Positions 1 through 64,000 of a DNA stretch of 64,000 nucleotides are shown here, piece after piece. Location: assembly GCA_020436225.1 (NCBI GenBank), contig JAGQYE010000086.1:4410-68409 (forward strand). Direction: 5' to 3'. Numbering within the stretch: the stretch's first letter is position 1; every line of letters starts with the position of its first letter. The stretch comes from Bacteroidota bacterium (GTDB lineage Bacteria > Bacteroidota > Bacteroidia > Chitinophagales > JADIYW01). The notes beneath the pieces are model-generated. The model was not told where the DNA came from and did not search any database. It saw only the letters and a program-made list of their open reading frames with translations. The translations under genes were made by a program, and so were the position numbers.

Positions 1-389
1 TTTGTTCCTTTTCCCAATAAAGGGTTACTCTTTCTAAGTCTTTCCGGCCAGATATTTCTTTGTTCAAAAAAAAGTTGTGTTGATGTTTTTACATTCCAAA
101 AGGCTGCTTTTTTTCTATCATTGTACAAATAGTCAAAATCTTCATTTACTTGTAAACGCCACTTTTCATCTTGTTCATTTGTAGGAGATTGGCTAATATA
201 TCCATACCAATCTTTTGCATTTAATGTTAAAAACCCTCCTATGGCTTCTTTGCCTTGGTCCAAATGCCAAAAATAATTTTTAATTTGCTCACTGATACTT
301 TCCCCAGTCTCTTGTGAAGTAGCCTGACCGAATGAATTATTTATAAAGAGTGAAATAAATAATACTAATAATGCTGTTGACTTTCTCAT
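1..389 (-). CDS. secreted hypothetical protein, C-terminus cut by window edge
   Basis: Reverse-strand ATG at 389 opens MRKSTALLVLFISLFINNSFGQ (signal-peptide-like). The frame stays open to base 1. It is absent from the ORF track because there is no stop inside the window. Confidence 0.55.
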   Translation of the reverse strand, partial: MRKSTALLVLFISLFINNSFGQATSQETGESISEQIKNYFWHLDQGKEAIGGFLTLNAKDWYGYISQSPTNEQDEKWRLQVNEDFDYLYNDRKKAAFWNVKTSTQLFFEQRNIWPERLRKSNPLLGKGT

Positions 390-434
390 CTTATGTTGTT
401 TTTATAGCGTTTTCAATACACTTGATTTTACTTT

Positions 435-1502
435 TTATTTTACCTCTATAGCTCTTACTATACCCGAACTGCCTCCATCTAAAGGCAGGATAGTTTCCAC
501 ATTGTTTTTAAGATATTTTGGGATTGTAACGGAAGTGGAAGTGTTTTCCTGAAAGGCAATATAAACATCTGTACCATCAACAAATAAACCATAGGGGGTG
601 GTTACATTCGTACTATTAGTAAGGGGTTGGGCTACATCGTTTTTCCAAAGAGTTGCTGTATAAACGCCATTTACATTTTGGTCGCCTATTATATACACAT
701 CTGTTACATTGTTATTGCTTACAGCTTGTATTTTTCTGGCAAATGCGTTACTACTGCCATCGGTTAATGTATAAGGAACATCATCTTTCCAATAGGTGAC
801 TACATATAATGGCTGTTGCTGGATTCCTGCCGCATAAACATTATGTTTGGGAATAGAAATACTATTAATGTAAGAATGCCCCACACCGGCATTATAGGTG
901 GTAGTTGCATAAAAATCACTCCATACTTTTCCTATCATATCAGACCCTGAAGTTTCGTAGCCACCAAAAAATAATTTACCCTCATCATTTACAGCAATGC
1001 TTTGCGCTATGGCATTGTTAGCACCGTCGGTTAACTGATGCTTTTCGCCATTTTTCCAATATACAGCTACCTTTTTGCCAGAAACAGTTTCGTAACCAAC
1101 GACGTACATATCGGAATTTATAACCATCATATCGTATGCCACAGATTCGCCTGTCGCAGTTAGATTGTACGTATTAGGGTAATTGTCGGAGGGTGATTGT
1201 TTCCAATATACAGCTTGGTTTCCTGTTCCCTGATTGGAATACCCGCAGGCATAAACAGTATTGTCGTTTGCGACTGCAATATCTATTGCCAAACTTATAT
1301 CGCCAAGAGAACCAAGATTGACAACTTCATTGTCTTTCCAATATACCGCCATATAATTTGCACCGTTAAATATGGCTCCTGCAACATAAACTTTTTTAGC
1401 GGTAATTTCCGTTTCCGGTGTGTTATCGTCCTTACTACAGGAGATTAAACTCGTCATCAATGTAATAATGACAACAGATTTTAAATAATTCATCTTTTTC
1501 AT
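435..1502 (-). CDS. lipoprotein with YWK-type repeats (beta-propeller-like), unknown function
   Basis: Signal peptide plus lipobox LISC. About 6-7 repeats of about 45 aa each contain (V/T)(Y/L)WK(D/N)...(L)T(D/N) followed by a V/I-rich strand ending G(Y/D). Confidence 0.7.
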   Translation of the reverse strand: MKKMNYLKSVVIITLMTSLISCSKDDNTPETEITAKKVYVAGAIFNGANYMAVYWKDNEVVNLGSLGDISLAIDIAVANDNTVYACGYSNQGTGNQAVYWKQSPSDNYPNTYNLTATGESVAYDMMVINSDMYVVGYETVSGKKVAVYWKNGEKHQLTDGANNAIAQSIAVNDEGKLFFGGYETSGSDMIGKVWSDFYATTTYNAGVGHSYINSISIPKHNVYAAGIQQQPLYVVTYWKDDVPYTLTDGSSNAFARKIQAVSNNNVTDVYIIGDQNVNGVYTATLWKNDVAQPLTNSTNVTTPYGLFVDGTDVYIAFQENTSTSVTIPKYLKNNVETILPLDGGSSGIVRAIEVK

Positions 1503-1518
1503 ATTATTTGAGTTTTAG

Positions 1519-2385
1519 TTATTTACTAAACAATTGGCTTTCCGTATCGATACTTTCATAGGTATTGATTTTGAAAAAAAGCTCGCTTCTGTTTACTGTA
1601 ATTTTAGAACCATCCGAAAGCGAAATAGTAACTTTCGTTCCTGAAATATTCGTAATCACCCCTCGTACAAATTGATTGTTTTTACGATAATAAGCGAGGT
1701 CGCCCTTCACGATTTCAAGCGGAACGATTTGGCTCGTTTTTACCTTTGATTTTTCGGGAGAAATCTGTATCCAAAACCCATCTTTTGTATTGTCCAAAAA
1801 GGTGGCTTCCTGCCAATAACCGCTTTCTTCGTAAAGTGCTAACACTTTTGTGTTTGGTTTTACATCGTTCAATCCTTCTCGTTTTCCCCGAACAATCGCC
1901 CCTGCCGTAGTTTGTGTGCAGGACATTGAGCGGAATAAATTCTTTTCGGTTTCGCCAATGTAATGCCCGATTTGAACGTCGGTAAGTCGCTGTGTTCCGT
2001 CTTCTATTTTTACGGATAAATGACTGTATTTCGTTTGGTTTTTATTGAACCATTCGTATTGATTATCGGTTTGATTTTTTTCAATCGGCACCCAACAATA
2101 CTGAAAATCGTACCCTTGGTTCATTGTCTTTATTTTCATTAAATCATCCATCAAACGCTTCCCGTTTTCATTCAGCACTTTTCGTTCTTTATTCGTAAAC
2201 AAATCATTGCTGAAAACTTTCAGTAGCTTGTCTTCCGAAGTTTTACTGTCATCGCTGTACATCGTTCTGTGCACATAATCGTACACTTCGTACACATCTC
2301 GCAAATACGGACGTTGACTGCTGTATTTTTGGGAATATACCATTGTGGAAATCATCAAAAAGATTAAAAGCAAGTAACGGTTCAT
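1519..2385 (-). CDS. secreted hypothetical protein
   Basis: 288-aa ORF with signal peptide MNRYLLLIFLMISTMVYSQ. No catalytic motif recognised. Confidence 0.65.
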   Translation of the reverse strand: MNRYLLLIFLMISTMVYSQKYSSQRPYLRDVYEVYDYVHRTMYSDDSKTSEDKLLKVFSNDLFTNKERKVLNENGKRLMDDLMKIKTMNQGYDFQYCWVPIEKNQTDNQYEWFNKNQTKYSHLSVKIEDGTQRLTDVQIGHYIGETEKNLFRSMSCTQTTAGAIVRGKREGLNDVKPNTKVLALYEESGYWQEATFLDNTKDGFWIQISPEKSKVKTSQIVPLEIVKGDLAYYRKNNQFVRGVITNISGTKVTISLSDGSKITVNRSELFFKINTYESIDTESQLFSK

Positions 2386-2410
2386 ACAAAATTTTTTATG
2401 TGATGGATGG

Positions 2411-3067
2411 CTATTTCAGGGAAATGGAATTATAGGTTTCCTGTATTTCTTTCGCTTTTTCCGGCGAATCGGTAAAGGCTTGAAAATTGAAAATTTCATT
2501 TCCTTTTAATATCGAGATATTCTGGAAAGTGCCGTCAAAGGTTTCGCCGTTTTTGGACAATTTAATTTTTCCGGAAGCCATTATTGCTGGATATCCAAAT
2601 TGACTGGAAACGTCCTTTTTGTTTACCTCTGTTATTATAGCTCCCGGCATATTTTTATACCCTTTGATTAGTCCGTCAATGGCATTGTCAAGATTGGGTG
2701 TAACCGAATTATCGGTATAGGTCAAAGCAACATTCCCTTTTAAATTGGAAATATTCTGGTCATAAAATCCGGCATTTACAATTTGTGGATTTACAGCTTT
2801 TATTTGTTGGGATTTGTTTTCGTTTTTCACAAATGAATATTGCGAATGGTAAGTAATCGTGGTTTTGCCGACGTTTAATTCTTTGGGTGCTTCATTTACA
2901 TTTTTATGTTCCATTTCTTTTGCTTTGGATTGTTCCACCATTTGGTCCACGACCGATTTTTCTTTGGGTTGATTGTCTTTGCAAGCAGTTATTGCTGTTG
3001 CCATTAAACTACTTGCCACAATGCAAATAGGTAAAACTTTTATTTTTAAATTTTTCATTGCTTTCAT
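2411..3067 (-). CDS. hypothetical lipoprotein
   Basis: 218-aa ORF with a signal peptide and lipobox-like AITAC. Confidence 0.65.
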   Translation of the reverse strand: MKAMKNLKIKVLPICIVASSLMATAITACKDNQPKEKSVVDQMVEQSKAKEMEHKNVNEAPKELNVGKTTITYHSQYSFVKNENKSQQIKAVNPQIVNAGFYDQNISNLKGNVALTYTDNSVTPNLDNAIDGLIKGYKNMPGAIITEVNKKDVSSQFGYPAIMASGKIKLSKNGETFDGTFQNISILKGNEIFNFQAFTDSPEKAKEIQETYNSISLK

Positions 3068-3082
3068 TTTTAGTAAACTGTA

Positions 3083-3805
3083 TTAATTCGTTGCTTGATT
3101 CAGGTATTTCTTTTTATCCAATTCGCCTTCCGGGTATTTTTCTTCGCCAATATTTTTAACACGGGTGTAGGCACTGCCGTGGAGTACTCTTGTCCATTCG
3201 CTGTTCATATCATCTCTGTAAAACCGGATGTCGGCTTTGCCTAATTCTATATCCACCGTTGTGCTGTTTCTCCACCGTTTCAGTTGGATAGAATCGATAT
3301 GAAATGAAAACGAAGTAGGCGAATACCAGGTAACTTTTGAGTCCTCGGTCATCTTTAATTTCGGGAATGATTCTGCCAAAATCTGATTGCAATTCACCAC
3401 CAATTCTTTGCATAAATTTTCAGCAATCAATTTGTTTATTTTGTCTATATCAATCGGTGGCATTCCCGTCAATTCTTCATAGCCCGGATTGAATTGTTTG
3501 TACACATATTTACCACTCTGTTTGGTGTAAACCGCCATTCCATCTACGATAGCTCGGGAGTCAGGCAGTTCTTTGGCAAAACTGGTTTTAGAAACTACTT
3601 TTACCTGACGGCGGTGGTAGTAAACCTTTGTACTGCCTTCCCATTCTTCAGTATAGGTTCCGTTACCGATTACTTCAATAGATGTGGCTCCTGTAAATTT
3701 TTTAGCTACATCTGCTTTTACGGTGGCAGCACTTACTTGTGCTTGTGCCAAATTTCCCGTCAACAGTAAAATGGCAAAGAGAAATAGAATTTTGAGTGAT
3801 TTCAT
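3083..3805 (-). CDS. secreted hypothetical protein
   Basis: 240-aa ORF with signal peptide MKSLKILFLFAILLLTGNLAQAQ. Confidence 0.65.
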   Translation of the reverse strand: MKSLKILFLFAILLLTGNLAQAQVSAATVKADVAKKFTGATSIEVIGNGTYTEEWEGSTKVYYHRRQVKVVSKTSFAKELPDSRAIVDGMAVYTKQSGKYVYKQFNPGYEELTGMPPIDIDKINKLIAENLCKELVVNCNQILAESFPKLKMTEDSKVTWYSPTSFSFHIDSIQLKRWRNSTTVDIELGKADIRFYRDDMNSEWTRVLHGSAYTRVKNIGEEKYPEGELDKKKYLNQATN

Positions 3806-3822
3806 ATTGCTTGTTTTTTGAT

Positions 3823-4800
3823 TTAATACTGATTAAAAAAGTTGTTGAATATTTTAGTTGCGTTAAGCAAATTTGGAAAAGTGTTATTCGCCGGATAATT
3901 ATGTCCTAATCCCTTATATACACGTACTTCAAAATACTTGCGACTGTCTGCAATTCCATTTAAAGGTGTAGTAAAGGTTAAACTGTAATGATGCTGACTG
4001 CTTGTCTGCTGATAACTATTATTTAAGCCATTGCGCAATAAATGCCAATCAATCAATTGTTGAAATAATGAATTTTGGTATAACGAAGCAGGGGTTCTGG
4101 GAAATTGGCTGCTGACTATTTGGAGCGTATCTAAAACACGCTGGTCTTTGGAGCCATAAAATATTATCGTTGGAACAGGTCTTGACGGTTGACTCACATT
4201 TGTATTAGGAAGTATAGAAGAAACAATACCAGCCGCAGTAATTTTATCAGCTACTTCCATTACTAATTTAGAACAAAACATTGCACCATTGGAAAATCCG
4301 GCTATATAAATTTTGCTTGGGTTATGTAAGTTGTGCTCAACGTCTAAAGAATCTCTGTAACTGTCAACCCATTTGAGCATATCCCTAAAAAACAAAACAT
4401 CGTTTGCAGGAGTAACGGTACTTCTAACGTTTAACGTGCCATCATTCCATCTGCTTTTTACAGCTTGTTCGTCTAATAAATAATAGCACAAAGAATTAGG
4501 TAAAACAAGCAGAAAATTTTCTCGGTCAGCTTCTTCATTCCACTTGGTTTTTTGGAACATTTTTAAACCGTCCTGTCCGGTGCCGTGAAACATAAACACA
4601 ACTTTAGTTTGCGAATGTGCATTATATCCCTGTGGTGTATAAACAAAAAAACTACGAGGTTTACTATCAGAGTTTATAATGACTTTCTTTAAAAGTGGTT
4701 GTGCAACTGATTGAATCTGACTACACTCGGTTTGGGCGAATTGCGTTAACGGAATATTCATCAGTAAACCTATTATATAATATGTATAGACCTTTTTCAT
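3823..4800 (-). CDS. secreted alpha/beta-hydrolase, PHB-depolymerase/esterase (LpqC-like) family
   Basis: Signal peptide; FMFHGTGQDG oxyanion-region motif; nucleophile elbow GFSNGA. Confidence 0.7.
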   Translation of the reverse strand: MKKVYTYYIIGLLMNIPLTQFAQTECSQIQSVAQPLLKKVIINSDSKPRSFFVYTPQGYNAHSQTKVVFMFHGTGQDGLKMFQKTKWNEEADRENFLLVLPNSLCYYLLDEQAVKSRWNDGTLNVRSTVTPANDVLFFRDMLKWVDSYRDSLDVEHNLHNPSKIYIAGFSNGAMFCSKLVMEVADKITAAGIVSSILPNTNVSQPSRPVPTIIFYGSKDQRVLDTLQIVSSQFPRTPASLYQNSLFQQLIDWHLLRNGLNNSYQQTSSQHHYSLTFTTPLNGIADSRKYFEVRVYKGLGHNYPANNTFPNLLNATKIFNNFFNQY

Positions 4801-4850
4801 TTGAACGTTTCAATACGGATATATGGCAAATGTTAAACTCGTTTTTTCTG

Positions 4851-5030
4851 TTAAGAGGATGAATTATTTTTCTTTACAAAGGCAATCAACAAACAGATAA
4901 TTGCTAATGGTAGCGGAACCCAAAAGAAGTCTTTCAGTTCGCTCAAATGACCGGAGCTGTTGCCTACCAAATACATCACAAGTGAAGCTATCAGGCAAAG
5001 TACAGCGAGAATTGGGGCTAATTTTTTCAT
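4851..5030 (-). CDS. small two-TM membrane protein (59 aa), hypothetical
   Basis: Hand translation gives MKKLAPILAVLCLIASLVMYLVGNSSGHLSELKDFFWVPLPLAIICLLIAFVKKNNSSS. It falls below the 60-aa track cutoff and fills the gap between two minus-strand genes. Confidence 0.4.
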   Translation of the reverse strand: MKKLAPILAVLCLIASLVMYLVGNSSGHLSELKDFFWVPLPLAIICLLIAFVKKNNSSS

Positions 5031-5036
5031 AATTTA

Positions 5037-6653
5037 TTATTTTTTGATGATTGATTTTGTGATTTTTCCGTTTGGAGTAGTGATTTCTATCAAATAATGA
5101 CCGGCAGAAATTGTTGAAAGATTGATAATTTTCTGTCCTTTCCAGCTTTTCAGAATCTGTCCGGAATCCGAAATCAGCCGTATGCTTTTTATTTCCTGTC
5201 TATCTGTGTTAATGTTGAGGATTTCACTTACAGGATTGGGATAGAGTTCTAACTTTACTTGTGCATACTCATTAACACCCACATTAACACCCATAGTAGA
5301 AACATCAAATTTGTACAATTCCCGCCCAACGGAAGTTTGGTATCCAGCCTGAAAAAACAATTCATCATTAAACAAGAAAAGATGATTCACTGTAGTTGGT
5401 TCATCATAAGTTGATGGGGCGATTTTTATTGTTCCTGCTTCAGTACCATCAGTAACAAAGAGGTGTGAACTTTCACTATCATTTGCTGTGAAGTATAATT
5501 TATTATTGTAAACCGTATAATTACTGGGGAAAGAACCTTCATAATTCTGCGTGGTTGTGTTGATGTCTTTTACCATATAAGTTCCAGCTTCCGTTCCGTC
5601 GGTAACCCAAAGCTCTTCAGCGTGTATGCCATCGGTCGCCTGAAAATAGACTTTGCCGTTAAATTCTGTAAAACCGCTCGGAGAAGAATTATTATCATCC
5701 GGATAGATGTCTTTTACCATATACGTTCCGGCAGTTGTTCCATCTGTTACCCAAAGTTCTTCGTAGTGAACAGGGTCTTGTGCGGCAAAATACATGTTGT
5801 TTCCACTTACATAAAAGTGTGATGGATAACTACTATTTGTTCCAGATGCAATGTCCAGAAAGAGTTGTGTTCCAGCCTCGGTACCATCAGTTACCCAGAG
5901 TTCATTGCCGTTGATTCCATCGTCTGCTTGAAAGAAAAGAAGTCCGTTAAATTCTGTAAAATATTTGGGATTTGAATCTGAAGTAGCATTGATGTTTTTG
6001 AGCATCACAGTTCCGGAGGTACTACCGTCGCTAACCCAAAGTTCTGTTCCATTCGTACCGTCATCAGCAGAAAAGTAAAGTTTGTTGTTATAAACGACAA
6101 GCGAACTTACGGAAGCACTTCCGTTTGGATTGATATCTTTTACTCTAGCTGTCCCATTTGCATTACCATTTGACAACCAAAGTTCTTTCCCGATTACACC
6201 ATCATCAGCAGTAAAAAACAAATGACCATCAAAATTGATAAAATCATCAGGAAAGCTACCTCCTGTCGGGTTAATGTCTTTTACCATATAAGTCCCAGTT
6301 TCAGTTCCATTTGAAATCCAAAGTTCCTTACCATTTACGCCATCATCTGCAACAAAATAGACTATATCCGTTCTGTTTAAAAATTTAATAGGATAGCTAT
6401 CACCTGAAGGATTGATGTCTTTTATCATTTGAGTTCCTGATACGGTTCCATCACTTATCCAAAGTTCATCGCCATTCAGATTATCAGTAGCTCTAAAAAC
6501 AAAGGAATTATCCAAAAAAGTAAAATCTGACGGACTACTGTCTCCTGCCGGATTAATATCCGCAAATAATTCGGGTGTTTGAGCAAAGACACTCGTGCTT
6601 CCCATTACAAGTGTTAGGATAAAAGTTATTGAACAGAGTACTGGTTTTCTCAT
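5037..6653 (-). CDS. ELWxxDGT-repeat protein with T9SS C-terminal sorting domain
   Basis: At least 8 repeats of about 48 aa with ELW(I/V)(S/T)DGT.(A/S)GT.M(V/I)KDINP. C-terminal LELYPNPVSEILNI...GHYLIEI is sorting-domain-like. The start is taken at MRKPVLCSITF (signal peptide) rather than the track start 6683. Confidence 0.8.
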   Translation of the reverse strand: MRKPVLCSITFILTLVMGSTSVFAQTPELFADINPAGDSSPSDFTFLDNSFVFRATDNLNGDELWISDGTVSGTQMIKDINPSGDSYPIKFLNRTDIVYFVADDGVNGKELWISNGTETGTYMVKDINPTGGSFPDDFINFDGHLFFTADDGVIGKELWLSNGNANGTARVKDINPNGSASVSSLVVYNNKLYFSADDGTNGTELWVSDGSTSGTVMLKNINATSDSNPKYFTEFNGLLFFQADDGINGNELWVTDGTEAGTQLFLDIASGTNSSYPSHFYVSGNNMYFAAQDPVHYEELWVTDGTTAGTYMVKDIYPDDNNSSPSGFTEFNGKVYFQATDGIHAEELWVTDGTEAGTYMVKDINTTTQNYEGSFPSNYTVYNNKLYFTANDSESSHLFVTDGTEAGTIKIAPSTYDEPTTVNHLFLFNDELFFQAGYQTSVGRELYKFDVSTMGVNVGVNEYAQVKLELYPNPVSEILNINTDRQEIKSIRLISDSGQILKSWKGQKIINLSTISAGHYLIEITTPNGKITKSIIKK

Positions 6654-6842
6654 AATTTCTGAATTTTTTAACTCGTTGTACAAGTTGTTTGATTATGAAA
6701 GCAAAACTACTGACAACATTCAGTGTGCTTTTCCCCCTAAAGAGTGAATTTTGATTTATCCGGTGAATTTTCAAATTCACTCTTTGGAGTGATAACAGAA
6801 GTATTTGATGTAGATAATTTAGCATCCAGAATTTACAATGCA

Positions 6843-7310
6843 ATGGAAGAAACTTTCACGTATCATTTGCCTTTTAATAATTTCTTGTATCAATTGCTGG
6901 GATTTTTTGGGCTACTGTGTTTAATAGGTGCAGTCATTCCTTTTAGTTTTCATTACAGAAGGTCAGAAATCAGCAATCCTATTTTATTATATGGCGGTTT
7001 GTTGTTGGTTGGATTGGTCAGCATTATCATTGTGATTGCCAAAGTAAAAAGCAATCGTTCATTGGCTAATGCACATAAAGTAAGATTAACCAATACCGCT
7101 TTGGAATTTCCCAAAGGAAAGTCTGATTTGATAATCTTACCGTATGAAGATATTACCGGAACTCAACTTTTTGAAAATAAATTTCGGGGAGATGTTTTAG
7201 CAGTAAAATCAATAAATAAAACGACTATTTACATAGATTCAAAAGGGTTTGAATCATCAGATAAATTTCAAAAATTTCAAACGGTACTAAAATCAAAAAT
7301 TAGTTTTTAA
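6843..7310 (+). CDS. two-TM membrane protein, paralog A of 7859-8386
   Basis: ATG at 6843 inside track ORF 6744-7310. Shares F.Y.LP(F/Y).N(F/L)L, two TM helices and a C-terminal (F/I)PKG(K/R)...(Y)(E/A)DI...KGF..(S/D)(D/E) region with 7859-8386. Confidence 0.6.
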   Translation: MEETFTYHLPFNNFLYQLLGFFGLLCLIGAVIPFSFHYRRSEISNPILLYGGLLLVGLVSIIIVIAKVKSNRSLANAHKVRLTNTALEFPKGKSDLIILPYEDITGTQLFENKFRGDVLAVKSINKTTIYIDSKGFESSDKFQKFQTVLKSKISF

Positions 7311-7328
7311 CAATTAAAATTTAATGAA

Positions 7329-7793
7329 ATGAAAAATGTAATCTTTATTATGCTGTGCTTATTTTCTATCAACGGTCTATATGCACAAAAAGTAGCTCCC
7401 GAAGTTGCAAAAGTTCTAAAATTAAATAATGCCAAAAAGAAACCTGTAGTGGTAGATATTGGAGTTGAATTCGGTAAAAGACGATTAGGATGTAGAGAAA
7501 TGGGAATTTGTAAAGGTGAAATTATTATTAAGAATAATAATGAACCGGAGCATCAGCTCATTGGATATGGACAGAACAAACTGGCAATTGTCGTTTTAAA
7601 ATCAAAATTGAGCAAGGAAAAAATAAACGCAAATTTTAGTGGGAAAGAATTTGTGTTGGATGAAGATTTTACTTTTTCCAATGCTATTTCCGAAAAATTT
7701 AAAGCGGGTGCTGATTTAAGTGATAAATTGAAATTCAAAAAAGGTTCGCACAAAATTTTAGAATTAGAAAATTATTTTATTATTCTTCAATAA
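7329..7793 (+). CDS. secreted hypothetical protein
   Basis: 154 aa with signal peptide MKNVIFIMLCLFSINGLYAQ. Confidence 0.6.
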   Translation: MKNVIFIMLCLFSINGLYAQKVAPEVAKVLKLNNAKKKPVVVDIGVEFGKRRLGCREMGICKGEIIIKNNNEPEHQLIGYGQNKLAIVVLKSKLSKEKINANFSGKEFVLDEDFTFSNAISEKFKAGADLSDKLKFKKGSHKILELENYFIILQ

Positions 7794-7858
7794 GTAAACA
7801 GGTTGGTGTTTCAGAAATACTCGTTTCCAAATCGTATTAAACAACTCAATTCACTAAT

Positions 7859-8386
7859 ATGCAAATCGAATTCAAATACAAACTTCCTTATCGTAATCTG
7901 TTACCGTTTTTGGTTTTCATAGCTATTGCTCTTTTATTGGTTGGTGGCGGTTATTTAATGAACGATTTTGATACCACAAATCTTCCGAGTAATAGTGGCA
8001 AAATGGGTAGAGGAACATCAAGAAATGCTGTGATTGACATAGGAAGTTTAATAGCAATCGTACTTTTTATCACTTTGCTTGTAAATGTTGTGAAGATATT
8101 TTTGTCCGGCTTAAACCCAAATAAAATTAGTTTTGAAGAAGAATATTTCATCATTCCGAAAGGAAGAAATGCGGTGCGGAAAATAGATTATGCTGACATC
8201 AAACGACCCGTAGAAAGGCAAATACATTATTCTTTGCTTTTAATTCCTAAAAAATCTGAATTCAATCGTTTCCGTATTTATCTCAAAGGTTTTAATACAG
8301 ATGAAGATTACTATTCGTTTGAAAAAACACTACAAGAATATGTAGAGAAATTACCCGAAGTAAAACCGAAACAAATATGGGAATGA
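7859..8386 (+). CDS. two-TM membrane protein, paralog B of 6843-7310
   Basis: 175 aa with the same architecture and shared motifs as 6843-7310. Confidence 0.6.
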   Translation: MQIEFKYKLPYRNLLPFLVFIAIALLLVGGGYLMNDFDTTNLPSNSGKMGRGTSRNAVIDIGSLIAIVLFITLLVNVVKIFLSGLNPNKISFEEEYFIIPKGRNAVRKIDYADIKRPVERQIHYSLLLIPKKSEFNRFRIYLKGFNTDEDYYSFEKTLQEYVEKLPEVKPKQIWE

Positions 8387-9042
8387 AAAATTTACTATTA
8401 CTCACGATTATTATTGGTTTAAATGTTACTTCTACCTGTTTTGGACAGCAGGTGTTTGAGCTATTCAGCGCATTGCCCGATTCTGCTGTATTGAATTTGA
8501 ATAGGGAAGAACGGGAAAAAATCATTCAGATTTCCAAAGACAACAATACTTGGGAAGATGCTGTAAAAGACTTGAACACGAAACAGACCCATTTCGCTTT
8601 TGAAAAAGCAAATGTTGAAAATGGCTATTTGAAGATGATTGGGAATTTTGAAGGAAAATGGGAGATGAAAGTTTGGAAAATTACAAGTAACTATTCACTC
8701 GTAGGCATTTACAAAGAAACTTGTGGGCCTGTTTGCCATACTGAACAACTGGATTTTTATAGATATGAAAAATCAAAAGGGTTTAAAAATCTAAACTTAA
8801 TAAACGTATTTCCGGTTCAGAAAATACAGCAATATATTTCCTCAAAACTGTTGCCACCTTATGAACTTGAAACAGACGACAATTTGGGTTATTTGCTGTT
8901 TCAGTTTAATAAAGATAGTTCCATCAATGTTTCCTGGAACGAATTTATGGCTGAAAAGTATCGGCTCGAATTAAATTTTCAACTGTATTTTTTGACCGAT
9001 AATCTTAAAAATGAAACCTATTTTGGAATTAAAGAAAACTAA
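8383..9042 (+). CDS. secreted hypothetical protein
   Basis: MKNLLLLTIIIGLNVTSTCFGQ signal peptide. ATGA start/stop overlap with the upstream gene. Confidence 0.6.
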   Translation: MKNLLLLTIIIGLNVTSTCFGQQVFELFSALPDSAVLNLNREEREKIIQISKDNNTWEDAVKDLNTKQTHFAFEKANVENGYLKMIGNFEGKWEMKVWKITSNYSLVGIYKETCGPVCHTEQLDFYRYEKSKGFKNLNLINVFPVQKIQQYISSKLLPPYELETDDNLGYLLFQFNKDSSINVSWNEFMAEKYRLELNFQLYFLTDNLKNETYFGIKEN

Positions 9043-9043
9043 T

Positions 9044-9463
9044 ATGCCGTATCAAATTTGTTTAATCGCCGGACTGATTTTATTTGGCTTGTCCTGCTTT
9101 CTATTGTACAGAAATATCACATTTCTAAAAACAAGCGAGCGAGCTACAGGGGAAGTTATAGAACTAAAAAAAATACACCGAAGCACGAGCAAACCGACGT
9201 ACAAACCGGTTTTTGAATTTGTGACCAAAGAAGGAAAAACCATCATTCATACTTCACTTTCTTCCAGCAATCCGCCTTCTTGGAAATTAGGTGAAAAAGC
9301 CATTTATGCCTACAAACCCGATGCTCCCGACAAAGGAAAAATAGTTACCTATTATGGTGTATTTGGCTGGGTGGTAGCCTTGGCTTGCGTGGCATTTCCA
9401 TTACTGATTATTGGTGGCGGATATTTCATTTCTGATTGGTATTTACAATCACCTATTTCATAA
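9044..9463 (+). CDS. membrane protein, DUF3592-like architecture
   Basis: ATG one nt after the upstream stop. TM helix, then beta-rich segment ATGEVIE...YKPVFEFVTKEGK..., then a C-terminal TM, as I recall for DUF3592. Confidence 0.5.
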   Translation: MPYQICLIAGLILFGLSCFLLYRNITFLKTSERATGEVIELKKIHRSTSKPTYKPVFEFVTKEGKTIIHTSLSSSNPPSWKLGEKAIYAYKPDAPDKGKIVTYYGVFGWVVALACVAFPLLIIGGGYFISDWYLQSPIS

Positions 9464-9464
9464 A

Positions 9465-9719
9465 ATGGAAGTTTGGCAAATGCTTGTAATAGGATTATTG
9501 TTTTTGATTTTGACACTTTTTTGTCTGAAGAAAACAATCCAATCGTTCAAAAGCAAGAAAACGATTGTAACAAAAATCGTCCTTGTAATAATGACCTTTT
9601 TTTTGGGGTTTTTAGCATTTTGTTTCCTTTTTGCCGGTGTCCTTTCGGGTGTTTTTTATACGTTTTTTTCAGAATTATTCGGAGGGATTTTTAAAGCGGA
9701 TTACTGGAACGAAAATTAG
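9465..9719 (+). CDS. small membrane protein (84 aa)
   Basis: ATG at 9465, one nt after the upstream stop. MEVWQMLVIGLLFLILTLFCL plus two more hydrophobic helices. Confidence 0.5.
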   Translation: MEVWQMLVIGLLFLILTLFCLKKTIQSFKSKKTIVTKIVLVIMTFFLGFLAFCFLFAGVLSGVFYTFFSELFGGIFKADYWNEN

Positions 9720-9740
9720 AAATTTAATAAAATCACAACT

Positions 9741-10454
9741 ATGCTGTTAAATCCCATTTTAAAAGAAAAACTATTGATTGATATAAGTTGCGGCTTGTAT
9801 GTACTTTTTCTTGCTCCGGTTGTAAAAAACATTGTTGAACAAAGCATATACGGCTGGGGTAATGCCAAAGGAGCAGGTATTTTAGCCATTACTCTACTCA
9901 TTTTCAATGTTTTTGAAATATTTGCCGTTTCGCCATTTATCAGCCAAATCCTGAACGAAATAACAGACAAAAAGATACTGTTTTCAAAACAAACTTCTTT
10001 GATTTTGCTGATTGTTATGCATGCAGTGGTAACATTGATTGCTGTAATTTTTGCTTTTCAGTTGCTCGGTTATACGTTTAAAACACAGGCTTTGTTTTTA
10101 AGTATTGTTGTTGTTTTTATTTTGGCAAAAGAAGTTTTCTTATTGAAAAATTGCATATCCCAAACGCCTATAATCCTTTTCAATGCAGGCTTTTGCAAAT
10201 GGGTCATTGCACTGTATTCCTGTTTAATTTTTACTATTTTTCTGGATGGCAACCAAAGCAACCCCTCATCAAATATTTATATGCTTTTTTTGAATATGGT
10301 AGCTATGGGACTTTTTTTTGCAGTTTTTTACTATGCTATGCGACTGCCCTACACGTTTTATTCGGTTGTTTATAAAACAAGTTCTTACGACAAACTCATT
10401 GGTTTTGTTTCGTTTTTGTTGGTTTTGATTCCGGCAGTTTTAAGGAAAATTTAA
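9741..10454 (+). CDS. polytopic membrane protein, unknown function
   Basis: 237 aa with about 6-7 hydrophobic helices. Last gene of the co-directional cluster. Confidence 0.6.
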   Translation: MLLNPILKEKLLIDISCGLYVLFLAPVVKNIVEQSIYGWGNAKGAGILAITLLIFNVFEIFAVSPFISQILNEITDKKILFSKQTSLILLIVMHAVVTLIAVIFAFQLLGYTFKTQALFLSIVVVFILAKEVFLLKNCISQTPIILFNAGFCKWVIALYSCLIFTIFLDGNQSNPSSNIYMLFLNMVAMGLFFAVFYYAMRLPYTFYSVVYKTSSYDKLIGFVSFLLVLIPAVLRKI

Positions 10455-10523
10455 ACCACATTCCAAAGAATGAATTATAGCTGAAATGATAGTTAGAAAT
10501 TTATTAAAGAAACTTCAAAAAAA

Positions 10524-11135
10524 ATGGACGACAAAACATTAAATAGAAGTATTTGCTAAAATATTAGCAATCTTCAATTTGAGAAATACGCAGCACATTT
10601 TGTAAAAATAAAATTCATTGCTGCCAATTGTGCTATTTACGAAGATGCAGGTGGGAGTAGGGGAGTAAGTTTTGTTGTAAAAAACGAGAAAGGTCAATAT
10701 GTGGATATTTATCTTATACCAACAAGACACCTATTAAATACTTATAGATTCCTCCTACCTCGAAATGACAATGCGGAGTTTTATTTGTCATTTCGACTGG
10801 AGGGAGGAATCTGATTATACTAAAATAGATGTACAACTGTTATTGCTACGGTTTATATCGGAAAAACAAATTACGTTGCTATCCCAAAATACTATTGGAA
10901 TAAAGAGCTTCGGGAAAATCTTTATTTGGTTTTAGTATTGTTTATGGATGACCGCGAGCCGATATTTTATTTAATACCGTCCATAGTCTGGCGTACACCA
11001 GATGAATTGTTTACAGACAGTTCAGGTTATTCCCGTAATAAACCGTCTTGGGGAATCAATATTTCAAAAAATACCATTCCGACACTTGCAGAGAAATATT
11101 GGTTCGAAAATATTATGTTAAATAGAAAATCCTGA
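10524..11135 (+). pseudogene. decayed gene, possibly a PD-(D/E)XK-type nuclease-fold remnant
   Basis: A single reading frame from ATG 10524 to the stop at 11133-11135, interrupted by in-frame stops at 10557 (TAA), 10812 (TGA) and 10821 (TAA). It reads MDDKTLNRSIC*NISNLQFEKYAAHF...GVSFVVKNEKGQYVDIYL...*LY*...GKTNYVAIPKYYW...EPIFYLIPSIVW... Confidence 0.45.
10749..10809. repeat. 61-nt imperfect palindromic (hairpin) element inside the pseudogene
   Basis: 11-bp perfect inner stem CGAAATGACAA (10761-10771) / TTGTCATTTCG (10785-10795), plus a 7-bp outer stem TTCCTCC (10749-10755) / GGAGGAA (10803-10809). Two in-frame stops follow immediately. Confidence 0.6.
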
Positions 11136-11149
11136 TTGTCTGTCGGAAT

Positions 11150-11470
11150 TTAATGGCATTGATGCATGAGCGTTAAGAAAATGGATGGAGTGTAGCGTTA
11201 AAAATGCCTTCTGTCCGAAGCGTAGGCGAAGCCGTAGCAAGTTTAGGCATTTTAGCGGAACGCAATCCATTTTTAGCGAAGGCATCACAGCCTTGATTTT
11301 TTGGTTCTTTTGCATCAAGGCAAAAGAAGATATAGACAAATTCGTGAGCGCCAGCATAGAAAAATGCGGAATAAAAGCCTGATAAGGCACATACGCATTT
11401 TTTGTATGCCAGCGAACACCACGAAATAAAAATTTTCTTTTCTGTGCGTGGGCAAAAAAAATTAAATGCG
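11150..11470. repeat. GC-richer noncoding segment rich in AGCG words and short hairpins
   Basis: Recurrent AGCGTTAA (x2), AGCGTAGG, AGCGGAAC, AGCGAAGG, AGCGCCAG, AGCGAACA. Overlapping alternative stems at 11291-11297/11314-11320 and 11307-11313/11320-11326. The ORFs on both strands have no convincing protein character. Confidence 0.4.
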
Positions 11471-11573
11471 GAGGCTGTGCGTTGGCTTTGTGCAGCAAAA
11501 TTTAATGTATAAGTTTTCAGTTCGACACATTAAAATTTTGCAAGCAAATTGCGTGGGTGAAGCGGCTATTTAC

Positions 11574-11716
11574 ACATAATGTCTAATTATAGGACAAAAT
11601 ATTTTCAACAATTCAGTTGAGGTATTTACAACAGTTGGGATTATTTAACATAATATCATTATAGGACGACCGGGCTTTTTAGCCCGGGTATTTTGTCCTA
11701 TAATTTATATTATGTT
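11574..11716. repeat. MITE-like element: about 27-nt terminal inverted repeats plus an internal third copy and a GC hairpin
   Basis: ACATAATGTCTAATTATAGGACAAAATA (11574-11601) versus the reverse complement of 11689-11715, ACATAATATAAATTATAGGACAAAATA. A third direct copy ACATAATATCATTATAGGAC lies at 11648-11667. Hairpin CCGGGCT-TTTT-AGCCCGG at 11670-11687. Confidence 0.6.
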
Positions 11717-11860
11717 AAATAGGTTTATTGCATTCGTCAATTGTTCAATCTATATTGATATAGAATAATTTAGAAATTAGTAGAATCGAAAATATATATG
11801 TTTGAAAAAAAAGTCCGATATTAGCCAATTCAAAAATACTAAACTTCACTACATCTAAAT

Positions 11861-12595
11861 ATGTACTTATATACAAACTGGGCTGCAACTATACCAATGG
11901 CGAACGAAGAGCAAGATTTTGAACCATTCGTTCATTTATTAGCAAGAGTAATGGATGTTATAGGTACAGGAAAAATCTATTTTATCATTGATAATGCTTC
12001 TAAAGACAGAACCTTAGAATTGGCTCAAGAATTACAAAAAAAGGATAAACGATTTGAAGTGGTTTGGGCACCACAAAATAAAAATGTGGTTGATGCCTAT
12101 TTAACGGGCTTTAAGGTTGCTTATGAAAATGGACATGATATTATTATAGAAATGGATGCCGGTTTGAGTCATGATCCAAGAGCCATTCCGATGTATTTAC
12201 GCGTTTTAAACGAAGGAAATGAAGTGGCGTTCGGCTCTCGTTTCATAAAAGATGGCTCAATGGGCGATTCTCCTTTCCGACGAAGATTCTTAAGTAAAAG
12301 TGGAACAATATTAGCTAACTTATTGTTAGGCACTAAGTTATATGATATGACATCAGGCTTTCAAGGCTTTCATAGAGATGTCATCGGCAAGTTGTTACAA
12401 TATCCTCTCAAATCAAGAGCACATTTTTACCAAACAGAAGTAAAATATCTTTTGCGTAAACATAGAACAGCTGAAGTTCCAATTCATTACCAAGCACCTT
12501 CACCAAGAGTTTCTCCATCAGCTATAAAAAATGCAAGAAATACGCTTTTATATTATTTTTGGGAAAGATTAAAAGGCAACACACCTACATTGTAA
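11861..12595 (+). CDS. family-2 glycosyltransferase (Dpm1/polyprenol-phosphate glycosyltransferase-like)
   Basis: IPMANEE near the N-terminus, IDNASKDRT, EMDAGLSHDP (DxD-type region), SGFQGFHR. Confidence 0.75.
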   Translation: MYLYTNWAATIPMANEEQDFEPFVHLLARVMDVIGTGKIYFIIDNASKDRTLELAQELQKKDKRFEVVWAPQNKNVVDAYLTGFKVAYENGHDIIIEMDAGLSHDPRAIPMYLRVLNEGNEVAFGSRFIKDGSMGDSPFRRRFLSKSGTILANLLLGTKLYDMTSGFQGFHRDVIGKLLQYPLKSRAHFYQTEVKYLLRKHRTAEVPIHYQAPSPRVSPSAIKNARNTLLYYFWERLKGNTPTL

Positions 12596-12617
12596 TATTA
12601 CATAAAAACTTTAATAA

Positions 12618-13628
12618 ATGGCAAATAAATCATTAGTAATCACATCAATAGCTAACGACAAATTAGAAGTTTTACATACGTTTGCAAAATCTTGTACAGA
12701 AAAGAACATCAAATTTATAATGATTGGCGATACAAAATCGCCGGAGCAATTTCATATTGATGGATGTGATTTTTGGTCGGTAGATCGACAATTAACCTTG
12801 AATTCTGAATTTGCAAAAATTTGTCCAACCAGACATTATGCACGCAAAAATATCGGTTACATTATAGCCATGCAAAATGGAACTGATGAATTGGTTGAAA
12901 CTGACGACGATAACCTACCTCGTCCGGAATTTTGGGAAGAAACTACAAAAGAAATAAATGCTTATAACATTAAAGATACAGGTTGGATTAATGTATATAA
13001 ATACTTCAGTAACAAATTTATATGGCCAAGAGGTTTACCTTTAGAAGAACTTCAAAAACAAACACCAAATTTAGATGATTTTTCTGCAGAAATCGTTACT
13101 TGCCCGATACAACAAGGACTTGCTGATGAAAATCCGGATGTAGATGCTGTTTTTCGATTAACTTATCCTCTACCTTTAGATTTTGAAAAAATTGGAACGC
13201 CTTTGGCTTTAGGTAATAATGCTTGGAGCCCATTTAACAGTCAAAATACGTATTGGTATAAAGAAGCATTTCCGTTGTTGTATTTGCCGGCTTATTGTAG
13301 TTTTAGAATGACGGATATTTGGCGCAGTTATGTGGCGCAGCGCATTGCTTGGGCAAATGGCTGGTCAATTCTTTATCACGATGCGACAGTTTGGCAAGAA
13401 AGAAATGAGCATAATTTGTTGAAAGATTTTGAGGATGAAATTCCGGGTTATCTAAATAATAGTAAAATTTGCCAAGAATTAGGCAACCTCAATATCAAAG
13501 GTGGCAAAGAAAATATGTTAGATGATTTGTTAACTTGCTATGATATGTTGACAGGAAAAGGATTTGTAGGCAAAGAAGAAGATGCATTGGTGCGTGCTTG
13601 GTGCAACGATATCAGTAAAGTTTGGTAA
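12618..13628 (+). CDS. STELLO/DUF288-like putative glycosyltransferase
   Basis: LVITSI...IMIGDTKSP and ARKNIGYIIAMQNGTDELVETDDDNLP resemble the DUF288 (STELLO) signature as I remember it. Confidence 0.5.
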   Translation: MANKSLVITSIANDKLEVLHTFAKSCTEKNIKFIMIGDTKSPEQFHIDGCDFWSVDRQLTLNSEFAKICPTRHYARKNIGYIIAMQNGTDELVETDDDNLPRPEFWEETTKEINAYNIKDTGWINVYKYFSNKFIWPRGLPLEELQKQTPNLDDFSAEIVTCPIQQGLADENPDVDAVFRLTYPLPLDFEKIGTPLALGNNAWSPFNSQNTYWYKEAFPLLYLPAYCSFRMTDIWRSYVAQRIAWANGWSILYHDATVWQERNEHNLLKDFEDEIPGYLNNSKICQELGNLNIKGGKENMLDDLLTCYDMLTGKGFVGKEEDALVRAWCNDISKVW

Positions 13629-13635
13629 TTTCAAA

Positions 13636-14355
13636 CTATTTCAAATCAAATAAATTACTTGTGCCGATGGTTCTTTCAACAGTAAATCCTTCGCCGTAAG
13701 CTACATTTATTTGTCCGCCGAAAAGTTTCATTTTTGCTTTTACAAAATCTAAGTAATCTTCTCTTGAAATTGGAGTTGTTGGCTCAGTAGAATTTGGGTC
13801 GTAAAATTGAGATTTAAAAGCTTTTATTGTTTCTATCTTTTTATCTTCAAAACCGGAAATATCGACAACAAAATCTGGTATCATGTTTTGTTCTTGAATA
13901 TATCTATAAATAGTTTTTGGTCGCCATTTTTCTTGTTTTTTCCCATCTATTATTGTTTCAATTTTAGATAATCCACTTAAAAATGCAGCTCTGTTTACTA
14001 AATCGCCACCTCGTTTGTGGTCAGGATGTCGGTCGTTTTTTGCATTTGCCAAAATTATTTCCGGTTGATATTTACGAATCACTTGAATTATTGGCAATAA
14101 GTGTTGTTCATCAATCTCGAAAAAACCATCTCTAAAACCTAAATTTTCTCTAATATGGATGCCTAATATTTCTGACGATTTTGCAGATTCTTGAGCTCGA
14201 ATTTCTGCTGAACCACGTGTTCCCAATTCGCCTCGTGTTAAATCAACTATGCCGACTTTATAACCCAAATCGATATGTTTCATAATGGTGCCACTACAAG
14301 AAAGTTCAGCATCATCAGGATGTGCGGCAAAAACAAGAATATCTAATTTATCCAT
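13636..14355 (-). CDS. bshB1: bacillithiol biosynthesis deacetylase BshB1 (LmbE/PIG-L family)
   Basis: AHPDDAELSCSG, GTRGS..IRAQE and HPDH zinc-deacetylase motifs; 239 aa. Confidence 0.75.
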   Translation of the reverse strand: MDKLDILVFAAHPDDAELSCSGTIMKHIDLGYKVGIVDLTRGELGTRGSAEIRAQESAKSSEILGIHIRENLGFRDGFFEIDEQHLLPIIQVIRKYQPEIILANAKNDRHPDHKRGGDLVNRAAFLSGLSKIETIIDGKKQEKWRPKTIYRYIQEQNMIPDFVVDISGFEDKKIETIKAFKSQFYDPNSTEPTTPISREDYLDFVKAKMKLFGGQINVAYGEGFTVERTIGTSNLFDLK

Positions 14356-14388
14356 AAATAATGTAGAAGGAGCAAAAAAAGCTCAATT

Positions 14389-14886
14389 TTAGTGTTCTAA
14401 TAAATATCTGATTCCGTTTTTAATTTTCTCGGAATCGGGTTCTGTTGTCGGAATAAAATAATCAACAACAACGCCATCTTTGTCTATCAGATATTTTTGA
14501 AAATTCCATTTTGGATGTGTAAGTAGATTTACGCCCGGCGCATTATCACCCAAAAATTTAAAAAGTTCGTGTTGCTCCTCTCCTTTTTTTACGTGGATTT
14601 TTTCCATTATAGGAAAGGTAACGCCATAATTTATTTTGCAAAACTCTTCGGCTTTATCTGCAGTGTTTGGCTCCTGTCCGGCAAAATCATTAGATGGAAA
14701 TCCAATAATTTCAAAATCTTCTTTATTGAATTCTTGATATAGTTTTTCCAACTTATCAAATTGAGGTGTTAAGCCACATTTGGAAGCTGTGTTGACCACT
14801 AACAGAACTTTTCCTTTATAATCTGCTAAGTTTACCTCTTTATTTTGAGCGTTTTTGACCTGGAATTGGTGTATCGATTTTTTCAT
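14389..14886 (-). CDS. glutathione peroxidase family protein
   Basis: NTASKCGLTPQF, GFPSNDFAGQEP, KWNFQKYLID. Confidence 0.85.
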   Translation of the reverse strand: MKKSIHQFQVKNAQNKEVNLADYKGKVLLVVNTASKCGLTPQFDKLEKLYQEFNKEDFEIIGFPSNDFAGQEPNTADKAEEFCKINYGVTFPIMEKIHVKKGEEQHELFKFLGDNAPGVNLLTHPKWNFQKYLIDKDGVVVDYFIPTTEPDSEKIKNGIRYLLEH

Positions 14887-15487
14887 GATCTATAATGTAT
14901 TTAGTGCCATCTGTATGGTAAATATACTGTAATCGTTGAATATAATTTTCAATTTCTTTGTCTTTTCCTTCGGGTTCATATTTGGCTTTCATATCTAAAC
15001 TGAAAAACTTTCCTGCAAAATTCCACCAAAATGCTTTCCATCTACTTCTGTAATCTTTTAATAAATCATAAACGGTAATGCCGGTTTCTCTGTTGATGAG
15101 TAAAATTAAATATTGACCTTGTTTGCGTGTTAAATTTTTTAATGTCGATTCGAATTCGTTCCTCAGCACTTTTTCACATTCGTTTAAGTAACGTTTTCGC
15201 TCTCGATTTGTTTTGCATTTTTTTAAATCTTCTTGGATTTTATTATTTATTCTGGCAGTACGTAACGCATACGGATAAACTTTGCGTAAGTAGCGTTTTT
15301 GCCAATCTTCTAAGTTTACTTTTTCCAATTTTGTATCTGAAATAACAATAGGATCAAAGACAATTTGAGGTAAAGTATCACCATCAATTACGGTTTGAGG
15401 TAAAATAATTTTGTCTTTTTCCGTTTGACTATATACATTGTCAATACATAGAAAAAACAAACAAAATAAAAGTAATTCGTATTTCAT
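14840..15487 (-). CDS. secreted DUF4294-like protein
   Basis: Signal peptide. The KVYPYA...LTRKQGQYLILLINRETGITVYDLLKDYRS pattern matches DUF4294 from memory. Confidence 0.55.
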   Translation of the reverse strand: MKYELLLFCLFFLCIDNVYSQTEKDKIILPQTVIDGDTLPQIVFDPIVISDTKLEKVNLEDWQKRYLRKVYPYALRTARINNKIQEDLKKCKTNRERKRYLNECEKVLRNEFESTLKNLTRKQGQYLILLINRETGITVYDLLKDYRSRWKAFWWNFAGKFFSLDMKAKYEPEGKDKEIENYIQRLQYIYHTDGTKYIIDHEKIDTPIPGQKRSK

Positions 15488-15621
15488 TATATCGCGAACA
15501 AATTCAAACTAAATTTATGCCAATTTTCATTTTCTTTTATCTTTTTTTTCTAATAAAAAAAGTTAATTACAGATTCATAAAATTTAGTATTTTAAAGTGC
15601 TTTATCTATTTATGATTATTT

Positions 15622-17502
15622 ATGAGATTGATAGTATCATTTATTGTTTGTTTATTTCTAGTACAGTGCAGTAAGCCTGTTGAATCAACATCTGAAGATG
15701 AGCAAAAAATCAATTATTATAATCAACAGTTTTTGAACTATTATAAAATTAATTTAGATACAGCAGCACTTTATTTGGATTCTCTTAAAACAATTTCAAA
15801 CGATTATAAAAATGAATTTGGATTAGCAATTTCTGAATTTGATAATGCTTTGTTAGAACACGTTAAAGGCAATTATAATATTTCCATTAAACATAATGAA
15901 TTGGCATTGGAAGCATTTGATAAATTAAAAAATGACACTTTAATTGCACGAACAAATAATTCTTTAGGTAGTAATTATTGGCAAAAAAGTGATTTCGACA
16001 AATCGTTGCAATATTATTTAACGGCACTTAAAATAAATAAAAAACTTCAATTAAATAATGAAATCGCTATTTGTTACAATTATATTTCAATGTTGTATCA
16101 AACGAGATTTCAATTATCATTGGCAGAAGAATATGCGCAAAAAGCTTATCAAGTAGTAAAGAATGAAAAACCAAATGTTCGCTATATTTCCATTTATCAT
16201 AATCTGGCAAATATTTACGGAATGCAAGCAAAATATAGCGAAGCCATGCAAATGGATAGTATTGGTTTAACATTGTGTAATAGTTTACAAAGCGAATTCA
16301 ATAAATCTATGTTTTATGATAACCTTGCCAATTGTTATTTCTTTTCTAATTATATAGAACAATCTATTGAATTTCATCATAAAGCAATTGCTATCGACTC
16401 CACCTTCAAAAATAAAAAACAACTCAGCGATTCATATTTTAATTTAGGTGCAGTTTATGAAGCAAAAAATGACACGAAACAAGCATTTCAAAACTATAAT
16501 AGAAGTTTGGTTTTATCAAATGATGCCGGCTATAAAATTGGAATTAAAAATGCATATTCTGCATTAGCTGAATTATATTTCAAAACAAATCAACCGAAAG
16601 ATGCTTATCTATTTCTCAAAAAAGCAATAGCAATAAAAGATAGCATCATCAATGAAAATACAGAGCATAAAATTGCAGAATTACAAACGCTTTATGATAT
16701 CAATGAAAAGGAACAAAAAATAGTACAACAGAAATTGCAGATAAGCAATAGAAATAGTTTAATTGCTGCTTTGTTGTTTGTTTTTCTAAGTTCCATTTTA
16801 GTGTATTATCTATTATATAACCGATATAAATTCAGAAAAGAAAAAGAACATCAACAAGAATTATTAGAAGAAGAAACAAAGCGTACTAAAGCTATTCTTA
16901 CTTCTGAAGAAAACGAACGTCAACGGCTTGCGCGTGAACTACATGATGGAGTTGGACAAATGCTCGCTGCTACCAAACTAAATTTGAATAATGTTGACCA
17001 TTCTAATTTTGCTGTTCAACAAGCTGTTGGTTTGTTAGATGATTCGATTCGAGAAATTAGAAATATTTCTCACAACATGATGCCGGAAGTTTTAGTCAAT
17101 AAAGGCTTAAAAATTGCGATAGAAAATTTTATAGAAAAATTAAATAAAAATCAAACCTTGACGATTTCTTTTGAATCCAATGGTTTTAAAGAACAATCCA
17201 TCAATACTACAGAAAAATTAATGTTGTATAGAATTCTTCAAGAAGCTATTCAAAATAGTCTTAAATATGCAAATGCAACAAACATCGACATTCAATTATC
17301 TGCTGATGAAAAAGAATTAACTTTATTAGTGCAAGATAATGGCAAGGGTTTTGATATATCAAAGCTGAATGAAAAAGATGGAATCGGTTTAAAAAATATG
17401 CAACTGCGAGCAGCCTATTTAAAAGGAAATATTGAAATAGATTCTTCTTCTAATTCTGGAACTACGATTATTGTTGAAATTCCATTATCTTACAAAAAAT
17501 GA
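15622..17502 (+). CDS. TPR-repeat sensor histidine kinase (HisKA_3 / NarX-type)
   Basis: Lipobox-like LVQC, about 350 aa of TPR-like repeats, one TM helix, H-box ARELHDGVGQ, and an HATPase_c region (DNGKGF, GIGLKNM). Confidence 0.85.
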   Translation: MRLIVSFIVCLFLVQCSKPVESTSEDEQKINYYNQQFLNYYKINLDTAALYLDSLKTISNDYKNEFGLAISEFDNALLEHVKGNYNISIKHNELALEAFDKLKNDTLIARTNNSLGSNYWQKSDFDKSLQYYLTALKINKKLQLNNEIAICYNYISMLYQTRFQLSLAEEYAQKAYQVVKNEKPNVRYISIYHNLANIYGMQAKYSEAMQMDSIGLTLCNSLQSEFNKSMFYDNLANCYFFSNYIEQSIEFHHKAIAIDSTFKNKKQLSDSYFNLGAVYEAKNDTKQAFQNYNRSLVLSNDAGYKIGIKNAYSALAELYFKTNQPKDAYLFLKKAIAIKDSIINENTEHKIAELQTLYDINEKEQKIVQQKLQISNRNSLIAALLFVFLSSILVYYLLYNRYKFRKEKEHQQELLEEETKRTKAILTSEENERQRLARELHDGVGQMLAATKLNLNNVDHSNFAVQQAVGLLDDSIREIRNISHNMMPEVLVNKGLKIAIENFIEKLNKNQTLTISFESNGFKEQSINTTEKLMLYRILQEAIQNSLKYANATNIDIQLSADEKELTLLVQDNGKGFDISKLNEKDGIGLKNMQLRAAYLKGNIEIDSSSNSGTTIIVEIPLSYKK

Positions 17503-18137
17503 AAATGATTAAAATAATTATTGTAGATGATCACCAAATGTTGATAGATGGGTTGAAAGCAATCCTATCCACACAAAATGATATCGAACTAATTAAATCT
17601 TATACCAATGGTTTTTTGTTATTAGAAGAATTAGAACATCATAACCCTGATATTATTTTGACGGATATTAGTATGCCGGAAATTAATGGCATTGAATTGA
17701 CAAAAAAAATCAAAGAGAAATTTTCAGAAATCAAAATCATTGCGTTGTCTATGTCGAACGAAATTTCTGATATAAATAAGATGTTGGATGTTGGAATTTC
17801 CGGTTATGTTTTAAAAAATGTAGGCAATCAAGAATTAATTGATGCAATAAAAAAAGTTGCTCAAGGTAAAATGCATTTTAGCGATGAAGTCACCGAAGAA
17901 ATGATAAAAAACAAGCATTCTGCTCCAAAAAAAAATACCGAACATCCAAAATTAACTGAACGCGAATTACAAATTTTACAACTTATTGTAGAAGAAAACA
18001 GCAATGCAGAAATTGCTCAAAAACTTTTTATTAGCGAACGTACAGTTGAAACACATCGCAAAAATATGATTCGTAAATTCAACACTAAAACTATTGTCGG
18101 CTTAATAAAATATGCCATCGACAATCAACTAATTTAA
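17499..18137 (+). CDS. response regulator, NarL/LuxR family
   Basis: REC domain (IVDDH..., DISMPEING) plus C-terminal LuxR HTH (LTERELQILQLI...ISERTVETHRKN). 4-nt overlap with the kinase gene. Confidence 0.9.
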   Translation: MKMIKIIIVDDHQMLIDGLKAILSTQNDIELIKSYTNGFLLLEELEHHNPDIILTDISMPEINGIELTKKIKEKFSEIKIIALSMSNEISDINKMLDVGISGYVLKNVGNQELIDAIKKVAQGKMHFSDEVTEEMIKNKHSAPKKNTEHPKLTERELQILQLIVEENSNAEIAQKLFISERTVETHRKNMIRKFNTKTIVGLIKYAIDNQLI

Positions 18138-18240
18138 TCCGTACTACCACTTAGAATAAATACGCAATTTGGTGTATTCTCATCAGAAATAATTTGCTTT
18201 ATCTTTGATTAAAATCAAAAATCATACAGCTAATAAAGGA

Positions 18241-18270
18241 AAGGCAGAACTTTTAATTTCTGCCTTTTAT
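18241..18270. terminator. bidirectional rho-independent terminator between the response regulator gene and trxB
   Basis: 9-bp stem AAGGCAGAA / TTCTGCCTT with an 8-nt loop, and T-rich runs on both strands. Confidence 0.65.
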
Positions 18271-18288
18271 GTTTTAAATTTATCAAGA

Positions 18289-19221
18289 TTAATGAGCAAA
18301 TTCTGCTAAATATCTTTCGGCATCTAAAGCTGCCATACAGCCTGTTCCTGCTGAAGTAACAGCCTGTCTATAAATTTTATCTTGCACATCACCGGCAGCA
18401 AAAACGCCGGGAACTTTCGTTTTTGTTGAACCTGATTGAGTAATAATATAACCGGCTTCATCTAAATCTAACCAATCCTTAAAAATGTCGGAATTGGGTT
18501 TATGACCAATTGCTACAAAGAAACCTTCTACTTTTATATCTTTAGTTTCATTCGTTTCTTTATTTTTTACTCTAACCGCTTCCACTTTATTTTCGCCCAC
18601 AACTTCTTCCGTTTCGCTGTTCCAATACACTATGATATTTTCTTTAGCGATAACTCTATCTTGCATAATTTTAGATGCACGCATTTCACTTCTTCGAACA
18701 ATCATATGCACTGTCGGGCAAAGATTGGATAAATATAAAGCTTCTTCACAAGCCGTATCGCCAGCACCAACAATGGCAACTTCTTTTCCTTTAAATAAAA
18801 AACCATCGCAAACGGCACAAGCTGAAACACCACTTCCGTTCAAATGTTGCTCTGACGGAAGTCCGAGCCATTTTGCTTTTGCACCTGTTGCAATAATTAC
18901 AGTTTTTGCATGTATTTCTGTTTCTTCATCTATCCATAATTTATGAATATTTCCTGAAAAATCAACTTTAGTAACCACACCAAAACGAACATCTGTGCCA
19001 ACACGTTCTGCTTGTTTTTGGAAATCATCCATCATTTTCGGTCCCGTAATTGCGTCCGGATAGCCTGGATAATTTTCTACGTCTGTAGTGGTCATCAGCT
19101 GTCCGCCGGGCTCGATGCCGGTATATAAAACAGGTTTTAAATTTGCACGTGCAGCATAAATGGCAGCAGTATAACCGGCAGGACCGGCTCCAATAATCAA
19201 GCAATTTACGAGTTCAGTCAT
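18289..19221 (-). CDS. trxB: thioredoxin-disulfide reductase
   Basis: GAGPAGYTAAIYAARA FAD site, CAVCDG redox centre, GAGDTACEEA NADPH site. Confidence 0.95.
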   Translation of the reverse strand: MTELVNCLIIGAGPAGYTAAIYAARANLKPVLYTGIEPGGQLMTTTDVENYPGYPDAITGPKMMDDFQKQAERVGTDVRFGVVTKVDFSGNIHKLWIDEETEIHAKTVIIATGAKAKWLGLPSEQHLNGSGVSACAVCDGFLFKGKEVAIVGAGDTACEEALYLSNLCPTVHMIVRRSEMRASKIMQDRVIAKENIIVYWNSETEEVVGENKVEAVRVKNKETNETKDIKVEGFFVAIGHKPNSDIFKDWLDLDEAGYIITQSGSTKTKVPGVFAAGDVQDKIYRQAVTSAGTGCMAALDAERYLAEFAH

Positions 19222-19290
19222 TTCTATTTTTTTATTTTATTGTTTGAACGAATATACTATAAACCAGCAACATTTTTATTTCGTTTAGGT

Positions 19291-19884
19291 TTACTCAGAT
19301 AGTATTAATAGTTTATTATGTATTTCTAAAACTTGGATAATCAAAGGCTCAGATAAATCATTATGAATTACAAAATCAGCTTTTTCTATTTTAATTTCTT
19401 CCGGTAATTGTTTGTCTATTCTTGCCAATACTTCTTCCCTACTAATGTTATCGCGTTTTATTATTCGTGAAATTCTTTCTTCTATTGGTGCAAAGACGGT
19501 AATAATTTTATCTAATAATTTATAGCTACCGCTTTCAAACATGATAGCTGTTTCATAAATAGTATAAGGTTTATCTTGATGTTGTTGATACCATTTTGCC
19601 GTATCATCAAACACAGCAGGATGTACAACTGCATTTAATTGTTGTAATAATTGTTTATCTTGAAATACTTTAGATGCTAAATAAGGTCGATTTAGTTTTC
19701 CATTCTCAAAATAAACATCTTCTCCAAAAATTTCTTTTAACGATTGAATGATAGTTGGGTTAGTAACCATTAATTCTTTCGCTCTTTCGTCAGCATAATA
19801 AATGGGAATTCCTAATGTAGAGAAAATCTTACAAACTGTAGTTTTGCCACTGCCAATTCCACCGGTTATACCAACTTTCAACAT
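19291..19884 (-). CDS. coaE: dephospho-CoA kinase
   Basis: GITGGIGSGKTT P-loop; 197 aa. Confidence 0.9.
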   Translation of the reverse strand: MLKVGITGGIGSGKTTVCKIFSTLGIPIYYADERAKELMVTNPTIIQSLKEIFGEDVYFENGKLNRPYLASKVFQDKQLLQQLNAVVHPAVFDDTAKWYQQHQDKPYTIYETAIMFESGSYKLLDKIITVFAPIEERISRIIKRDNISREEVLARIDKQLPEEIKIEKADFVIHNDLSEPLIIQVLEIHNKLLILSE

Positions 19885-19921
19885 CTATTGAAGGGTTGCT
19901 GCAAAATAAAATAAAGCAAGA

Positions 19922-20257
19922 TTAAGATTGAGCCGGTGCAGCATTTAATGGTTTTGATAAATCAGTATTTACAGCAGATTTTTCCATTTTTAAACGCGTT
20001 GGACCATCAACTTGAACCATAAATGTTTTATCTTCATCATTCACAGATACAATTTTTCCATGAATACCTGAATTAGTTATTATTCTATCTCCAGCCTTTA
20101 ATGTATCAATATAATTTTGCGCTTCTTTCGCTTTTTTAGATTGCGGTCTGATTAAAAAGAAATAAAAAACACCAAACATTAATACCATCATAATTATGGT
20201 TGAGAAACCACTTCCCGGAGCTGATGCAGTTGATTGTAATAATACCAATAAATTCAT
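19922..20257 (-). CDS. yajC: preprotein translocase subunit YajC
   Basis: Single TM followed by LIRPQSKK...GD.I.T..GI.G.I. Start taken at the internal MNLLVLLQ (ATG 20257) rather than the track start. Confidence 0.85.
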   Translation of the reverse strand: MNLLVLLQSTASAPGSGFSTIIMMVLMFGVFYFFLIRPQSKKAKEAQNYIDTLKAGDRIITNSGIHGKIVSVNDEDKTFMVQVDGPTRLKMEKSAVNTDLSKPLNAAPAQS

Positions 20258-20400
20258 CTTACTATATTTTTTTGCAAAATTACTATTTTTTTTACTCGAC
20301 TTCAGCATTTATCCATAAAACAAATTATTCCATCTAATTGTATAACTTTAAAGTTACATTGCGTTCATATTTTTATTAAAAGATACTAAATTTTCAAATT

Positions 20401-21921
20401 ATGGATTTTCTAAAAAATCTTTCAATCTCTTCTAAAAATCAGGGTTCTTCAACCGGATTTGAATGGTTTACTACTTCTGCATTATTGACTTCTATTTCAC
20501 CTGTTGATGGTCAACGAATAGCAGATGTCCAAATTACAGACAAACAAAATTATGAGCAAATTATTACAAAAGCTTCTGAGGCGTTTTTAGTATGGAGAAA
20601 AATTCCGGCTCCAAAACGCGGAGATATCATTCGTCAAATGGGAAATGCATTTAGAACGAAAAAAGAGGATTTAGGAAAATTAGTTTCTTGGGAAATGGGA
20701 AAAAGTTTACAAGAAGGAATGGGCGAAATTCAAGAAATTATAGATGTCTGCGATTTTGCAGTCGGTTTATCACGGCAATTGTATGGGTTAACCATGCATT
20801 CCGAACGACCAAATCACCGAATGTATGAACAGTGGCATCCATTAGGGATTGTTGGCATTATTACAGCATTTAACTTTCCGGCTGCCGTTTGGGGTTGGAA
20901 TGCTGCTTTAGCATTAGTTTGTGGAAATGTTTGTGTTTGGAAAGGTTCTGAGAAAACTCCATTAACAGCTATTGCCTGTCAAAAAATAATTGGAGAAGTT
21001 ATTAAATACAACAAACTTCCTGAAGGAATTTCATGTTTAATTTCCGGAGATAAAGAAGTTGGATATTGGATAACACAAGATACTCGAATTCCTTTAGTGT
21101 CTGCAACCGGTTCTACCCGAATGGGAAAAGAAATCGGGAAAGTCGTAGCCGCAAGACTAGGTAGAAGTTTGTTAGAATTAGGTGGCAATAATGCCATTAT
21201 AGTAACACCTTCCGCCGACCTAAAATTGGCTGTTATAGGTGCTGTTTTTGGAGCAACCGGAACTACAGGACAACGTTGTACTACTACTAGAAGAATTATC
21301 GTACATCAATCTATTTATGAGCAATTTAAGAAAGATTTAATTAATTCCTATCAACAACTTGTAGTGGGAAATCCATTAGAAAATGGCGTACATGTAGGAC
21401 CACTTATTGATAATCAGGCAGTTAATTTATATAAAGATGCCTTAATTCAAATAAAAAAGGAAAAAGGAATATTTATAGTAGAAGGTGAAGTATTATCAAT
21501 AAAAAATTATGAATCAGGATTTTATGTTAAACCTTGTATTGTCGAAGCACATCGAGGAATGAAAATTACACAAACAGAAACATTTGTACCAATTTTATAC
21601 CTTTTAAAATATGATCATTTAGAAGAAGCTATTGAAATTCAGAATTCAGTTCCACAAGGTCTATCATCAGCCATTATGACAACCAACATGAAAGAGATGG
21701 AGTTATTTCTTTCCGTTGCTGGCTCAGATTGTGGTATAGCCAACGTTAATATGGGCACATCCGGAGCCGAAATTGGTGGTGCTTTTGGTGGAGAAAAAGA
21801 AACCGGCGGCGGCAGAGAATCCGGTTCTGATGCTTGGAAAGCCTATATGAGAAGACAAACTTGTTCCATTAATTTCGGGAATGATATGCCACTGGCACAA
21901 GGAATTAAGTTTGATTTGTAA
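20401..21921 (+). CDS. aldehyde dehydrogenase, ALDH7 / piperideine-6-carboxylate (aminoadipate-semialdehyde) dehydrogenase-like
   Basis: ELGGNNA and GQRCTTTRR (catalytic Cys). WEMGK..QEGMGEIQEIIDVCDFAVGLSR is typical of the ALDH7 subgroup. Confidence 0.8.
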   Translation: MDFLKNLSISSKNQGSSTGFEWFTTSALLTSISPVDGQRIADVQITDKQNYEQIITKASEAFLVWRKIPAPKRGDIIRQMGNAFRTKKEDLGKLVSWEMGKSLQEGMGEIQEIIDVCDFAVGLSRQLYGLTMHSERPNHRMYEQWHPLGIVGIITAFNFPAAVWGWNAALALVCGNVCVWKGSEKTPLTAIACQKIIGEVIKYNKLPEGISCLISGDKEVGYWITQDTRIPLVSATGSTRMGKEIGKVVAARLGRSLLELGGNNAIIVTPSADLKLAVIGAVFGATGTTGQRCTTTRRIIVHQSIYEQFKKDLINSYQQLVVGNPLENGVHVGPLIDNQAVNLYKDALIQIKKEKGIFIVEGEVLSIKNYESGFYVKPCIVEAHRGMKITQTETFVPILYLLKYDHLEEAIEIQNSVPQGLSSAIMTTNMKEMELFLSVAGSDCGIANVNMGTSGAEIGGAFGGEKETGGGRESGSDAWKAYMRRQTCSINFGNDMPLAQGIKFDL

Positions 21922-21964
21922 TTTTTTTAATCTTCTATATATTGATTTTCATAGCAATAATAAT

Positions 21965-21995
21965 TTTGTAATAACATAGAAATTCTGTACCTTTG
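21965..21995 (+). promoter_or_regulatory. Bacteroidota-type promoter for rpsO (TTTG -33 box, TAnnTTTG -7 box)
   Basis: TTTG at 21965-21968 and TACCTTTG at 21988-21995, with a 19-nt spacer, 40 nt upstream of the rpsO ATG. Confidence 0.5.
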
Positions 21996-22035
21996 CAAAT
22001 CAAAAAATTAGTTAGAAAAATTAAGACGAAAAAAG

Positions 22036-22299
22036 ATGACAACAACACAAAAACAAGACATTTTTAAGGAATTTGGTGGAGTAGCTACAAACACAGGTTC
22101 TGTAGAATCACAAGTAGCCATGATTTCTCATAGAATTACCCACATTTCTAATCACTTAAAAACAAACAGAAAAGACTTCTCTTCTACTCGTTCTTTATAT
22201 AAATTAGTTGGTCAAAGAAAACAATTGTTGAAATATTTGGCTCACAAAGATATATTAAGATATAGAGCGCTTATCGAAAAACTCGGATTGCGTAAGTAA
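22036..22299 (+). CDS. rpsO: 30S ribosomal protein S15
   Basis: 87 aa; HLKTNRKDFSSTRSLYKLVGQRKQLLKYL. Confidence 0.95.
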   Translation: MTTTQKQDIFKEFGGVATNTGSVESQVAMISHRITHISNHLKTNRKDFSSTRSLYKLVGQRKQLLKYLAHKDILRYRALIEKLGLRK

Positions 22300-22316
22300 T
22301 TCTGACCTTAAACTTA

Positions 22317-22343
22317 GCGAGGCAATAGCCTCGCTTTTCTTTT
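22317..22343 (+). terminator. rho-independent terminator/attenuator between rpsO and pnp
   Basis: GCGAGGC-AATA-GCCTCGC followed by TTTTCTTTT. Confidence 0.75.
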
Positions 22344-22364
22344 AATACCTAAACATATATTATA

Positions 22365-24485
22365 ATGCAATTTAACATACATACGCAAACTGTAGATATT
22401 GGAAATGGCAGAACCGCAACTATCGAAACTGGAAAATTAGCTCGTCAAGCTGACGGTTCAGTTGTCGTTCGTGTAGGCAACTGCATGATTTTGGCAACCG
22501 CTGTTGCTTCAGAAGAACCTAAAGAAGGCATTGATTTCTTTCCTTTAACTGTTGAATATCAAGAAAAATTTGCAGCTGCAGGAAGAATTCCTGGAAGCTT
22601 TCATCGTAGAGAAGGAAGAGCTAGTGATTACGAAATTTTGATTTGCCGAATTGTAGATAGAGCCATTCGTCCAATGTTTGCAGATAATTTTGTAAACGAT
22701 ACTCAAGTTTTATTATACTTAATTTCTGCCGATGAAAACGTAGAACCGGATTCTTTAGTTGGTTTGGCTGCTTCAGCTGCATTAAGTATTTCTTCTATTC
22801 CTTTCGAAGGTCCGATTTCTGAAGTTAGAGTTACTAAAATTGGCGAACAATTCGTAGTAAACCCAACTCCAAAAGAAGCAGAATCAGCAACATTAAATAT
22901 CATTTTGGCTGGAACAATAGATAATATCTTAATGGTAGAAGGCGAAGCACAAGAAGCCAGCGAAGCAGATTTAGTAAATGCTATTAAAGCAGGACACGAA
23001 ATCATTATTAAACAATGCCAAGCACAAATTGAATTACAACAAAAATGTGGCAAGGCAAAAGTTGAAGTGCCAACACCTGAAGAAGATGAAACATTAAAAC
23101 AAAAAGTAAAAGACTTTGCAGAAGCAAGAATTCAAGCAATTGCTAAATCAGCTACCGGAAAACACGAACGTAAAGCTGCATTTAAACAAATAAAAGAAGA
23201 TTTCTTAGCTACTATTTCGGAAGAAGAATTAGAAACATTCAATAAAACTTTGTTCAGTAAATACTATTCTAAACTAGAAAAAACTACCATTCGAAATGTA
23301 GTATTGACTGATAAAATACGATTGGATGGTCGTAAAACAGATGAAATTCGTCCGTTAAATATGGAAGTTGATGTATTACCAACTCCACATGGTTCTGCAT
23401 TATTTACTCGTGGTGAAACCCAATCTCTAACAACTGTTACGTTGGGTTCTAAAACTAGCGAACAAATGATAGATAAGGCGGAAGAACTAACGTATAATAA
23501 ATTTATTCTACACTATAATTTCCCTCCATTTTCAACAGGTGAAGTTAAAATGTTGCGCGGAACTTCTCGTAGAGAAGTTGGTCACGGAAATTTGGCGATG
23601 CGTTCATTAAAACAAATTATGCCAAAAGATGATGAAAATCCATATACAGTTCGTGTTGTTTCTGATATTTTAGAATCGAATGGTTCTTCTTCTATGGCAA
23701 CAGTTTGTGCCGGTTCATTAGCATTAATGGATGCCGGAATTCCTTTTAAGAAACACGTTTCCGGTATTGCAATGGGCATGATTTCTGAAGAAGGCAAATA
23801 TGCAATTCTATCTGATATTTTAGGTGATGAAGATCATTTAGGTGATATGGATTTTAAAGTAACCGGAACCAAAGATGGTATTTGCGGTGTTCAAATGGAC
23901 TTAAAAATCGACGGACTTTCTTATGAAGTGTTGGCGGAAGCATTAGAGCAAGCTCGCAAAGGACGTTTACATATTTTATCTGCGATGGAAGCATGTATTC
24001 CTGCTTATCGTCCGGATTTAAAACCTCAAACACCAAGAGCTGAAAGTATTAATATACCAAAAGAATTAATTGGAGCAGTAATCGGACCTGGTGGTAAAAT
24101 TATTCAAGATATTCAAGAAAAAACCAATACAGAAATAACGATAGAAGAAGTAAAAGAGAAAGGCATTGGCATCGTAACGGTTTTATCCAACAATAAAGAA
24201 AATATGTTGGCTGCTTGGAAACGCATTAAAGCCATAGTTGCCGTTCCGGAAGTCGGTCAGGTTTATGAAGCGGAAGTAAAATCTATAATGCCTTATGGCG
24301 CATTTGTAGAATTTATGCCGGGCAAACAAGGTTTGCTACACATTTCAGAAATTGACCATAAACGTTTGGAAAATATGGATGGAATTTTCAAAGAAGGTGA
24401 TACTGTTTCCGTTAAATTAGTAGAAATTGATAACAAAACCGGTAAATTCAAATTGAGCAGAAAGGCAATTCTTCCTAAAGAATAA
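22365..24485 (+). CDS. pnp: polyribonucleotide nucleotidyltransferase (PNPase)
   Basis: 706 aa with two RNase PH-like halves, a KH domain ([10 protein letters not shown]) and a C-terminal S1 domain ([20 protein letters not shown]). Confidence 0.97.
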
Positions 24486-24510
24486 AAGAATAAGAATGTC
24501 ACATTTTTAT

Positions 24511-24539
24511 AAAGTCGGCTTTATTGCCGACTTTTTTTA
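24511..24539 (+). terminator. rho-independent terminator after pnp
   Basis: AAAGTCGGC-TTTATT-GCCGACTTT followed by a T-run. Confidence 0.75.
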
Positions 24540-24835
24540 TTTCTACCTTAGAGTATAAATTAGATTGTTTTTTTGTAACATTTTTTTAACAATTACGTAT
24601 ATACTAATGAACTATAATGTGCTTATGATATTTTTTACATTAAAATCTCTTCGATTTTTATTTAAAGGTGATGTTGATGCTTGTATTTTTCGAGTATTAA
24701 TCAATGTATTTAAATCAAATTTCGTTTTATCAAATCAGAAGCAAATCTTAGTTTTTTCTCAGAATTATAGAATTCTGAATAGTGATCTTGTAAGAAAAAT
24801 AAATAAACATTCTAAAATATAAATTCTAAAGACAC

Positions 24836-25702
24836 ATGAAACAACTAAAAATTACAACTAAGATTACTTCAAGAGACAGCTACTCGATTGATAAGTATTT
24901 AACGGAAATATCTAAACTGCCAATGCTTTCGGAAGAAGAAGAAGTAGAAGTAGCAAAAAAAATCCGCAATGGCGATACAGCTGCTATGGAAAAATTAATA
25001 AATGCGAATTTGCGATTCGTAGTTTCTGTAGCTAAACAATATCAAAACCAAGGTTTGTCGCTCAATGATTTAATTAATGAAGGAAATGTTGGTTTAATAA
25101 AAGCAGCAACTAAATTCGATGAAACAAAAGGATTTAAGTTTATTTCTTATGCAGTTTGGTGGATTCGTCAATCTATTTTGCAAGCATTGATAGAACAACC
25201 TCGTGTTGTTCGATTGCCGATGAACAAAGCAACCATTTATAATAAAATTCAACGCACCATTGTAGAATTTGAACAAAATAATCAACGTGAGCCTTCAAAC
25301 GAAGAATTAGCTGAATTGTTGGAGATGAAAGCTGATGAATTAGCAATACTTAGGGCAACACTTACTTTTCATTTGTCAATAGATACACCAATTGGCGATG
25401 ATGATGAAACCACCAGTTTAGATTTAATGAGTGATACTTCTATTGCCACACCAGACAGCGTTTTGATTGATGAATCTCTACACGACGAATTGGAACATGC
25501 ATTAGAATCGTTAACTGAAAGAGAAGCAGAAATTGTTCGTTTTTATTTTGGTATTAATGAATTTAATCAATCCTATAGCTTAGATGAAATTGGTGTAAAA
25601 ATGAACTTAACGCGCGAGCGTGTTCGACAAGTAAAAGATAAAGCCATTCGTAAAATGCGCCGATTTGCCATCACCAAAGAACTAAAATCTTATTTGAATT
25701 AA
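24836..25702 (+). CDS. rpoD: primary RNA polymerase sigma factor (Bacteroidota sigma-A)
   Basis: 288 aa; NLRFVVSVAKQYQNQGLSLNDLINEGNVGLIKAATKFD, YAVWWIRQ, region 4 LTRERVRQVKDKAIRK. Confidence 0.93.
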   Translation: MKQLKITTKITSRDSYSIDKYLTEISKLPMLSEEEEVEVAKKIRNGDTAAMEKLINANLRFVVSVAKQYQNQGLSLNDLINEGNVGLIKAATKFDETKGFKFISYAVWWIRQSILQALIEQPRVVRLPMNKATIYNKIQRTIVEFEQNNQREPSNEELAELLEMKADELAILRATLTFHLSIDTPIGDDDETTSLDLMSDTSIATPDSVLIDESLHDELEHALESLTEREAEIVRFYFGINEFNQSYSLDEIGVKMNLTRERVRQVKDKAIRKMRRFAITKELKSYLN

Positions 25703-25783
25703 GAAAATTCATTAAAAATGATCAACTATATTTCAGGGATGAGCAAGAAAATGTAGTAATGAAATAATATAGTGTTGGGTGAT

Positions 25784-25900
25784 AGACTATGGACTATGGA
25801 CTTTCAGCATTTTTATCTTACTACTCAATACTTAATACCTGATACTCGACTAATAACTAATAACTAATAACTATTCACTAATCACTATAATTACTATTCG
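25784..25900. repeat. heptanucleotide-periodic tandem repeats
   Basis: (A/G)GACTAT x2.5 at 25784-25804. TAATAAC x3 perfect at 25851-25871, flanked by degenerate 7-mers (TACTCAA TACTTAA TACCTGA ... TATTCAC TAATCAC). Confidence 0.6.
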
Positions 25901-25911
25901 TTCAATATTTC

Positions 25912-25919
25912 TATCTTTG
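25912..25919 (+). promoter_or_regulatory. TAnnTTTG -7 box for rpe
   Basis: TATCTTTG ends 5 nt before the rpe ATG (25925). Confidence 0.45.
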
Positions 25920-25924
25920 TAGAA

Positions 25925-26578
25925 ATGAAAACACCCATCATTGCACCTTCCGTTTTGTCAGCAAATTTTGCCAACCTGCAAGCTGATTTCGAAATGCTCA
26001 ACAATAGCGTTGCCGACTACATACATATCGATGTGATGGATGGCGTTTTTGTTCCGAATATTTCTTTTGGCTTACCTGTCATAAAAGCGATGCGCAAACT
26101 CAGCACTAAAACATTTGATGTGCATTTAATGATTGTAGAACCGGACAAATATATCGAAGCGTTTAAAGATGCCGGAGCCGATATTCTTTCCGTTCATATT
26201 GAAGCATGCACACATTTACATCGCTCCGTTCAAAAGATAAAAAGCGTTGGAATGAAAGCCGGCGTTGCTATCAATCCGCATACATCTATTTCTTTATTAG
26301 AAGATATTATTGCAGATATTGATATTGTTTGCGTGATGAGTGTAAATCCGGGTTTTGGCGGTCAATCTTTTATAGAAAATACTTATGAAAAAATTCTTCG
26401 TTTAAAAAATTTGATAGAACGAAAAAACTCGAATGCGTTAATAGAAATTGATGGCGGCGTTACACTACAAAATGCTAAAAAATTAATCGACCATCATGCT
26501 GATGTATTAGTTGCCGGCAATACAGTTTTCAGTTCTTCAAATCCTATCGAAACTATTCAGCAATTAAAATCTATATAA
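25925..26578 (+). CDS. rpe: ribulose-phosphate 3-epimerase
   Basis: HIDVMDGVFVPNISFG, MSVNPGFGGQ; 217 aa. Confidence 0.95.
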   Translation: MKTPIIAPSVLSANFANLQADFEMLNNSVADYIHIDVMDGVFVPNISFGLPVIKAMRKLSTKTFDVHLMIVEPDKYIEAFKDAGADILSVHIEACTHLHRSVQKIKSVGMKAGVAINPHTSISLLEDIIADIDIVCVMSVNPGFGGQSFIENTYEKILRLKNLIERKNSNALIEIDGGVTLQNAKKLIDHHADVLVAGNTVFSSSNPIETIQQLKSI

Positions 26579-26643
26579 CGTTTTAATGCTTGTTCATATT
26601 CATCAAAAAATAAAAATATAACTTCGTATCTTTCGTTTATTGT

Positions 26644-29172
26644 ATGATGAAGAGAAACATTCTTACCACACTCCTATTTTTTTTCTGCTTTACTTTATAT
26701 GCACAAATTTCTGTCGTGATTAAAGGCAAGGTTTCAGATGAAAACGGACAAGCAATTCCAAATGTTTCTATTATTCAATCAGGCACAAACAATGCTACAA
26801 TTTCCAATCAAAAAGGATATTATACTTTAGAAGTTGAATTTTCGGATTCTTGTGTTTTAGAGTTTAGAAATATTTCTTACGCAACTCAATTCTCTACTTT
26901 TTATATAACTAATAAAACAAGAATTTTTAAAGATGTAACACTTCAATTAAATGAAAATAAAATTGAAAATGTGGACATCACAGCAACTCGACAGAATGAT
27001 GCAACTTCTACTATCAAAGCCAAAGATGTAGAATATTTTCCAAGTCCGACTAATGATGTTGGAGCTGTAGTAAAAACATTAGGACAAGGCGTTCAATCTA
27101 ACAACGAACTTTCTGGACAATACAATGTGCGCGGTGGAAACTACGATGAAAATTTAGTGTATGTAAATGATTTTGAAATTTATCGTCCGTTTTTAATTTC
27201 GAGTGGACAACAAGAAGGTTTGAGTTTTACCAATTTAGATTTAACCGATAAACTATCTTTTTCCGGCGGTGGATTTGAAGCCAAATACGGCGATAAAATG
27301 TCTTCGGTTTTAGATATAAAATATAAATCGCCTACAGAATTTCATGGCTCTGTAATGGCAAGTATTTTAGGCGTAAATGCACATGTAGAAGGCGCTGCTT
27401 ATGCCAAGAAAGATTCATTTAAAACCTTGCCTAAGTTTACGTATTTGGTTGGATTGCGTTATAAATCGAATGCCTATTTGTTAGGAAGTTTAGATAAAAA
27501 AGGCGAATATATTCCCAACAATTTCGACATTCAAACAGATTTTCATTTCAAACCTTCTTTAAAACACGACATTGAGATTTTAGCCAATCATTCGTATAAT
27601 GTCTATAATTTTATTCCTGTTGAAGAAGAAACTCGAACAGGTACATTCAACCAATTGATTCGCTTTTTAGTAGATTATGAAGGCAACGAAAAAGATAAAT
27701 TTCAAAATACGATGGTTGGTGTGGCATATAAATTTTTGCCTAATACCAAATTGAGTTTAAAGTTTATGTCGTCGTTTTGGAAGATGCGCGAAAGCGAAGC
27801 ATTTAACATCACCGGATATTATTCTTTAGATGAAATCGACATCGATCCATCGAGTGATAATTTTGGAAATGTAAAAGAAAATTTAGGTATTGGTGCTTTC
27901 CAAGATTGGGCACGAAATAAATTAGATGCCATTGTTGCCAACTTTTCTCATCATGGAAAATATACTATAAACGACAAACATTTATTGGAATGGGGCGCAA
28001 CATTTCAATACGAACAAATTAAAGATGAACTTAGTGAATGGCAACGCTTGGATTCTGCCGGTTATTCTATTCCTTATTCCGGATCAAGTATTGTGTTTCC
28101 TTATCGATTAGCTTCGACAAATGAACTACAATCATTTAGAACACATGGTTATTTTCAAGATACTTGGAATAAACAATTAAAAGATTCTTCAACAATTTCT
28201 ATAGTAAGTGGCATTCGATATAATTTTTGGAATGTGAATAAAGAATTTTTGGTTAGTCCGCGAATTCAAATTTTTTATCATCCAAATTTAAAAAGTGATG
28301 TTACTTTCCGACTTACCGGCGGTATGTATGTTCAACCACCATTTTATCGTGATATTCGCCGATTTGATGGCACCATCAACAGAAACGTAAAAGCACAACA
28401 ATCTTATCATATTGTTTTAGGTGCTGATTATAATTTCAATATCAAAAAACGTCCTTTTAAATTAACGACAGAAGTTTATTATAAAAATCTCCGACATGTA
28501 AATCCTTATGAAATTGAAGATGTACGTATTCGCTATTTTGCTGATAATAATGCAAAAGGTTATGCCACAGGTGTTGATGTACGTTTGTTTGGTGAGATGA
28601 TTAAAGGCGTTGATTCTTGGATTACTTTATCTTATTTGAATACGAAGGTGGATATTTTAGATGATTATTATGTGCAATACAAAAACAAAGATGGAGTAAT
28701 TATAACGCCAAGTGTTACCGACCAAGTAGCTGTTGATTCTTCCATTGTGCATCCGGGTTATATTCGTCGCCCTACAGACCAATCTTTTTTTATGAGTTTT
28801 TATTTTCAAGATTATATCGAAAAAAATAAACGATTTAAAGTACACTTAAATTTAGTAGTTGGAACAGGTTTGCCTTTTGGTCCGCCCGACCATCAACGTT
28901 ATAAAGATGTTTTTAAAATGCCACCATACAGAAGATTGGATATTGGATTTTCTGCATTATTATTAAACGGCGAAAAACGTGGATTAAAGAAACCAAATAG
29001 TTTTGGAAGTAAATTTGAAAATATTTGGGCAAGCTTTGAAGTGTTTAATATTTTAGGCATTCGCAACACACTTTCTTATCGCTGGATAAAAGATTACCAA
29101 AATAATTTATGGGCAATTCCAAACTACTTAACTACACGAAGATTCAATGTGAAGTTGAATATTACTTGGTAG
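26644..29172 (+). CDS. TonB-dependent-receptor-like outer membrane protein with N-terminal carboxypeptidase-regulatory-like domain
   Basis: Signal peptide; GKVSDENGQAIPNVSII...GYYTLEV (CarboxypepD_reg-like); plug-like region; long beta-rich C-terminus ending ...NVKLNITW (aromatic terminus). Confidence 0.7.
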   Translation: MMKRNILTTLLFFFCFTLYAQISVVIKGKVSDENGQAIPNVSIIQSGTNNATISNQKGYYTLEVEFSDSCVLEFRNISYATQFSTFYITNKTRIFKDVTLQLNENKIENVDITATRQNDATSTIKAKDVEYFPSPTNDVGAVVKTLGQGVQSNNELSGQYNVRGGNYDENLVYVNDFEIYRPFLISSGQQEGLSFTNLDLTDKLSFSGGGFEAKYGDKMSSVLDIKYKSPTEFHGSVMASILGVNAHVEGAAYAKKDSFKTLPKFTYLVGLRYKSNAYLLGSLDKKGEYIPNNFDIQTDFHFKPSLKHDIEILANHSYNVYNFIPVEEETRTGTFNQLIRFLVDYEGNEKDKFQNTMVGVAYKFLPNTKLSLKFMSSFWKMRESEAFNITGYYSLDEIDIDPSSDNFGNVKENLGIGAFQDWARNKLDAIVANFSHHGKYTINDKHLLEWGATFQYEQIKDELSEWQRLDSAGYSIPYSGSSIVFPYRLASTNELQSFRTHGYFQDTWNKQLKDSSTISIVSGIRYNFWNVNKEFLVSPRIQIFYHPNLKSDVTFRLTGGMYVQPPFYRDIRRFDGTINRNVKAQQSYHIVLGADYNFNIKKRPFKLTTEVYYKNLRHVNPYEIEDVRIRYFADNNAKGYATGVDVRLFGEMIKGVDSWITLSYLNTKVDILDDYYVQYKNKDGVIITPSVTDQVAVDSSIVHPGYIRRPTDQSFFMSFYFQDYIEKNKRFKVHLNLVVGTGLPFGPPDHQRYKDVFKMPPYRRLDIGFSALLLNGEKRGLKKPNSFGSKFENIWASFEVFNILGIRNTLSYRWIKDYQNNLWAIPNYLTTRRFNVKLNITW

Positions 29173-29248
29173 TTTTTTAGTAGAAAGTAATGAGATATGA
29201 GATACCTGTCGAGGGCGAATACTGCATCTTGACCTTGCTGAGATTGGC

Positions 29249-29281
29249 AAAAAAAAGGCTGACGAATGTCAACCTTTTTTC
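29249..29281. terminator. bidirectional terminator between convergent genes
   Basis: A-run, GGCTGAC-GAAT-GTCAACC (one mismatch), T-run. Confidence 0.55.
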
Positions 29282-29319
29282 TATCTCATTTCAAGCATCT
29301 CTACGCTATAATTTCTACT

Positions 29320-30477
29320 CTAATTTCCCAACGCTTTTGCTTTATCCAACATATTCATGCTGGCATAAACTTTCTTTAAATTTGCTTTGTAATCTGCATT
29401 TGTTGGATCGATTTCGTAAGCTTTTTCTAAATATGGTAATGCCTTTTTGAAGATTTCATCGCGTTTTGCTTTCAAAGCATCAGATTTCGCACCGGTTGGA
29501 TCATCTTTATAATCGATAGCATTCATTTGTTTATGATATTGCACACCTTCGTTGAAATATAAAACACCTAAGTTGAAATAAGCATCGCCAAAAGTTGGAT
29601 TTACTTTAATAGCATTTTCATAATTCGCAATGGCTTTATCTCTATCGCCATTTTTATCATATAGTGCTGCCAAGTTGAATAATATAGAAGAATTATTTGG
29701 GTCATTCTTAACGGCTTCTTCAAATTTAGCAATAGATGCAGAAAGGTCGCCGGCATCTAAAGATGCATTTAACTCATAAATTTGTAAGTTTTTACTTGTT
29801 GGATATTTTTTCAAACCTTCAGCAACTATTTTCTTCACGGCATCCGGTTGTTTCTTTTGCTCATACAATTGTACTAAAGTTTCATAGATAGCAACATTAT
29901 CATAATTCAAATCTGCAGCTTTTTGTAAATAATTGATAGCATCATCAATTAAATTGGCATTTGCTGCTGCAATTCCCGCTGCAAAAATATTATTCGTATC
30001 GATAGACGCTTTATATCCTTTGTCAAACAAATATTGGTCAACATCTTGGCTGGCTTTAAAATGCTTGAAAGCATCGTCGTATTTTTTTGCATTAAAACGC
30101 TCAAAGCCAACATTGAAAAGATAGCTGTACATCATTTCTAAACTTGGATAAATCTTCTTTTGTTTTTTAGGATTTAATTCTAATTCGGCTGCTTTAAGAT
30201 AGGCATCTTTGGCATCGAATAAGCAATTCGGATTTTGAGCATAAAAAACTTTGCCTTCGTAAATTGCTTTATACACATCGCCTTTCGTTTGCCAAGCATC
30301 TGAACGCTGTTGTATTTCCGGACTTGCTAATGCCTCATCAATTTCTTTTTTAGCATCTAAAGTTTTTCCTTCTTGTAAGGAAATTTGTGCACTAGTAATT
30401 TTTACTTTTTGAGCAAAAGTAGGATGCATCAAAAAACTAATACTTAATAGTGCTAATAGGAATTTAAAATTTCTCAT
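29320..30477 (-). CDS. secreted TPR-repeat protein
   Basis: Start at MRNFKFLLALLSISFLMHPTFAQ (ATG 30477, 1 nt from the gyrA stop). Multiple TPR-like A..Y...A....P...A.YN.G units. Confidence 0.75.
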   Translation of the reverse strand: MRNFKFLLALLSISFLMHPTFAQKVKITSAQISLQEGKTLDAKKEIDEALASPEIQQRSDAWQTKGDVYKAIYEGKVFYAQNPNCLFDAKDAYLKAAELELNPKKQKKIYPSLEMMYSYLFNVGFERFNAKKYDDAFKHFKASQDVDQYLFDKGYKASIDTNNIFAAGIAAANANLIDDAINYLQKAADLNYDNVAIYETLVQLYEQKKQPDAVKKIVAEGLKKYPTSKNLQIYELNASLDAGDLSASIAKFEEAVKNDPNNSSILFNLAALYDKNGDRDKAIANYENAIKVNPTFGDAYFNLGVLYFNEGVQYHKQMNAIDYKDDPTGAKSDALKAKRDEIFKKALPYLEKAYEIDPTNADYKANLKKVYASMNMLDKAKALGN

Positions 30478-30478
30478 A

Positions 30479-33073
30479 TTAATCGTCATTTTTGTGTTCG
30501 TTATTGTTATTTTCCAAAGTATCATCTGAAGATGATTGCTCATTATTATTTTCAATATTTTCTATATCAGTTGTAACTTGTTCTTCTTGTTCTTCTTGTT
30601 CTTCTTCTTCGTGTTCAATTTTAGAAACCGCAGCAATAGAATCGCCGTCTTTTAATTTAATCAAGCTGACACCTTGCGTGTTTCTTCCCATTGTTCGTAA
30701 AGAACTTAAACTAATTCGTATTGCCAATCCTGATTTATTGATAATCATTAAATCGTTTTCATCAGTTACAGAATTAATGGCAATCATATTGCCGGTTTTT
30801 TCGGTAACATTTAAAGATATAACACCTTTCCCACCTCTTGACGTCAATCTGTAATCTTCTAAAGCCGAACGTTTTCCATAACCATTTTCTGAAACGACCA
30901 TAATATCATCTTTGGTTTCGGAAGTAGTATCTGCACAAACCATGCCAATCAATTCATCATCGTTTCCTCTAAGTGTAATACCTCGCACACCGGAACCGGT
31001 TCTACCGATTGCACGCGTATCTTCTTCATTAAAACGAACGGCATATCCTTTTTTAGAACCTAAAATAATTTCGCATTTTCCGTTTGTTAATGCAGCCGTT
31101 ACCAACTCATCTCCTTCTCTTACAGTAATTGCATTAACACCATTTGAACGCGGACGAGAATATTCTCTTACAGATGTTTTCTTCACAGTTCCTTTTTTGG
31201 TTGCCATCACGATAAAATGCGAATCCAAAAATTCTTCATCTTTTAAATCTTTCAAGTTGATGAATGCTTTTATTTTATCGTCTTGCGCAATATTGATGAC
31301 ATTTTGAATTGGTCTTCCTTTCGATGTTTTATTACCTTCAGGAATTTCATAAACTTTTAGCCAATAACATTTTCCTTGTTCGGTAAATAGCAACAAATAA
31401 TTATGTGTTGAAGCAATAAATAAATGTTCAATAAAATCTTCATCACGAGTTTTCCCACCTTTAGAGCCTTTTCCGCCTCTATTTTGTGTTTTATATTCAT
31501 CTAAAGATGTTCGTTTCACATAGCCTAAATGAGAAATCGTTACGACCATTTCTTCTTCGGCAATCATATCTTCATAAGAAATATCATCGCCATACAATAC
31601 AATTTCTGAACGGCGTTCATCGCCATATTTCTTCTTGATATCACTTAATTCTTCTTTGATGATATCAAAGCGTAAACTTTCGTTAGCAAGAATTTCTTTT
31701 AATCGAGCAATTAAATCAGAAACTTCTTTATGCTCGGCTCTAATCTTGTCGATTTCAAGACCAGTCAATCGTTGTAACGTCAATGCTAATACGGCTTTTG
31801 CTTGGATTTCCGTCATACCAAAGTTAGATATCAAGCCTTCTTTTGCCGCTTCAGGATTTTTTGAAGAGCGAATGAGTTGGATAACTTCATCTAAAGCATC
31901 TAAAGCAATTAAATAGCCTTCTAATATATGTAAACGTTCTTCTGCTTTGCGTAACTCAAATTGCGTTCTACGCGTAACCACTTCTAAGCGAAACTCTACA
32001 AAATATTGAATCATTTCTTTTAAATTCAACAATTGTGGACGTCCTTTTACTAAAGCAATATTGTTTACTCCAAAGCTGGTTTGTAAAGGTGTATGTTGAT
32101 ATAGGTTATTTAGAATAACATTTGGAATAGCATCACGTTTTAAATCAAACACTACGCGTAAACCATCTCTATCCGATTCATCTCTGATTTCTGAAATACC
32201 ATCTATTTTTTTCTCATTTACCAATTCAGATGCGCGCGTGGTAATCATCTTAGGTTGCACTTGATAAGGTACTTCTGAGATGATAATTTGAGTTCTTCCT
32301 TCTTTATTTTCTTCAATTCTTGCTCTACCGCGAACACGAATTTTCCCTCTTCCTGTTCTAAATGCATCTTTCACACCTTCGTAACCATAAATCAATCCGC
32401 CTGTTGGAAAGTCAGGGGCTTTCACAAATTTGATTAACTCGTCAATAGTGATGTCTTTGTTTTCTATATAAGCAATAATGCCATCTATTACTTCTGAAAG
32501 ATTGTGTGGCAACATATTGGTAGCCATACCAACGGCAATTCCTGAAGCACCGTTTACTAAAAGTTGCGGAATTTTTGTTGGCAACACGGTTGGTTCTTCT
32601 AAAGAGTCGTCGAAATTTAATTGAAAATCGACTGTTTCTTTGTCTAAATCTTCCAACATTTCTTCAGCAATTTTTTTCAAGCGCGCTTCTGTATAACGCA
32701 TAGCCGCCGGAGAATCGCCGTCGATTGAACCAAAGTTACCTTGTCCGTCAATAAGTGTATAACGCAAGGACCAAGGCTGCGCCATACGCACCATAGTATC
32801 ATACACAGAACTATCGCCATGTGGATGATATTTACCTAATACTTCCCCAACTATACGAGCGGACTTTTTATAAGGCTTGTTGGACGTCATGCCCAACTCG
32901 TTCATTCCAAATAATACGCGTCTGTGAACCGGCTTTAAACCATCACGTACATCAGGTAAAGCACGTGATACAATTACCGACATCGAGTAATCGATGTAGG
33001 CAGATTTCATTTCATCTTCAATGTTAATTGGGATAATATTTCCGTGGTTTCTTTCTTTTAATTCTTCTGACAT
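30479..33073 (-). CDS. gyrA: DNA gyrase subunit A
   Basis: 864 aa; [27 protein letters not shown]; catalytic-Tyr region AAMRYTE; C-terminal beta-pinwheel repeats; acidic tail. Confidence 0.98.
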
Positions 33074-33271
33074 TTAATGCTTTATTTTTGCAACACGAAG
33101 ATACGATTTATGCTTGTTTTATTGGCGCAAAATATGTGTTAAATATCCACAAATGCGCATATTTATGTTCGATATTTTGCATAGAAATTAGCAACATTTT
33201 TTTTGTTTAATCCAGATATAAAAATGACTTTTAAATCTTGAAAGGATTCCACTTTTTAGCCTAAATTATTT

Positions 33272-33279
33272 TACCTTTG
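33272..33279 (+). promoter_or_regulatory. TAnnTTTG -7 box
   Basis: TACCTTTG ends 9 nt before ATG 33289. Confidence 0.45.
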
Positions 33280-33288
33280 AATAAAAAT

Positions 33289-33831
33289 ATGGATATGGGA
33301 AATGAAGAACAACAAATTAATAGAGATACTTCTGTAAATATACAGCCTATAGCAATTAGATTTGGTTTAATTGCTTCTTTTGTGTCGATTTTATCTTCTT
33401 TAATGTTGTATTTCTTTAATTTGGAATACAATGGATTTTGGAAATGGCTACCTACAATCTTAATCTTAGCCATTATTATTATCACACAAAAACAAGTTGT
33501 TCAATTAAATGCTCCTTATCAATTTAGTTTTGGAGAATTATTTAAGTTTGGATTTGTCATTGCATTAATTTCTGCTATTGCACTTTTACTTTATTTTATT
33601 CTTTATTCTAACTTTATAATGCCCGATTTTATAGACAAAATAATGGAAGTAAGTAGAAAGCAATTAGAAGAAAAAGGAATGAGTGAAGAACAAATTGAAA
33701 GTGCTTTAGAAATGTCAAAAAAATTTATGTCGCCAACTTTAATGATGGTAATGAGCTTTATTAGTAGTTTAATAATGGGCAGTTTGACTGCATTAATTGG
33801 TGCCGGAATTTTCAAGAATAAGAAGCAATAA
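33289..33831 (+). CDS. DUF4199-like membrane protein
   Basis: ATG at 33289 (the track start 33277 is TTG). About 180 aa with 4-5 TM helices and an amphipathic middle segment, as in Bacteroidota DUF4199. Confidence 0.55.
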   Translation: MDMGNEEQQINRDTSVNIQPIAIRFGLIASFVSILSSLMLYFFNLEYNGFWKWLPTILILAIIIITQKQVVQLNAPYQFSFGELFKFGFVIALISAIALLLYFILYSNFIMPDFIDKIMEVSRKQLEEKGMSEEQIESALEMSKKFMSPTLMMVMSFISSLIMGSLTALIGAGIFKNKKQ

Positions 33832-33842
33832 TTTTATTAAAG

Positions 33843-34736
33843 ATGCATCAAATTCCTACTCTACTTCCGACACATTTTTCTGAATATGAATTAATCGATT
33901 CCGGCAATTTCGAGAAATTAGAACGCTTCGGAAAATATTGCACTATTCGTCCGGAGCCGCAAGCAATTTGGAATAAACAACTTCCGGAAAATGAATGGAA
34001 AAGTAGAGCTGATGTTAAATTTGAAAGCTTGTCTTCATCATCAGGAAAATGGAATTTCTTAAAAAAAATGCCGGAAAATTGGCAAATTCATTATAGCCAT
34101 AATTCATTAAAACTTTGTTTTAATTTGGCATTGACAAAGTTCAAACATGTCGGCATTTTTCCGGAGCAAAGTGTGAATTGGGATTTTATCTTTCAACAAA
34201 CAAAAAAAATAAAACATCAAGTAGAACAACCAAAAGTGTTGAATTTATTTGCATACACAGGCGGTGCAAGTTTGGCTGCCAATGCTGCAGGTGCCGAAAC
34301 TTATCAAGTTGATTCTATAAAACAAGTAGTGAGTTGGGCAAGCCGCAATATGGAATCTTCTCAACAAAAAGATATTCGTTGGGTGGTAGAAGATGCTGTA
34401 AAATTTGTAAAACGAGAAAGAAAACGCGGAAGAAAATACAATGGTATTATTTTAGATCCACCGGCTTACGGACATGGTGCAAATGGCGAAAAATGGAAAT
34501 TGGAAGATCAACTTAACGAAATGATTTTTGATACACTTTCTTTGTTAGATGAGCAACATAATTTTTATATTTTAAATACGTATTCTTTAGGTTTTTCCTC
34601 TTTAATTATTGAAAATATCATAAAAGATAATTTACAAAAAACAAAATTAAACACTGTTCAACCTGAATATGGAGAATTGTATATTCCATCTTCTACTCAA
34701 CAAAAATTACCTTTAGGTGTGTATTGCAGGTTTTAG
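33843..34736 (+). CDS. class I SAM-dependent (rRNA-type) methyltransferase
   Basis: LNLFAYTGGASLAA (motif I), ILDPPAYG (motif IV, DPP[F/Y]). Confidence 0.75.
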   Translation: MHQIPTLLPTHFSEYELIDSGNFEKLERFGKYCTIRPEPQAIWNKQLPENEWKSRADVKFESLSSSSGKWNFLKKMPENWQIHYSHNSLKLCFNLALTKFKHVGIFPEQSVNWDFIFQQTKKIKHQVEQPKVLNLFAYTGGASLAANAAGAETYQVDSIKQVVSWASRNMESSQQKDIRWVVEDAVKFVKRERKRGRKYNGIILDPPAYGHGANGEKWKLEDQLNEMIFDTLSLLDEQHNFYILNTYSLGFSSLIIENIIKDNLQKTKLNTVQPEYGELYIPSSTQQKLPLGVYCRF

Positions 34737-34753
34737 AATTCTATAAATAGACA

Positions 34754-34777
34754 GAAGCTTGTCCTAAAACAAGCTTC
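34754..34777. terminator. hairpin between the convergent methyltransferase gene and hemE (weak terminator)
   Basis: 9-bp stem GAAGCTTGT / ACAAGCTTC with a 6-nt loop. The flanking T-runs are only modest. Confidence 0.35.
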
Positions 34778-34877
34778 CGAAATAAAACATAAAAACCCTA
34801 TGTATGTGAGATATAGGTTATAACGGAAGTAAGCTTATTTTGGTATGTAAAAATGTGTTAAACTTTTCTTGAAAAGG

Positions 34878-35912
34878 TTAATTATCAGTTTTAAAATTTT
34901 TTACTACTTCAATAAAATATTTGGCTTTTTCAAAATCGACATCCGGATAAACGCCATGTCCTAAATTGCAAATATATTTTTGACTTCCGAATGCTTGTAA
35001 CATTTTTTCTGTTTCCTTTTTTATGTTTGATTTATCGGCATACAATACACAAGGATCGAGGTTGCCTTGCAAAGTTTTTGTTGGTGCTTCACTCCTCGCC
35101 TTTTGTGGTTCTATTGTCCAATCTAATCCGATTACAGAACAATTAGTTTCATTAAATTCATTTAAAATATAATGCGCATCTTTAGCAAATAAAATTACTG
35201 GAACATCTTTTATTGCATCACAAATTTGTTGCATATAAGGCAAAGCAAATTCTAGGTATTGTGCTTTGCTCAACACGCCAGCCCAGCTATCAAACACTTG
35301 AACAATATCAGCACCACATTTAATTTGTTCTTGTAAATAAGCAATTGTACTGCTTGTGATTTTTTGCAAAAGTTGATGTGCTAATTCCGGATTGGTGTAT
35401 AGCATTTTCTTTGCATTAGAAAACGTTTTGCTGCCTTTACCTTCTATCATATAAGAAAATATTGTCCAAGGAGCACCGGCAAATCCTATCAATGGAACAC
35501 GATTGTTTAATGCATTTTTCGTCAGCTTTATCGAATCAAAAACATAATGTAATTGGGCCACAACATCTATAGAAAGTTTATCGACATCTTGTTGTGATTT
35601 TATAGTTTCCGGAAAAAATGGTCCTTTGCTTTCTATCATCTCATAATTTAAACCCATCGCTTCAGGTATAACTAAAATATCTGAAAAAATGATAGCTGCA
35701 TCAACATCTAAAATATCAACAGGCTGCAAGGTAACTTCACAAATTAATTCCGGATTTTTTACTAATTCTTTAAAACCTGCAACGTTATTGCGTACATATC
35801 TGTATTCAGGCAAAATTCTTCCGGCTTGTCGCATTAACCAAACCGGAATTCTTTCTGTGTTTTCTCCTCTTGCAGCTTTTAAGATTAAGTCATTTTTCAA
35901 CATAATGGGCAA
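34878..35912 (-). CDS. hemE: uroporphyrinogen decarboxylase
   Basis: PVWLMRQAGRILPEYR; 344 aa. Confidence 0.95.
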   Translation of the reverse strand: MPIMLKNDLILKAARGENTERIPVWLMRQAGRILPEYRYVRNNVAGFKELVKNPELICEVTLQPVDILDVDAAIIFSDILVIPEAMGLNYEMIESKGPFFPETIKSQQDVDKLSIDVVAQLHYVFDSIKLTKNALNNRVPLIGFAGAPWTIFSYMIEGKGSKTFSNAKKMLYTNPELAHQLLQKITSSTIAYLQEQIKCGADIVQVFDSWAGVLSKAQYLEFALPYMQQICDAIKDVPVILFAKDAHYILNEFNETNCSVIGLDWTIEPQKARSEAPTKTLQGNLDPCVLYADKSNIKKETEKMLQAFGSQKYICNLGHGVYPDVDFEKAKYFIEVVKNFKTDN

Positions 35913-36002
35913 AATTACAAAATCTTAGTGCTAAAATTTGCCTATTTTTAAGGCAAGAAAAGAATTTACAGTTTAATATTTTTTTAGTGAACATTTGTAA
36001 CC

Positions 36003-36734
36003 ATGAGCCAAGCGATAGAAATAAATAATCCAACAGTTTCCAAGATAATGCCGCGTGTGGTGGATATAAAGAATGCCAAAATTATGCACCACAATCATTT
36101 AGTTTTAGATAATGTAAAATTTGAAGTGCGCAAAGGCGATTTTGTTTATTTAATTGGAAGAACAGGAAGTGGAAAAAGTAGCTTATTAAAAACATTGTAC
36201 GGCGATTTGGAATTTAATAATGGCGATGCTGATGTTTGTGGCTATAATTTGAAAACTTTAAAACGATCTGACGTATGTAATTTACGTAGAAGATTGGGCA
36301 TCGTGTTTCAAGATTTTCAGTTGTTAAATGATAGAAATGTGTATGATAATTTAGCGTTTGTTTTGCATGCTATTGGTTGGAACGATAAACAAAAAATAAA
36401 ATCTACAATTGAAGAATCATTAGAACGAGTGCGTTTGGCAGACAAAATAAAAAAAATGCCCAACCAACTTTCCGGTGGTGAACAACAACGCGTTACCATT
36501 GCTCGAGCCTTATTGAATGATCCGGAATTAATTTTAGCTGATGAACCCACCGGAAATTTAGACCCGGAAACAACGGATGAAATTATGAGTTTGTTTTATC
36601 AAATTTATAAAGACACACAAACGCCTATGATTTTTGCTACGCACAATTATCAATTATTAGAAAAATATCCTGGAATTATTTATATGTGCGGTTACAACTC
36701 TATTAGTAGAGATGATTCGCATGTGCGCCAATAA
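36003..36734 (+). CDS. ftsE: cell-division ABC ATPase FtsE-like
   Basis: Walker [10 protein letters not shown], signature LSGGEQQRV, Walker [12 protein letters not shown]. Confidence 0.75.
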
Positions 36735-36736
36735 AA

Positions 36737-37129
36737 TCAGCCGTTTCCTAACGCTTTTGCTAAATCGTTGAGTTGACTTCGCCACAATTCTTTAGCACTT
36801 GCTACATCTTCTTTATATGCAAAATCCGTAACCGTTAATATCGTTTCTTTGGTGATGTCGGTTACTTTTATTTTATATTCAAAATAAGCTTTGTCATCTT
36901 CTTCATCTTCCCAGCGCAACTTAATATGTACATCTTCTTCGTAGTTCAATACTTCTGCTACTTGTTCATCGCCATTCCATTCAAACGTAAAAATTTCACC
37001 ATTTGGATCTAAGTCCACATAATCGGCAAACCATTGTACTAAACCGGAAGGTGTGGTTAAAAAATTGTACAAGATTGTGGGTGAAGATTTGAATGTACGT
37101 TCTACAGTAAATGGAATTTTGTTGGCCAT
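36737..37129 (-). CDS. SRPBCC/START-like (AHSA1-type) domain protein
   Basis: 130 aa; pattern ...P..LY..L.TP.GL..WFAD.V... typical of START-like proteins in Bacteroidota. Confidence 0.55.
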   Translation of the reverse strand: MANKIPFTVERTFKSSPTILYNFLTTPSGLVQWFADYVDLDPNGEIFTFEWNGDEQVAEVLNYEEDVHIKLRWEDEEDDKAYFEYKIKVTDITKETILTVTDFAYKEDVASAKELWRSQLNDLAKALGNG

Positions 37130-37221
37130 AATTAAAATTATTTCACAAATTAAACAAAATATTGAATTTTACAACTTTTACAATGTTTTTTTTAAAAATA
37201 AGGAAAACCGTAGAAACAATA

Positions 37222-38505
37222 TTATAAAAACTCTGCAACTAAAAAGAAACTGCCGCAAATTAATATTAAATCGTTGGCTTCAAATTTTGTTTTTGCAAAT
37301 TCCAATGCAACTTTAGAATGCTTGAAAGCATTGCCATTTAATTGATGTTGTTGAGCTTTATCCTTTAATATTTCTGCATCTAATTTTCTTGGTGTATTGG
37401 GTTCTGTAAAATAATAAAATGCTTCTTTAGGTAATAAACTCAACACTTTTTCTATGTCTTTATCTTTTACCACACCAAAAATAATATGCAAATGATTGTA
37501 TGATTCACGTTCTAATTGTTGTTTTATTTTTGCAATGCCATCTTCATTATGGCCGACATCAACAATTACTCTCGGATTTTTTTGAATAGTTTGCCAACGA
37601 CCTTGTAGATTGGTATTTTGTTTTACTTTTGAAAAACCCAATTGAATCGCCTTTTCTTTTATAGGTAAAAGTTGTTGTTCATTTAAGATAAAAATAGCAG
37701 CCAAGCATGTCCTAATATTTTCAACTTGATAAGCAAAATTCAAATCACAGCAAATATTTTCTTGCTTCTGATTTACATGCGCATCTAGCATTATATAATT
37801 TTGAGTGTACGCTGTTTTGATATTATGAACTATATCTTCTGCAAAAAAGATAGGTGCATTTTTTTCCTTTGCGTTTTGTTGAAATAATGCTTGGATTTCT
37901 TCTTGTTTTCTGCCAATTAAAACAGGAATTTTTTCTTTGATGATGCCGGCTTTTTCTGCTGCAATTTCGCTTAATGTATTTCCTAAAATATTTTGATGAT
38001 CGTAGCTGATGTTGGTAATGATAGAAAGCAAAGGTGTGATGACATTTGTTGAATCTAAGCGACCGCCTAAACCAGTTTCGATAATGGCAATATCCACTTT
38101 TTTCTTAGCAAAATATTGAAATGCCATTGCCACAGTAATCTCAAAAAAAGAAGGTTTTATAGTATCAATTTGTGCTTGTATTTTTTTTGTGAATTGTACT
38201 ACAAATTTTTCAGAACAAGGTTTTCCGTTTATTTTAATGCGCTCTCTAAAATCTTTTAAATGAGGAGATGTATATAAGCCGGTTTTGTAACCTGCTTCTT
38301 GCAATACCGAAGCTAATATATGTGCTACAGAGCCTTTTCCATTGGTGCCTGCAATATGAATGGTTTTAATTTTTGAGTGAGGATTTTTTAGAGCTGCACA
38401 CAATTCAATGGTATTCGTTAAATCCTTTTTATATGCAATTTCTCCATCTCGAGAAAACATAGGCAATTTATTGTATAAAAAATCAAGCGTTTCTGCGTAG
38501 TTCAT
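37222..38505 (-). CDS. folC: folylpolyglutamate synthase / dihydrofolate synthase
   Basis: HIAGTNGKGS P-loop and Mur-ligase-type layout; 427 aa. Confidence 0.9.
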   Translation of the reverse strand: MNYAETLDFLYNKLPMFSRDGEIAYKKDLTNTIELCAALKNPHSKIKTIHIAGTNGKGSVAHILASVLQEAGYKTGLYTSPHLKDFRERIKINGKPCSEKFVVQFTKKIQAQIDTIKPSFFEITVAMAFQYFAKKKVDIAIIETGLGGRLDSTNVITPLLSIITNISYDHQNILGNTLSEIAAEKAGIIKEKIPVLIGRKQEEIQALFQQNAKEKNAPIFFAEDIVHNIKTAYTQNYIMLDAHVNQKQENICCDLNFAYQVENIRTCLAAIFILNEQQLLPIKEKAIQLGFSKVKQNTNLQGRWQTIQKNPRVIVDVGHNEDGIAKIKQQLERESYNHLHIIFGVVKDKDIEKVLSLLPKEAFYYFTEPNTPRKLDAEILKDKAQQHQLNGNAFKHSKVALEFAKTKFEANDLILICGSFFLVAEFL

Positions 38506-38529
38506 TTATATAGAAAGAGAAAAGAGAGT

Positions 38530-39453
38530 TTATTGTGTAGAGAAACCGAATTTGTAGGTTATTGTTCCCACTTGTTCTTCCACTGCATTCGGATTGGCAC
38601 TGAATTTTGTACGCATTGCGCCATCTTCAGCAATTTGAATTAAATATGGGTCGGTGGTGGTGCTTCCTTTTTGTTGATATTTGGCATAGATAACTTTTCC
38701 ACTTCTATCTACTTTTATCATGACCACCACTTTACCTGTTTTCTGGCTATCATCTTTTATCATGTAAGGATTCCATGTTCTTCCGGCTAAGTTGTAACCT
38801 GCACTATTGCCGGTTCCGTTTGGACTACCGCCAGGCATTCCATTCGGAGAACCTGAGTTTCCGCCCGGATTTCCATTGCCTGCACCGTTTCCGGGACCAT
38901 TTCCTTGAGCATTGCCTGTTCCATTTCCGGCGCCATTGCCAGTTGAATTTTTTCCTTTAGTCCAAGCAGAAGCCATTTGATCTTTTATTTTTTTCTCTTC
39001 AGCTTCTCTTGCTAAGCGTTCTTGTTCAGCTTTTTTTACTGCTTCGGCGATACGTTGTTGCTCTAATAAAGCTTGTTGTTGTTTAATGGCTTCTTGCTTT
39101 TTTATATTGGCAATGGCAACCGCTTGTGCATCTTCTGCTGTCATAACAGTATTACTTGGCGTTGCCGGAGCAGCTGTTGTTTTAGAAGGATGTGGTGTTG
39201 GCGGCGTTGGCGTAATATCTGCAGAAGCTGTTTGTGTGGAAGATGAACCACCTGCTTCGCGTAGATAATCGTCACCGAGCCCGGTTTCGTTATCTCCGAA
39301 ATCTACAATTACACCATCTATTTTATCTTGTATAACCGGATGTGGCAAATAAGCAAAAAATAAGATTAGAAATAAGATAGTTAATGTAGCCGTTGTTATT
39401 GCCAACGATTGTTGATTGGATTTGCTTTGTTGTATTTGAATGGCTTGGTTCAT
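38530..39453 (-). CDS. TonB-like energy-transducer family protein
   Basis: N-terminal TM, Pro/Thr/Ala spacer, charged coiled region, Gly/Asn-rich low complexity, C-terminal TonB-C-like segment GKVVVMIKVDRSGKVIYAKY. Confidence 0.6.
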   Translation of the reverse strand: MNQAIQIQQSKSNQQSLAITTATLTILFLILFFAYLPHPVIQDKIDGVIVDFGDNETGLGDDYLREAGGSSSTQTASADITPTPPTPHPSKTTAAPATPSNTVMTAEDAQAVAIANIKKQEAIKQQQALLEQQRIAEAVKKAEQERLAREAEEKKIKDQMASAWTKGKNSTGNGAGNGTGNAQGNGPGNGAGNGNPGGNSGSPNGMPGGSPNGTGNSAGYNLAGRTWNPYMIKDDSQKTGKVVVMIKVDRSGKVIYAKYQQKGSTTTDPYLIQIAEDGAMRTKFSANPNAVEEQVGTITYKFGFSTQ

Positions 39454-39561
39454 TCAGTATATTTTGATATCGTGCGACAAAAATCTTATTTTATTTTTTA
39501 ATTTAAAGATAAAAATACACACGTATGTTTATTTAACTCAAAATATGTACCAATTATTATC

Positions 39562-40464
39562 TTAAAAAAAGTTAGCCACCAATACCTTATCTATTTTTTC
39601 GATTAATTCTTCCGGTGTTAAGGCGTCTTTTTCTAAAATAAATTTGGTGATTAAGTTATTTGGAACTTCTTCTATATGATTGAAAACAACTTCAACATTT
39701 TCTGGAGCATTTTTCCAAATTCCATCACCTGATTTTTCTTCTTTTCCAATAAATGAACCTACAACCGATTGAGGAAAGTATTTTTTATTTAATATTTTTC
39801 GACTATCTGCCAATACAAACACAGGAATATTGTAGGTTTTCGCTGCAGCAGCTACAACATGAGCGCCGGAATTAGTTATAAAAGTTTCATGCATGATGAT
39901 ATCACATCCAATTAAAACTATGTCAATTTCTGATAAGAATTTCCCAAGTCCTGCATCATCAATAACTTTGAGCTGAACGCCTTTTGATGCCAGTATTTTT
40001 GCTTGTTTTTTACCGAATTTCTCCTCTAATGAAATCAATTGTATAATATTGAATTTCATTTGATTGACATTCAATAATTCAATTAAAGATTGAATATTAA
40101 TATCATTTCCGTGTAATAGAATAGTTTTATTATTGAAATCAAAATTTTCTTTGGTTATAACGGCTGTTTTCCTATCTACATTCTTCCATCTTTCATGAAA
40201 AACTTCCAACATTTCTTTAATGACAATTGGTTGATTTTCCGGATCAATTTTTAAAAGAAAGTGATTGATATAATGATTAACGGATGTAATATTTGGTTTC
40301 TCTGTAATAACGGTTCTTAATCCAGTCAGCATTTCTCGAACTGAATTTGAAATCTTATTATCAGAAATTAACGAAATAAGTTTATTTGCTGTTTTTAGGG
40401 CATTTTGGAAAGCTCTGGCACTTTCCATAATCGGATTATTTGTTATTTTCTTTAAAATGCTCAT
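39562..40464 (-). CDS. eIF-2B alpha/beta/delta-like (sugar-phosphate isomerase family) protein
   Basis: C-terminal half ...IDIVLIGCDIIMHETFITNSGAHVVAAAAKTYNIPVFVLADSRK resembles the IF-2B family Rossmann core. Confidence 0.5.
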   Translation of the reverse strand: MSILKKITNNPIMESARAFQNALKTANKLISLISDNKISNSVREMLTGLRTVITEKPNITSVNHYINHFLLKIDPENQPIVIKEMLEVFHERWKNVDRKTAVITKENFDFNNKTILLHGNDINIQSLIELLNVNQMKFNIIQLISLEEKFGKKQAKILASKGVQLKVIDDAGLGKFLSEIDIVLIGCDIIMHETFITNSGAHVVAAAAKTYNIPVFVLADSRKILNKKYFPQSVVGSFIGKEEKSGDGIWKNAPENVEVVFNHIEEVPNNLITKFILEKDALTPEELIEKIDKVLVANFF

Positions 40465-40530
40465 TATCTCACAATATAGTTTTAAAACAGTTTATAAACA
40501 ATTTAAAACAAGAAACAGTTGTTGGTTAAT

Positions 40531-41088
40531 TTATTTCTTCCATTTAATTCCACAACCTAAACTTGGAGTTTGTTGTTCACTAATTGGGTGATTATTCAAC
40601 AAATTATCCAATGCATTTTTAATATCTTTTCCATCAGAAATACTATCATTTTTTGGTCTGGAATCATCTAATTGACCGCGATACACACACTTTAAATCCT
40701 TATCAAAAATACTAAAATCAGGTGTGCATGCTGCAAAATAGGCTTTGGCAATATCTTGTGTTTCGTCATACAGATATGGAAAAGGATAATGTTGTTCTTT
40801 GGCTGTTAATTTCATTAAATCAGGTGCATCGTCCGGATAATTCTCGACATCATTTGAGCTGATGGCAACAAATGCAATACCTCTCGGAATATAATGATTA
40901 GCCAATTGTACTAATTGCCGGTTGACGTGTTTCACGTACGGACAATGGTTGCAAATAAACATAACAACCGTTGCTTTCTCGCCTTTGAGTTCATTTAACG
41001 AAAGCATCTTATCGGAAACTGTATCTAATAAAGTAAAACTTGGTGCCGGAAATCCTAATGGAATTTGTGTGGTTTCAGTTGCTGCCAT
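40531..41088 (-). CDS. thioredoxin-fold protein (CxxC: CNHC)
   Basis: VVMFICNHCPYVKH, FPYLYDETQ, CTPDF, YRGQLDDSRP. Confidence 0.8.
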   Translation of the reverse strand: MAATETTQIPLGFPAPSFTLLDTVSDKMLSLNELKGEKATVVMFICNHCPYVKHVNRQLVQLANHYIPRGIAFVAISSNDVENYPDDAPDLMKLTAKEQHYPFPYLYDETQDIAKAYFAACTPDFSIFDKDLKCVYRGQLDDSRPKNDSISDGKDIKNALDNLLNNHPISEQQTPSLGCGIKWKK

Positions 41089-41121
41089 ATCAATAATTTT
41101 TAATGTATTTTCTAATGCAAT

Positions 41122-42486
41122 TTATTTTCGTTTATACACTTTTGCAAACATAGCATTTTTTGGTCTCAAGGTAACCAATGGATCTAATTCCGGAATGAAA
41201 TCATCGTTAATTTCTATCCTGAATTTTTGTAAAATCATTATCAATGCAATTTGCATTTCTTGAATGGCAAAATTATTACCTATGCATAATCTTGGTCCGC
41301 CACCGAATGGAAAATAAGCATATTTATGTTGGTCCTTATAATGTTCAAAAGAAAAACGTTCTGGTAAAAAATGATTTGGATTTTCCCAAATTTGTTCATC
41401 GTGATGCACCACATAAATCGGCATAATGACATTTGTTTCTTCAGGAATTTCATAACCATTTATTACATCTTTTTCAATGGTTTTTCTTCCAACAATCCAA
41501 GCTGGCGGGAAACAGCGCATAGATTCATCTATAACTTGTTTGAGATAATGCAAAGAGCGAATGTTTTGCGATGTTGGAGTTGCACCTTCTAATTTTTCAT
41601 CAATTTCTGCATATAATAAATCTCGTTTATCTTTATTTTGTGAAAGAAGATAAAGTGTCCACGATAATGCAATTTGTGTGGTTTCGTGTCCGGCAATAAA
41701 AATCGTTAAAATCTCATCTCGAAGTTGTCGTTTGCTCATTCCCTTTCCTGTTTCTTCATCTCGTGCATCCATCAACATAGAAAGTAAATCTTCATGTTGT
41801 TCTTTTTTATTTAATCGTCTATCAATTACTCCAAAGAAAACATCATCCATAGCTTTTAAGACAGCTTGTTCTTTTTTTCGGTGTGGAGTTTGAATCCAAT
41901 TTGGTAATCGTATAGGATTATTTACTCTGTCAATTATATATTCGTTGCCTTTGGAAACCAGATTATAAATCTCGTTCGTGGTGTTTTCTACTTCGTTATA
42001 AAACAAGGTGGAGTTGACGACATCTAACGTAATTTTATATAGAATTTCTGATAAGTTTATCGACTTATTCGTATCCGCATTTTTCTCTAAAACATCTACA
42101 CCTTTTTGAATTTGTGTCCGCATATTCTGAAACATCAACTGTAATTTTTCTTTATGAAATGCCGGTTGTGCCATTCTTCGTTGACGTTTCCAAAATTCGC
42201 CTTCGCTGGTAAGTAAGCCATTTCCGAGAAAAACTTTTATCGAATCATACGCAAAACTTTTGGTGTAATTTTTATTATTATCTACCAAAATATATTTTAC
42301 CCATTCAGGTTGTGTAACAACTATTATTTTTTTGCCGGGAATTCTTAACCGATAAATATTTCCAATCGTTTTTCGGTTCTCCATAAAAAAATTAATTTTC
42401 GCATCTCGAAGCTGGAGTAAATTTCCGAATAGTAGATTGGAAGTCTTCGGATGTGGTAATGATGAAAATTTTTTAATTACTGACAT
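41122..42486 (-). CDS. cytochrome P450
   Basis: Heme-thiolate loop FPFGGGPRLCIGNNFA, I-helix AGHETT, ExxR (ESMR). Start taken at MSVIKKF (ATG 42486). Confidence 0.92.
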   Translation of the reverse strand: MSVIKKFSSLPHPKTSNLLFGNLLQLRDAKINFFMENRKTIGNIYRLRIPGKKIIVVTQPEWVKYILVDNNKNYTKSFAYDSIKVFLGNGLLTSEGEFWKRQRRMAQPAFHKEKLQLMFQNMRTQIQKGVDVLEKNADTNKSINLSEILYKITLDVVNSTLFYNEVENTTNEIYNLVSKGNEYIIDRVNNPIRLPNWIQTPHRKKEQAVLKAMDDVFFGVIDRRLNKKEQHEDLLSMLMDARDEETGKGMSKRQLRDEILTIFIAGHETTQIALSWTLYLLSQNKDKRDLLYAEIDEKLEGATPTSQNIRSLHYLKQVIDESMRCFPPAWIVGRKTIEKDVINGYEIPEETNVIMPIYVVHHDEQIWENPNHFLPERFSFEHYKDQHKYAYFPFGGGPRLCIGNNFAIQEMQIALIMILQKFRIEINDDFIPELDPLVTLRPKNAMFAKVYKRK

Positions 42487-42546
42487 CTTGATTTTATTTC
42501 TATTTTTGAAGTTACTCTTTGTTTTTAAAAATTGAGTAAACAAAAG

Positions 42547-43251
42547 ATGAAAAAAATAGTTAGCATATTCTTTAAGTGGCTTAAACGCATTATCATAGCT
42601 TTTTTTATATTAAGTATTCTTTCTACAATCTTATTTCGATTTATTCCGGTGCCGATTACACCACTAATGTTGATACGTTGCGTAGAACAAATTGCTGATG
42701 GTAAAATGCCGAAAATTGATAAAGATTGGAAGCCTATCGATAAAATATCTTCTAATATGGTCTTGGCTGTTATAGCTTCAGAAGATCAAAAATTTGAAGA
42801 ACATTTTGGATTTGATATTGATGCGATTGAAAAAGCAATGAAGCAAAATGCTAAACTTCAAAAAAGAGGCAAACCTATAAAAGGTGGAAGCACTATTAGT
42901 CAACAATGTGCCAAGAATGTTTTTCTATTTCCGCAACGAAGTTGGATTAGAAAAGGATTTGAAGTCTATTTTACTTTTTTGATTGAAGTTTTTTGGAGTA
43001 AAGAACGTATTATGGAAGTTTATTTGAATGTAATTGAAACCGGAGATGGCATTTATGGTGCTCAAGCTGCAGCGCGCAATTTTTTTAATAAAGATGCGAT
43101 AAAATTAACACCATCAGAAGCAGCTACTATTGCTGCGGTATTGCCCAATCCGAGAAGATGGAGTGCTAAAAATCCTTCAACATATATCTTAAAAAGAAAA
43201 CGTTGGATAATGCGTCAAATGTCGCATTTAAATGGAAGCGTTGATTTATAA
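42547..43251 (+). CDS. mtgA: monofunctional peptidoglycan glycosyltransferase
   Basis: GT51 motifs ASEDQKFEEHFGFD and GGSTISQQ; N-terminal TM; no transpeptidase domain. Confidence 0.9.
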   Translation: MKKIVSIFFKWLKRIIIAFFILSILSTILFRFIPVPITPLMLIRCVEQIADGKMPKIDKDWKPIDKISSNMVLAVIASEDQKFEEHFGFDIDAIEKAMKQNAKLQKRGKPIKGGSTISQQCAKNVFLFPQRSWIRKGFEVYFTFLIEVFWSKERIMEVYLNVIETGDGIYGAQAAARNFFNKDAIKLTPSEAATIAAVLPNPRRWSAKNPSTYILKRKRWIMRQMSHLNGSVDL

Positions 43252-43300
43252 TTTAATTATTTCGAAAAACCAACGTTGTAAATATATTCTATATAAATTG

Positions 43301-43308
43301 TACTTTTG
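43301..43308 (+). promoter_or_regulatory. TAnnTTTG -7 box
   Basis: TACTTTTG ends 15 nt before ATG 43324. A TTG lies 22 nt upstream. Confidence 0.45.
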
Positions 43309-43323
43309 TTGCCTATCTAGTAA

Positions 43324-44475
43324 ATGACATTTCTCGACGGAAGAATATATTATATACGATTAGTTACGCATCTGCGATTTATTTATATTCATTGCATTTC
43401 GCATTTTACTATTAGACGTTTTTTTATTGGTTTATTGTATTTTTTTACGGTTCTACTTGTAAGTATTTTGAATATTACAACAAGAATTATCGACGAAATT
43501 ATATTTCCAAATTATCGCCACATCAACATCAAACATCCGGTTTTTATTATTAGTAATCCAAGAAGTGGAACTACATTTTTGCATAGGTTAATGTGTTTAG
43601 ATGAAGAAAAATTCGTTTACAATCTTTTATATCATACAACATTTCCATCGATAACATTATATAGGATTATCCAGTTTTTTAGTTTCATAGATAATAAAAT
43701 TGGGAAACCTTTAAATGGAATTGTTGAATGGATAAATAACAAAATGTTTAATGGCTGGGATGAAATTCATAAAACAGGATTTAATAAATCGGAAGAAGAT
43801 GAAGGCATGCATTTTATTTCTGGCATTTCTGCAAGTGTTGGCTTAGTTACTCCTTTTTTGAATGAGTTTAAAGAATTTTATATTCCTGATAAATTAGACG
43901 AAAGAACTCGGAATCGGATAAAAAAATATTATAAGAGTACCATTCAACGTTGGATGTATGCACTTGGAAGTGATAAAGTTTTTTTATCTAAAACAGTGAT
44001 GAGTTCGGGAAGATTGGAAATGTTGCGTGAAATATTTCCTGATGTAAAGATTGTTTTCTTGATTCGAAATCCATATCAGGCTATTCCATCATTTACTTCT
44101 ATGTTTGCCGAACCTTGGAAAGCCTTGCATCCTGATATTCCTGAAAATTCAGCCTATTACAGAGAATGGGGCGAATTAGGAATTTCTTACTATAAATATT
44201 TTAATGAGGAAAAGAAGAAATTCAAAGAAGAAAATTTAATTACTGTTCCTTATGCGGATTTAGTTTCCCATCCAAAACAAACTGTTCTTAATATTTACAA
44301 TCAACTTCAATTAAACACAACACCTGAATTTTTAGAACGTTTAGAAGAAGCAACATCTACAGCTCGAAAATATAAAAGCACACACAGTTATTCGTTAGAA
44401 ACTTATGGTTTCGAAAAAGAATATATCTACAACGAATTAAAATTTATTTTTGATGAATTTGGTTTTGAGCAATAA
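43324..44475 (+). CDS. membrane-anchored sulfotransferase family protein
   Basis: N-terminal hydrophobic segment; PAPS 5'-phosphosulfate loop-like ISNPRSGTTFLHRLM; later FLIRNPYQAIPS. Confidence 0.75.
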   Translation: MTFLDGRIYYIRLVTHLRFIYIHCISHFTIRRFFIGLLYFFTVLLVSILNITTRIIDEIIFPNYRHINIKHPVFIISNPRSGTTFLHRLMCLDEEKFVYNLLYHTTFPSITLYRIIQFFSFIDNKIGKPLNGIVEWINNKMFNGWDEIHKTGFNKSEEDEGMHFISGISASVGLVTPFLNEFKEFYIPDKLDERTRNRIKKYYKSTIQRWMYALGSDKVFLSKTVMSSGRLEMLREIFPDVKIVFLIRNPYQAIPSFTSMFAEPWKALHPDIPENSAYYREWGELGISYYKYFNEEKKKFKEENLITVPYADLVSHPKQTVLNIYNQLQLNTTPEFLERLEEATSTARKYKSTHSYSLETYGFEKEYIYNELKFIFDEFGFEQ

Positions 44476-44479
44476 AATC

Positions 44480-45478
44480 TTATCGCACAACTTTAATAAT
44501 TAATTCTTTCAGCAAATCAGCATTCGTGTTGTTGTTTGTGGCATACAAACCTTTTGCTTTTGCATCGTATTCGCAAAGTATTTGCAATATTTCCATTGTT
44601 TTTTGTTGAGAATAAAACTGTGTGCCTTTACTAACATCAGGTGGAAGCCAACCGATGGCTGCAGTTGTTGTTTTTACATCTTTCAATAAATGCAAAACAA
44701 GTAACTTACTAAAAAAATTATACATATATGCCAATACCTGAATAATATTGCCGGCTTTTGGATTGTGCTCAAAGTATAAAGCAATTTTCATGGCTTTAGA
44801 AAAATCTCTTCGTGTAATGGCATTATTGAATTCTGTTACATTGTATTCTTTAGAAATGCCGATATATTTTTCAATTAATTCTGCAGTAATTTCTGAGGAA
44901 TCGGCAAGCATTACTGATAGCTTATCAACTTCATTGGCTATGCGCGATAAATCATTTCCTAAATTTTCTGCCATCAATTTGGCTACATCATTTTTTATAT
45001 TTAATGATTTACTTTTTACATATCCTGAAATCCAATTGGGCAAAGCATCATCTGCAATTTTCTTGGAGTCGAAAAACAAAGTATGTTTTTCTATTACTTT
45101 TGATATTTTAGTTCGCTTGTCTAAGGGTTTATTTTTATGAGCAAAAACTAAAATCGTAGAGCTAATCGGGTTTGCAAAATATTTTTCGAATAAGCCAAAA
45201 TTTTCTGCTGTAAAATATTGTGCTTCCCGAACTACAACAACTCTTCTTTCGGCAAAAGTTGGATATTGTTTTGCATCATTTAAAACACTAACAACATCGG
45301 CATCTTTTCCGTAAAACAAAGAATAATTAAAATCTTTTTCGTGTGGCGCTAAAGCATTATCCGAAATATAATTTTCAATTAAGTCAATATAATAAGGTTC
45401 TTCGCCACATAAAAAATAAACAGGAGCAAATTTATTTGCTTGTAAATCTTTCCAAATAGAATCAATTGTTACAGCCAA
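44480..45478 (-). CDS. holA: DNA polymerase III subunit delta
   Basis: PVYFLCGEEPYYID N-terminus, 332 aa, helical C-terminal domain. Confidence 0.8.
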   Translation of the reverse strand: MAVTIDSIWKDLQANKFAPVYFLCGEEPYYIDLIENYISDNALAPHEKDFNYSLFYGKDADVVSVLNDAKQYPTFAERRVVVVREAQYFTAENFGLFEKYFANPISSTILVFAHKNKPLDKRTKISKVIEKHTLFFDSKKIADDALPNWISGYVKSKSLNIKNDVAKLMAENLGNDLSRIANEVDKLSVMLADSSEITAELIEKYIGISKEYNVTEFNNAITRRDFSKAMKIALYFEHNPKAGNIIQVLAYMYNFFSKLLVLHLLKDVKTTTAAIGWLPPDVSKGTQFYSQQKTMEILQILCEYDAKAKGLYATNNNTNADLLKELIIKVVR

Positions 45479-45580
45479 AAGAAAAAAAATTAGAAGTACA
45501 AAATACGATTATATACTATTTCAAAAAAATAGAAAAATATAAATTCTTCAACAAAAAGGAAGAAATAGTAAACAAAAAAA

Positions 45581-46963
45581 TCAACCTTTCAAGAAATCGG
45601 TAATATCTTTTTTCATTTTTTGGGCAATGGCATTAGCAGTTTGTTCTGTAGAACTTTCGGCATAAATCCGAATGATTGGTTCTGTATTTGAGCCACGCAA
45701 ATGCACCCAATCTTCGTCGATGTCGATGCGCAAACCATCAATAGTAATTTGTGGATATTGCTTGAATTTTTCTTGGATAAATTGAATGATTTTTTCTAAA
45801 TCCATTCCTTCTTCCAATTGAATCTTATTTTTAGAAATTACATAGTTTGGATATTGCGTTCTGAGTGCGTGCACACTTTTTTTTGTTTTTGCCCAATGCG
45901 TTAAAAATAAGGCAATTCCAACTAATGCATCTCTTCCATAATGCAATTCAGGTAAAATAATTCCACCATTTCCTTCTCCACCAATAACGGCGTTGGTTTC
46001 TTTCATTTTCTCAACCACGTTGACTTCGCCAACTGCAGAAGCCGAATATTCTACGTTATGTTTAATGCTAATATCTTTTAGTGCTTTCGTTGATGATAAA
46101 TTAGAAACTGTATTTCCTTTTTTATGTTGCAGGATAAAATCTGCAACAGCAACTAAAGTATATTCTTCGCCAAATGGCATTCCTTTTTCGTCAATCAAAG
46201 CTAATCTATCTACGTCGGGATCAACGGCAATGCCAATATCTGCTTTTTGTTGTTTTACTTCTGATGCTAAGGATGACAGATGTTCCGGAAGTGGTTCCGG
46301 ATTGTGCGCAAATTTTCCGGTTGGTTCGCAGTTTAATTCGTGAATTATTTCAACGCCTAATTTTTTCAATAATTTAGGAACAGCGATGCCACCAACACTA
46401 TTCACAGCATCAACAACTACTTTAATATTCTTTGCTTTTATGGCTTCTATATCAATATATGGAAGTTCTAAAATTTTTTGAATATGATAATCTAAATAAT
46501 CTTTTTGTGTTTTAACACCTAATTTCTCTACTTCAACAAATTCAAATTTTCCGGCAGCTTTTTTTAATACATCTTGACCAATTTTTGCAGAAATAAATTC
46601 TCCTTTATTATTCAACAACTTTAAAGCATTCCATTGTTTCGGATTATGTGATGCAGTAATAATAATTCCTCCATCAGCTTCTTCAGCAACAACAGCCATT
46701 TCTACTGTTGGTGTGGTGGCTAAACCTATATCTACTACATGAATACCAATGCTTAATAAATTTCCAATTACAATGTGGTGCACCATATCACCCGAAAGTC
46801 GAGCATCTCTACCAACAACAATTTTTTTTGCTGATTCCGATTTAGATTTTAAGATAGAACCGAATGCCAAAGTAAATTTAGCGATATCAATCGGTGTTAA
46901 TCCATCTCCTGACTTACCACCTATTGTACCACGAATACCGGAAATTGATTTTATTAAAGACAA
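45581..46963 (-). CDS. glmM: phosphoglucosamine mutase
   Basis: Phosphoserine loop TASHNP, metal site AVDPDVDR, GGEGNGG. Confidence 0.9.
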   Translation of the reverse strand: MSLIKSISGIRGTIGGKSGDGLTPIDIAKFTLAFGSILKSKSESAKKIVVGRDARLSGDMVHHIVIGNLLSIGIHVVDIGLATTPTVEMAVVAEEADGGIIITASHNPKQWNALKLLNNKGEFISAKIGQDVLKKAAGKFEFVEVEKLGVKTQKDYLDYHIQKILELPYIDIEAIKAKNIKVVVDAVNSVGGIAVPKLLKKLGVEIIHELNCEPTGKFAHNPEPLPEHLSSLASEVKQQKADIGIAVDPDVDRLALIDEKGMPFGEEYTLVAVADFILQHKKGNTVSNLSSTKALKDISIKHNVEYSASAVGEVNVVEKMKETNAVIGGEGNGGIILPELHYGRDALVGIALFLTHWAKTKKSVHALRTQYPNYVISKNKIQLEEGMDLEKIIQFIQEKFKQYPQITIDGLRIDIDEDWVHLRGSNTEPIIRIYAESSTEQTANAIAQKMKKDITDFLKG

Positions 46964-47100
46964 AGTAAAATAAATTTAGAGAGGCAAAAGTAGCTAACTC
47001 AGCACTAAATAAGTCGAATAAGATAGTAACACTTGTTAAAATAATATTCCGATAAGATTAAGGTAGAAAAAGGATAATCTACTTTGAGTTCTCAAATCAG

Positions 47101-47655
47101 TTAACGTGTTGCAACTGTTGATTTTACACTAAACCACTGATAAACACCAAATAAGCCGAAAACATAGATTAAATCGCCTATCCAAGTAATTTTATTAAAC
47201 GGAATTGCTAATGTGTAACATTCAATTAAGCCTTTAATATTGTGTGCATACATATTTCCAAGCAACCAAACACCGAAGTTAGTGAGTACGAAAAACAAGA
47301 TAGATGATAAGATTGAATACAATGCTGTTTGAGAAAAATTAATGCCATCTTTTTGTAAAAATCGACCTAAAACAAAAATTAAAAGCAATGCTCCATAAGT
47401 AAAGAATAATGTGCCATGCAGAATATTGAAATTATTTAAAAATGATAATACAACATCAGAAATAAATAAACAAACTATAGGCAACAATACTGCATATTTT
47501 TCATCTTTTAACTTTGAGCCTGCAAATAATGCTACTGCAATAACCGGCGTAAAGTTGTATATAAATAGTTGGTTCGAAATGACTCTAAAAATCAAAACGG
47601 CAATAATTAAAATAGTTGCTAACCAGAAATTATATTTTTGAGAAGAATTTTTCAT
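47101..47655 (-). CDS. polytopic membrane protein (DUF6580-like putative transporter component)
   Basis: 184 aa with about 5-6 TM helices. The family name is from memory only. Confidence 0.45.
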   Translation of the reverse strand: MKNSSQKYNFWLATILIIAVLIFRVISNQLFIYNFTPVIAVALFAGSKLKDEKYAVLLPIVCLFISDVVLSFLNNFNILHGTLFFTYGALLLIFVLGRFLQKDGINFSQTALYSILSSILFFVLTNFGVWLLGNMYAHNIKGLIECYTLAIPFNKITWIGDLIYVFGLFGVYQWFSVKSTVATR

Positions 47656-47703
47656 GCAACAAATATACGAAATGTAGCTATAATATTCAATGAGATTTTT
47701 TAA

Positions 47704-48255
47704 TTATTTCTCAGGGAATGTGCCTAAATGTGTAGAGAATTTTCCTAATTTTCTTTCTTCAAAATATTTTCGTAAGGCAAATGCCGAAGATGTAAATGCC
47801 AATTCGTTCCAAGGAATTTCTGATTCATCGAATAAGGCAGATTCAATACTTTCTTCGCCATTGCGTATAATGCCATCAGTTAATCGTGCTAAAAAATGAA
47901 TATATACTTGGTTGGCTTGTGGTAAATTATAAACCACAAATACTTTTTCAATTTCGATTTTTGTGCCTGCTTCTTCCCACGTTTCTCTTATCGCACCATC
48001 TTCTACTTTTTCAAAATCTTCGAGATAACCGGCAGGCAAATTCCAAAATCCTTTTCTTGGCTCTATTGCTCTTCTACATAATAATACTTTGTTTTCCCAA
48101 ACACATAAAGCACCTGCAACAATTTTGGGATTGGTATAATGAATCGTTGAGCAATATTCGCACACATAACGCTCACGACCTTCCGCATATTTTTTTATAA
48201 CTTTTTCACCACAATTGGAGCAATATTTTTGTAAATAAGACATATTATTTTTCAA
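47704..48255 (-). CDS. NUDIX hydrolase with N-terminal zinc ribbon
   Basis: CSNCGEK...CEYCSTIHY, then the Nudix box GYLEDFEKVEDGAIRETWEEAG. Confidence 0.88.
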   Translation of the reverse strand: MKNNMSYLQKYCSNCGEKVIKKYAEGRERYVCEYCSTIHYTNPKIVAGALCVWENKVLLCRRAIEPRKGFWNLPAGYLEDFEKVEDGAIRETWEEAGTKIEIEKVFVVYNLPQANQVYIHFLARLTDGIIRNGEESIESALFDESEIPWNELAFTSSAFALRKYFEERKLGKFSTHLGTFPEK

Positions 48256-49516
48256 AAATAAATGTTTTTACAGAATTGGGATCGTTGGCATTTCTATCTT
48301 CATAATCTGCTGTTTGCCATTTAATAAAACCTTTGATAGAGCTTGCTTCTGCAATCGCTGTTGGGTCGTTAATTTGCAATAGTTTTAAACCAAGATTAAT
48401 ATATGCTTTTCCATTATTTCCATAAGCATAAAATGGCATTCCGGGTTTCCAATTCTTAAAAAATAAATCAGCATTATACGTGCAAATGCCTGTTGAAGGT
48501 TGATACATATATCTCGTTATGGCAATATTTAATGATAACATGTGAGGCGTTTCCAATCGTTTGCGCAATAATCCACCTTCCTCTTTTGGAAGATGAATTT
48601 CAAGTTTATTAATTAAAGGTATGCCAATATTATATCCACTTGCTCCTTTGAGTTTTACATTATAAAATGCTTTTTGTTCTCTATAGATTTCATTTGGATC
48701 AATGTTAGGACGAGAAGTAAATGGTTTGAACCAACGATAATATTGTTTGAGAGAATTGCTTGTAACTAATACATTATCATTGTATCCTATAACTTGATAG
48801 GCAACTGTAAAATTATAGTCGAACCATTCGTTGTCGCCCGGCGTAAAATTCAAACATTCCGGCGAATCGCAATCGGCACCAAGGCTAATCGTTAAATCGA
48901 ATTGGAAAGAATCATTTTCAATTTTCAATTTCTGTACATCAATAATTAAATCGGATAGTTTATCAGCTTTTCCGGTGCCCATAATTTTTCCATCTTCTGA
49001 ATTTCTAACATATAAATCAAATCCATTTAAGACAACAAAAGCATGTTGATTCTTTTTAAATCCTTCAGGTAATTTTCCTTTTACAGTAATTATTTTGGTG
49101 GTTGATGTCGCTTCTCTTCCACGCACTATTGCTTGGATTTCAGAAGAAAAACTTCGGATTTTATTCGATTTTAGATACGTGAAATAAGTTGTATAATCCA
49201 AGATATCTCCACCTAATCCTGTTGCAGCTGAATGATTAAATACTGCTTTTACATGGTCATCTTGATGCATAATGCTTTGAATCCAATCGCCCATTCTATT
49301 TACTCGATGATTGTATGTCCAAATATGATAAAATCCTTGCCATAATAAAGTTGCATTGCCACTTGAGAATGAATCTGATTGATATTTTATTTTGGCAACT
49401 AAAGGAATATTTTTATTCGAGTTTGGTGTTCTTGTATAAATAATACTAATGTTACACCATATAATGTATAGTCCAAATAAAAACAGCAAGATTAAAAGAA
49501 TGTAGCGTTTTTTCAC
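48245..49516 (-). CDS. membrane-anchored hypothetical protein (423 aa)
   Basis: N-terminal hydrophobic anchor MKKRYILLILLFLFGLYIIW. 11-nt overlap with the downstream NUDIX gene. No motif recognised. Confidence 0.6.
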   Translation of the reverse strand: MKKRYILLILLFLFGLYIIWCNISIIYTRTPNSNKNIPLVAKIKYQSDSFSSGNATLLWQGFYHIWTYNHRVNRMGDWIQSIMHQDDHVKAVFNHSAATGLGGDILDYTTYFTYLKSNKIRSFSSEIQAIVRGREATSTTKIITVKGKLPEGFKKNQHAFVVLNGFDLYVRNSEDGKIMGTGKADKLSDLIIDVQKLKIENDSFQFDLTISLGADCDSPECLNFTPGDNEWFDYNFTVAYQVIGYNDNVLVTSNSLKQYYRWFKPFTSRPNIDPNEIYREQKAFYNVKLKGASGYNIGIPLINKLEIHLPKEEGGLLRKRLETPHMLSLNIAITRYMYQPSTGICTYNADLFFKNWKPGMPFYAYGNNGKAYINLGLKLLQINDPTAIAEASSIKGFIKWQTADYEDRNANDPNSVKTFIFEK

Positions 49517-49610
49517 GTATTGCTATTTAAACAAAAATAGACAATATTTTTTAGTATGTAAAATGTATGTTCAAAAAAACTAAGATGAGTAATGCTTGAT
49601 TAGACTTCAT

Positions 49611-49654
49611 CAAAAAATAAAAACCCGAATTACTTCGTATGAAATAATTCGGGT
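49611..49654 (-). terminator. rho-independent terminator after the B12-regulated operon
   Basis: On the minus strand, a 10-bp stem ACCCGAATTA/TAATTCGGGT with a 12-nt loop, followed by UUUUAUUUUUUG. Confidence 0.75.
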
Positions 49655-49693
49655 AAGGAAGTTTGTAAGCTTAATTTATTTTTTTTTATTTAA

Positions 49694-50770
49694 TTACATG
49701 TTAAAGTAAACACTGTTTGGAATAATGCCTACTTTCAAGGTATCTATTGCTGTTGCATTAGAATTATATCGAATAATTTTTCCGGCTTCATTGAAATTGC
49801 CTGCATCTAATGCCCAAATATTGTCAGTATAAGGATGTACTTCTAATCCATAAAAATAACTGTTAATTATAGGTGTTGCCGGTAAAGTTGTAGCTGTATA
49901 ATTTATTGAATAAACATGATTATCTACACAAACATAAAGTGTACTTCCATCTCCTGTTGCCGCCAAATTATCAACGCTACTAAAATCAGCAGTTACCGGC
50001 AATAATTCAATTTCTCTATCTACACTTTCTAAAGCAGGATTAATACGAACTAATTTCGCAGCAGATTGTCTGTCCGGAGTATAGGTTGGCGCAGGATAGG
50101 TTACATAACCTTTGCAAAGTACCCAAATATATCCTTGTGCATCACGTACAAATTCTGTTGGATTATCTCCTACTGTAATTGTATTCGAAACAGCATCTGT
50201 TGAAGTATTTATCACACTAATTGTATTTGCCGTACCAAAACCACCACTATTAGCCACCAAAACTTTTCCATTAGAAGCTATCATTTCTTCTGGTCCATTT
50301 CCAACAGAAATAGTTTTATCTATATTAAAAGTATTAAGGTTTAAGACTAATACAGTTCCTGTAAAACTTCCATTTGTTATATATGCTTTATTATTATTGA
50401 TGCCTAAAGCAAAACGCGGATAATCTGTTCCGGTTGTTACTTCTGCTAAATGCTTAAATGTACGAACATCAACAATGCTTACTTTTTGTGAATTGTTTAC
50501 GCAAATAATTCCAAGATTTCCAACTTTAGTAAATGATTGTACGATATCGCCTAACACTTGTCCGTTATTAGAACTTTCAAAAATATTATTGCTTACTTCA
50601 TTCGTTGGAGAAATGTAAGAAATGCTTCCGTTGTTTTTTGTAAATCCACCTTCATTAACAACAAACGCAGAGCCGTTTTCTGCATATGCATCTGATTTGT
50701 CGGTTTCTTCTTTTTGACAAGCAACAAGTACGCTAAATGTTAGCAATAATAATCCTAATTTTTTTTTCAT
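49694..50770 (-). CDS. surface lipoprotein, YVTN/YncE-like beta-propeller (DUF5074-like)
   Basis: Lipobox LVAC. Repeated ...V.V(I/L)(D/N)..T......I.VG..P... units. 4-nt overlap with the upstream receptor gene. Confidence 0.65.
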   Translation of the reverse strand: MKKKLGLLLLTFSVLVACQKEETDKSDAYAENGSAFVVNEGGFTKNNGSISYISPTNEVSNNIFESSNNGQVLGDIVQSFTKVGNLGIICVNNSQKVSIVDVRTFKHLAEVTTGTDYPRFALGINNNKAYITNGSFTGTVLVLNLNTFNIDKTISVGNGPEEMIASNGKVLVANSGGFGTANTISVINTSTDAVSNTITVGDNPTEFVRDAQGYIWVLCKGYVTYPAPTYTPDRQSAAKLVRINPALESVDREIELLPVTADFSSVDNLAATGDGSTLYVCVDNHVYSINYTATTLPATPIINSYFYGLEVHPYTDNIWALDAGNFNEAGKIIRYNSNATAIDTLKVGIIPNSVYFNM

Positions 50771-52746
50771 TTTAATTGATTTTGATTTTTTGAATAATGA
50801 TATATAATTGAAATTGCATAATGACGTAATGGTTGTGCATACGAGCGAATTGATTCATAAGCTGTATTGGTTATATTATTTATTTTAAATAAAAATTGAA
50901 GTGTATGTTGGTGTTGAATTGTTGCCTTAAAGTTGATATATACATCTAATAAATGATATGGTTTAAGTGCATAGATTTCTATATTTTCTTCATCAGTATA
51001 ACGTTTAGACATGGTTGTATAATTAGCACCAATGCCAATATATTTTTGTTCAATATAAAAATTGATTTTCAGTGCATGTTGTGGATTATAACGTAAAAAA
51101 TTTCCATTAATCGAATTGTTAGTTTCGTCTTTTAAAATTAATGCACGATTGAAATCGTAAATGATATTGTATGAAAACAAGAAATTTTGTGCTTGTTTTA
51201 TACTTTGTTGAAGGTTAAAAGTTGCGCCATAAAGCTGAGTGGTTTTTATATTTTTTGGCGACCAGAGCGCACCATAACTCGGAATCCAAATAATATTATT
51301 GTTTATTTTTGAATAGTAAACATCAACACCGAAAGCCAATTTATTTTCCCATATTTTTTCTTGTCTTTTTCTTGATGAAGTAAAAATTCCTGTTTGTTCC
51401 ATGTTTGCCGTCCAACCTGTTTCTGGTGCAAGATTTGGATTTCCACCAGGTATCCAATATCTATCATTCATATCCGGAAAATGATATTTATCGGCATAAG
51501 TAAATTGTACAGTATAATTTATTTTTTTGCCTGTATTAAATGCTGCACTTACGTAAAGTTGCGGTCGCAAATACTTAAATGAAGCAATTGGTTGATTAAT
51601 TTCAAAAGCAGTTTTAAAAAAACGATATTGCCAATTTAATTCAGCATAAACATTGCCTGTATGTTCAATAATTTTTTTTCCATATTCTTTTACACTGGCA
51701 ACATTCAAATTATAGGTATAGCCGGTTTTCAAAGTAAGATGATATGCGAAAGAATCTGAATAATTTAATGCGTTAGAAAATCTATTAGAAATATATTTTG
51801 AATCAATAAACAAAAAAGTATCTGTTGGCAAACGCTTATCTGTATATTTCATATAATCGTATGCATGAGAAAATGAGAAATCCAAAATATTTTCTTTGAA
51901 TTGTTTTTTATAATTCAAGAAAGATTTTACCGATGCATCTTTTTGATATTTGCTGCTTACTTCATTCGTGCCCATAATAGATGGAATTTCTTTATCCTTC
52001 TTGATGTACCAATTTCCGAATGAAAGTTGTTGTTGTTTTTTTAATTGGATATAAATCGAATTAATAGCACTCCAAGCATTAAGTTGATTATGTTTTATAG
52101 TATCTATTGGATGAGAAAATTTATAAACATCGAGATATGGATAATTCAATTTTCCAGCTTGTTGGATAAGTGAAGAATGCCATTGAACTTTATTATTTCC
52201 AGTTCTTATTCCTAAATTATTTTCAAACGATGAAAAATTTTTGAAATTACTTCTATAATAAACATCCAATTTATTTTCAAAATCCGGATTGGATTGAATA
52301 GATAAATTTCCACCAAAATTGCTGGTATTCTTATCTAAAATAATAGCATCTTTTCCATTTAATAAAGCAGGAATCAAAGATAAATCTGCACCTCCTAATG
52401 TCAACGAATTGACATATATACCATTCCAAGTAACACTTGTATGGTCATCATTGCCGCCACGAACAGAAATGGAAGATAAGTTTCCAATTCCATAAGAGTT
52501 TATTTGAACAGGAAAAAAATGTTGTAATAAGGAAGCAATTCCATCTTGATTAATTGCATTGTTTAATTCATTTGACTTTATTTTATTAAGATTGTCTGTC
52601 TGTGCGAAATAGTGAATCGGCTTTTCTACAATTAAAATACTATCTAATTGATGTGCTGATGAATCGATTTTTTGCTGCGCATAAACAACATTAGACATCC
52701 ATAAAAATGAAATAAAAACAAACGTAAATTCTTTTAATCTCTTCAT
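50767..52746 (-). CDS. btuB: TonB-dependent receptor, BtuB-like (cobalamin-riboswitch controlled)
   Basis: Signal peptide; plug motifs (SISVRGG, TWNGIYVN); 22-strand-size beta region. The cobalamin riboswitch lies directly upstream. Confidence 0.7.
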   Translation of the reverse strand: MKRLKEFTFVFISFLWMSNVVYAQQKIDSSAHQLDSILIVEKPIHYFAQTDNLNKIKSNELNNAINQDGIASLLQHFFPVQINSYGIGNLSSISVRGGNDDHTSVTWNGIYVNSLTLGGADLSLIPALLNGKDAIILDKNTSNFGGNLSIQSNPDFENKLDVYYRSNFKNFSSFENNLGIRTGNNKVQWHSSLIQQAGKLNYPYLDVYKFSHPIDTIKHNQLNAWSAINSIYIQLKKQQQLSFGNWYIKKDKEIPSIMGTNEVSSKYQKDASVKSFLNYKKQFKENILDFSFSHAYDYMKYTDKRLPTDTFLFIDSKYISNRFSNALNYSDSFAYHLTLKTGYTYNLNVASVKEYGKKIIEHTGNVYAELNWQYRFFKTAFEINQPIASFKYLRPQLYVSAAFNTGKKINYTVQFTYADKYHFPDMNDRYWIPGGNPNLAPETGWTANMEQTGIFTSSRKRQEKIWENKLAFGVDVYYSKINNNIIWIPSYGALWSPKNIKTTQLYGATFNLQQSIKQAQNFLFSYNIIYDFNRALILKDETNNSINGNFLRYNPQHALKINFYIEQKYIGIGANYTTMSKRYTDEENIEIYALKPYHLLDVYINFKATIQHQHTLQFLFKINNITNTAYESIRSYAQPLRHYAISIIYHYSKNQNQLK

Positions 52747-52788
52747 ATCAATAAATGTTTCCTCAGAACATTTTCTTTATTTATGAAA

Positions 52789-52967
52789 ATTGGCAGGTCT
52801 TCTGACTTACACTTTACTGAAACCTTCCCGTTATTTTCAAACAGTGGTTGTAGCGTTCAGTGCCGATTAATTAAAAACTATTATTCGGCGTGCTTACAGC
52901 AACTGGGATTGTACAAGACTTTCACTTGTTTCCCTTTTAATTTCGGAAAAAACCGAAAACCAAATCT
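52789..52967 (-). promoter_or_regulatory. cobalamin (B12) riboswitch
   Basis: The minus-strand RNA contains AGGGAA, GUGAAA, GCUGUAA, CCACUG...GGGAAGG and the B12 box AGUCAGAAGACCUGCC. P1 candidate UUGG/CCAA. A hairpin at 52753-52773 sits 6 nt before the AUG. Confidence 0.88.
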
Positions 52968-53070
52968 TCGATGCAATATTACAATTTAATTTTTACAACT
53001 GCTGTTGAATAATGTAAACTTAAAATGGATTCAATTGTATCCAAGCACAAAAATCAATTCTGTTCATCTA

Positions 53071-53871
53071 TTATTTTTGTAAAAGAGCTGCTTTTTTCAT
53101 TTCTGCAGCTTGCTCTTCTCCTAAATATTTTTCAATCCAATCGTGGACAATATATATTACAGGAGTAAGTACAATGGCGACTATAAACTTATAAATGTAA
53201 TTTCCTATACAAATAGACATAACCAAAGCAAATGGCCAAGCTTTTCCGTTTGCATCGCTAATATATTTTGGATATAAATAGAAAGCAATCATCAACACCA
53301 CAAAGCTGTCTATAAATTGAGAAACAATCGTTGAACCTGTGGCACGTAACCAAATCATTTTTTCGCCACTCCATTTTTTTATTTTCTGAAATATTATTAC
53401 ATCAACAATTTGTCCAAGCATAAATGCAATTAGAGAACCCAAAATAATGGCAATACCTTGTCCGAAAATTTGTGCAAATGCCGATTGCATATTGTTTACA
53501 CCTTGTTCCATTTTCGAAGCTGGCCACCAATCTGCCGGCACTAAATGGATAGCAAAATAGTACATCAAAAATGCATAAGCCAACAGTGAAACTGTTAAAT
53601 ATGATAGAAACTGAACGCCTTGTTTTCCGTAATATTCATTAATTATATCAGTCATAATAAATACAACAGGCCAAAGTAAAACACCGGTTGTTAAGCTGAA
53701 TGAAAAATCATTTCCGAATAAAGGAATTTTAAAAGGTTCTATTCCTAAAGTACGTTCTAAAGAGAAAATTTTGACACCAATTACTTCAGCAATAAACGCA
53801 TTGGCAATGAAGAATCCACCTAAAAGAATAAATAATTTTGTGGATTTATTATTAATGATGTTTTGAATCAT
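53071..53871 (-). CDS. yhhQ: queuosine-precursor transporter (YhhQ/DUF165 family)
   Basis: 266 aa, polytopic; VLLWPVVFIMTDIINEYYGK and SQFIDSFVV motifs. Confidence 0.8.
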   Translation of the reverse strand: MIQNIINNKSTKLFILLGGFFIANAFIAEVIGVKIFSLERTLGIEPFKIPLFGNDFSFSLTTGVLLWPVVFIMTDIINEYYGKQGVQFLSYLTVSLLAYAFLMYYFAIHLVPADWWPASKMEQGVNNMQSAFAQIFGQGIAIILGSLIAFMLGQIVDVIIFQKIKKWSGEKMIWLRATGSTIVSQFIDSFVVLMIAFYLYPKYISDANGKAWPFALVMSICIGNYIYKFIVAIVLTPVIYIVHDWIEKYLGEEQAAEMKKAALLQK

Positions 53872-53950
53872 ATATGATAAATATTAGTTCCTGAAAATCC
53901 AAAAGTAACCATTACTTAGGATTTCCAATTATTTTTGAAAATAATTTTTG

Positions 53951-53958
53951 TATTTTTG
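53951..53958 (+). promoter_or_regulatory. TAnnTTTG -7 box
   Basis: TATTTTTG ends 14 nt before ATG 53973. Confidence 0.45.
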
Positions 53959-53972
53959 TGTAAATCTCCAAC

Positions 53973-55448
53973 ATGAAAAAGATTACTTTTTTAATATTAT
54001 TATGCTTGTCAGTTTTTGTTATTCAAGCTCAAGAAATAATAAATAGATGTGCTTTAGATGAGATAAATCTACAAACTTTACAAAACAACCCTGAAATTGC
54101 TGAATCTTTTAGAGCACAAGTTCAAAATAGAATTCAAGGAGTTGCTTATGACAGTTCTATTGCCAATACCGATACAACCTACACCATTCAGGTAGTGGTA
54201 CATGTGGTGTATTTGAATGATAATAAATACGAAAATATTCCGGACAATATTATCCAATCAGAAATTGATGCTTTAAATAGAGATTATAATTTATTAAATG
54301 AAGACACCATCAATTTGCGTCCGTTTTTTATTCCGTTTAGAGGCAACGCTAAAATTAAATTTGAGTTAGCTAAAACAGCTCCGAACGGCGCTCCTACTAA
54401 CGGAATTACAAGAACACTAGGGAAATTGGGCAACTTGAGCGGTTGGGATCCACTTAGTACAATTTTATGGACAGCTTTAGGCATCGAACCATTAAAGGAA
54501 GACTTTTTCTTATTAACAGGCTCAACCGGGAAATCTCCTTGGCCTGCTAAAAATTACTTAAATATATATGTTTGTGATTTGAACTATGCCAATAGAAAAT
54601 GTAAAACTTGTTTGACATTATGCGATACTTGCGGTGCTTTAGGTGGTTTTGCTTATCCTCCATCTAATGCTATAAACTGGGGTGCTTTGGCATTAGACCA
54701 TGGTAAAAATGACGGCATTGTTATCGACTTCCGCTTTTTTGGTGAAAATAATTGGTATGCTCAAGATTCTACTTCACAACGCTTTAGAGATTTTTATTCA
54801 AAAGGTAGAACAACCGTACACGAAGTTGGACACTATTTAGGGTTACAACATTCTTGGGGAAATGTTTTGCCTTTGCCAGGATTTGATAATGGCTGTGAAA
54901 TCGACGATTTTATGGATGATACGCCGGAAGAAGAACAAGCATTTGCTAATAACTTAGTACATGGTACTTTAAACCCATGTGATACTTCTGTTAATACATG
55001 TAATAAAAATTATTTAGGTAGAGATTGGCCGGATATGTATGAAGATTATATGGATTATTCCACCGATTTATGCTATAATTTATTTACCAAACAACAAGTC
55101 AACATAATGCGTTATAATTTGCTTACAAGAAGAAGTGGAATTATTACAAAAAGAGAATTAACGCCATCAACTACAACAGCCATTCGACCAACATCTTTTG
55201 AGAAAGTTGGCATCTCTATATTTCCAAATCCAGTGAAAGATGAGTTAGTTCTTCAAAGCAGAATTAAAAATTCTAACGACTTACAATTACAAATTTCTGA
55301 TATAAACGGAAAAGTTCTAATTCAAGACAAAATAGGCAAAAATATAAATGAACATCATGTAGATATGTCTAAATTGGCTGCTGGATTATACTTAATACGT
55401 TTGTCTAATAAAGAATTTACCGCAACTGAAAAGGTAGTAAAACAATAA
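53973..55448 (+). CDS. secreted zinc metalloprotease, M43 (pappalysin/cytophagalysin-like) with T9SS sorting domain
   Basis: HEVGHYLGLQH zinc site; signal peptide; C-terminal ISIFPNPVKDELVL...GLYLIRLSNKEFTATEKVVKQ. Confidence 0.85.
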   Translation: MKKITFLILLCLSVFVIQAQEIINRCALDEINLQTLQNNPEIAESFRAQVQNRIQGVAYDSSIANTDTTYTIQVVVHVVYLNDNKYENIPDNIIQSEIDALNRDYNLLNEDTINLRPFFIPFRGNAKIKFELAKTAPNGAPTNGITRTLGKLGNLSGWDPLSTILWTALGIEPLKEDFFLLTGSTGKSPWPAKNYLNIYVCDLNYANRKCKTCLTLCDTCGALGGFAYPPSNAINWGALALDHGKNDGIVIDFRFFGENNWYAQDSTSQRFRDFYSKGRTTVHEVGHYLGLQHSWGNVLPLPGFDNGCEIDDFMDDTPEEEQAFANNLVHGTLNPCDTSVNTCNKNYLGRDWPDMYEDYMDYSTDLCYNLFTKQQVNIMRYNLLTRRSGIITKRELTPSTTTAIRPTSFEKVGISIFPNPVKDELVLQSRIKNSNDLQLQISDINGKVLIQDKIGKNINEHHVDMSKLAAGLYLIRLSNKEFTATEKVVKQ

Positions 55449-55491
55449 ATTCATAGTCATATTAATAACAATACTTTAAGTATTTGTGGAT

Positions 55492-55523
55492 AAGTCAATA
55501 GCGTATTGACTTTAATCTTTATT
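55492..55523 (+). terminator. possible terminator after the protease gene
   Basis: AAGTCAATA-GCG-TATTGACTT followed by TAATCTTTATT (weak T-run). Confidence 0.4.
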
Positions 55524-55578
55524 AGTTGTAACTTCGTATCATGCGTAAATATCATTTTTTGCTTTTTAAAAATAATAT

Positions 55579-57354
55579 ATGATAAAAATCTACACTCATT
55601 TTTTATTTCTTGGTATTCTTTTGGTTCAATGTTTATCTTCATTTGCCCAAAATGAATTTTACAATAATGGAGCTTTAGTTACCTTAAATCAAGGAAGTGG
55701 CGATGCCGAACCTGTTTTATATGTTAATGGAAATCTTACTAATAGTGATGGACTCCTAAATAATTCCAATAGTTTCCTTCAAATAAATTCAGGAAATTTT
55801 GCAAATAACGTCAGCACTTATTATTATCAATCTACAGGAAAAGAAGTGTTTTCCGGCACTACAGACAATACCATTAGTGGAACTTGGAATGGCACAGCTC
55901 TAAACCGCAACCAATTTTATAATCTTAAAGTAAGTAAAGCAAGTGCAACCGGCGAAAATCTTATTTTAGGTTCGCTTACCGGAAATGTAGCCAATATCAA
56001 TGCTGAAGGAACATTGGAGTTTACCGGTTCTAACGGAATTATCAGAACACAAACTACTTCGGCAGGTTCGCCATATAGCGGAAATTATACCAATGAACTT
56101 TATGTAAGAAACCCTTCAGCATCAGCAATAATTGGAAACAGTACAGGAAGTGGCGCTACAACTAAATATATAGAAGGAAAACTACGACGACAAGTAAACG
56201 GAACAGATACATATTTCTTTCCTATTGGTGTAGCCAAAGCAGGCTTAGATGGTATGGAAGCCTTTTCTATAAAAATGAATAGTCTTTCCGTTTCCGGTAG
56301 CACAACTGGATTATTAGGCTATATACAACCAGCCGGAACACCAAGTATAAATTCTGACTTAATTAGCAACGGTGGCATCTTATTTTATGATATAGGATAT
56401 TTTGTAGGTTCAAATAATAATTTCTCACAATGTGTTGGTGGCCCGGATGGACACGATGATGTTGCTGTCATCAACCAAGCTATTACACACGAATGGATAG
56501 TAACTCCAAATGTTACGCCAACAAGCGTGAACTATAACCTTACCGTTTATCCGGGAAGCAATTTAGACAATATAACCTATGCGGCCATGGGCACACCTTG
56601 CGATGATGTTTATTCACAAGCAAAATATTTGGCGAGAGATGGTCGAATTGGTGGAAATACTGCTGTAGGACCAACAGTCAATTACTGGGTTCCGGGTGTT
56701 TATGGCTTATACCAATCTCCTACAGGAAATACAATAAGTAGTCAAAATGGTTTCTCTAGATTTAGATTATTTGGTGCTACAGACAATAATACATCTCTTC
56801 CTATTGAATTATCGAGTTTTACGATTACGCCTGTAAATAATGAATATTTTGAGCTTAATTGGCAAACTGCATCAGAATTAAACAACGCCGGATTTTATTT
56901 ACAGAGGAGTACCGACGGATTTAATTTTGAAGATATAGGTTGGGTTGCAGGAAATAGAACCAGCAACACCATAAATAAATACAGTTTTAACGATAAAAAT
57001 GTAGAAGCTAATATTGGCTATTACTATAGATTGAAACAAATTGATTTAGACAATTCGTTTAATTATTCTAATGTTTTATTCGGTAAATTAATTGGCAATA
57101 AATTTGACGTCTTAAATATTTATCCAAATCCGGCTTCTATTAACCCGACAGTTACTGTATTTTCTCCCAATGATGATATTGTAGAAACAACCATTATGGA
57201 TGTTTTAGGCAGGAAGATTAAAACTCAATCTACCAAATTAATAAAAGGCAATAATAGCTTTGATTTACAAACAGAAGATTTAGCTTCTGCTACCTATCTA
57301 ATTAGATTCCAATCTAATAACACAACTGTAACGAAGAAATTTGTAAAAAAATAA
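55579..57354 (+). CDS. secreted protein with T9SS C-terminal sorting domain, function unknown
   Basis: Signal peptide ...SSFAQ. C-terminal NIYPNPASINPTVTVF...ATYLIRFQSNNTTVTKKFVKK. Confidence 0.75.
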   Translation: MIKIYTHFLFLGILLVQCLSSFAQNEFYNNGALVTLNQGSGDAEPVLYVNGNLTNSDGLLNNSNSFLQINSGNFANNVSTYYYQSTGKEVFSGTTDNTISGTWNGTALNRNQFYNLKVSKASATGENLILGSLTGNVANINAEGTLEFTGSNGIIRTQTTSAGSPYSGNYTNELYVRNPSASAIIGNSTGSGATTKYIEGKLRRQVNGTDTYFFPIGVAKAGLDGMEAFSIKMNSLSVSGSTTGLLGYIQPAGTPSINSDLISNGGILFYDIGYFVGSNNNFSQCVGGPDGHDDVAVINQAITHEWIVTPNVTPTSVNYNLTVYPGSNLDNITYAAMGTPCDDVYSQAKYLARDGRIGGNTAVGPTVNYWVPGVYGLYQSPTGNTISSQNGFSRFRLFGATDNNTSLPIELSSFTITPVNNEYFELNWQTASELNNAGFYLQRSTDGFNFEDIGWVAGNRTSNTINKYSFNDKNVEANIGYYYRLKQIDLDNSFNYSNVLFGKLIGNKFDVLNIYPNPASINPTVTVFSPNDDIVETTIMDVLGRKIKTQSTKLIKGNNSFDLQTEDLASATYLIRFQSNNTTVTKKFVKK

Positions 57355-57364
57355 AAATAATCTG

Positions 57365-58879
57365 ATGAGTAAATTTACTTTAATAGTAGCATTTTTGTTG
57401 GTACTAAGTTTTGCCAATGCACAAACAGGAAATGTTGGTATCGGAACGTCAACTCCAGATGCCAGCACTATACTGGATATTAAATCGACAAATAAAGGCT
57501 TATTAATTCCAAGAGTGGCACTTACTAGTACTACAGATGCTACAACAATTGCATCTCCTGAAGTTTCTTTATTGGTTTATAATACTGCTACACTTGGCAC
57601 TTACCCTAACAATGTTGTTCCGGGTTATTATTATAATTCCGGAACTAAAGCATCTCCTAAATGGACTAGAGTTGCCAACCAAAATACAGCTTGGCAAACT
57701 AATGGAAATACGGGAACAACCAATACTGATTATAATGACAATTCTGCCCAAACTAATGATTTTATGGGTACTACTGATAACCAACCGGTATCTATATACA
57801 CAAATTCAAAAGACAACTATAATAAAACAGACATAAAATTATATAATACTACTAATGCAAGTAATGTTGTAGAGACTCCAACGGACATCTTCCACATTAG
57901 AAAAAATGGAAGAACTGGTATCGCTTATCCTGAAATCGTATCTTTTGCATTAGGAAAATATGCCGCTGGTATTCAATCAAAAACAGAGCTCGGAATTCGT
58001 TTAGGTGATGGAAGTACAACAACTGCCGATAAAACAATTATGACATTAAGAGGCGACGGAACAGTTGGTATAGGAACAACAACACCTGCAGAAATGTTAT
58101 CAATAAATGGTACAGCATCTATCACCAGCAATAATACATTAGAGTTTGGAAAAAGTGTTTCTGGTAAAGAATTTAATGCCGGGAAAATCGGCTATCAAAC
58201 GTTTACAACCGGTGCCTTAGATATAGTAGGTGCAGGAACATCAGGATCAAATAGAATAGTGAAAGTTTGGGATAATTTAGTAACTGCATCAAATGTAATA
58301 TCCGGAAAAGGAATTGTATCCGGAAATATTCAAACAAAAACCGGACCTGGAACAGGTTCAGATAATACATGGCATACAGTTGAATTAGATGCCAATTATG
58401 GTGCAATATCCATTTCTGCGTATGCAACCGGCTCCTATTTAGATGGAGATATTAAAATGCAAGGGGTTGAAATTTCCCCACTATTAAGTACTACATCAGG
58501 CTGGTATTCTTCAAATGGAAACTCTTGGGGTTCTAATTCTACTACTAAAGATGCAAGCTCCGGTACTACTTGTGATGGCTGTTCACATCAAGTATATTGT
58601 CCTAATGATTACATAGCTACAGGTTGGCAAGCTTATGCTAATAGCCAATTAGATTATTATTTAAAATTAAGATGTACAAAATTAGATGATGCTTATGCTA
58701 CTGTAGAAAGTGGTGCGGGAGAAGAATCAGTGCAAAGTTTTCCAAGAAGTACAAGCGATAATATTACACACGTAAGTGTATGTCCAACAGGAACTTTTAT
58801 AAAAGGATTATATATATATACTAATTCGTATTTAGATGGTTACCTAACCGTTTACTGTACAGGTATTAAGAAAAAATAA
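57365..58879 (+). CDS. secreted fibre/lectin-like protein, paralog 1 (GNVGIGT module, duplicated 6-Cys tip)
   Basis: Signal peptide ...ANAQ, then TGNVGIGTSTPDASTILDIKSTNKGLLIPRV...LLVYNT...YYYNSGTKASPKW. Internal GDGTVGIGTTTPAEMLSING. The C-terminal Cys-rich unit is duplicated. Confidence 0.7.
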   Translation: MSKFTLIVAFLLVLSFANAQTGNVGIGTSTPDASTILDIKSTNKGLLIPRVALTSTTDATTIASPEVSLLVYNTATLGTYPNNVVPGYYYNSGTKASPKWTRVANQNTAWQTNGNTGTTNTDYNDNSAQTNDFMGTTDNQPVSIYTNSKDNYNKTDIKLYNTTNASNVVETPTDIFHIRKNGRTGIAYPEIVSFALGKYAAGIQSKTELGIRLGDGSTTTADKTIMTLRGDGTVGIGTTTPAEMLSINGTASITSNNTLEFGKSVSGKEFNAGKIGYQTFTTGALDIVGAGTSGSNRIVKVWDNLVTASNVISGKGIVSGNIQTKTGPGTGSDNTWHTVELDANYGAISISAYATGSYLDGDIKMQGVEISPLLSTTSGWYSSNGNSWGSNSTTKDASSGTTCDGCSHQVYCPNDYIATGWQAYANSQLDYYLKLRCTKLDDAYATVESGAGEESVQSFPRSTSDNITHVSVCPTGTFIKGLYIYTNSYLDGYLTVYCTGIKKK

Positions 58880-58896
58880 TAAATTAAAATTATATT

Positions 58897-60534
58897 ATGA
58901 AAAATATATTAATGATAATTTTGTCTTTTCCAACAATGTTCTGTTTGGCACAAACAGGCAATGTTGGAATTGGTACAGCTACACCAAACGCAAGTGCCAT
59001 ATTAGACGTAACATCAACCAATAAAGGAATATTAGCTCCACGTGTTTCTATAGGAGATGTTTCAGTTTTTGGTTTATCAGGAGATACGAAATCCGCTGGT
59101 ATGATTGTGTATAATACCAATACCGGAACTATAGGTGGTTATGGTACTGGATTTTATTATTGGGATGGAAGCAAATGGCAAAAAATTGTAAATGGTTCTC
59201 CAATAAGAGCACAAAATGCAATAAATCTAAATACGACTACGCCTAATGCATCTGCACAATATCCTTATGTTGAATTAGGTGGCGCCTTAATTCGTCCAAC
59301 AACAATATCTGGATTATCATCTACAAATAAATTGAGTTTTACAGGAAGTGGTGTAGATGCCTTTAATGTAGATGGAACAACATTTTCTGTTGATGCTACA
59401 AATAACAGAGTTGGTATTGGTACTGCAACGCCAAGCGCACTATTACATATTAATGTTCCTGCTAACTCAAATAATAATCCTGATGGAAATGGAATATATG
59501 TTTACAATGCAGGAAATAGCGGAGATAATGACGATGCAATTATTACAGCAAGGGTTAATGGTTCCAGTGCAGGTGATCCATTTATTGCATTAGATATTGA
59601 TGGCGTACAAGGCTGGTCTATGGGCGTTGATAATAGTGATGGAGATAAATTAAAATTTGCTAATGCTTGGAGTGACCCAGGCACCAATACTCGAATGACC
59701 ATTCAACCTGATGGTAATGTTGGAATTGGCACAACCACTCCAAGTTATAAATTAAGTGTAAATGGAACTATTGAATCACAAGATTTTACAGGTGCTGGTG
59801 GAAAAAATATACTAATTGGTGATGATGCTTTTCTTTCTGATGTTGATGAAGCTCATACTATTGCCTTAATTAGTAATTCAACTGCTACTTTAGGCAAATT
59901 AAGATTAGGAAGTAATAGCTCAAGTTATATATATGGCAACAATGGCAATTTAGGACTTAAAACAACAACAACAACGCAAGATGTAAATATTGGTGGTAGA
60001 ATGTATATTAGTGATGGTGTTATTCAACGTGGCGGTTCAGCTATTACTGGTACTTCCGATTTAGGTTTATATTCGAGAGTTTCCGGAAACTATATACGAA
60101 TTGTAACAAATGGTGGCGAAGTTAATTTTTATTCTGATGACAATACAGGAAGCAGTGTCAATGTATCTATTTTATCAAATGGAAAATTAGAAGCTAGAAA
60201 AGGATTTTCTACTGAGCGACAAATTAGATTTTATAAAAGAAGTAGAAACAATGGAGGTGGTGGTGTTGATAATTTAGGAAATTATGATTTTTGTTATTTA
60301 GCCGGTGTTGCATTTAGAAATACTGATAGTAATGTTGATGAAGATGATGATTATCAATGTAATGTATATTCGTTAGATATTAATGGAAATGCCGATTATG
60401 ATGAACAAGAATCTACCGACTACACAACTAATTTCGGATACTCTAGTCGCCCTTATTGGAGAATGTACTCTGAATGTTATGCAGATTGTTCAAATTCAAC
60501 GTGTACTGCTATTTGTATAAATTTTGATTACTAA
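58897..60534 (+). CDS. secreted fibre/lectin-like protein, paralog 2 (same N-module, different acidic 6-Cys tip)
   Basis: Signal peptide ...CLAQ, then TGNVGIGTATPNASAILDVTSTNKGILAPRV...MIVYNT...FYYWDGSKW. Two further internal GIGT(A/T)TP motifs. Confidence 0.7.
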   Translation: MKNILMIILSFPTMFCLAQTGNVGIGTATPNASAILDVTSTNKGILAPRVSIGDVSVFGLSGDTKSAGMIVYNTNTGTIGGYGTGFYYWDGSKWQKIVNGSPIRAQNAINLNTTTPNASAQYPYVELGGALIRPTTISGLSSTNKLSFTGSGVDAFNVDGTTFSVDATNNRVGIGTATPSALLHINVPANSNNNPDGNGIYVYNAGNSGDNDDAIITARVNGSSAGDPFIALDIDGVQGWSMGVDNSDGDKLKFANAWSDPGTNTRMTIQPDGNVGIGTTTPSYKLSVNGTIESQDFTGAGGKNILIGDDAFLSDVDEAHTIALISNSTATLGKLRLGSNSSSYIYGNNGNLGLKTTTTTQDVNIGGRMYISDGVIQRGGSAITGTSDLGLYSRVSGNYIRIVTNGGEVNFYSDDNTGSSVNVSILSNGKLEARKGFSTERQIRFYKRSRNNGGGGVDNLGNYDFCYLAGVAFRNTDSNVDEDDDYQCNVYSLDINGNADYDEQESTDYTTNFGYSSRPYWRMYSECYADCSNSTCTAICINFDY

Positions 60535-60563
60535 TTTTTTTCATTTATTATTTCTAACCAGAA

Positions 60564-61961
60564 TTGAAAAAAAAATATTTAGTCCTTTTTCTTATCTGTA
60601 CACAAATTGTAAGTGTATCTGCCCAAAAGTTACATCTCGCTTTCAGCGACAGCATTATAGAAAAGCCATTCAATATTTGGATTAAAACATTTGACAATGG
60701 TGTTTTTTCTATAAAAGATTCCTTTCTTGTAAATAATGAGAATAAACAAAATATCTATTTTAACCTACCAAATTATATTGGCTATATCGAAGTTTTAAAA
60801 GACAATAAAAATGCTAAAAACGGCATTGGCATCATATTTAATCCTAATGAAAAAGATGCTATTTTCTTGTTTAATCAAGAAGATATAAAAAAGAAAAATT
60901 TTCTATTTAAAAACTCGCCTGAAAATATTCGCTATAATATACTGATAGATTATATGGATAAATTCTTTCAGAAATTTGGAGAAATACGTAAACAAAGAAA
61001 TACTTTAAATCCATTTGATTCTTTATATCTCAATAAATTATTACATACAGAAACAAATCAAGATGCGCTGTATAGTGAAATGAATTTAATTGTCGATTCT
61101 ATTTTAAAAGTTGATACTACTTTATTCACAACAAAATTAGCCGACTTATTAAAAACACCTTGTAGTACTTCGCTCCCATCTTACAAAAAATATTTTGACA
61201 ATTTTAATGCTTTATTGCATTATCATTTATTTGATTATGTTGATTTCAACAACGAAAATATATTAAATCACCCGTTTTTTTACGATAAAATTGATCAATA
61301 CTTCAATTTATATTGTAATGACAATAACATCCAAAACGGCATAGATATTTTAATGCAAAAAGCTTCAAAAAATGAAAAAGTAAAATCAGTTGTCATCAAT
61401 TATTTAGTTAGCTATTTCTTATCTAATAAGAACGATGATTTGGTAGCTTATGTATATGAAAAATATGGAGAATTGTGTAGTATAAATTTAGGAGCTAAAC
61501 AGATGAAAGAATTTTCCAATATTGTGCACACACAAGTTGGTTCAACAATTCCGGATATTGTTTTATACGATTCAAAAAACAATATGCAATCTGTACTTCA
61601 AACTGCATCCAAAAATAAATATACTATCGTATATGTTTGGTTGTCATCTTGCAGTGCTTGTAAAACAAAAACTCCAAAATTAGTTGAGCAAACTAAACCT
61701 TACTTAAATAAAGGCTTGAGTGTTTTTTCCATTTCCTTAGATGAAAATAAAGATGCATGGTTTTCATCAATACTTAAATATCAAACTGAGAAATGGACAA
61801 ATGTTGCCGAATTAGTTACTTTACAAAACTCATCTATTTTGCCAAAACTCAATATCCGAGCAACTCCAAAATTATTTATTATAGACAACAAAGGAACGAT
61901 TATTGCCAAAGATTTATACAATGATGAATTAAATTCAGAATTAAAATCCTTATTCAAATGA
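60564..61961 (+). CDS. secreted protein with C-terminal TlpA-like thioredoxin fold (CSAC)
   Basis: TTG start with signal peptide ...VSAQ. About 320 aa of unknown N-domain. The last ~130 aa read YTIVYVWLSSCSACKTKTPKL...SVFSISLDE...ATPKLFIIDNKGTIIAKD. Confidence 0.7.
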   Translation: MKKKYLVLFLICTQIVSVSAQKLHLAFSDSIIEKPFNIWIKTFDNGVFSIKDSFLVNNENKQNIYFNLPNYIGYIEVLKDNKNAKNGIGIIFNPNEKDAIFLFNQEDIKKKNFLFKNSPENIRYNILIDYMDKFFQKFGEIRKQRNTLNPFDSLYLNKLLHTETNQDALYSEMNLIVDSILKVDTTLFTTKLADLLKTPCSTSLPSYKKYFDNFNALLHYHLFDYVDFNNENILNHPFFYDKIDQYFNLYCNDNNIQNGIDILMQKASKNEKVKSVVINYLVSYFLSNKNDDLVAYVYEKYGELCSINLGAKQMKEFSNIVHTQVGSTIPDIVLYDSKNNMQSVLQTASKNKYTIVYVWLSSCSACKTKTPKLVEQTKPYLNKGLSVFSISLDENKDAWFSSILKYQTEKWTNVAELVTLQNSSILPKLNIRATPKLFIIDNKGTIIAKDLYNDELNSELKSLFK

Positions 61962-62443
61962 AAATAATCTTTTCGATACTAATCATTTGTTTTCTTTTAC
62001 CTATTCAAATAAAAGCGTTAGATAATTCAATTTCAACTATAACAAGCATATCAAAAAATGAATTTGACAATATAAAAAACCCGATTATTGGACAAATAGT
62101 TTTAGTAAAAGAAGATGCAACACTATATTATTACAATGGGAAAAATTGGTTGAGATTAAAAGGTGAATGTTTTCCTGAACCTTCTTCTCCAAAAATTGAT
62201 AGTATAATTTTGTCGGGTAATAATACACTCTTTTATTTTAATGATGAAAACAAAACTACACAACAATACCTAATAAAAAATTTAGACTCCAACAATGAAT
62301 ATTTAGTAAAAGAAAGTCCTGCAAAAATCAACTTAAATCTTAAGAAAGGAGTCTATAACTTCACCATTTTAGGTAAAAACGAATGTGGACTTTCCGGTCC
62401 TCGTTCATCAAAAAACATTGTAATTATTGAGGAACAAAAATAA
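61958..62443 (+). CDS. small secreted protein carrying the half-module (..IVLV..D..LYYYNGKNW..) plus an Ig/FN3-like segment
   Basis: 4-nt overlap with the upstream gene; signal peptide; NPIIGQIVLVKEDATLYYYNGKNWLRL. Confidence 0.6.
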   Translation: MKIIFSILIICFLLPIQIKALDNSISTITSISKNEFDNIKNPIIGQIVLVKEDATLYYYNGKNWLRLKGECFPEPSSPKIDSIILSGNNTLFYFNDENKTTQQYLIKNLDSNNEYLVKESPAKINLNLKKGVYNFTILGKNECGLSGPRSSKNIVIIEEQK

Positions 62444-62541
62444 ATTGTTCTAATTCGTTTAATAAATAACCTATAAAAATTATTTTTCAACCATTTTATC
62501 TAAAAAATAGCAAATTTTAATAATAATAAAACTATTTAAAG

Positions 62542-62787
62542 ATGAAGTATTTTACATTATTCTCTTTCATATTTCTTGCAACTAATTTTACCAATGCGCA
62601 AACCGGTAATGTTGGTATAGGAACGGCATCACCCAATGCAAGTGCCATATTAGAAGTAACATCAACCAATAAAGGAATATTAGCTCCACGTGTTTCTATA
62701 GGAAATGTTTCAGCTTTTGGTTTATCAGGAGATACCAAATCTGCGGGTATGATTGTGTATAATACCAAAATGTGTTTATCCAATTAG
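62542..62787 (+). pseudogene. truncated third paralog (signal peptide plus N-module only, 81 codons)
   Basis: MKYFTLFSFIFLATNFTNAQTGNVGIGTASPNASAILEVTSTNKGILAPRVSIGNVSAFGLSGDTKSAGMIVYNT, then KMCLSN-stop. The 3' end overlaps the convergent gene by 12 nt. Confidence 0.6.
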
Positions 62788-63207
62788 GTTCTTAAAAGCA
62801 CTAAACAGCAATACAGCAAAGCCTCCAACTTCACCTATTATTAAAAGATACATTCCATAAGTCGTAATTAAATTGCGTTGCTTGAATTGGTTTTCTGTAT
62901 GTTTCGTTATTCCTAAAATGATGTAAGTAACAATGGCACTTCCAAAAAATAAAATAGGAATTAGTACAGCAAGAATTTCTATAGTTTCAGGCAAAGTACT
63001 TAAATGTGCAAATTCTTTCAACACCAAACAAGCAAAAGCGTACATCAATGCTGCGCGATGAGCAATGTCAACATAAATATGAGCTTGATGTGTCGGACTT
63101 TTCATAATACTGAAATATTTCCAAACACCAGTCAACAATCCTATCATAAAATAAATGCCACAAGCTATTAAAGCAAGCATTTCCGGTGTTTGTATTTCTG
63201 TGTGCAT
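62776..63207 (-). CDS. four-TM membrane protein, hypothetical
   Basis: 143 aa with four hydrophobic helices. Confidence 0.6.
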   Translation of the reverse strand: MHTEIQTPEMLALIACGIYFMIGLLTGVWKYFSIMKSPTHQAHIYVDIAHRAALMYAFACLVLKEFAHLSTLPETIEILAVLIPILFFGSAIVTYIILGITKHTENQFKQRNLITTYGMYLLIIGEVGGFAVLLFSAFKNLIG

Positions 63208-63271
63208 TTTTTATTTTTTTTTGATTTGAATAAAATTAGACAAACTTCATAAATTTGAAATAGCATTTCTA

Positions 63272-64000
63272 CTACATTTTCTCATCATTTATAAAATTCA
63301 AAAATAAATGGAATAATTTTTTAGTTTTTTTGTTGTCATAAACTTGTTCTCCCAAATGACTCACCCATCGAATACCGCGAATAGCATTGCTCACAAAAAG
63401 TTCATCTGCTTGATATAATTCTTGAATAGAAATGGATTTTTCTTCAATTTCCGGAAAATTGTTGAGCAAAAAAGAACGCATTACACCGACAACCGGCGCA
63501 TCTGACAAAGGTGGCGTATAAATCTTATTATTTTTAATCATAAAGACATTATAAATGCACGCATCTGCAAGTGTATTATTTTCATTAAAAACAAAAGCAT
63601 CAGCACACAAGTTGAGCTTGGCATAATTCAAAGCATCATTATATATTTTTCTATCGGTATGTTTTAAATTGGAAAACGTATCTATCTTTTTTTGTTGAAG
63701 TAGATAAGGTAAAATAGGCAAACCTTGCTCTTGCCAAATGTAATTTGCATCTTCTAATTTTGAAAAGGAGAAGTTGAAATTCATTTTACTGTTTATGCTT
63801 GGATGAATTTCCAATCTCAACCGAAATGCTTGCGTTTCTTCTTCTTTATTTTGAATTAAATTAGTGCTAATAAAATTTTCAATCGCATTTCTAATTTCCG
63901 ACTCCGAAAATGGAAAATTTAAAATTGAAAAACCATTTCGTAGTCGATTAAGATGTAACAAAAACAACATCGGTTTTCCGTTTACTACTTTGATGGTTTC
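63272..64000 (-). CDS. class IV aminotransferase-fold protein (aminodeoxychorismate lyase-like), N-terminus beyond window
   Basis: The frame stays open upstream of the track Met to base 64000 (ETIKVVNGKPMLFLLHLNRL, a typical fold-type IV start). C-terminal ELFVSNAIRGIRWV. Confidence 0.65.
   Translation of the reverse strand, partial: ETIKVVNGKPMLFLLHLNRLRNGFSILNFPFSESEIRNAIENFISTNLIQNKEEETQAFRLRLEIHPSINSKMNFNFSFSKLEDANYIWQEQGLPILPYLLQQKKIDTFSNLKHTDRKIYNDALNYAKLNLCADAFVFNENNTLADACIYNVFMIKNNKIYTPPLSDAPVVGVMRSFLLNNFPEIEEKSISIQELYQADELFVSNAIRGIRWVSHLGEQVYDNKKTKKLFHLFLNFINDEKM

Follow-up and report, generated by a model that had tools for sequence, protein, structure and literature searches.

In a Chitinophagales bacterium, one conserved chromosomal gene cluster encodes two secreted phage-tail-fibre-like proteins, whose different tips are of sugar-binding type. 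It is the Bacteroidota counterpart, as yet uncharacterised, of the "MAT" fibres with which Bdellovibrio binds its prey. The cluster lies in a window of 64 kb, the whole stretch of DNA that was analysed. The best reading, which we hold with moderate confidence, is that the two proteins are Sec-exported trimeric adhesin or lectin fibres, served by a tip-specific periplasmic redox folding factor.

Anatomy of the fibres and their phage-type shaft

The predicted open reading frames were recovered at 55579-57354, 57365-58879, 58897-60534, 60564-61961, 61958-62443 and 62542-62787, as was their spacing (10, 17 and 29 nt between genes, then a 4-nt overlap); they and the gene at 53973..55448 described below are on the + strand. 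The two fibre genes, 57365..58879 (fibre A, 504 aa) and 58897..60534 (fibre B, 545 aa), share one order of parts: a signal peptide ending in ANA (fibre A) or LA (fibre B) before Q, a module, a shaft and a tip. Alignment of the two proteins to each other is confined to the N-terminus and shaft. Q immediately precedes the first loop in 129 of 148 family members. In keeping with the Bacteroidetes Q-rule, by which signal peptides are cleaved before Gln (PMC5837995), the fibres would be cut just before this residue.

An HMM of the module detected exactly three full or near-full copies, at nt 57422-57670 in fibre A (4.6e-38), nt 58951-59184 in fibre B (4.3e-47) and, truncated, nt 62599-62787 in the fragment at the end of the cluster. 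The ~80-aa module corresponds to Pfam PF26696, "PTL_trimer", which is annotated on the 99%-identical P0121 (fibre A) and the 100%-identical P0001 (fibre B); HMM and precomputed PF26696 annotation agreed in 227 of 228 proteins. This domain, common to fibres A and B and the fragment, is NCBI's "tail fiber domain-containing protein", the annotation carried by relatives in Chryseobacterium, Flavobacterium, Aquirufa and Polaribacter. PF26696 is a very large family, comprising 18,180 representative clusters almost wholly from cellular Bacteroidota, and in relatives the module is often a repeat of up to 10 copies, not just an N-terminal tag. The entry is a catalogue entry only, silent on accessory genes, and a literature search on PF26696 PTL_trimer found no paper. 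Since the module is a named Pfam family and the Bdellovibrio MAT fibres are a described analogue, the system does have names attached to it, whereas the original prediction could name no described system of this composition.

The GIGT..P...L.V motif on which the prediction was built is real. A peptide regex applied to all six translated reading frames of the window found 6 sites, two in fibre A, three in fibre B, one in the fragment and none elsewhere, against 0.02 expected from codon shuffles. The core does recur inside both fibres, at nt 58064-58105 in fibre A and at nt 59410-59451 and 59719-59760 in fibre B, but as a short loop motif and not as the whole module, since only HMM positions 3-18 match. 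Judged by sequence, these short internal sites correspond to the published MAT/S74 "capping loop" of beta-helical fibres of phage type: the consensus loop in MAT fibres (NVGIGTTTPSAKLH type) is the same GIGT..P...L.V motif. The module, which combines a capping loop with a small beta unit, would form a conserved base beneath a beta-helical shaft with capping loops at intervals.

Homology searches pointed the same way. The best shaft matches in both sequence and fold were to the MAT fibres of Bdellovibrio and to tail fibres of cyanophages. Fibre B aa 262-307 matched Bd3182 (8ojn) weakly in phmmer (E 0.009), and the Foldseek search with the fibre A model returned the Bd2133 fibre 8ond as its best PDB match, also weak (E 7.5e-4), with Bd2439, Bd1334 and Bd3182 among the other matches. 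The fibre B model had 25 phage matches in BFVD at E<=1e-3, fibre B matched tail-fibre PHROGs (phrog_9942 at 1.7e-10), and tblastn with aa 140-300 matched cyanophage and pelagiphage tail-fibre proteins. These matches are read with the monomer AF2 models having pLDDT <60 in both shafts. Together, the published capping loop and the sequence and fold matches to Bd3182, Bd2133 and phage fibres support the predicted fibre-, adhesin- or lectin-like character.

The MAT (mosaic adhesive trimer) fibres of Bdellovibrio bacteriovorus form a superfamily whose description (Caulton et al. 2024, PMC10769870), in the parts consulted here, resembles the cluster in several respects. The non-S74 subgroup is chromosomal and multi-paralog, and in it a conserved beta-rich N-terminal domain comes directly after the signal peptide; MAT shafts are phage-type and beta-helical with the same NVGIGTxxPxxxL capping-loop motif, and MAT tips, S74-chaperone or non-S74 lectin-like and some with disulfides, are interchangeable. 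However, the MAT host belongs to a different phylum and the present organism is not known as predatory, fibres A and B are much shorter (504 and 545 aa versus ~1,000 aa), and their N-terminal unit is the ~80-aa PTL_trimer with its own Pfam family, compared to a ~130-aa MAT N-domain. The linked redoxin, half-module small protein and T9SS-CTD partner found here do not appear in those parts of the MAT description.

A second comparison is with phage tail fibres of the S74 type (T5 pb1, K1F endosialidase) and of the T4 gp37-gp38 and lambda Stf-Tfa type, and it raises the question of whether fibres A and B are the receptor-binding fibres, or remnants of them, of a contractile phage-tail-like particle such as a prophage or tailocin. 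In sequence and fold the shaft shows homology to cyanophage and pelagiphage tail fibres, some database names read "Phage tail fibers" or "Cyanophage", and many PTL family members, like phage fibres, end in Peptidase_S74, GP38 or Collar domains. Yet genes for a capsid, terminase, sheath, tube, baseplate or integrase are missing from the flanks, which consist of housekeeping genes and a B12-riboswitch uptake operon, and the cluster occurs in differing chromosomal contexts. Its GC is similar to that of the remainder of the window. Among 50,697 phage genomes there was one partial PTL_trimer match only, and a single IMG/VR scan with the fibre A module, sensitive to close relatives only, gave none. 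A Sec signal peptide is present on all five cluster proteins, so that folding would take place in the periplasm; phage fibres, being assembled in the cytoplasm, have no need of one. Fibres A and B also lack S74, unlike the S74-type phage fibres. A phage particle is thus very improbable, and the predicted chromosomal, non-phage setting stands; we propose that fibres A and B are paralogous, Sec-exported proteins, probably trimeric, that derive from phage tail fibres.

Exchangeable tips

The two tips are indeed unrelated, with an hhalign probability of 0.1% between the tip families. The fibre A tip (aa 331-504, nt 58355-58876) is larger than the ~100 aa originally assigned, at ~175 aa with three internal repeats (r2 versus r3, z = 12.4) and six cysteines. 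Its AF2 model is beta-prism-like, with pLDDT of 81-98 over aa 320-504, similar to that of the module (80-96). In the Foldseek search with the fibre A model, the matches after Bd2133 were jacalin/beta-prism lectins for this tip, at a non-significant E of ~0.15, and a lectin-type function would be consistent with its fold. The fibre B tip (aa 440-545, nt 60214-60531; AF2 pLDDT 82-96) is a predicted beta-sandwich, also with six cysteines; it had no significant match among PDB folds, and its fold may be one without a solved relative.

Consistent with the prediction that tips are exchangeable, they reappear on stalks that range from 382 to 921 aa, and there are chimeras, P0031 among them. The B-type tip was found in 33 proteins at 72-88% identity, while at locus L007 minimal fibres consist only of a capping loop and an A-type tip. 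Other C-termini in relatives are the S74 chaperone, GP38, Collar, H_lectin and Gly_rich. Each tip family has four invariant cysteines plus one pair that is jointly present or jointly absent, and the swappable binding tips would be stabilised by disulfides. Most likely, the fibres serve as adhesins or lectins and, in the manner of Bdellovibrio MAT fibres, bind to glycans or different epitopes exposed on the surface of particles or of other cells.

Partner genes and a possible route to the surface

Directly after fibre B lies the gene (60564..61961) for a 465-aa periplasmic TlpA/ResA-like thiol-disulfide oxidoreductase (Thioredoxin_8, Redoxin and AhpC-TSA above cut-offs). Its signal peptide is followed by an N-terminal domain of ~320 aa without a recognised fold and by a thioredoxin fold (aa 324-455, nt 61533-61928) with a CSAC motif (aa 363-366, nt 61650-61661). 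Fold and CxxC match Bacteroidota TlpA/ResA/DsbE-type oxidoreductases (2lrn/4grf, 3hcz, 3fkf and ResA); the N-terminal domain is extra and conserved within its own family (24-50% identity).

The original prediction had asked whether a thioredoxin-fold gene is always adjacent. For B-type tips it is: the redoxin gene follows in 10 of 10 loci, compared to 1 of 7 loci without a B-type tip (Fisher p = 5.7e-4; the sampled loci are phylogenetically non-independent and amount to ~5 independent genomic contexts). Fibre-redoxin gaps are 0-29 nt, the homologs are full-length with a conserved CxxC, and in L022 the pair occurs twice. The gene is thus linked to one fibre-tip type, and not to cytochrome maturation genes. 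Because Cys-rich tips exist also in clusters without a redoxin gene, cysteine count cannot discriminate.

In the Tfa/gp38 gene order of phages, a tip-specific helper gene directly follows the fibre gene. By its position and co-variation with the tip, the redoxin resembles these chaperones encoded 3' of tail-fibre genes, although it is a thioredoxin-fold CxxC protein and not Tfa, gp38 or an S74 chaperone. It may be a periplasmic folding factor specific to the B-type tip that forms or isomerises tip disulfides. TlpA-like proteins are classically reductants, so that action as an oxidase or isomerase has to be assumed.

As predicted, fibres A and B lack a T9SS CTD while both genes upstream have one. 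The nearer of these (55579..57354) encodes a 591-aa secreted protein (Por_Secre_tail 3.9e-11, TIGR04183 1.8e-11) whose type-A CTD (aa 514-591, nt 57118-57351) is the sole part matching solved structures; its N-terminal domain of ~500 aa has no detectable similarity to the fibres or any solved structure. In 7 of 7 loci with full-length orthologs (35-85% identity), PTL_trimer fibre genes lie 2-55 nt downstream, which together with the redoxin linkage bears out the proposed dedicated accessory genes.

This synteny suggests another arrangement, in which the fibres would join the T9SS-CTD protein in a single surface machine, either by binding this T9SS cargo in the periplasm and leaving the cell with it ("piggyback" export) or by docking on the outside. 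Such a machine would serve contact between cells, for instance in prey capture, aggregation or antagonism. The fibres have no export signal of their own, and a weak T9-like gene adjoins a PTL gene in L014. However, the T9SS partner is not general, because it is missing at B-tip loci L018-L023; the A-type fibre P0127 is solitary, and the partner's N-terminal domain offers no likeness to the fibres. For piggyback export by the T9SS we are aware of no documented case. We regard such a machine as unlikely, and consider that the T9SS-CTD protein may be a surface-anchored partner, at least in the present lineage.

With no export route found, fibres A and B could remain periplasmic, as structural or binding proteins of the periplasm or inner leaflet, with the redoxin and small protein merely co-located. 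Both fibres carry only Sec/SPI signal peptides, and we found neither a lipobox nor another recognisable outer-membrane translocation signal in them; the redoxin is likewise predicted to be periplasmic. By contrast, the closest characterised relatives, the MAT fibres, have only a signal peptide and yet are surface-displayed (PMC10769870). Moreover, lectin-type variable tips and tip swapping suit outward recognition, and an outward orientation is also suggested by how closely the genes are linked, in 7 of 7 loci, to that of a T9SS-secreted protein. A purely periplasmic location therefore appears somewhat less probable still than the surface machine, and we favour surface-exposed adhesin or lectin fibres.

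The second upstream gene (53973..55448) encodes a zinc metalloprotease that is M43-like and ends in a T9SS type-A CTD (Por_Secre_tail 1.2e-14, Peptidase_M43 6.4e-08). It is not a conserved cluster member; in relatives its ortholog sits elsewhere or on the opposite strand. TAnnTTTG boxes at 53930 and 53951, upstream of this gene, were the sole Bacteroidota-type -7 boxes among the intergenic regions tested, so that the transcript may start at 53973 with the M43 gene possibly its first gene. No terminator-like sites were found on the + strand from 53 to 64 kb, and the cluster is probably co-transcribed as one transcript.

The half-module protein and a truncated third paralog

Overlapping the end of the redoxin gene, 61958..62443 encodes a small secreted protein of 161 aa (S161), which had been described as carrying the second half of the module. 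Tested directly, this half-module (aa 36-68, nt 62063-62161) was weak, with no module HMM match and an hhalign probability of 46% (E 2e-4). It held through the homolog L023_s155, which matches S161 (E 2.5e-16) and HMM positions 31-73 (E 8.7e-6) and has a precomputed PF26696 match. Members of this half-module family are encoded after the redoxin gene in L006 (78%), L010 (27%, 2e-20) and L023 (29.5%, 2.5e-16). After the half-module, S161 has the motif KGEC(F/Y)P.P..P.IDS, and then a domain that we suspect is Ig-like, in which two cysteines (C71, C143) form a conserved pair. By docking on the module, the protein may serve as its adaptor or cap.

Finally, the 81-aa fragment (62542..62787) is a third fibre paralog with its own signal peptide, whose module ends at GMIVYNT. 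It is not the start of a gene cut by the window. Its homology to 58948-59120 (90% nt identity over 173 nt) stops at ~62768, at the end of the convergent gene 62776-63207, and in the closest relative, L006, which lacks the fragment, the convergent gene comes 28 nt after S161. The fragment is a lineage-specific truncated remnant, probably a pseudogene.

Members of the PTL_trimer family and their genes

The genes for two secreted fiber proteins, A (504 aa; 57365-58879) and B (545 aa; 58897-60534), lie on the forward strand with several close neighbors, all in the same orientation. Upstream are genes for an M43-like protease (53973-55448) and for T9, a 591-aa protein with a T9SS type-A C-terminal domain (CTD; 55579-57354). 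Downstream are genes for a 465-aa thioredoxin-fold protein, hereafter redoxin (60564-61961, TTG start), and for the 161-aa protein S161 (61958-62443), followed by an 81-aa fragment (62542-62787). The original prediction had every ORF boundary exactly right, along with the gaps of 10, 17 and 29 nt and the 4-nt overlap that separate the genes from T9 to S161.

A local scan of Pfam-A and NCBIfam, using a copy of Pfam without PF26696, returned no match to either fiber protein up to E<=10. In a protein database, B is present at 100% identity (P0001) and A at 99% (P0121), and both entries carry a precomputed PF26696 annotation; a database look-up gave the name of this family as PTL_trimer. Our own HMM of the ~80-aa module agreed with the PF26696 annotation in 227 of 228 homologs, indicating that the module described from the sequence is PF26696. 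A and B belong to the Pfam family PTL_trimer. The earlier statement that no described system could be named was therefore set aside: the module is PTL_trimer, and the mosaic adhesive trimer (MAT) fibers of Bdellovibrio bacteriovorus are an analogue.

The GIGT motif on which the module had been recognized is confined to these genes. The pattern [VIL]G[IVL][GN]T..P...L.[VI] occurs at 6 sites in the six-frame translation of the 64 kb, compared to 0.02 in shuffled sequence; A has 2, B has 3 and the fragment has 1, with none elsewhere in the 64 kb. The module HMM detects three copies, at nt 57422-57670, 58951-59184 and 62599-62787, the last one truncated. The original prediction also had the core of the module recurring inside both long proteins. 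This holds for the short loop motif and not for the full module, since only the first ~15 HMM positions match at the internal sites. Accordingly, two elements can be told apart: one full module per protein, and a loop that recurs along the shaft.

The module is more than an N-terminal tag: it occurs twice in 84 of the 230 proteins that we examined (the maximum is 6 in that set and 10 elsewhere). A phmmer search with a single module against 1.84 billion representatives of clusters at 50% identity found 18,180 proteins at E<=1e-3 and 4,444 at E<=1e-10. The source names seen among the homologs are nearly all Bacteroidota and include Chitinophagales, Flavobacteriales, Chryseobacterium, Flavobacterium, Aquirufa, Polaribacter and Pseudarcicella; members of the family occur in the Chitinophagales, Flavobacteriales and Cytophagales. 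By comparison, a tblastn search of 50,697 phage genomes gave one partial match, and a single IMG/VR scan with the module of A, which reaches close relatives only, gave none. The module is thus essentially cellular. Some members lie in arrays (five consecutive genes in Chryseobacterium herbae, four in Aquirufa beside lectin-domain genes) and others are solitary. A profile search of the PDB with the module alignment found no real match to any solved structure.

Shafts and tips resembling MAT fibers

The original prediction took such motifs to be typical of phage tail fibers, and several comparisons agree. The internal region of B matched tail-fiber families in PHROG (phrog_9942, 1.7e-10) and tail-fiber or structural proteins of cyanophages and pelagiphages at 29-34% identity. 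Foldseek with the B model reached E<=1e-3 for 25 predicted structures from phages, S74-chaperone fibers and cyanophage virion proteins among them. The only specific match in a phmmer search of the PDB was a weak one (E 0.009), between aa 262-307 of B and 8ojn, the Bd3182 fiber of Bdellovibrio bacteriovorus. We modeled A and B as monomers with AF2. The A model has a mean pLDDT of 74, with 80-96 in the module and 81-98 over aa 320-504; the B model averages 68, with 74-88 in the module and 82-96 in the tip. The shafts of both were low in confidence, as expected for an obligate trimer modeled as a monomer. In a Foldseek search of the PDB, the best match to A was the Bd2133 fiber (8ond), again weak at E 7.5e-4, with Bd2439, Bd1334 and Bd3182 lower down; the full-length B model found nothing significant there.

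Caulton et al. 2024 (PMC10769870), who described the Bd3182 fiber, define the MAT superfamily by a signal peptide, an N-terminal domain that is conserved and rich in beta structure, a beta-helical shaft that is trimeric and bears 'capping loops', and chimeric tips, either S74 or non-S74. In that paper, the capping-loop alignment (NVGIGATAPTAKLE, NVGIGTTTTTEKLN, AVGIGTTNPSGILH and others) is the motif noticed in A and B, and the NVGIGTxxPxxxL of both proteins has the same form as in its Supplementary Fig. 18. A and B thus share the capping-loop shaft with MAT fibers, and the matches to Bd3182 and Bd2133 are weak but specific. A and B also have mosaic tips of the non-S74 kind, unrelated to each other and recurring on other stalks. 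They have a signal peptide and a conserved beta-rich module of ~80 aa, which is a candidate counterpart of the ~130-aa MAT N-domain. In working, the system looks like a MAT-type fiber family.

The alignment of A with B is limited to the N-terminus and shaft. That the tips are unrelated, as originally proposed, is borne out by an hhalign probability of 0.1% between the two tip-family profiles (20 and 29 members). The A tip (aa 331-504) consists of three tandem ~50-aa repeats, the second and third clearly similar (z = 12.4) and the first less so (z ~3), and is modeled as three four-stranded sheets. Its weak Foldseek similarity to jacalin-type and other beta-prism lectins (E ~0.15) is suggestive of a beta-prism lectin and falls short of proof; a Pfam Jacalin match was sought in A and not found. 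The B tip (aa ~440-545) is a confidently modeled beta-sandwich that has no significant neighbor in the PDB. Each tip has six cysteines. Four are invariant in each tip family and the other two are either both present or both absent, the behavior expected of disulfide partners.

The tips also proved exchangeable, as anticipated: the B tip is found at 72-88% identity on stalk proteins of 382-921 aa, and P0031, a homologous database protein, is a chimera with a B-like N-terminus and an A-like tip. The related locus L007 encodes two intact 'minimal fibers' (11806-12540 and 12582-13364; 244 and 260 aa) that lack a full PTL_trimer module: after the signal peptide come one GNVG(V/I)GT capping loop, a brief linker and a triple-repeat tip of the A type. 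At the C-terminus of other family members lie Peptidase_S74, GP38, Collar, H_lectin or Gly_rich domains. The conserved module could supply the homology for recombination that shuffles tips.

We also compared the fibers with those of L006, the closest relative (72-85% nt identity in aligned blocks across the cluster). The N-modules and tips are alignable at 72-84% nt identity, and the central shafts (57665-58343 and 59424-59715) have no DNA-level alignment; the fibers are 504 versus 452 aa and 545 versus 508 aa. At this distance, the shaft rather than the tip is the fastest-changing part of the fiber.

Genes that accompany the fibers

The original prediction envisaged dedicated accessory genes, and two such associations emerged, one with T9 and one with the B-type tip. 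Using T9 as an independent marker, we scanned one genome per species and added contig look-ups. Full-length orthologs of T9 (35-85% identity) were found at 7 loci, all from Chitinophagales or from Bacteroidota MAGs and metagenome contigs. At 7/7 loci the gene after T9, 2-55 nt away, encodes a PTL_trimer fiber. T9 was considered as a fiber homolog and rejected: the alignment covers signal peptides only. Ahead of its CTD, at aa ~405-500, T9 has a stretch (LP.EL.SF...W.T..E.N..GF..QRS.DG..F..IG.V.G......Y.F.D.......YYYRLKQ.D.DG) that is invariant in 9 orthologs and has no Pfam match. It recalls the Ig/FN3-like pre-CTD unit that is common in Bacteroidota cargo.

A full-length redoxin homolog lies directly downstream of the fiber, after a gap of 0-29 nt, at each of the ten loci where the fiber has a B-type tip (this cluster, L006, L001, L010, L018, L019, L020, L021, L022 with two pairs, and L023). 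The homologs are 24-53% identical, including the N-terminal domain, and the position of the CxxC is conserved. At L018-L023 the B-type tip and redoxin occur without T9 and in different genomic contexts. Among loci that lack a B-type tip, the redoxin gene is missing from L008/L003, L009, L007, L015, L016 and L017, L011 being the sole exception. The association of tip and redoxin gene is significant by Fisher's exact test (p = 5.7e-4), with the reservation that the loci are not independent and represent about five independent contexts. The redoxin gene goes with the B-type tip and not with T9. Accordingly, a thioredoxin-fold gene is always adjacent, as the original prediction had wondered, for B-type tips, and is absent from most loci without one. 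Cysteine count failed as a predictor of the redoxin gene, as all tips have 4-8, and tip type was used instead. At one locus (L022, 5158-13206), two fiber-redoxin pairs follow one another (807 aa and 461 aa, then 844 aa and 427 aa), with a B-type tip on each fiber and a CxxC in each redoxin, as if the pair duplicates as a single unit.

The C-terminal domain of redoxin is a standard TlpA/ResA-like thioredoxin fold, scoring above the Pfam cut-offs for Thioredoxin_8 (42.5 bits; cut-off 27), Redoxin (42.2; 26.6) and AhpC-TSA (38.4; 26). A CSAC lies at aa 363-366, the CxxC is kept in all homologs, and the signal peptide ends in VSA immediately before Q. Judged by fold, CxxC and export signal, the product of 60564-61961 is a TlpA/ResA-like thiol-disulfide oxidoreductase. 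Its N-terminal domain of ~320 aa has no known relative, and a metagenome scan, which reaches close relatives only, was empty.

S161 is rare, with 2 database matches and nothing in a metagenome scan of the same reach; in L006, L010 and L023, a homolog of S161 comes after the redoxin gene. The one in L023 aligns with positions 31-73 of the module HMM (E 8.7e-6) and has a PF26696 hit, which supports the view that S161 carries the second half of the module; the direct test on S161 was borderline.

The module part of the 81-aa fragment is 90% identical to B at the DNA level over 173 nt, and homology ends at GMIVYNT, where the convergent gene 62776-63207 ends. In L006, only 28 nt separate S161 from the convergent gene. 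This truncation and the short L006 spacing indicate that the fragment is a truncated, lineage-specific remnant of a third fiber paralog. A plain duplication of the 5' end of B was rejected because the signal-peptide part is unlike that of B; gene conversion may have homogenized the fragment's module with that of B. Two antisense ORFs that resemble each other, 58890-59120 (-) and 62532-62783 (-), of 76 and 83 aa, are mirror artifacts of the duplicated forward-strand module DNA and not genes.

The Bacteroidota fibers described here add new members to a catalogued family; redoxin with its tip specificity, the half-module protein and the T9SS partner are the new parts. How these parts might work together starts from export. 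Both upstream proteins, M43 and T9, match the T9SS type-A CTD in Pfam and TIGRFAM, as originally proposed, and no C-terminal sorting domain (PF18962/TIGR04183 or TIGR04131) was matched in A, B, redoxin or S161 at E<=0.1 or E<=10. A and B are thus not T9SS cargo, and they also lack a lipobox. MAT fibers have the same gap at the outer-membrane step. Signal peptides that end at A|Q obey the Q-rule of Bacteroidetes, by which cleavage with signal peptidase I exposes a Gln that is cyclized to pyroglutamate (PMC5837995, PMC10653852), and a Q lies just ahead of the first loop in 129 of 148 family members.

A and B would fold and trimerize in the periplasm, where redoxin could recognize the B-type tip and set its disulfides. 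Phage fiber genes are followed by genes for tip-specific chaperones, and we draw the parallel to redoxin. The half-module of S161 may dock onto the module, the T9SS-secreted partner could be the anchor or carrier of the fibers in this lineage, and the fibers themselves would be exposed on the cell, with glycans or other surface epitopes as their targets. On a bolder reading, the fiber-redoxin pair would be the cellular, periplasmic counterpart of a phage fiber and its assembly chaperone, with the N-domain of the two-domain redoxin recognizing one tip type and disulfides being installed or proof-read, while the half-module protein and T9SS partner give the CTD-less fibers a surface route and socket. 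We consider this bolder reading possible, though rather unlikely.

If it is true, thousands of uncharacterized Bacteroidota surface lectins would have a new pathway of assembly and export. Literature searches on PF26696/PTL_trimer (including experimental studies of the family), Bacteroidota tail-fiber-domain proteins, MAT in Bacteroidota and fiber-redoxin pairing found nothing relevant. MAT is the only characterized analogue, and the locus offers hypotheses on export route and anchoring partner that are genetically tractable: a redox factor for the folding of one tip type, with which it co-varies, and a conserved T9SS-secreted neighbor. The locus also shows how phage receptor-binding hardware was adopted by cells with its modularity retained. 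If its tips are lectins, the family is a source of new folds for binding glycans. The particles or other cells to which environmental Bacteroidota attach may also depend on it.

Transcription and flanking genes

No terminator-like sites were found in a search of the forward strand between 53 and 64 kb. The tiny intergenic gaps are kept in orthologs of 35-85% identity, which argues for co-transcription of the cluster genes. By consensus matching, the Bacteroidota-type -7 box TAnnTTTG occurs only 5' of the M43 gene, at 53930 and 53951, and is absent 5' of 55579; the first gene of the transcription unit may therefore be the one at 53973, although relatives do not consistently keep M43 next to the cluster. 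A sigma-70 promoter scan was discarded, as its matches were at chance level and sigma-70 is the wrong promoter type for Bacteroidota.

To the left lies a cobalamin riboswitch (52775-52979, reverse strand; Rfam RF00174, 95 bits), upstream of a TonB-dependent receptor-like ORF (50767-52746) and a DUF5074 beta-propeller gene (49694-50770), both also on the reverse strand. These features constitute a B12-regulated uptake operon immediately adjacent to the cluster, which explains a conserved non-coding block in the L006/L007 alignment. The left flank also holds a Vut_1 transporter, and the right flank a small membrane protein and a class IV aminotransferase; further flank genes encode phosphoglucomutase and DNA pol III delta. 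As the original prediction had it, there are no phage genes in the flanks; the related loci have none either. We rejected the idea that A and B are components of a prophage or tailocin, as neither they nor the related loci lie among genes for virion or tail structure. PADLOC gave no match and thus no sign of a defense system.

Finally, L006 and L007 lie ~17 kb apart on CAUJCO010000007.1 (MAG KLAP121) as two paralogous clusters of T9SS-CTD and fiber genes. Compared with the window, this MAG has the block that runs from the TonB receptor through M43 in inverted orientation, and M43 lies beside the second cluster on the opposite strand, which suggests a rearrangement between the paralogous clusters.

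Follow-up and report, generated by a model that had tools for sequence, protein, structure and literature searches.

The window, a stretch of 64,000 nt of bacterial DNA, carries an 81-codon ORF (hereafter the stub) between the last gene of a fibre operon and a convergent membrane-protein gene, and the question is whether this short ORF is a working gene, a device for recombination, or the remnant of something larger. Public collections list it as a gene under the PF26696 tag, and annotators should be cautious with this label, as the ORF is probably a pseudogene fragment. We favor, with reasonably good confidence, the explanation that the stub is a non-functional relic of a third PF26696 gene, which was patched by gene conversion from the neighboring full-length gene P545 and is beginning to decay. 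It looks like a real but ordinary gene remnant, that is, genomic debris and not a working device.

Judged from their sequences, P504, P545, and the stub are predicted to form a family of tail-fibre-like (MAT-like) secreted proteins of this Chitinophagales bacterium, and all three bear the PF26696 tag in the protein collection. MAT proteins are the mosaic adhesive trimer fibre proteins of Bdellovibrio bacteriovorus (Caulton et al. 2024, PMC10769870; PDB 8OJN, 8ONB, 8OND). The full-length paralogs share with them an architecture of signal peptide, conserved beta-rich N-terminal domain, and unrelated tips, as well as repeated V-G-I-G-T-x-x-P-x-x-x-L loops, and residues 262-307 of P545 show a weak sequence match to the MAT structure 8OJN (E = 0.0094). 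More than 1400 homologs of P545 were found, most of them tagged PF26696 and many with PF13884, and P545 also matches PHROG tail-fibre profiles, down to E = 1.7e-10. Many relatives of the full-length paralogs end, like MAT, in an S74 chaperone (PF13884), which both P504 and P545 lack. Further differences from Bdellovibrio MAT are the N-terminal module, which here is PF26696 and is found in Bacteroidota, and the operon, in which the P504 and P545 genes stand with those of a T9SS-CTD protein and a TlpA-like oxidoreductase. The stub, unlike the MAT proteins, consists of a partial N-terminal module only. Its module was matched by 8610 representative clusters in a search of 1.84 billion representatives; PF26696 was not mentioned in the literature searched.

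The features of the locus are listed in Table 1. Together, the spacer and the stub make up a 332-nt intergenic space. The stub begins with MKYFTLFSFIFLATNFTNAQ and its product includes TGNVGIGTASPNASAILEVTSTNK, and the ORF ends in ..IVYNT-KMCLSN-stop with a 12-nt overlap with the convergent gene. An earlier note on this DNA had described it as the N-terminal remainder of a gene, equipped with a start codon and a signal peptide of its own, and the ORF, which starts with ATG, bears this out. In the 98 nt upstream of the stub we found neither the Bacteroidota -7 box (TAnnTTTG) nor a sigma-70-like promoter or terminator; the operon and the stub have no terminator between them, and read-through transcription may be possible. 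The same 98 nt gave no significant match to the DNA that precedes P504, P545, or the paralogs of the sister species G018, nor to the rest of the genome. The last ~30 nt before the stub resemble the T9_591-stop/P504-start junction, although this AT-rich resemblance is unproven.

Table 1. Coordinates of the stub, the repeat pair, and the neighboring genes in the window.
Feature	Position	Strand	Remarks
P504, first full-length paralog	57365..58879	+	closest relative of the stub 5' end
P545, full-length tail-fibre-like secreted protein	58897..60534	+	PF26696 N-terminal module; likely donor of the tract
Tract copy 1	58990..59120	+	P545 codons 32-75; 68% identity with the ortholog in G018
TlpA-like thiol-disulfide oxidoreductase (465 aa) and 161-aa protein	60564..62443	+	between the repeats
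AT-rich spacer 5' of the stub	62444..62541	+	no TAnnTTTG box, sigma-70-like promoter, or terminator
Stub ORF, 81 codons	62542..62787	+	signal peptide and truncated N-terminal module, followed by 5 unrelated codons
Stub start codon and signal peptide	62542..62601	+	P504 type, not P545 type
Older homologous stretch	62596..62637	+	encodes the conserved QTGNVGIGTxxPNAS motif; differs from P545 at 11 of 42 positions (10 synonymous)
Tract copy 2, within the stub	62638..62768	+	outgroup base at 3 of 6 differing sites; the six differences also in the second strain
Convergent gene for a 143-aa membrane protein	62776..63207	-	stop 7 nt past the tract end; C-terminus length as in the sister species

In an ungapped comparison at a constant offset of 3648 nt, the two tract copies, direct repeats spaced by 3.65 kb, showed 6 mismatches over 131 positions; the longest stretch free of mismatches spans 48 nt (59008-59055). 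Immediately upstream, the homologous 42 nt (58948-58989 in P545) differ at 11 positions, and the counts given for both stretches in the earlier note are exact to the base. Further 5', the signal-peptide codons of the stub and P545 are unrelated (28 mismatches in 51 positions), and past 59120 and 62768 the homology ends abruptly, with identity falling to the random level of ~25%. The same pair was recovered as D2 in a repeat search of the window (173 nt at 90%) and by blastn against the whole genome (E = 7e-63), in which no further close copy was found. Third-codon positions differed at 9 of 13 sites upstream versus 4 of 43 in the tract, and the maximum chi-square breakpoint fell after 58989 (permutation p = 0.003), which is the 3' edge of the older stretch. 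Uniform divergence, named in the earlier note as evidence against its reading, is thus not what the computed alignment gives, as the step is significant (Fisher p = 4.9e-5). Its proposal that the step reflects recombination or gene conversion instead of uniform drift is backed both by these third-codon positions and by the phylogenetic discordance described below.

Within the tract, the stub and P545 are 95% identical, and each is 68-70% identical to G018_508, the ortholog of P545 in the nearest species. 5' of the tract, P545 and G018_508 are 70-78% identical, versus 54-72% for the stub and P545. The positional ortholog in G018 shares 66% amino acid identity with P545. The signal-peptide DNA of the stub aligned locally to P504 with a score of 33 (shuffles 14.6+-2.5, none of 500 reaching it), whereas the score against P545 was 14, which 329 of 500 shuffles reached; it also matched G018_452, not P545. 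The earlier view that the stub signal peptide is unrelated consequently holds for P545 but not for P504, to which it is significantly related. The identity step and the discordant phylogenies of tract and flank indicate that the stub is a mosaic of an old 5' end from a distinct paralog and a young conversion tract, presumably from P545. A one-step template switch copying P504 and P545 pieces together was rejected, since the two parts differ greatly in age (~60-75% versus 95% identity to their nearest sources).

The direction of the conversion, from P545 to the stub, is suggested by the six differing tract sites, where the outgroup base is found in the stub at three and in P545 at none, and by the P545 tract sharing its subtype with the positional ortholog. 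Of the two tract boundaries, only the 5' one has homology on both sides; at the 3' one the stub itself ends, so that the length of the tract and the mechanism are defined in part only. The locus resembles ectopic (interlocus) gene conversion in bacterial multigene families, as it takes place between a gene and a pseudogene or gene fragment nearby: there, too, a short, near-identical, sharp-edged tract lies inside old paralogs, tract and flank have discordant phylogenies, and the donor is separated by a few kb from an acceptor in the same orientation. The locus differs in that a 76-codon 5' fragment lacking any variable region is the acceptor, and in that only a single past event can be seen.

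The stub junctions were reproduced in five independent assemblies. An assembler error would be conceivable at a repeated module, since the genome is a 141-contig draft and the stub site lies 1.7 kb from a contig end. However, the same junctions occur in three metagenome assemblies from different samples and in a second genome, there on a 471-kb contig, at 99.6-100% identity, and the exact stub product is encoded on three ENA metagenome contigs. A chimeric join is refuted by these independent assemblies, and we give it practically no weight.

In the sister species (G018 and L030), the gene order is the same, and 27 nt stand in place of the 332 nt, without a stub. A relative at 81% has unrelated sequence at the site, and the stub was also absent from L031-33 and from the more distant cassette L022/L023. 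A placement of the 27-nt spacer at window positions 62467-62493, from which the left limit of the extra DNA could have been read, was rejected as not significant, since 342 of 2000 shuffles match as well. In the second strain, a deletion of 1 nt (C) at 62627 (+) causes a frameshift, with a stop after 36 codons; this allele is known from one assembly, and a sequencing error is possible because the sister MAG of that project is indel-prone. It is the sole indel in the 17.6 kb aligned between the two strains, and the chance of a random indel landing in the stub is ~0.014. Conservation of the intact 81-codon ORF in relatives, the other observation that the earlier note had named as contrary to its reading, was accordingly not found: the sister species lacks the ORF, and a second strain of the same species carries it with a frameshift.

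These comparisons also bear on how the fragment arose. A possible, though clearly less probable, account is that a piece of ~300 nt, derived from a lost or foreign paralog, entered the short spacer beside the stop of the membrane-protein gene directly, for instance through break repair or transformation, with conversion by P545 following later. It is a variant of the preferred explanation and differs from it in origin only. The 27-nt spacer of the sister species suits such an insertion, as does the lack of a full-length third paralog at this site in any relative compared, and the neighbor's stop codon lies just 7 nt past the point where homology ends, with the neighbor's reading frame untouched. 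However, a donor with a matching 5' half was found neither in the genome nor at the DNA level in 33 genomes of the genus, nor among the 120 best P545 homologs, and neither a donor nor a full-length third paralog was found among the 1.84 billion representatives; a deletion with the same endpoint fits the data equally well. The "deletion scar" of the earlier note is therefore retained in part: the intact signal peptide and the 5' half of distinct lineage fit the remnant of a third gene, but insertion fits as well, and none of the relatives has the full-length third paralog.

Returning to the preferred explanation, the 5' end of a third tail-fibre-like (MAT-like, PF26696) gene would have been lodged 3' of the fibre operon. 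Its spacer, start codon, signal peptide, and first motif would belong to a paralog lineage distinct from both neighbors and nearest to P504, and this 5' part probably diverged while still under selection, as its intact signal peptide suggests. Ectopic gene conversion from the neighboring P545 would have overwritten the adjoining 131 nt, presumably at a time between the separation from the sister species and the divergence of the two sampled strains. Past codon 76 the rest of the gene is missing, having been deleted or never copied in, and the remaining stub would be a partial domain, without its own promoter, in which decay has begun.

The end of the stub lies inside a conserved domain. The stub stops at VYNT, and family conservation runs on to a G.YYW.G..W block (P545 residues 85-95, with invariant W94) that is absent from it. 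An AF2 model places strands at residues 70-73, 85-89, and 94-96, of which the stub would retain the first only; by this model, the best-defined sheet of the N-terminal domain loses two of its three strands in the stub. This truncation weighs against the proposal that the stub is a functional small secreted protein, made up of a signal peptide and the larger part of the fibre N-terminal module and perhaps acting as a cap, decoy, or dominant-negative partner in the assembly or anchoring of P504/P545 trimers. Such a role could draw on the ORF being intact, with its signal peptide, in the window and the three metagenome contigs (it is intact in four of the five sampled sequences, where its start codon is good and its signal peptide canonical), on the lack of a terminator between operon and stub, and on short ORFs with a stub-type module in other genomes. 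Nevertheless, those ORFs of 107-157 aa keep the whole module, and the stub has no promoter box of its own, is missing from the sister species and other relatives, and is frameshifted in strain 2. We consider such a function unlikely.

Minimal efficient processing segments are the basis on which the length of a repeat is judged sufficient for homologous recombination. The pair described here, with 131 nt at 95% identity, a 48-nt perfect run, and direct orientation at 3.65 kb, would be enough for occasional events, and at least one conversion has occurred. The repeats could be a substrate in use, either as a RecA-dependent deletion switch operating in some members of the population or as a conversion reservoir for the expressed paralog. 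As the earlier note had foreseen, recombination between them would remove the TlpA-like (thioredoxin-fold) and 161-aa genes, but it would also take ~86% of the 545-aa gene (everything after ~codon 32-75) and not just its tip. This would be an irreversible loss, not a switch. The undeleted arrangement was present in all five independent assemblies, namely both strains and three metagenome contigs, each with the six tract differences, which in the two strains indicate no exchange since their split. A scan of JGI metagenome contigs for the junction of the stub with the membrane-protein gene gave no hit; these contigs lack the organism, and the result is uninformative on the deletion product.

Viewed as a programmed phase- or antigenic-variation cassette, the locus has a single stub, no recombinase or invertase among its neighboring genes, and no variable region. 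The stub offers 57 conserved codons only, without an alternative tip or any variation worth donating, and, lacking a variable region, it cannot act as a cassette for antigenic variation like those of pilS/pilE or vlsE. The architecture is not repeated elsewhere either, as none of six other short module ORFs, found in other genomes, lies next to a full-length paralog. The suggestion of a "recombination substrate for the family" is not borne out by these observations, and ongoing use of the repeats is a little more improbable still than a secreted function. Orphan C-terminal cassettes in polymorphic toxin loci (Rhs, CdiA) are similar in that a fragment lies 3' of a full-length gene with short homology able to mediate recombination. 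They carry a variable C-terminal end and an immunity gene and have no start codon, whereas the stub is a conserved N-terminal end with a start and no variable part. It is very unlikely that the stub is maintained because it is useful, be it as a secreted partial N-module that is expressed by read-through and caps or interferes with both fibres, or as an arm of a deletion switch. Were the latter true, some cells would irreversibly shed P545 together with the TlpA-like folding helper and the 161-aa protein, which might, for example, allow escape from a phage or predator recognizing the fibre.

As a relic, the stub would be of little importance beyond annotation. It shows that paralogs of a fast-evolving fibre family trade sequence by gene conversion and go through birth and death at the border of a conserved operon. 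The stub also appears to keep an older state of the P545 N-module, which may be of small help in reconstructing how the fibre genes diverged.

The 81-codon stub is a real but ordinary remnant of a gene from a family of fast-evolving fibre genes. The window spans positions 4410-68409 of contig C34 in a Bacteroidota genome (2.69 Mb in 141 contigs), whose close relatives carry the Chitinophagales label in the sources. Ungapped comparison with the two copies offset by 3648 nt reproduced exactly the repeat described in the earlier note, in which 58990-59120 of the full-length paralog P545 and 62638-62768 of the stub differ at 6 of 131 positions, with a longest perfect run of 48 nt and 11/42 mismatches in the 42-nt upstream flank. 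The signal-peptide codons differed at 28 of 51 positions, and past 59120/62768 similarity was random (about 25%). The tract pair was returned as a 173-nt repeat (90%) by an automated repeat search and with E = 7e-63 by genome-wide blastn, which found no other close copy in the whole genome. The stub reading frame was also as reported, ending in IVYNT-KMCLSN-stop. Additionally, an antisense 83-codon ORF mirrors the stub (62532-62783, minus strand), and at this site in a second strain (strain 2, GCA_041393035.1) the gene caller gave a 49-aa minus-strand ORF, not the frameshifted stub; both ORFs are probably spurious.

The gene conversion proposed earlier from the step in identity was supported and sharpened. 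In a maximum chi-square scan, the best-supported break followed position 58989 (permutation p = 0.003), and third-codon differences were found in 9/13 codons left of 58990 vs 4/43 right (Fisher p = 4.9e-5). On the left side of this break, all but one of the 11 differences were synonymous and lay inside the invariant motif QTGNVGIGTxxPNAS. The outgroup was G018_508, the P545 ortholog at the corresponding position in the nearest species (G018). Within the tract, stub and P545 were 95% identical and each was 68-70% identical to G018_508; in the two segments preceding the tract on its 5' side, P545 shared 70% and 78% with G018_508 vs 54% and 72% with the stub. The identity step is a phylogenetic discordance as well, a pattern that uniform drift after a single old duplication cannot yield.

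The stub signal peptide (MKYFTLFSFIFLATNFTNAQ) is unrelated to that of P545. Its DNA matched that of the other full-length paralog, P504 (local score 33 vs 14.6±2.5 for shuffles, 0/500), and that of the G018 ortholog of P504 (2/500 shuffles), and shuffle-tested local alignment gave no match to P545 or its ortholog. The match to P504 was distant, with 58-63% identity across the signal peptide and about 75% across 122 nt, and more distant than that of P504 to its own ortholog (78%), and therefore the 5' half of the stub represents a separate, older paralog lineage. Since a canonical signal peptide and an intact motif are still encoded, this divergence most likely accumulated in a working gene. 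Searches of the best P545 homologs, of 33 genomes from the genus, of the rest of the source genome, and of 1.84 billion representative proteins yielded no donor of the 5' half. The stub is a two-layer mosaic, with an old P504-like 5' end and a young P545-derived tract.

Regarding the direction of conversion, of the six sites at which the tract copies differ, the stub held the outgroup base at three (59056, 59066, and 59094) and P545 at none, and the tract subtype of P545 (PRVSIGNVS.FGLSG...AGMIVYNT) was that of its positional ortholog. From these few sites, we infer conversion from P545 into the stub, which would keep a slightly older P545 state. The same six differences were present in strain 2; therefore, the conversion predates the strain split. 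Relative to the split from G018 it is later: stub and P545 diverge by 4.6% in the tract, whereas divergence between the species is roughly 15% in flanking genes and 30% in this tract.

An assembly artefact was excluded, as the identical arrangement occurs in three short metagenome contigs and in GCA_041393035.1. The former, from different samples, encode the exact 81-aa product and cover the 161-aa gene, stub, and membrane gene at 99.8-100% identity; the latter (471-kb contig L021) is 99.57% identical to window 50897-64000 with the arrangement unchanged. According to this contig, C67 directly succeeds C34, the contig of the window, with ends overlapping by about 334 nt (L021 13229-13562). G018 has the same gene order, but the spacer between the 161-aa gene and the membrane gene is 27 nt vs 332 nt in the window, and the membrane protein C-terminus is of equal length in both. 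A second assembly of the G018 lineage (L030) agrees at this site, a relative with an 81%-identical membrane gene has unrelated sequence beyond that gene's stop, and the more distant syntenic cassette L022/L023 has no stub. The extra DNA is therefore a derived feature of the window's species. The deletion scar suggested earlier is plausible, a full gene once at the site having been lost up to a point 7 nt from where its neighbour stops; insertion there of a fragment of about 300 nt fits the data equally.

Features of the locus, amino acid identity to G018, and isolated module ORFs in other genomes
Feature	Position	Strand	Description	G018 identity
T9SS-CTD 591-aa protein				85%
P504 ortholog				47%
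P545 ortholog				66%
TlpA-like gene				87%
161-aa gene				78%
Stub	62542-62787	+	81-aa ORF	
Convergent membrane gene	62776-63207	-	ORF, 12-nt overlap with stub	86%
Isolated module ORF	L035 5889-6212			
Isolated module ORF	L037 6036-6509			
Isolated module ORF	L038 5825-6262			
Isolated module ORF	L039 5593-6048			

Both full-length paralogs fall into a very large Bacteroidota 'tail fiber domain-containing' family, whose N-terminal module is tagged PF26696 in public collections and many members of which end in the S74 chaperone PF13884. P545 matched PHROG tail-fibre families and, weakly, PDB 8OJN, a Bdellovibrio MAT fibre (PMC10769870). The published MAT architecture (PMC10769870), which the paralogs resemble, combines a signal peptide and a conserved beta-rich N-domain with V-G-x-x-x-x-P-x-x-x-L capping loops and with tips that can be swapped. 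The stub's module is also an internal repeat in giant proteins, up to 30 times; the N-terminal fibre unit of ~57 aa matches 8610 clusters (50% identity) and 30 stretches of P0243 (3903 aa). Family conservation runs about 20 residues past the stub end, through G.YYW.G..W (P545 85-95), with W94 invariant. P545 1-115 was modelled as a monomer with AlphaFold2 at modest confidence (mean pLDDT 71.9), best at residues 70-100 (pLDDT 80-90); of the strands predicted there (70-73, 85-89, and 94-96), the stub retains the first only. By contrast, isolated ORFs of 107-157 aa in other genomes consist almost entirely of a signal peptide and the complete module, G.YYW.G..W included; these may be true small proteins built of the module alone.

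Neither a promoter (Bacteroidota -7 box TAnnTTTG or sigma-70-like) nor an intrinsic terminator was found on the plus strand of 62205-63250. If transcribed at all, the stub would therefore depend on read-through from the operon, whose genes are tightly packed (gaps of 10, 17, 29, and -4 nt), across a further gap of 98 nt. Strain 2 lacks the C of window position 62627, outside any homopolymer (GGAACGG[C]ATCACC), and this loss frameshifts the stub to a stop after 36 codons. This was the only indel in the 17.6-kb strain alignment, besides 70 substitutions, and the chance of a randomly placed error falling in the stub is about 0.014. Since indels are plainly frequent in the sister MAG of that project, the frameshift speaks strongly, though not conclusively, for relaxed selection.

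A 48-nt perfect run within 131 nt at 95% identity suffices for rare RecA-dependent deletion, which here would mean irreversible loss of the TlpA-like and 161-aa genes together with most of P545. Use of the repeat pair as a recombination substrate for the family, the other role proposed earlier, was not supported: a single arrangement was found in all five assemblies, with no tract exchange since the strain split. No recombinase gene lies near the stub, which has no variable segment to donate, and six further short module ORFs, from other genomes, all lack an adjacent full-length paralog.

The order of a five-gene cassette was kept in three species (window 55579-62443, L014 8336-14924, and L022 4572-11500), comprising a T9SS-CTD protein (585-591 aa), two PF26696 fibre paralogs themselves lacking a T9SS C-terminal domain, a TlpA-like oxidoreductase (464-465 aa), and a small protein (135-161 aa). 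The fibre paralogs (window 57365-60534 vs L014 10119-13015) diverged far faster from their orthologs than the flanking genes (47% and 66% vs 78-87%), mainly centrally (21-29% amino acid identity per 40 codons), with better conserved C-terminal ends. In addition, strain differences between window 50897-64000 and L021 were strongly clumped, with none across about 4.8 kb (50962-55800), five in 12 nt (55801-55812), and 25 in 1.1 kb right of the stub (62962-63926) vs six in 3.9 kb to its left, suggesting recombination patches or a mixed-population consensus.
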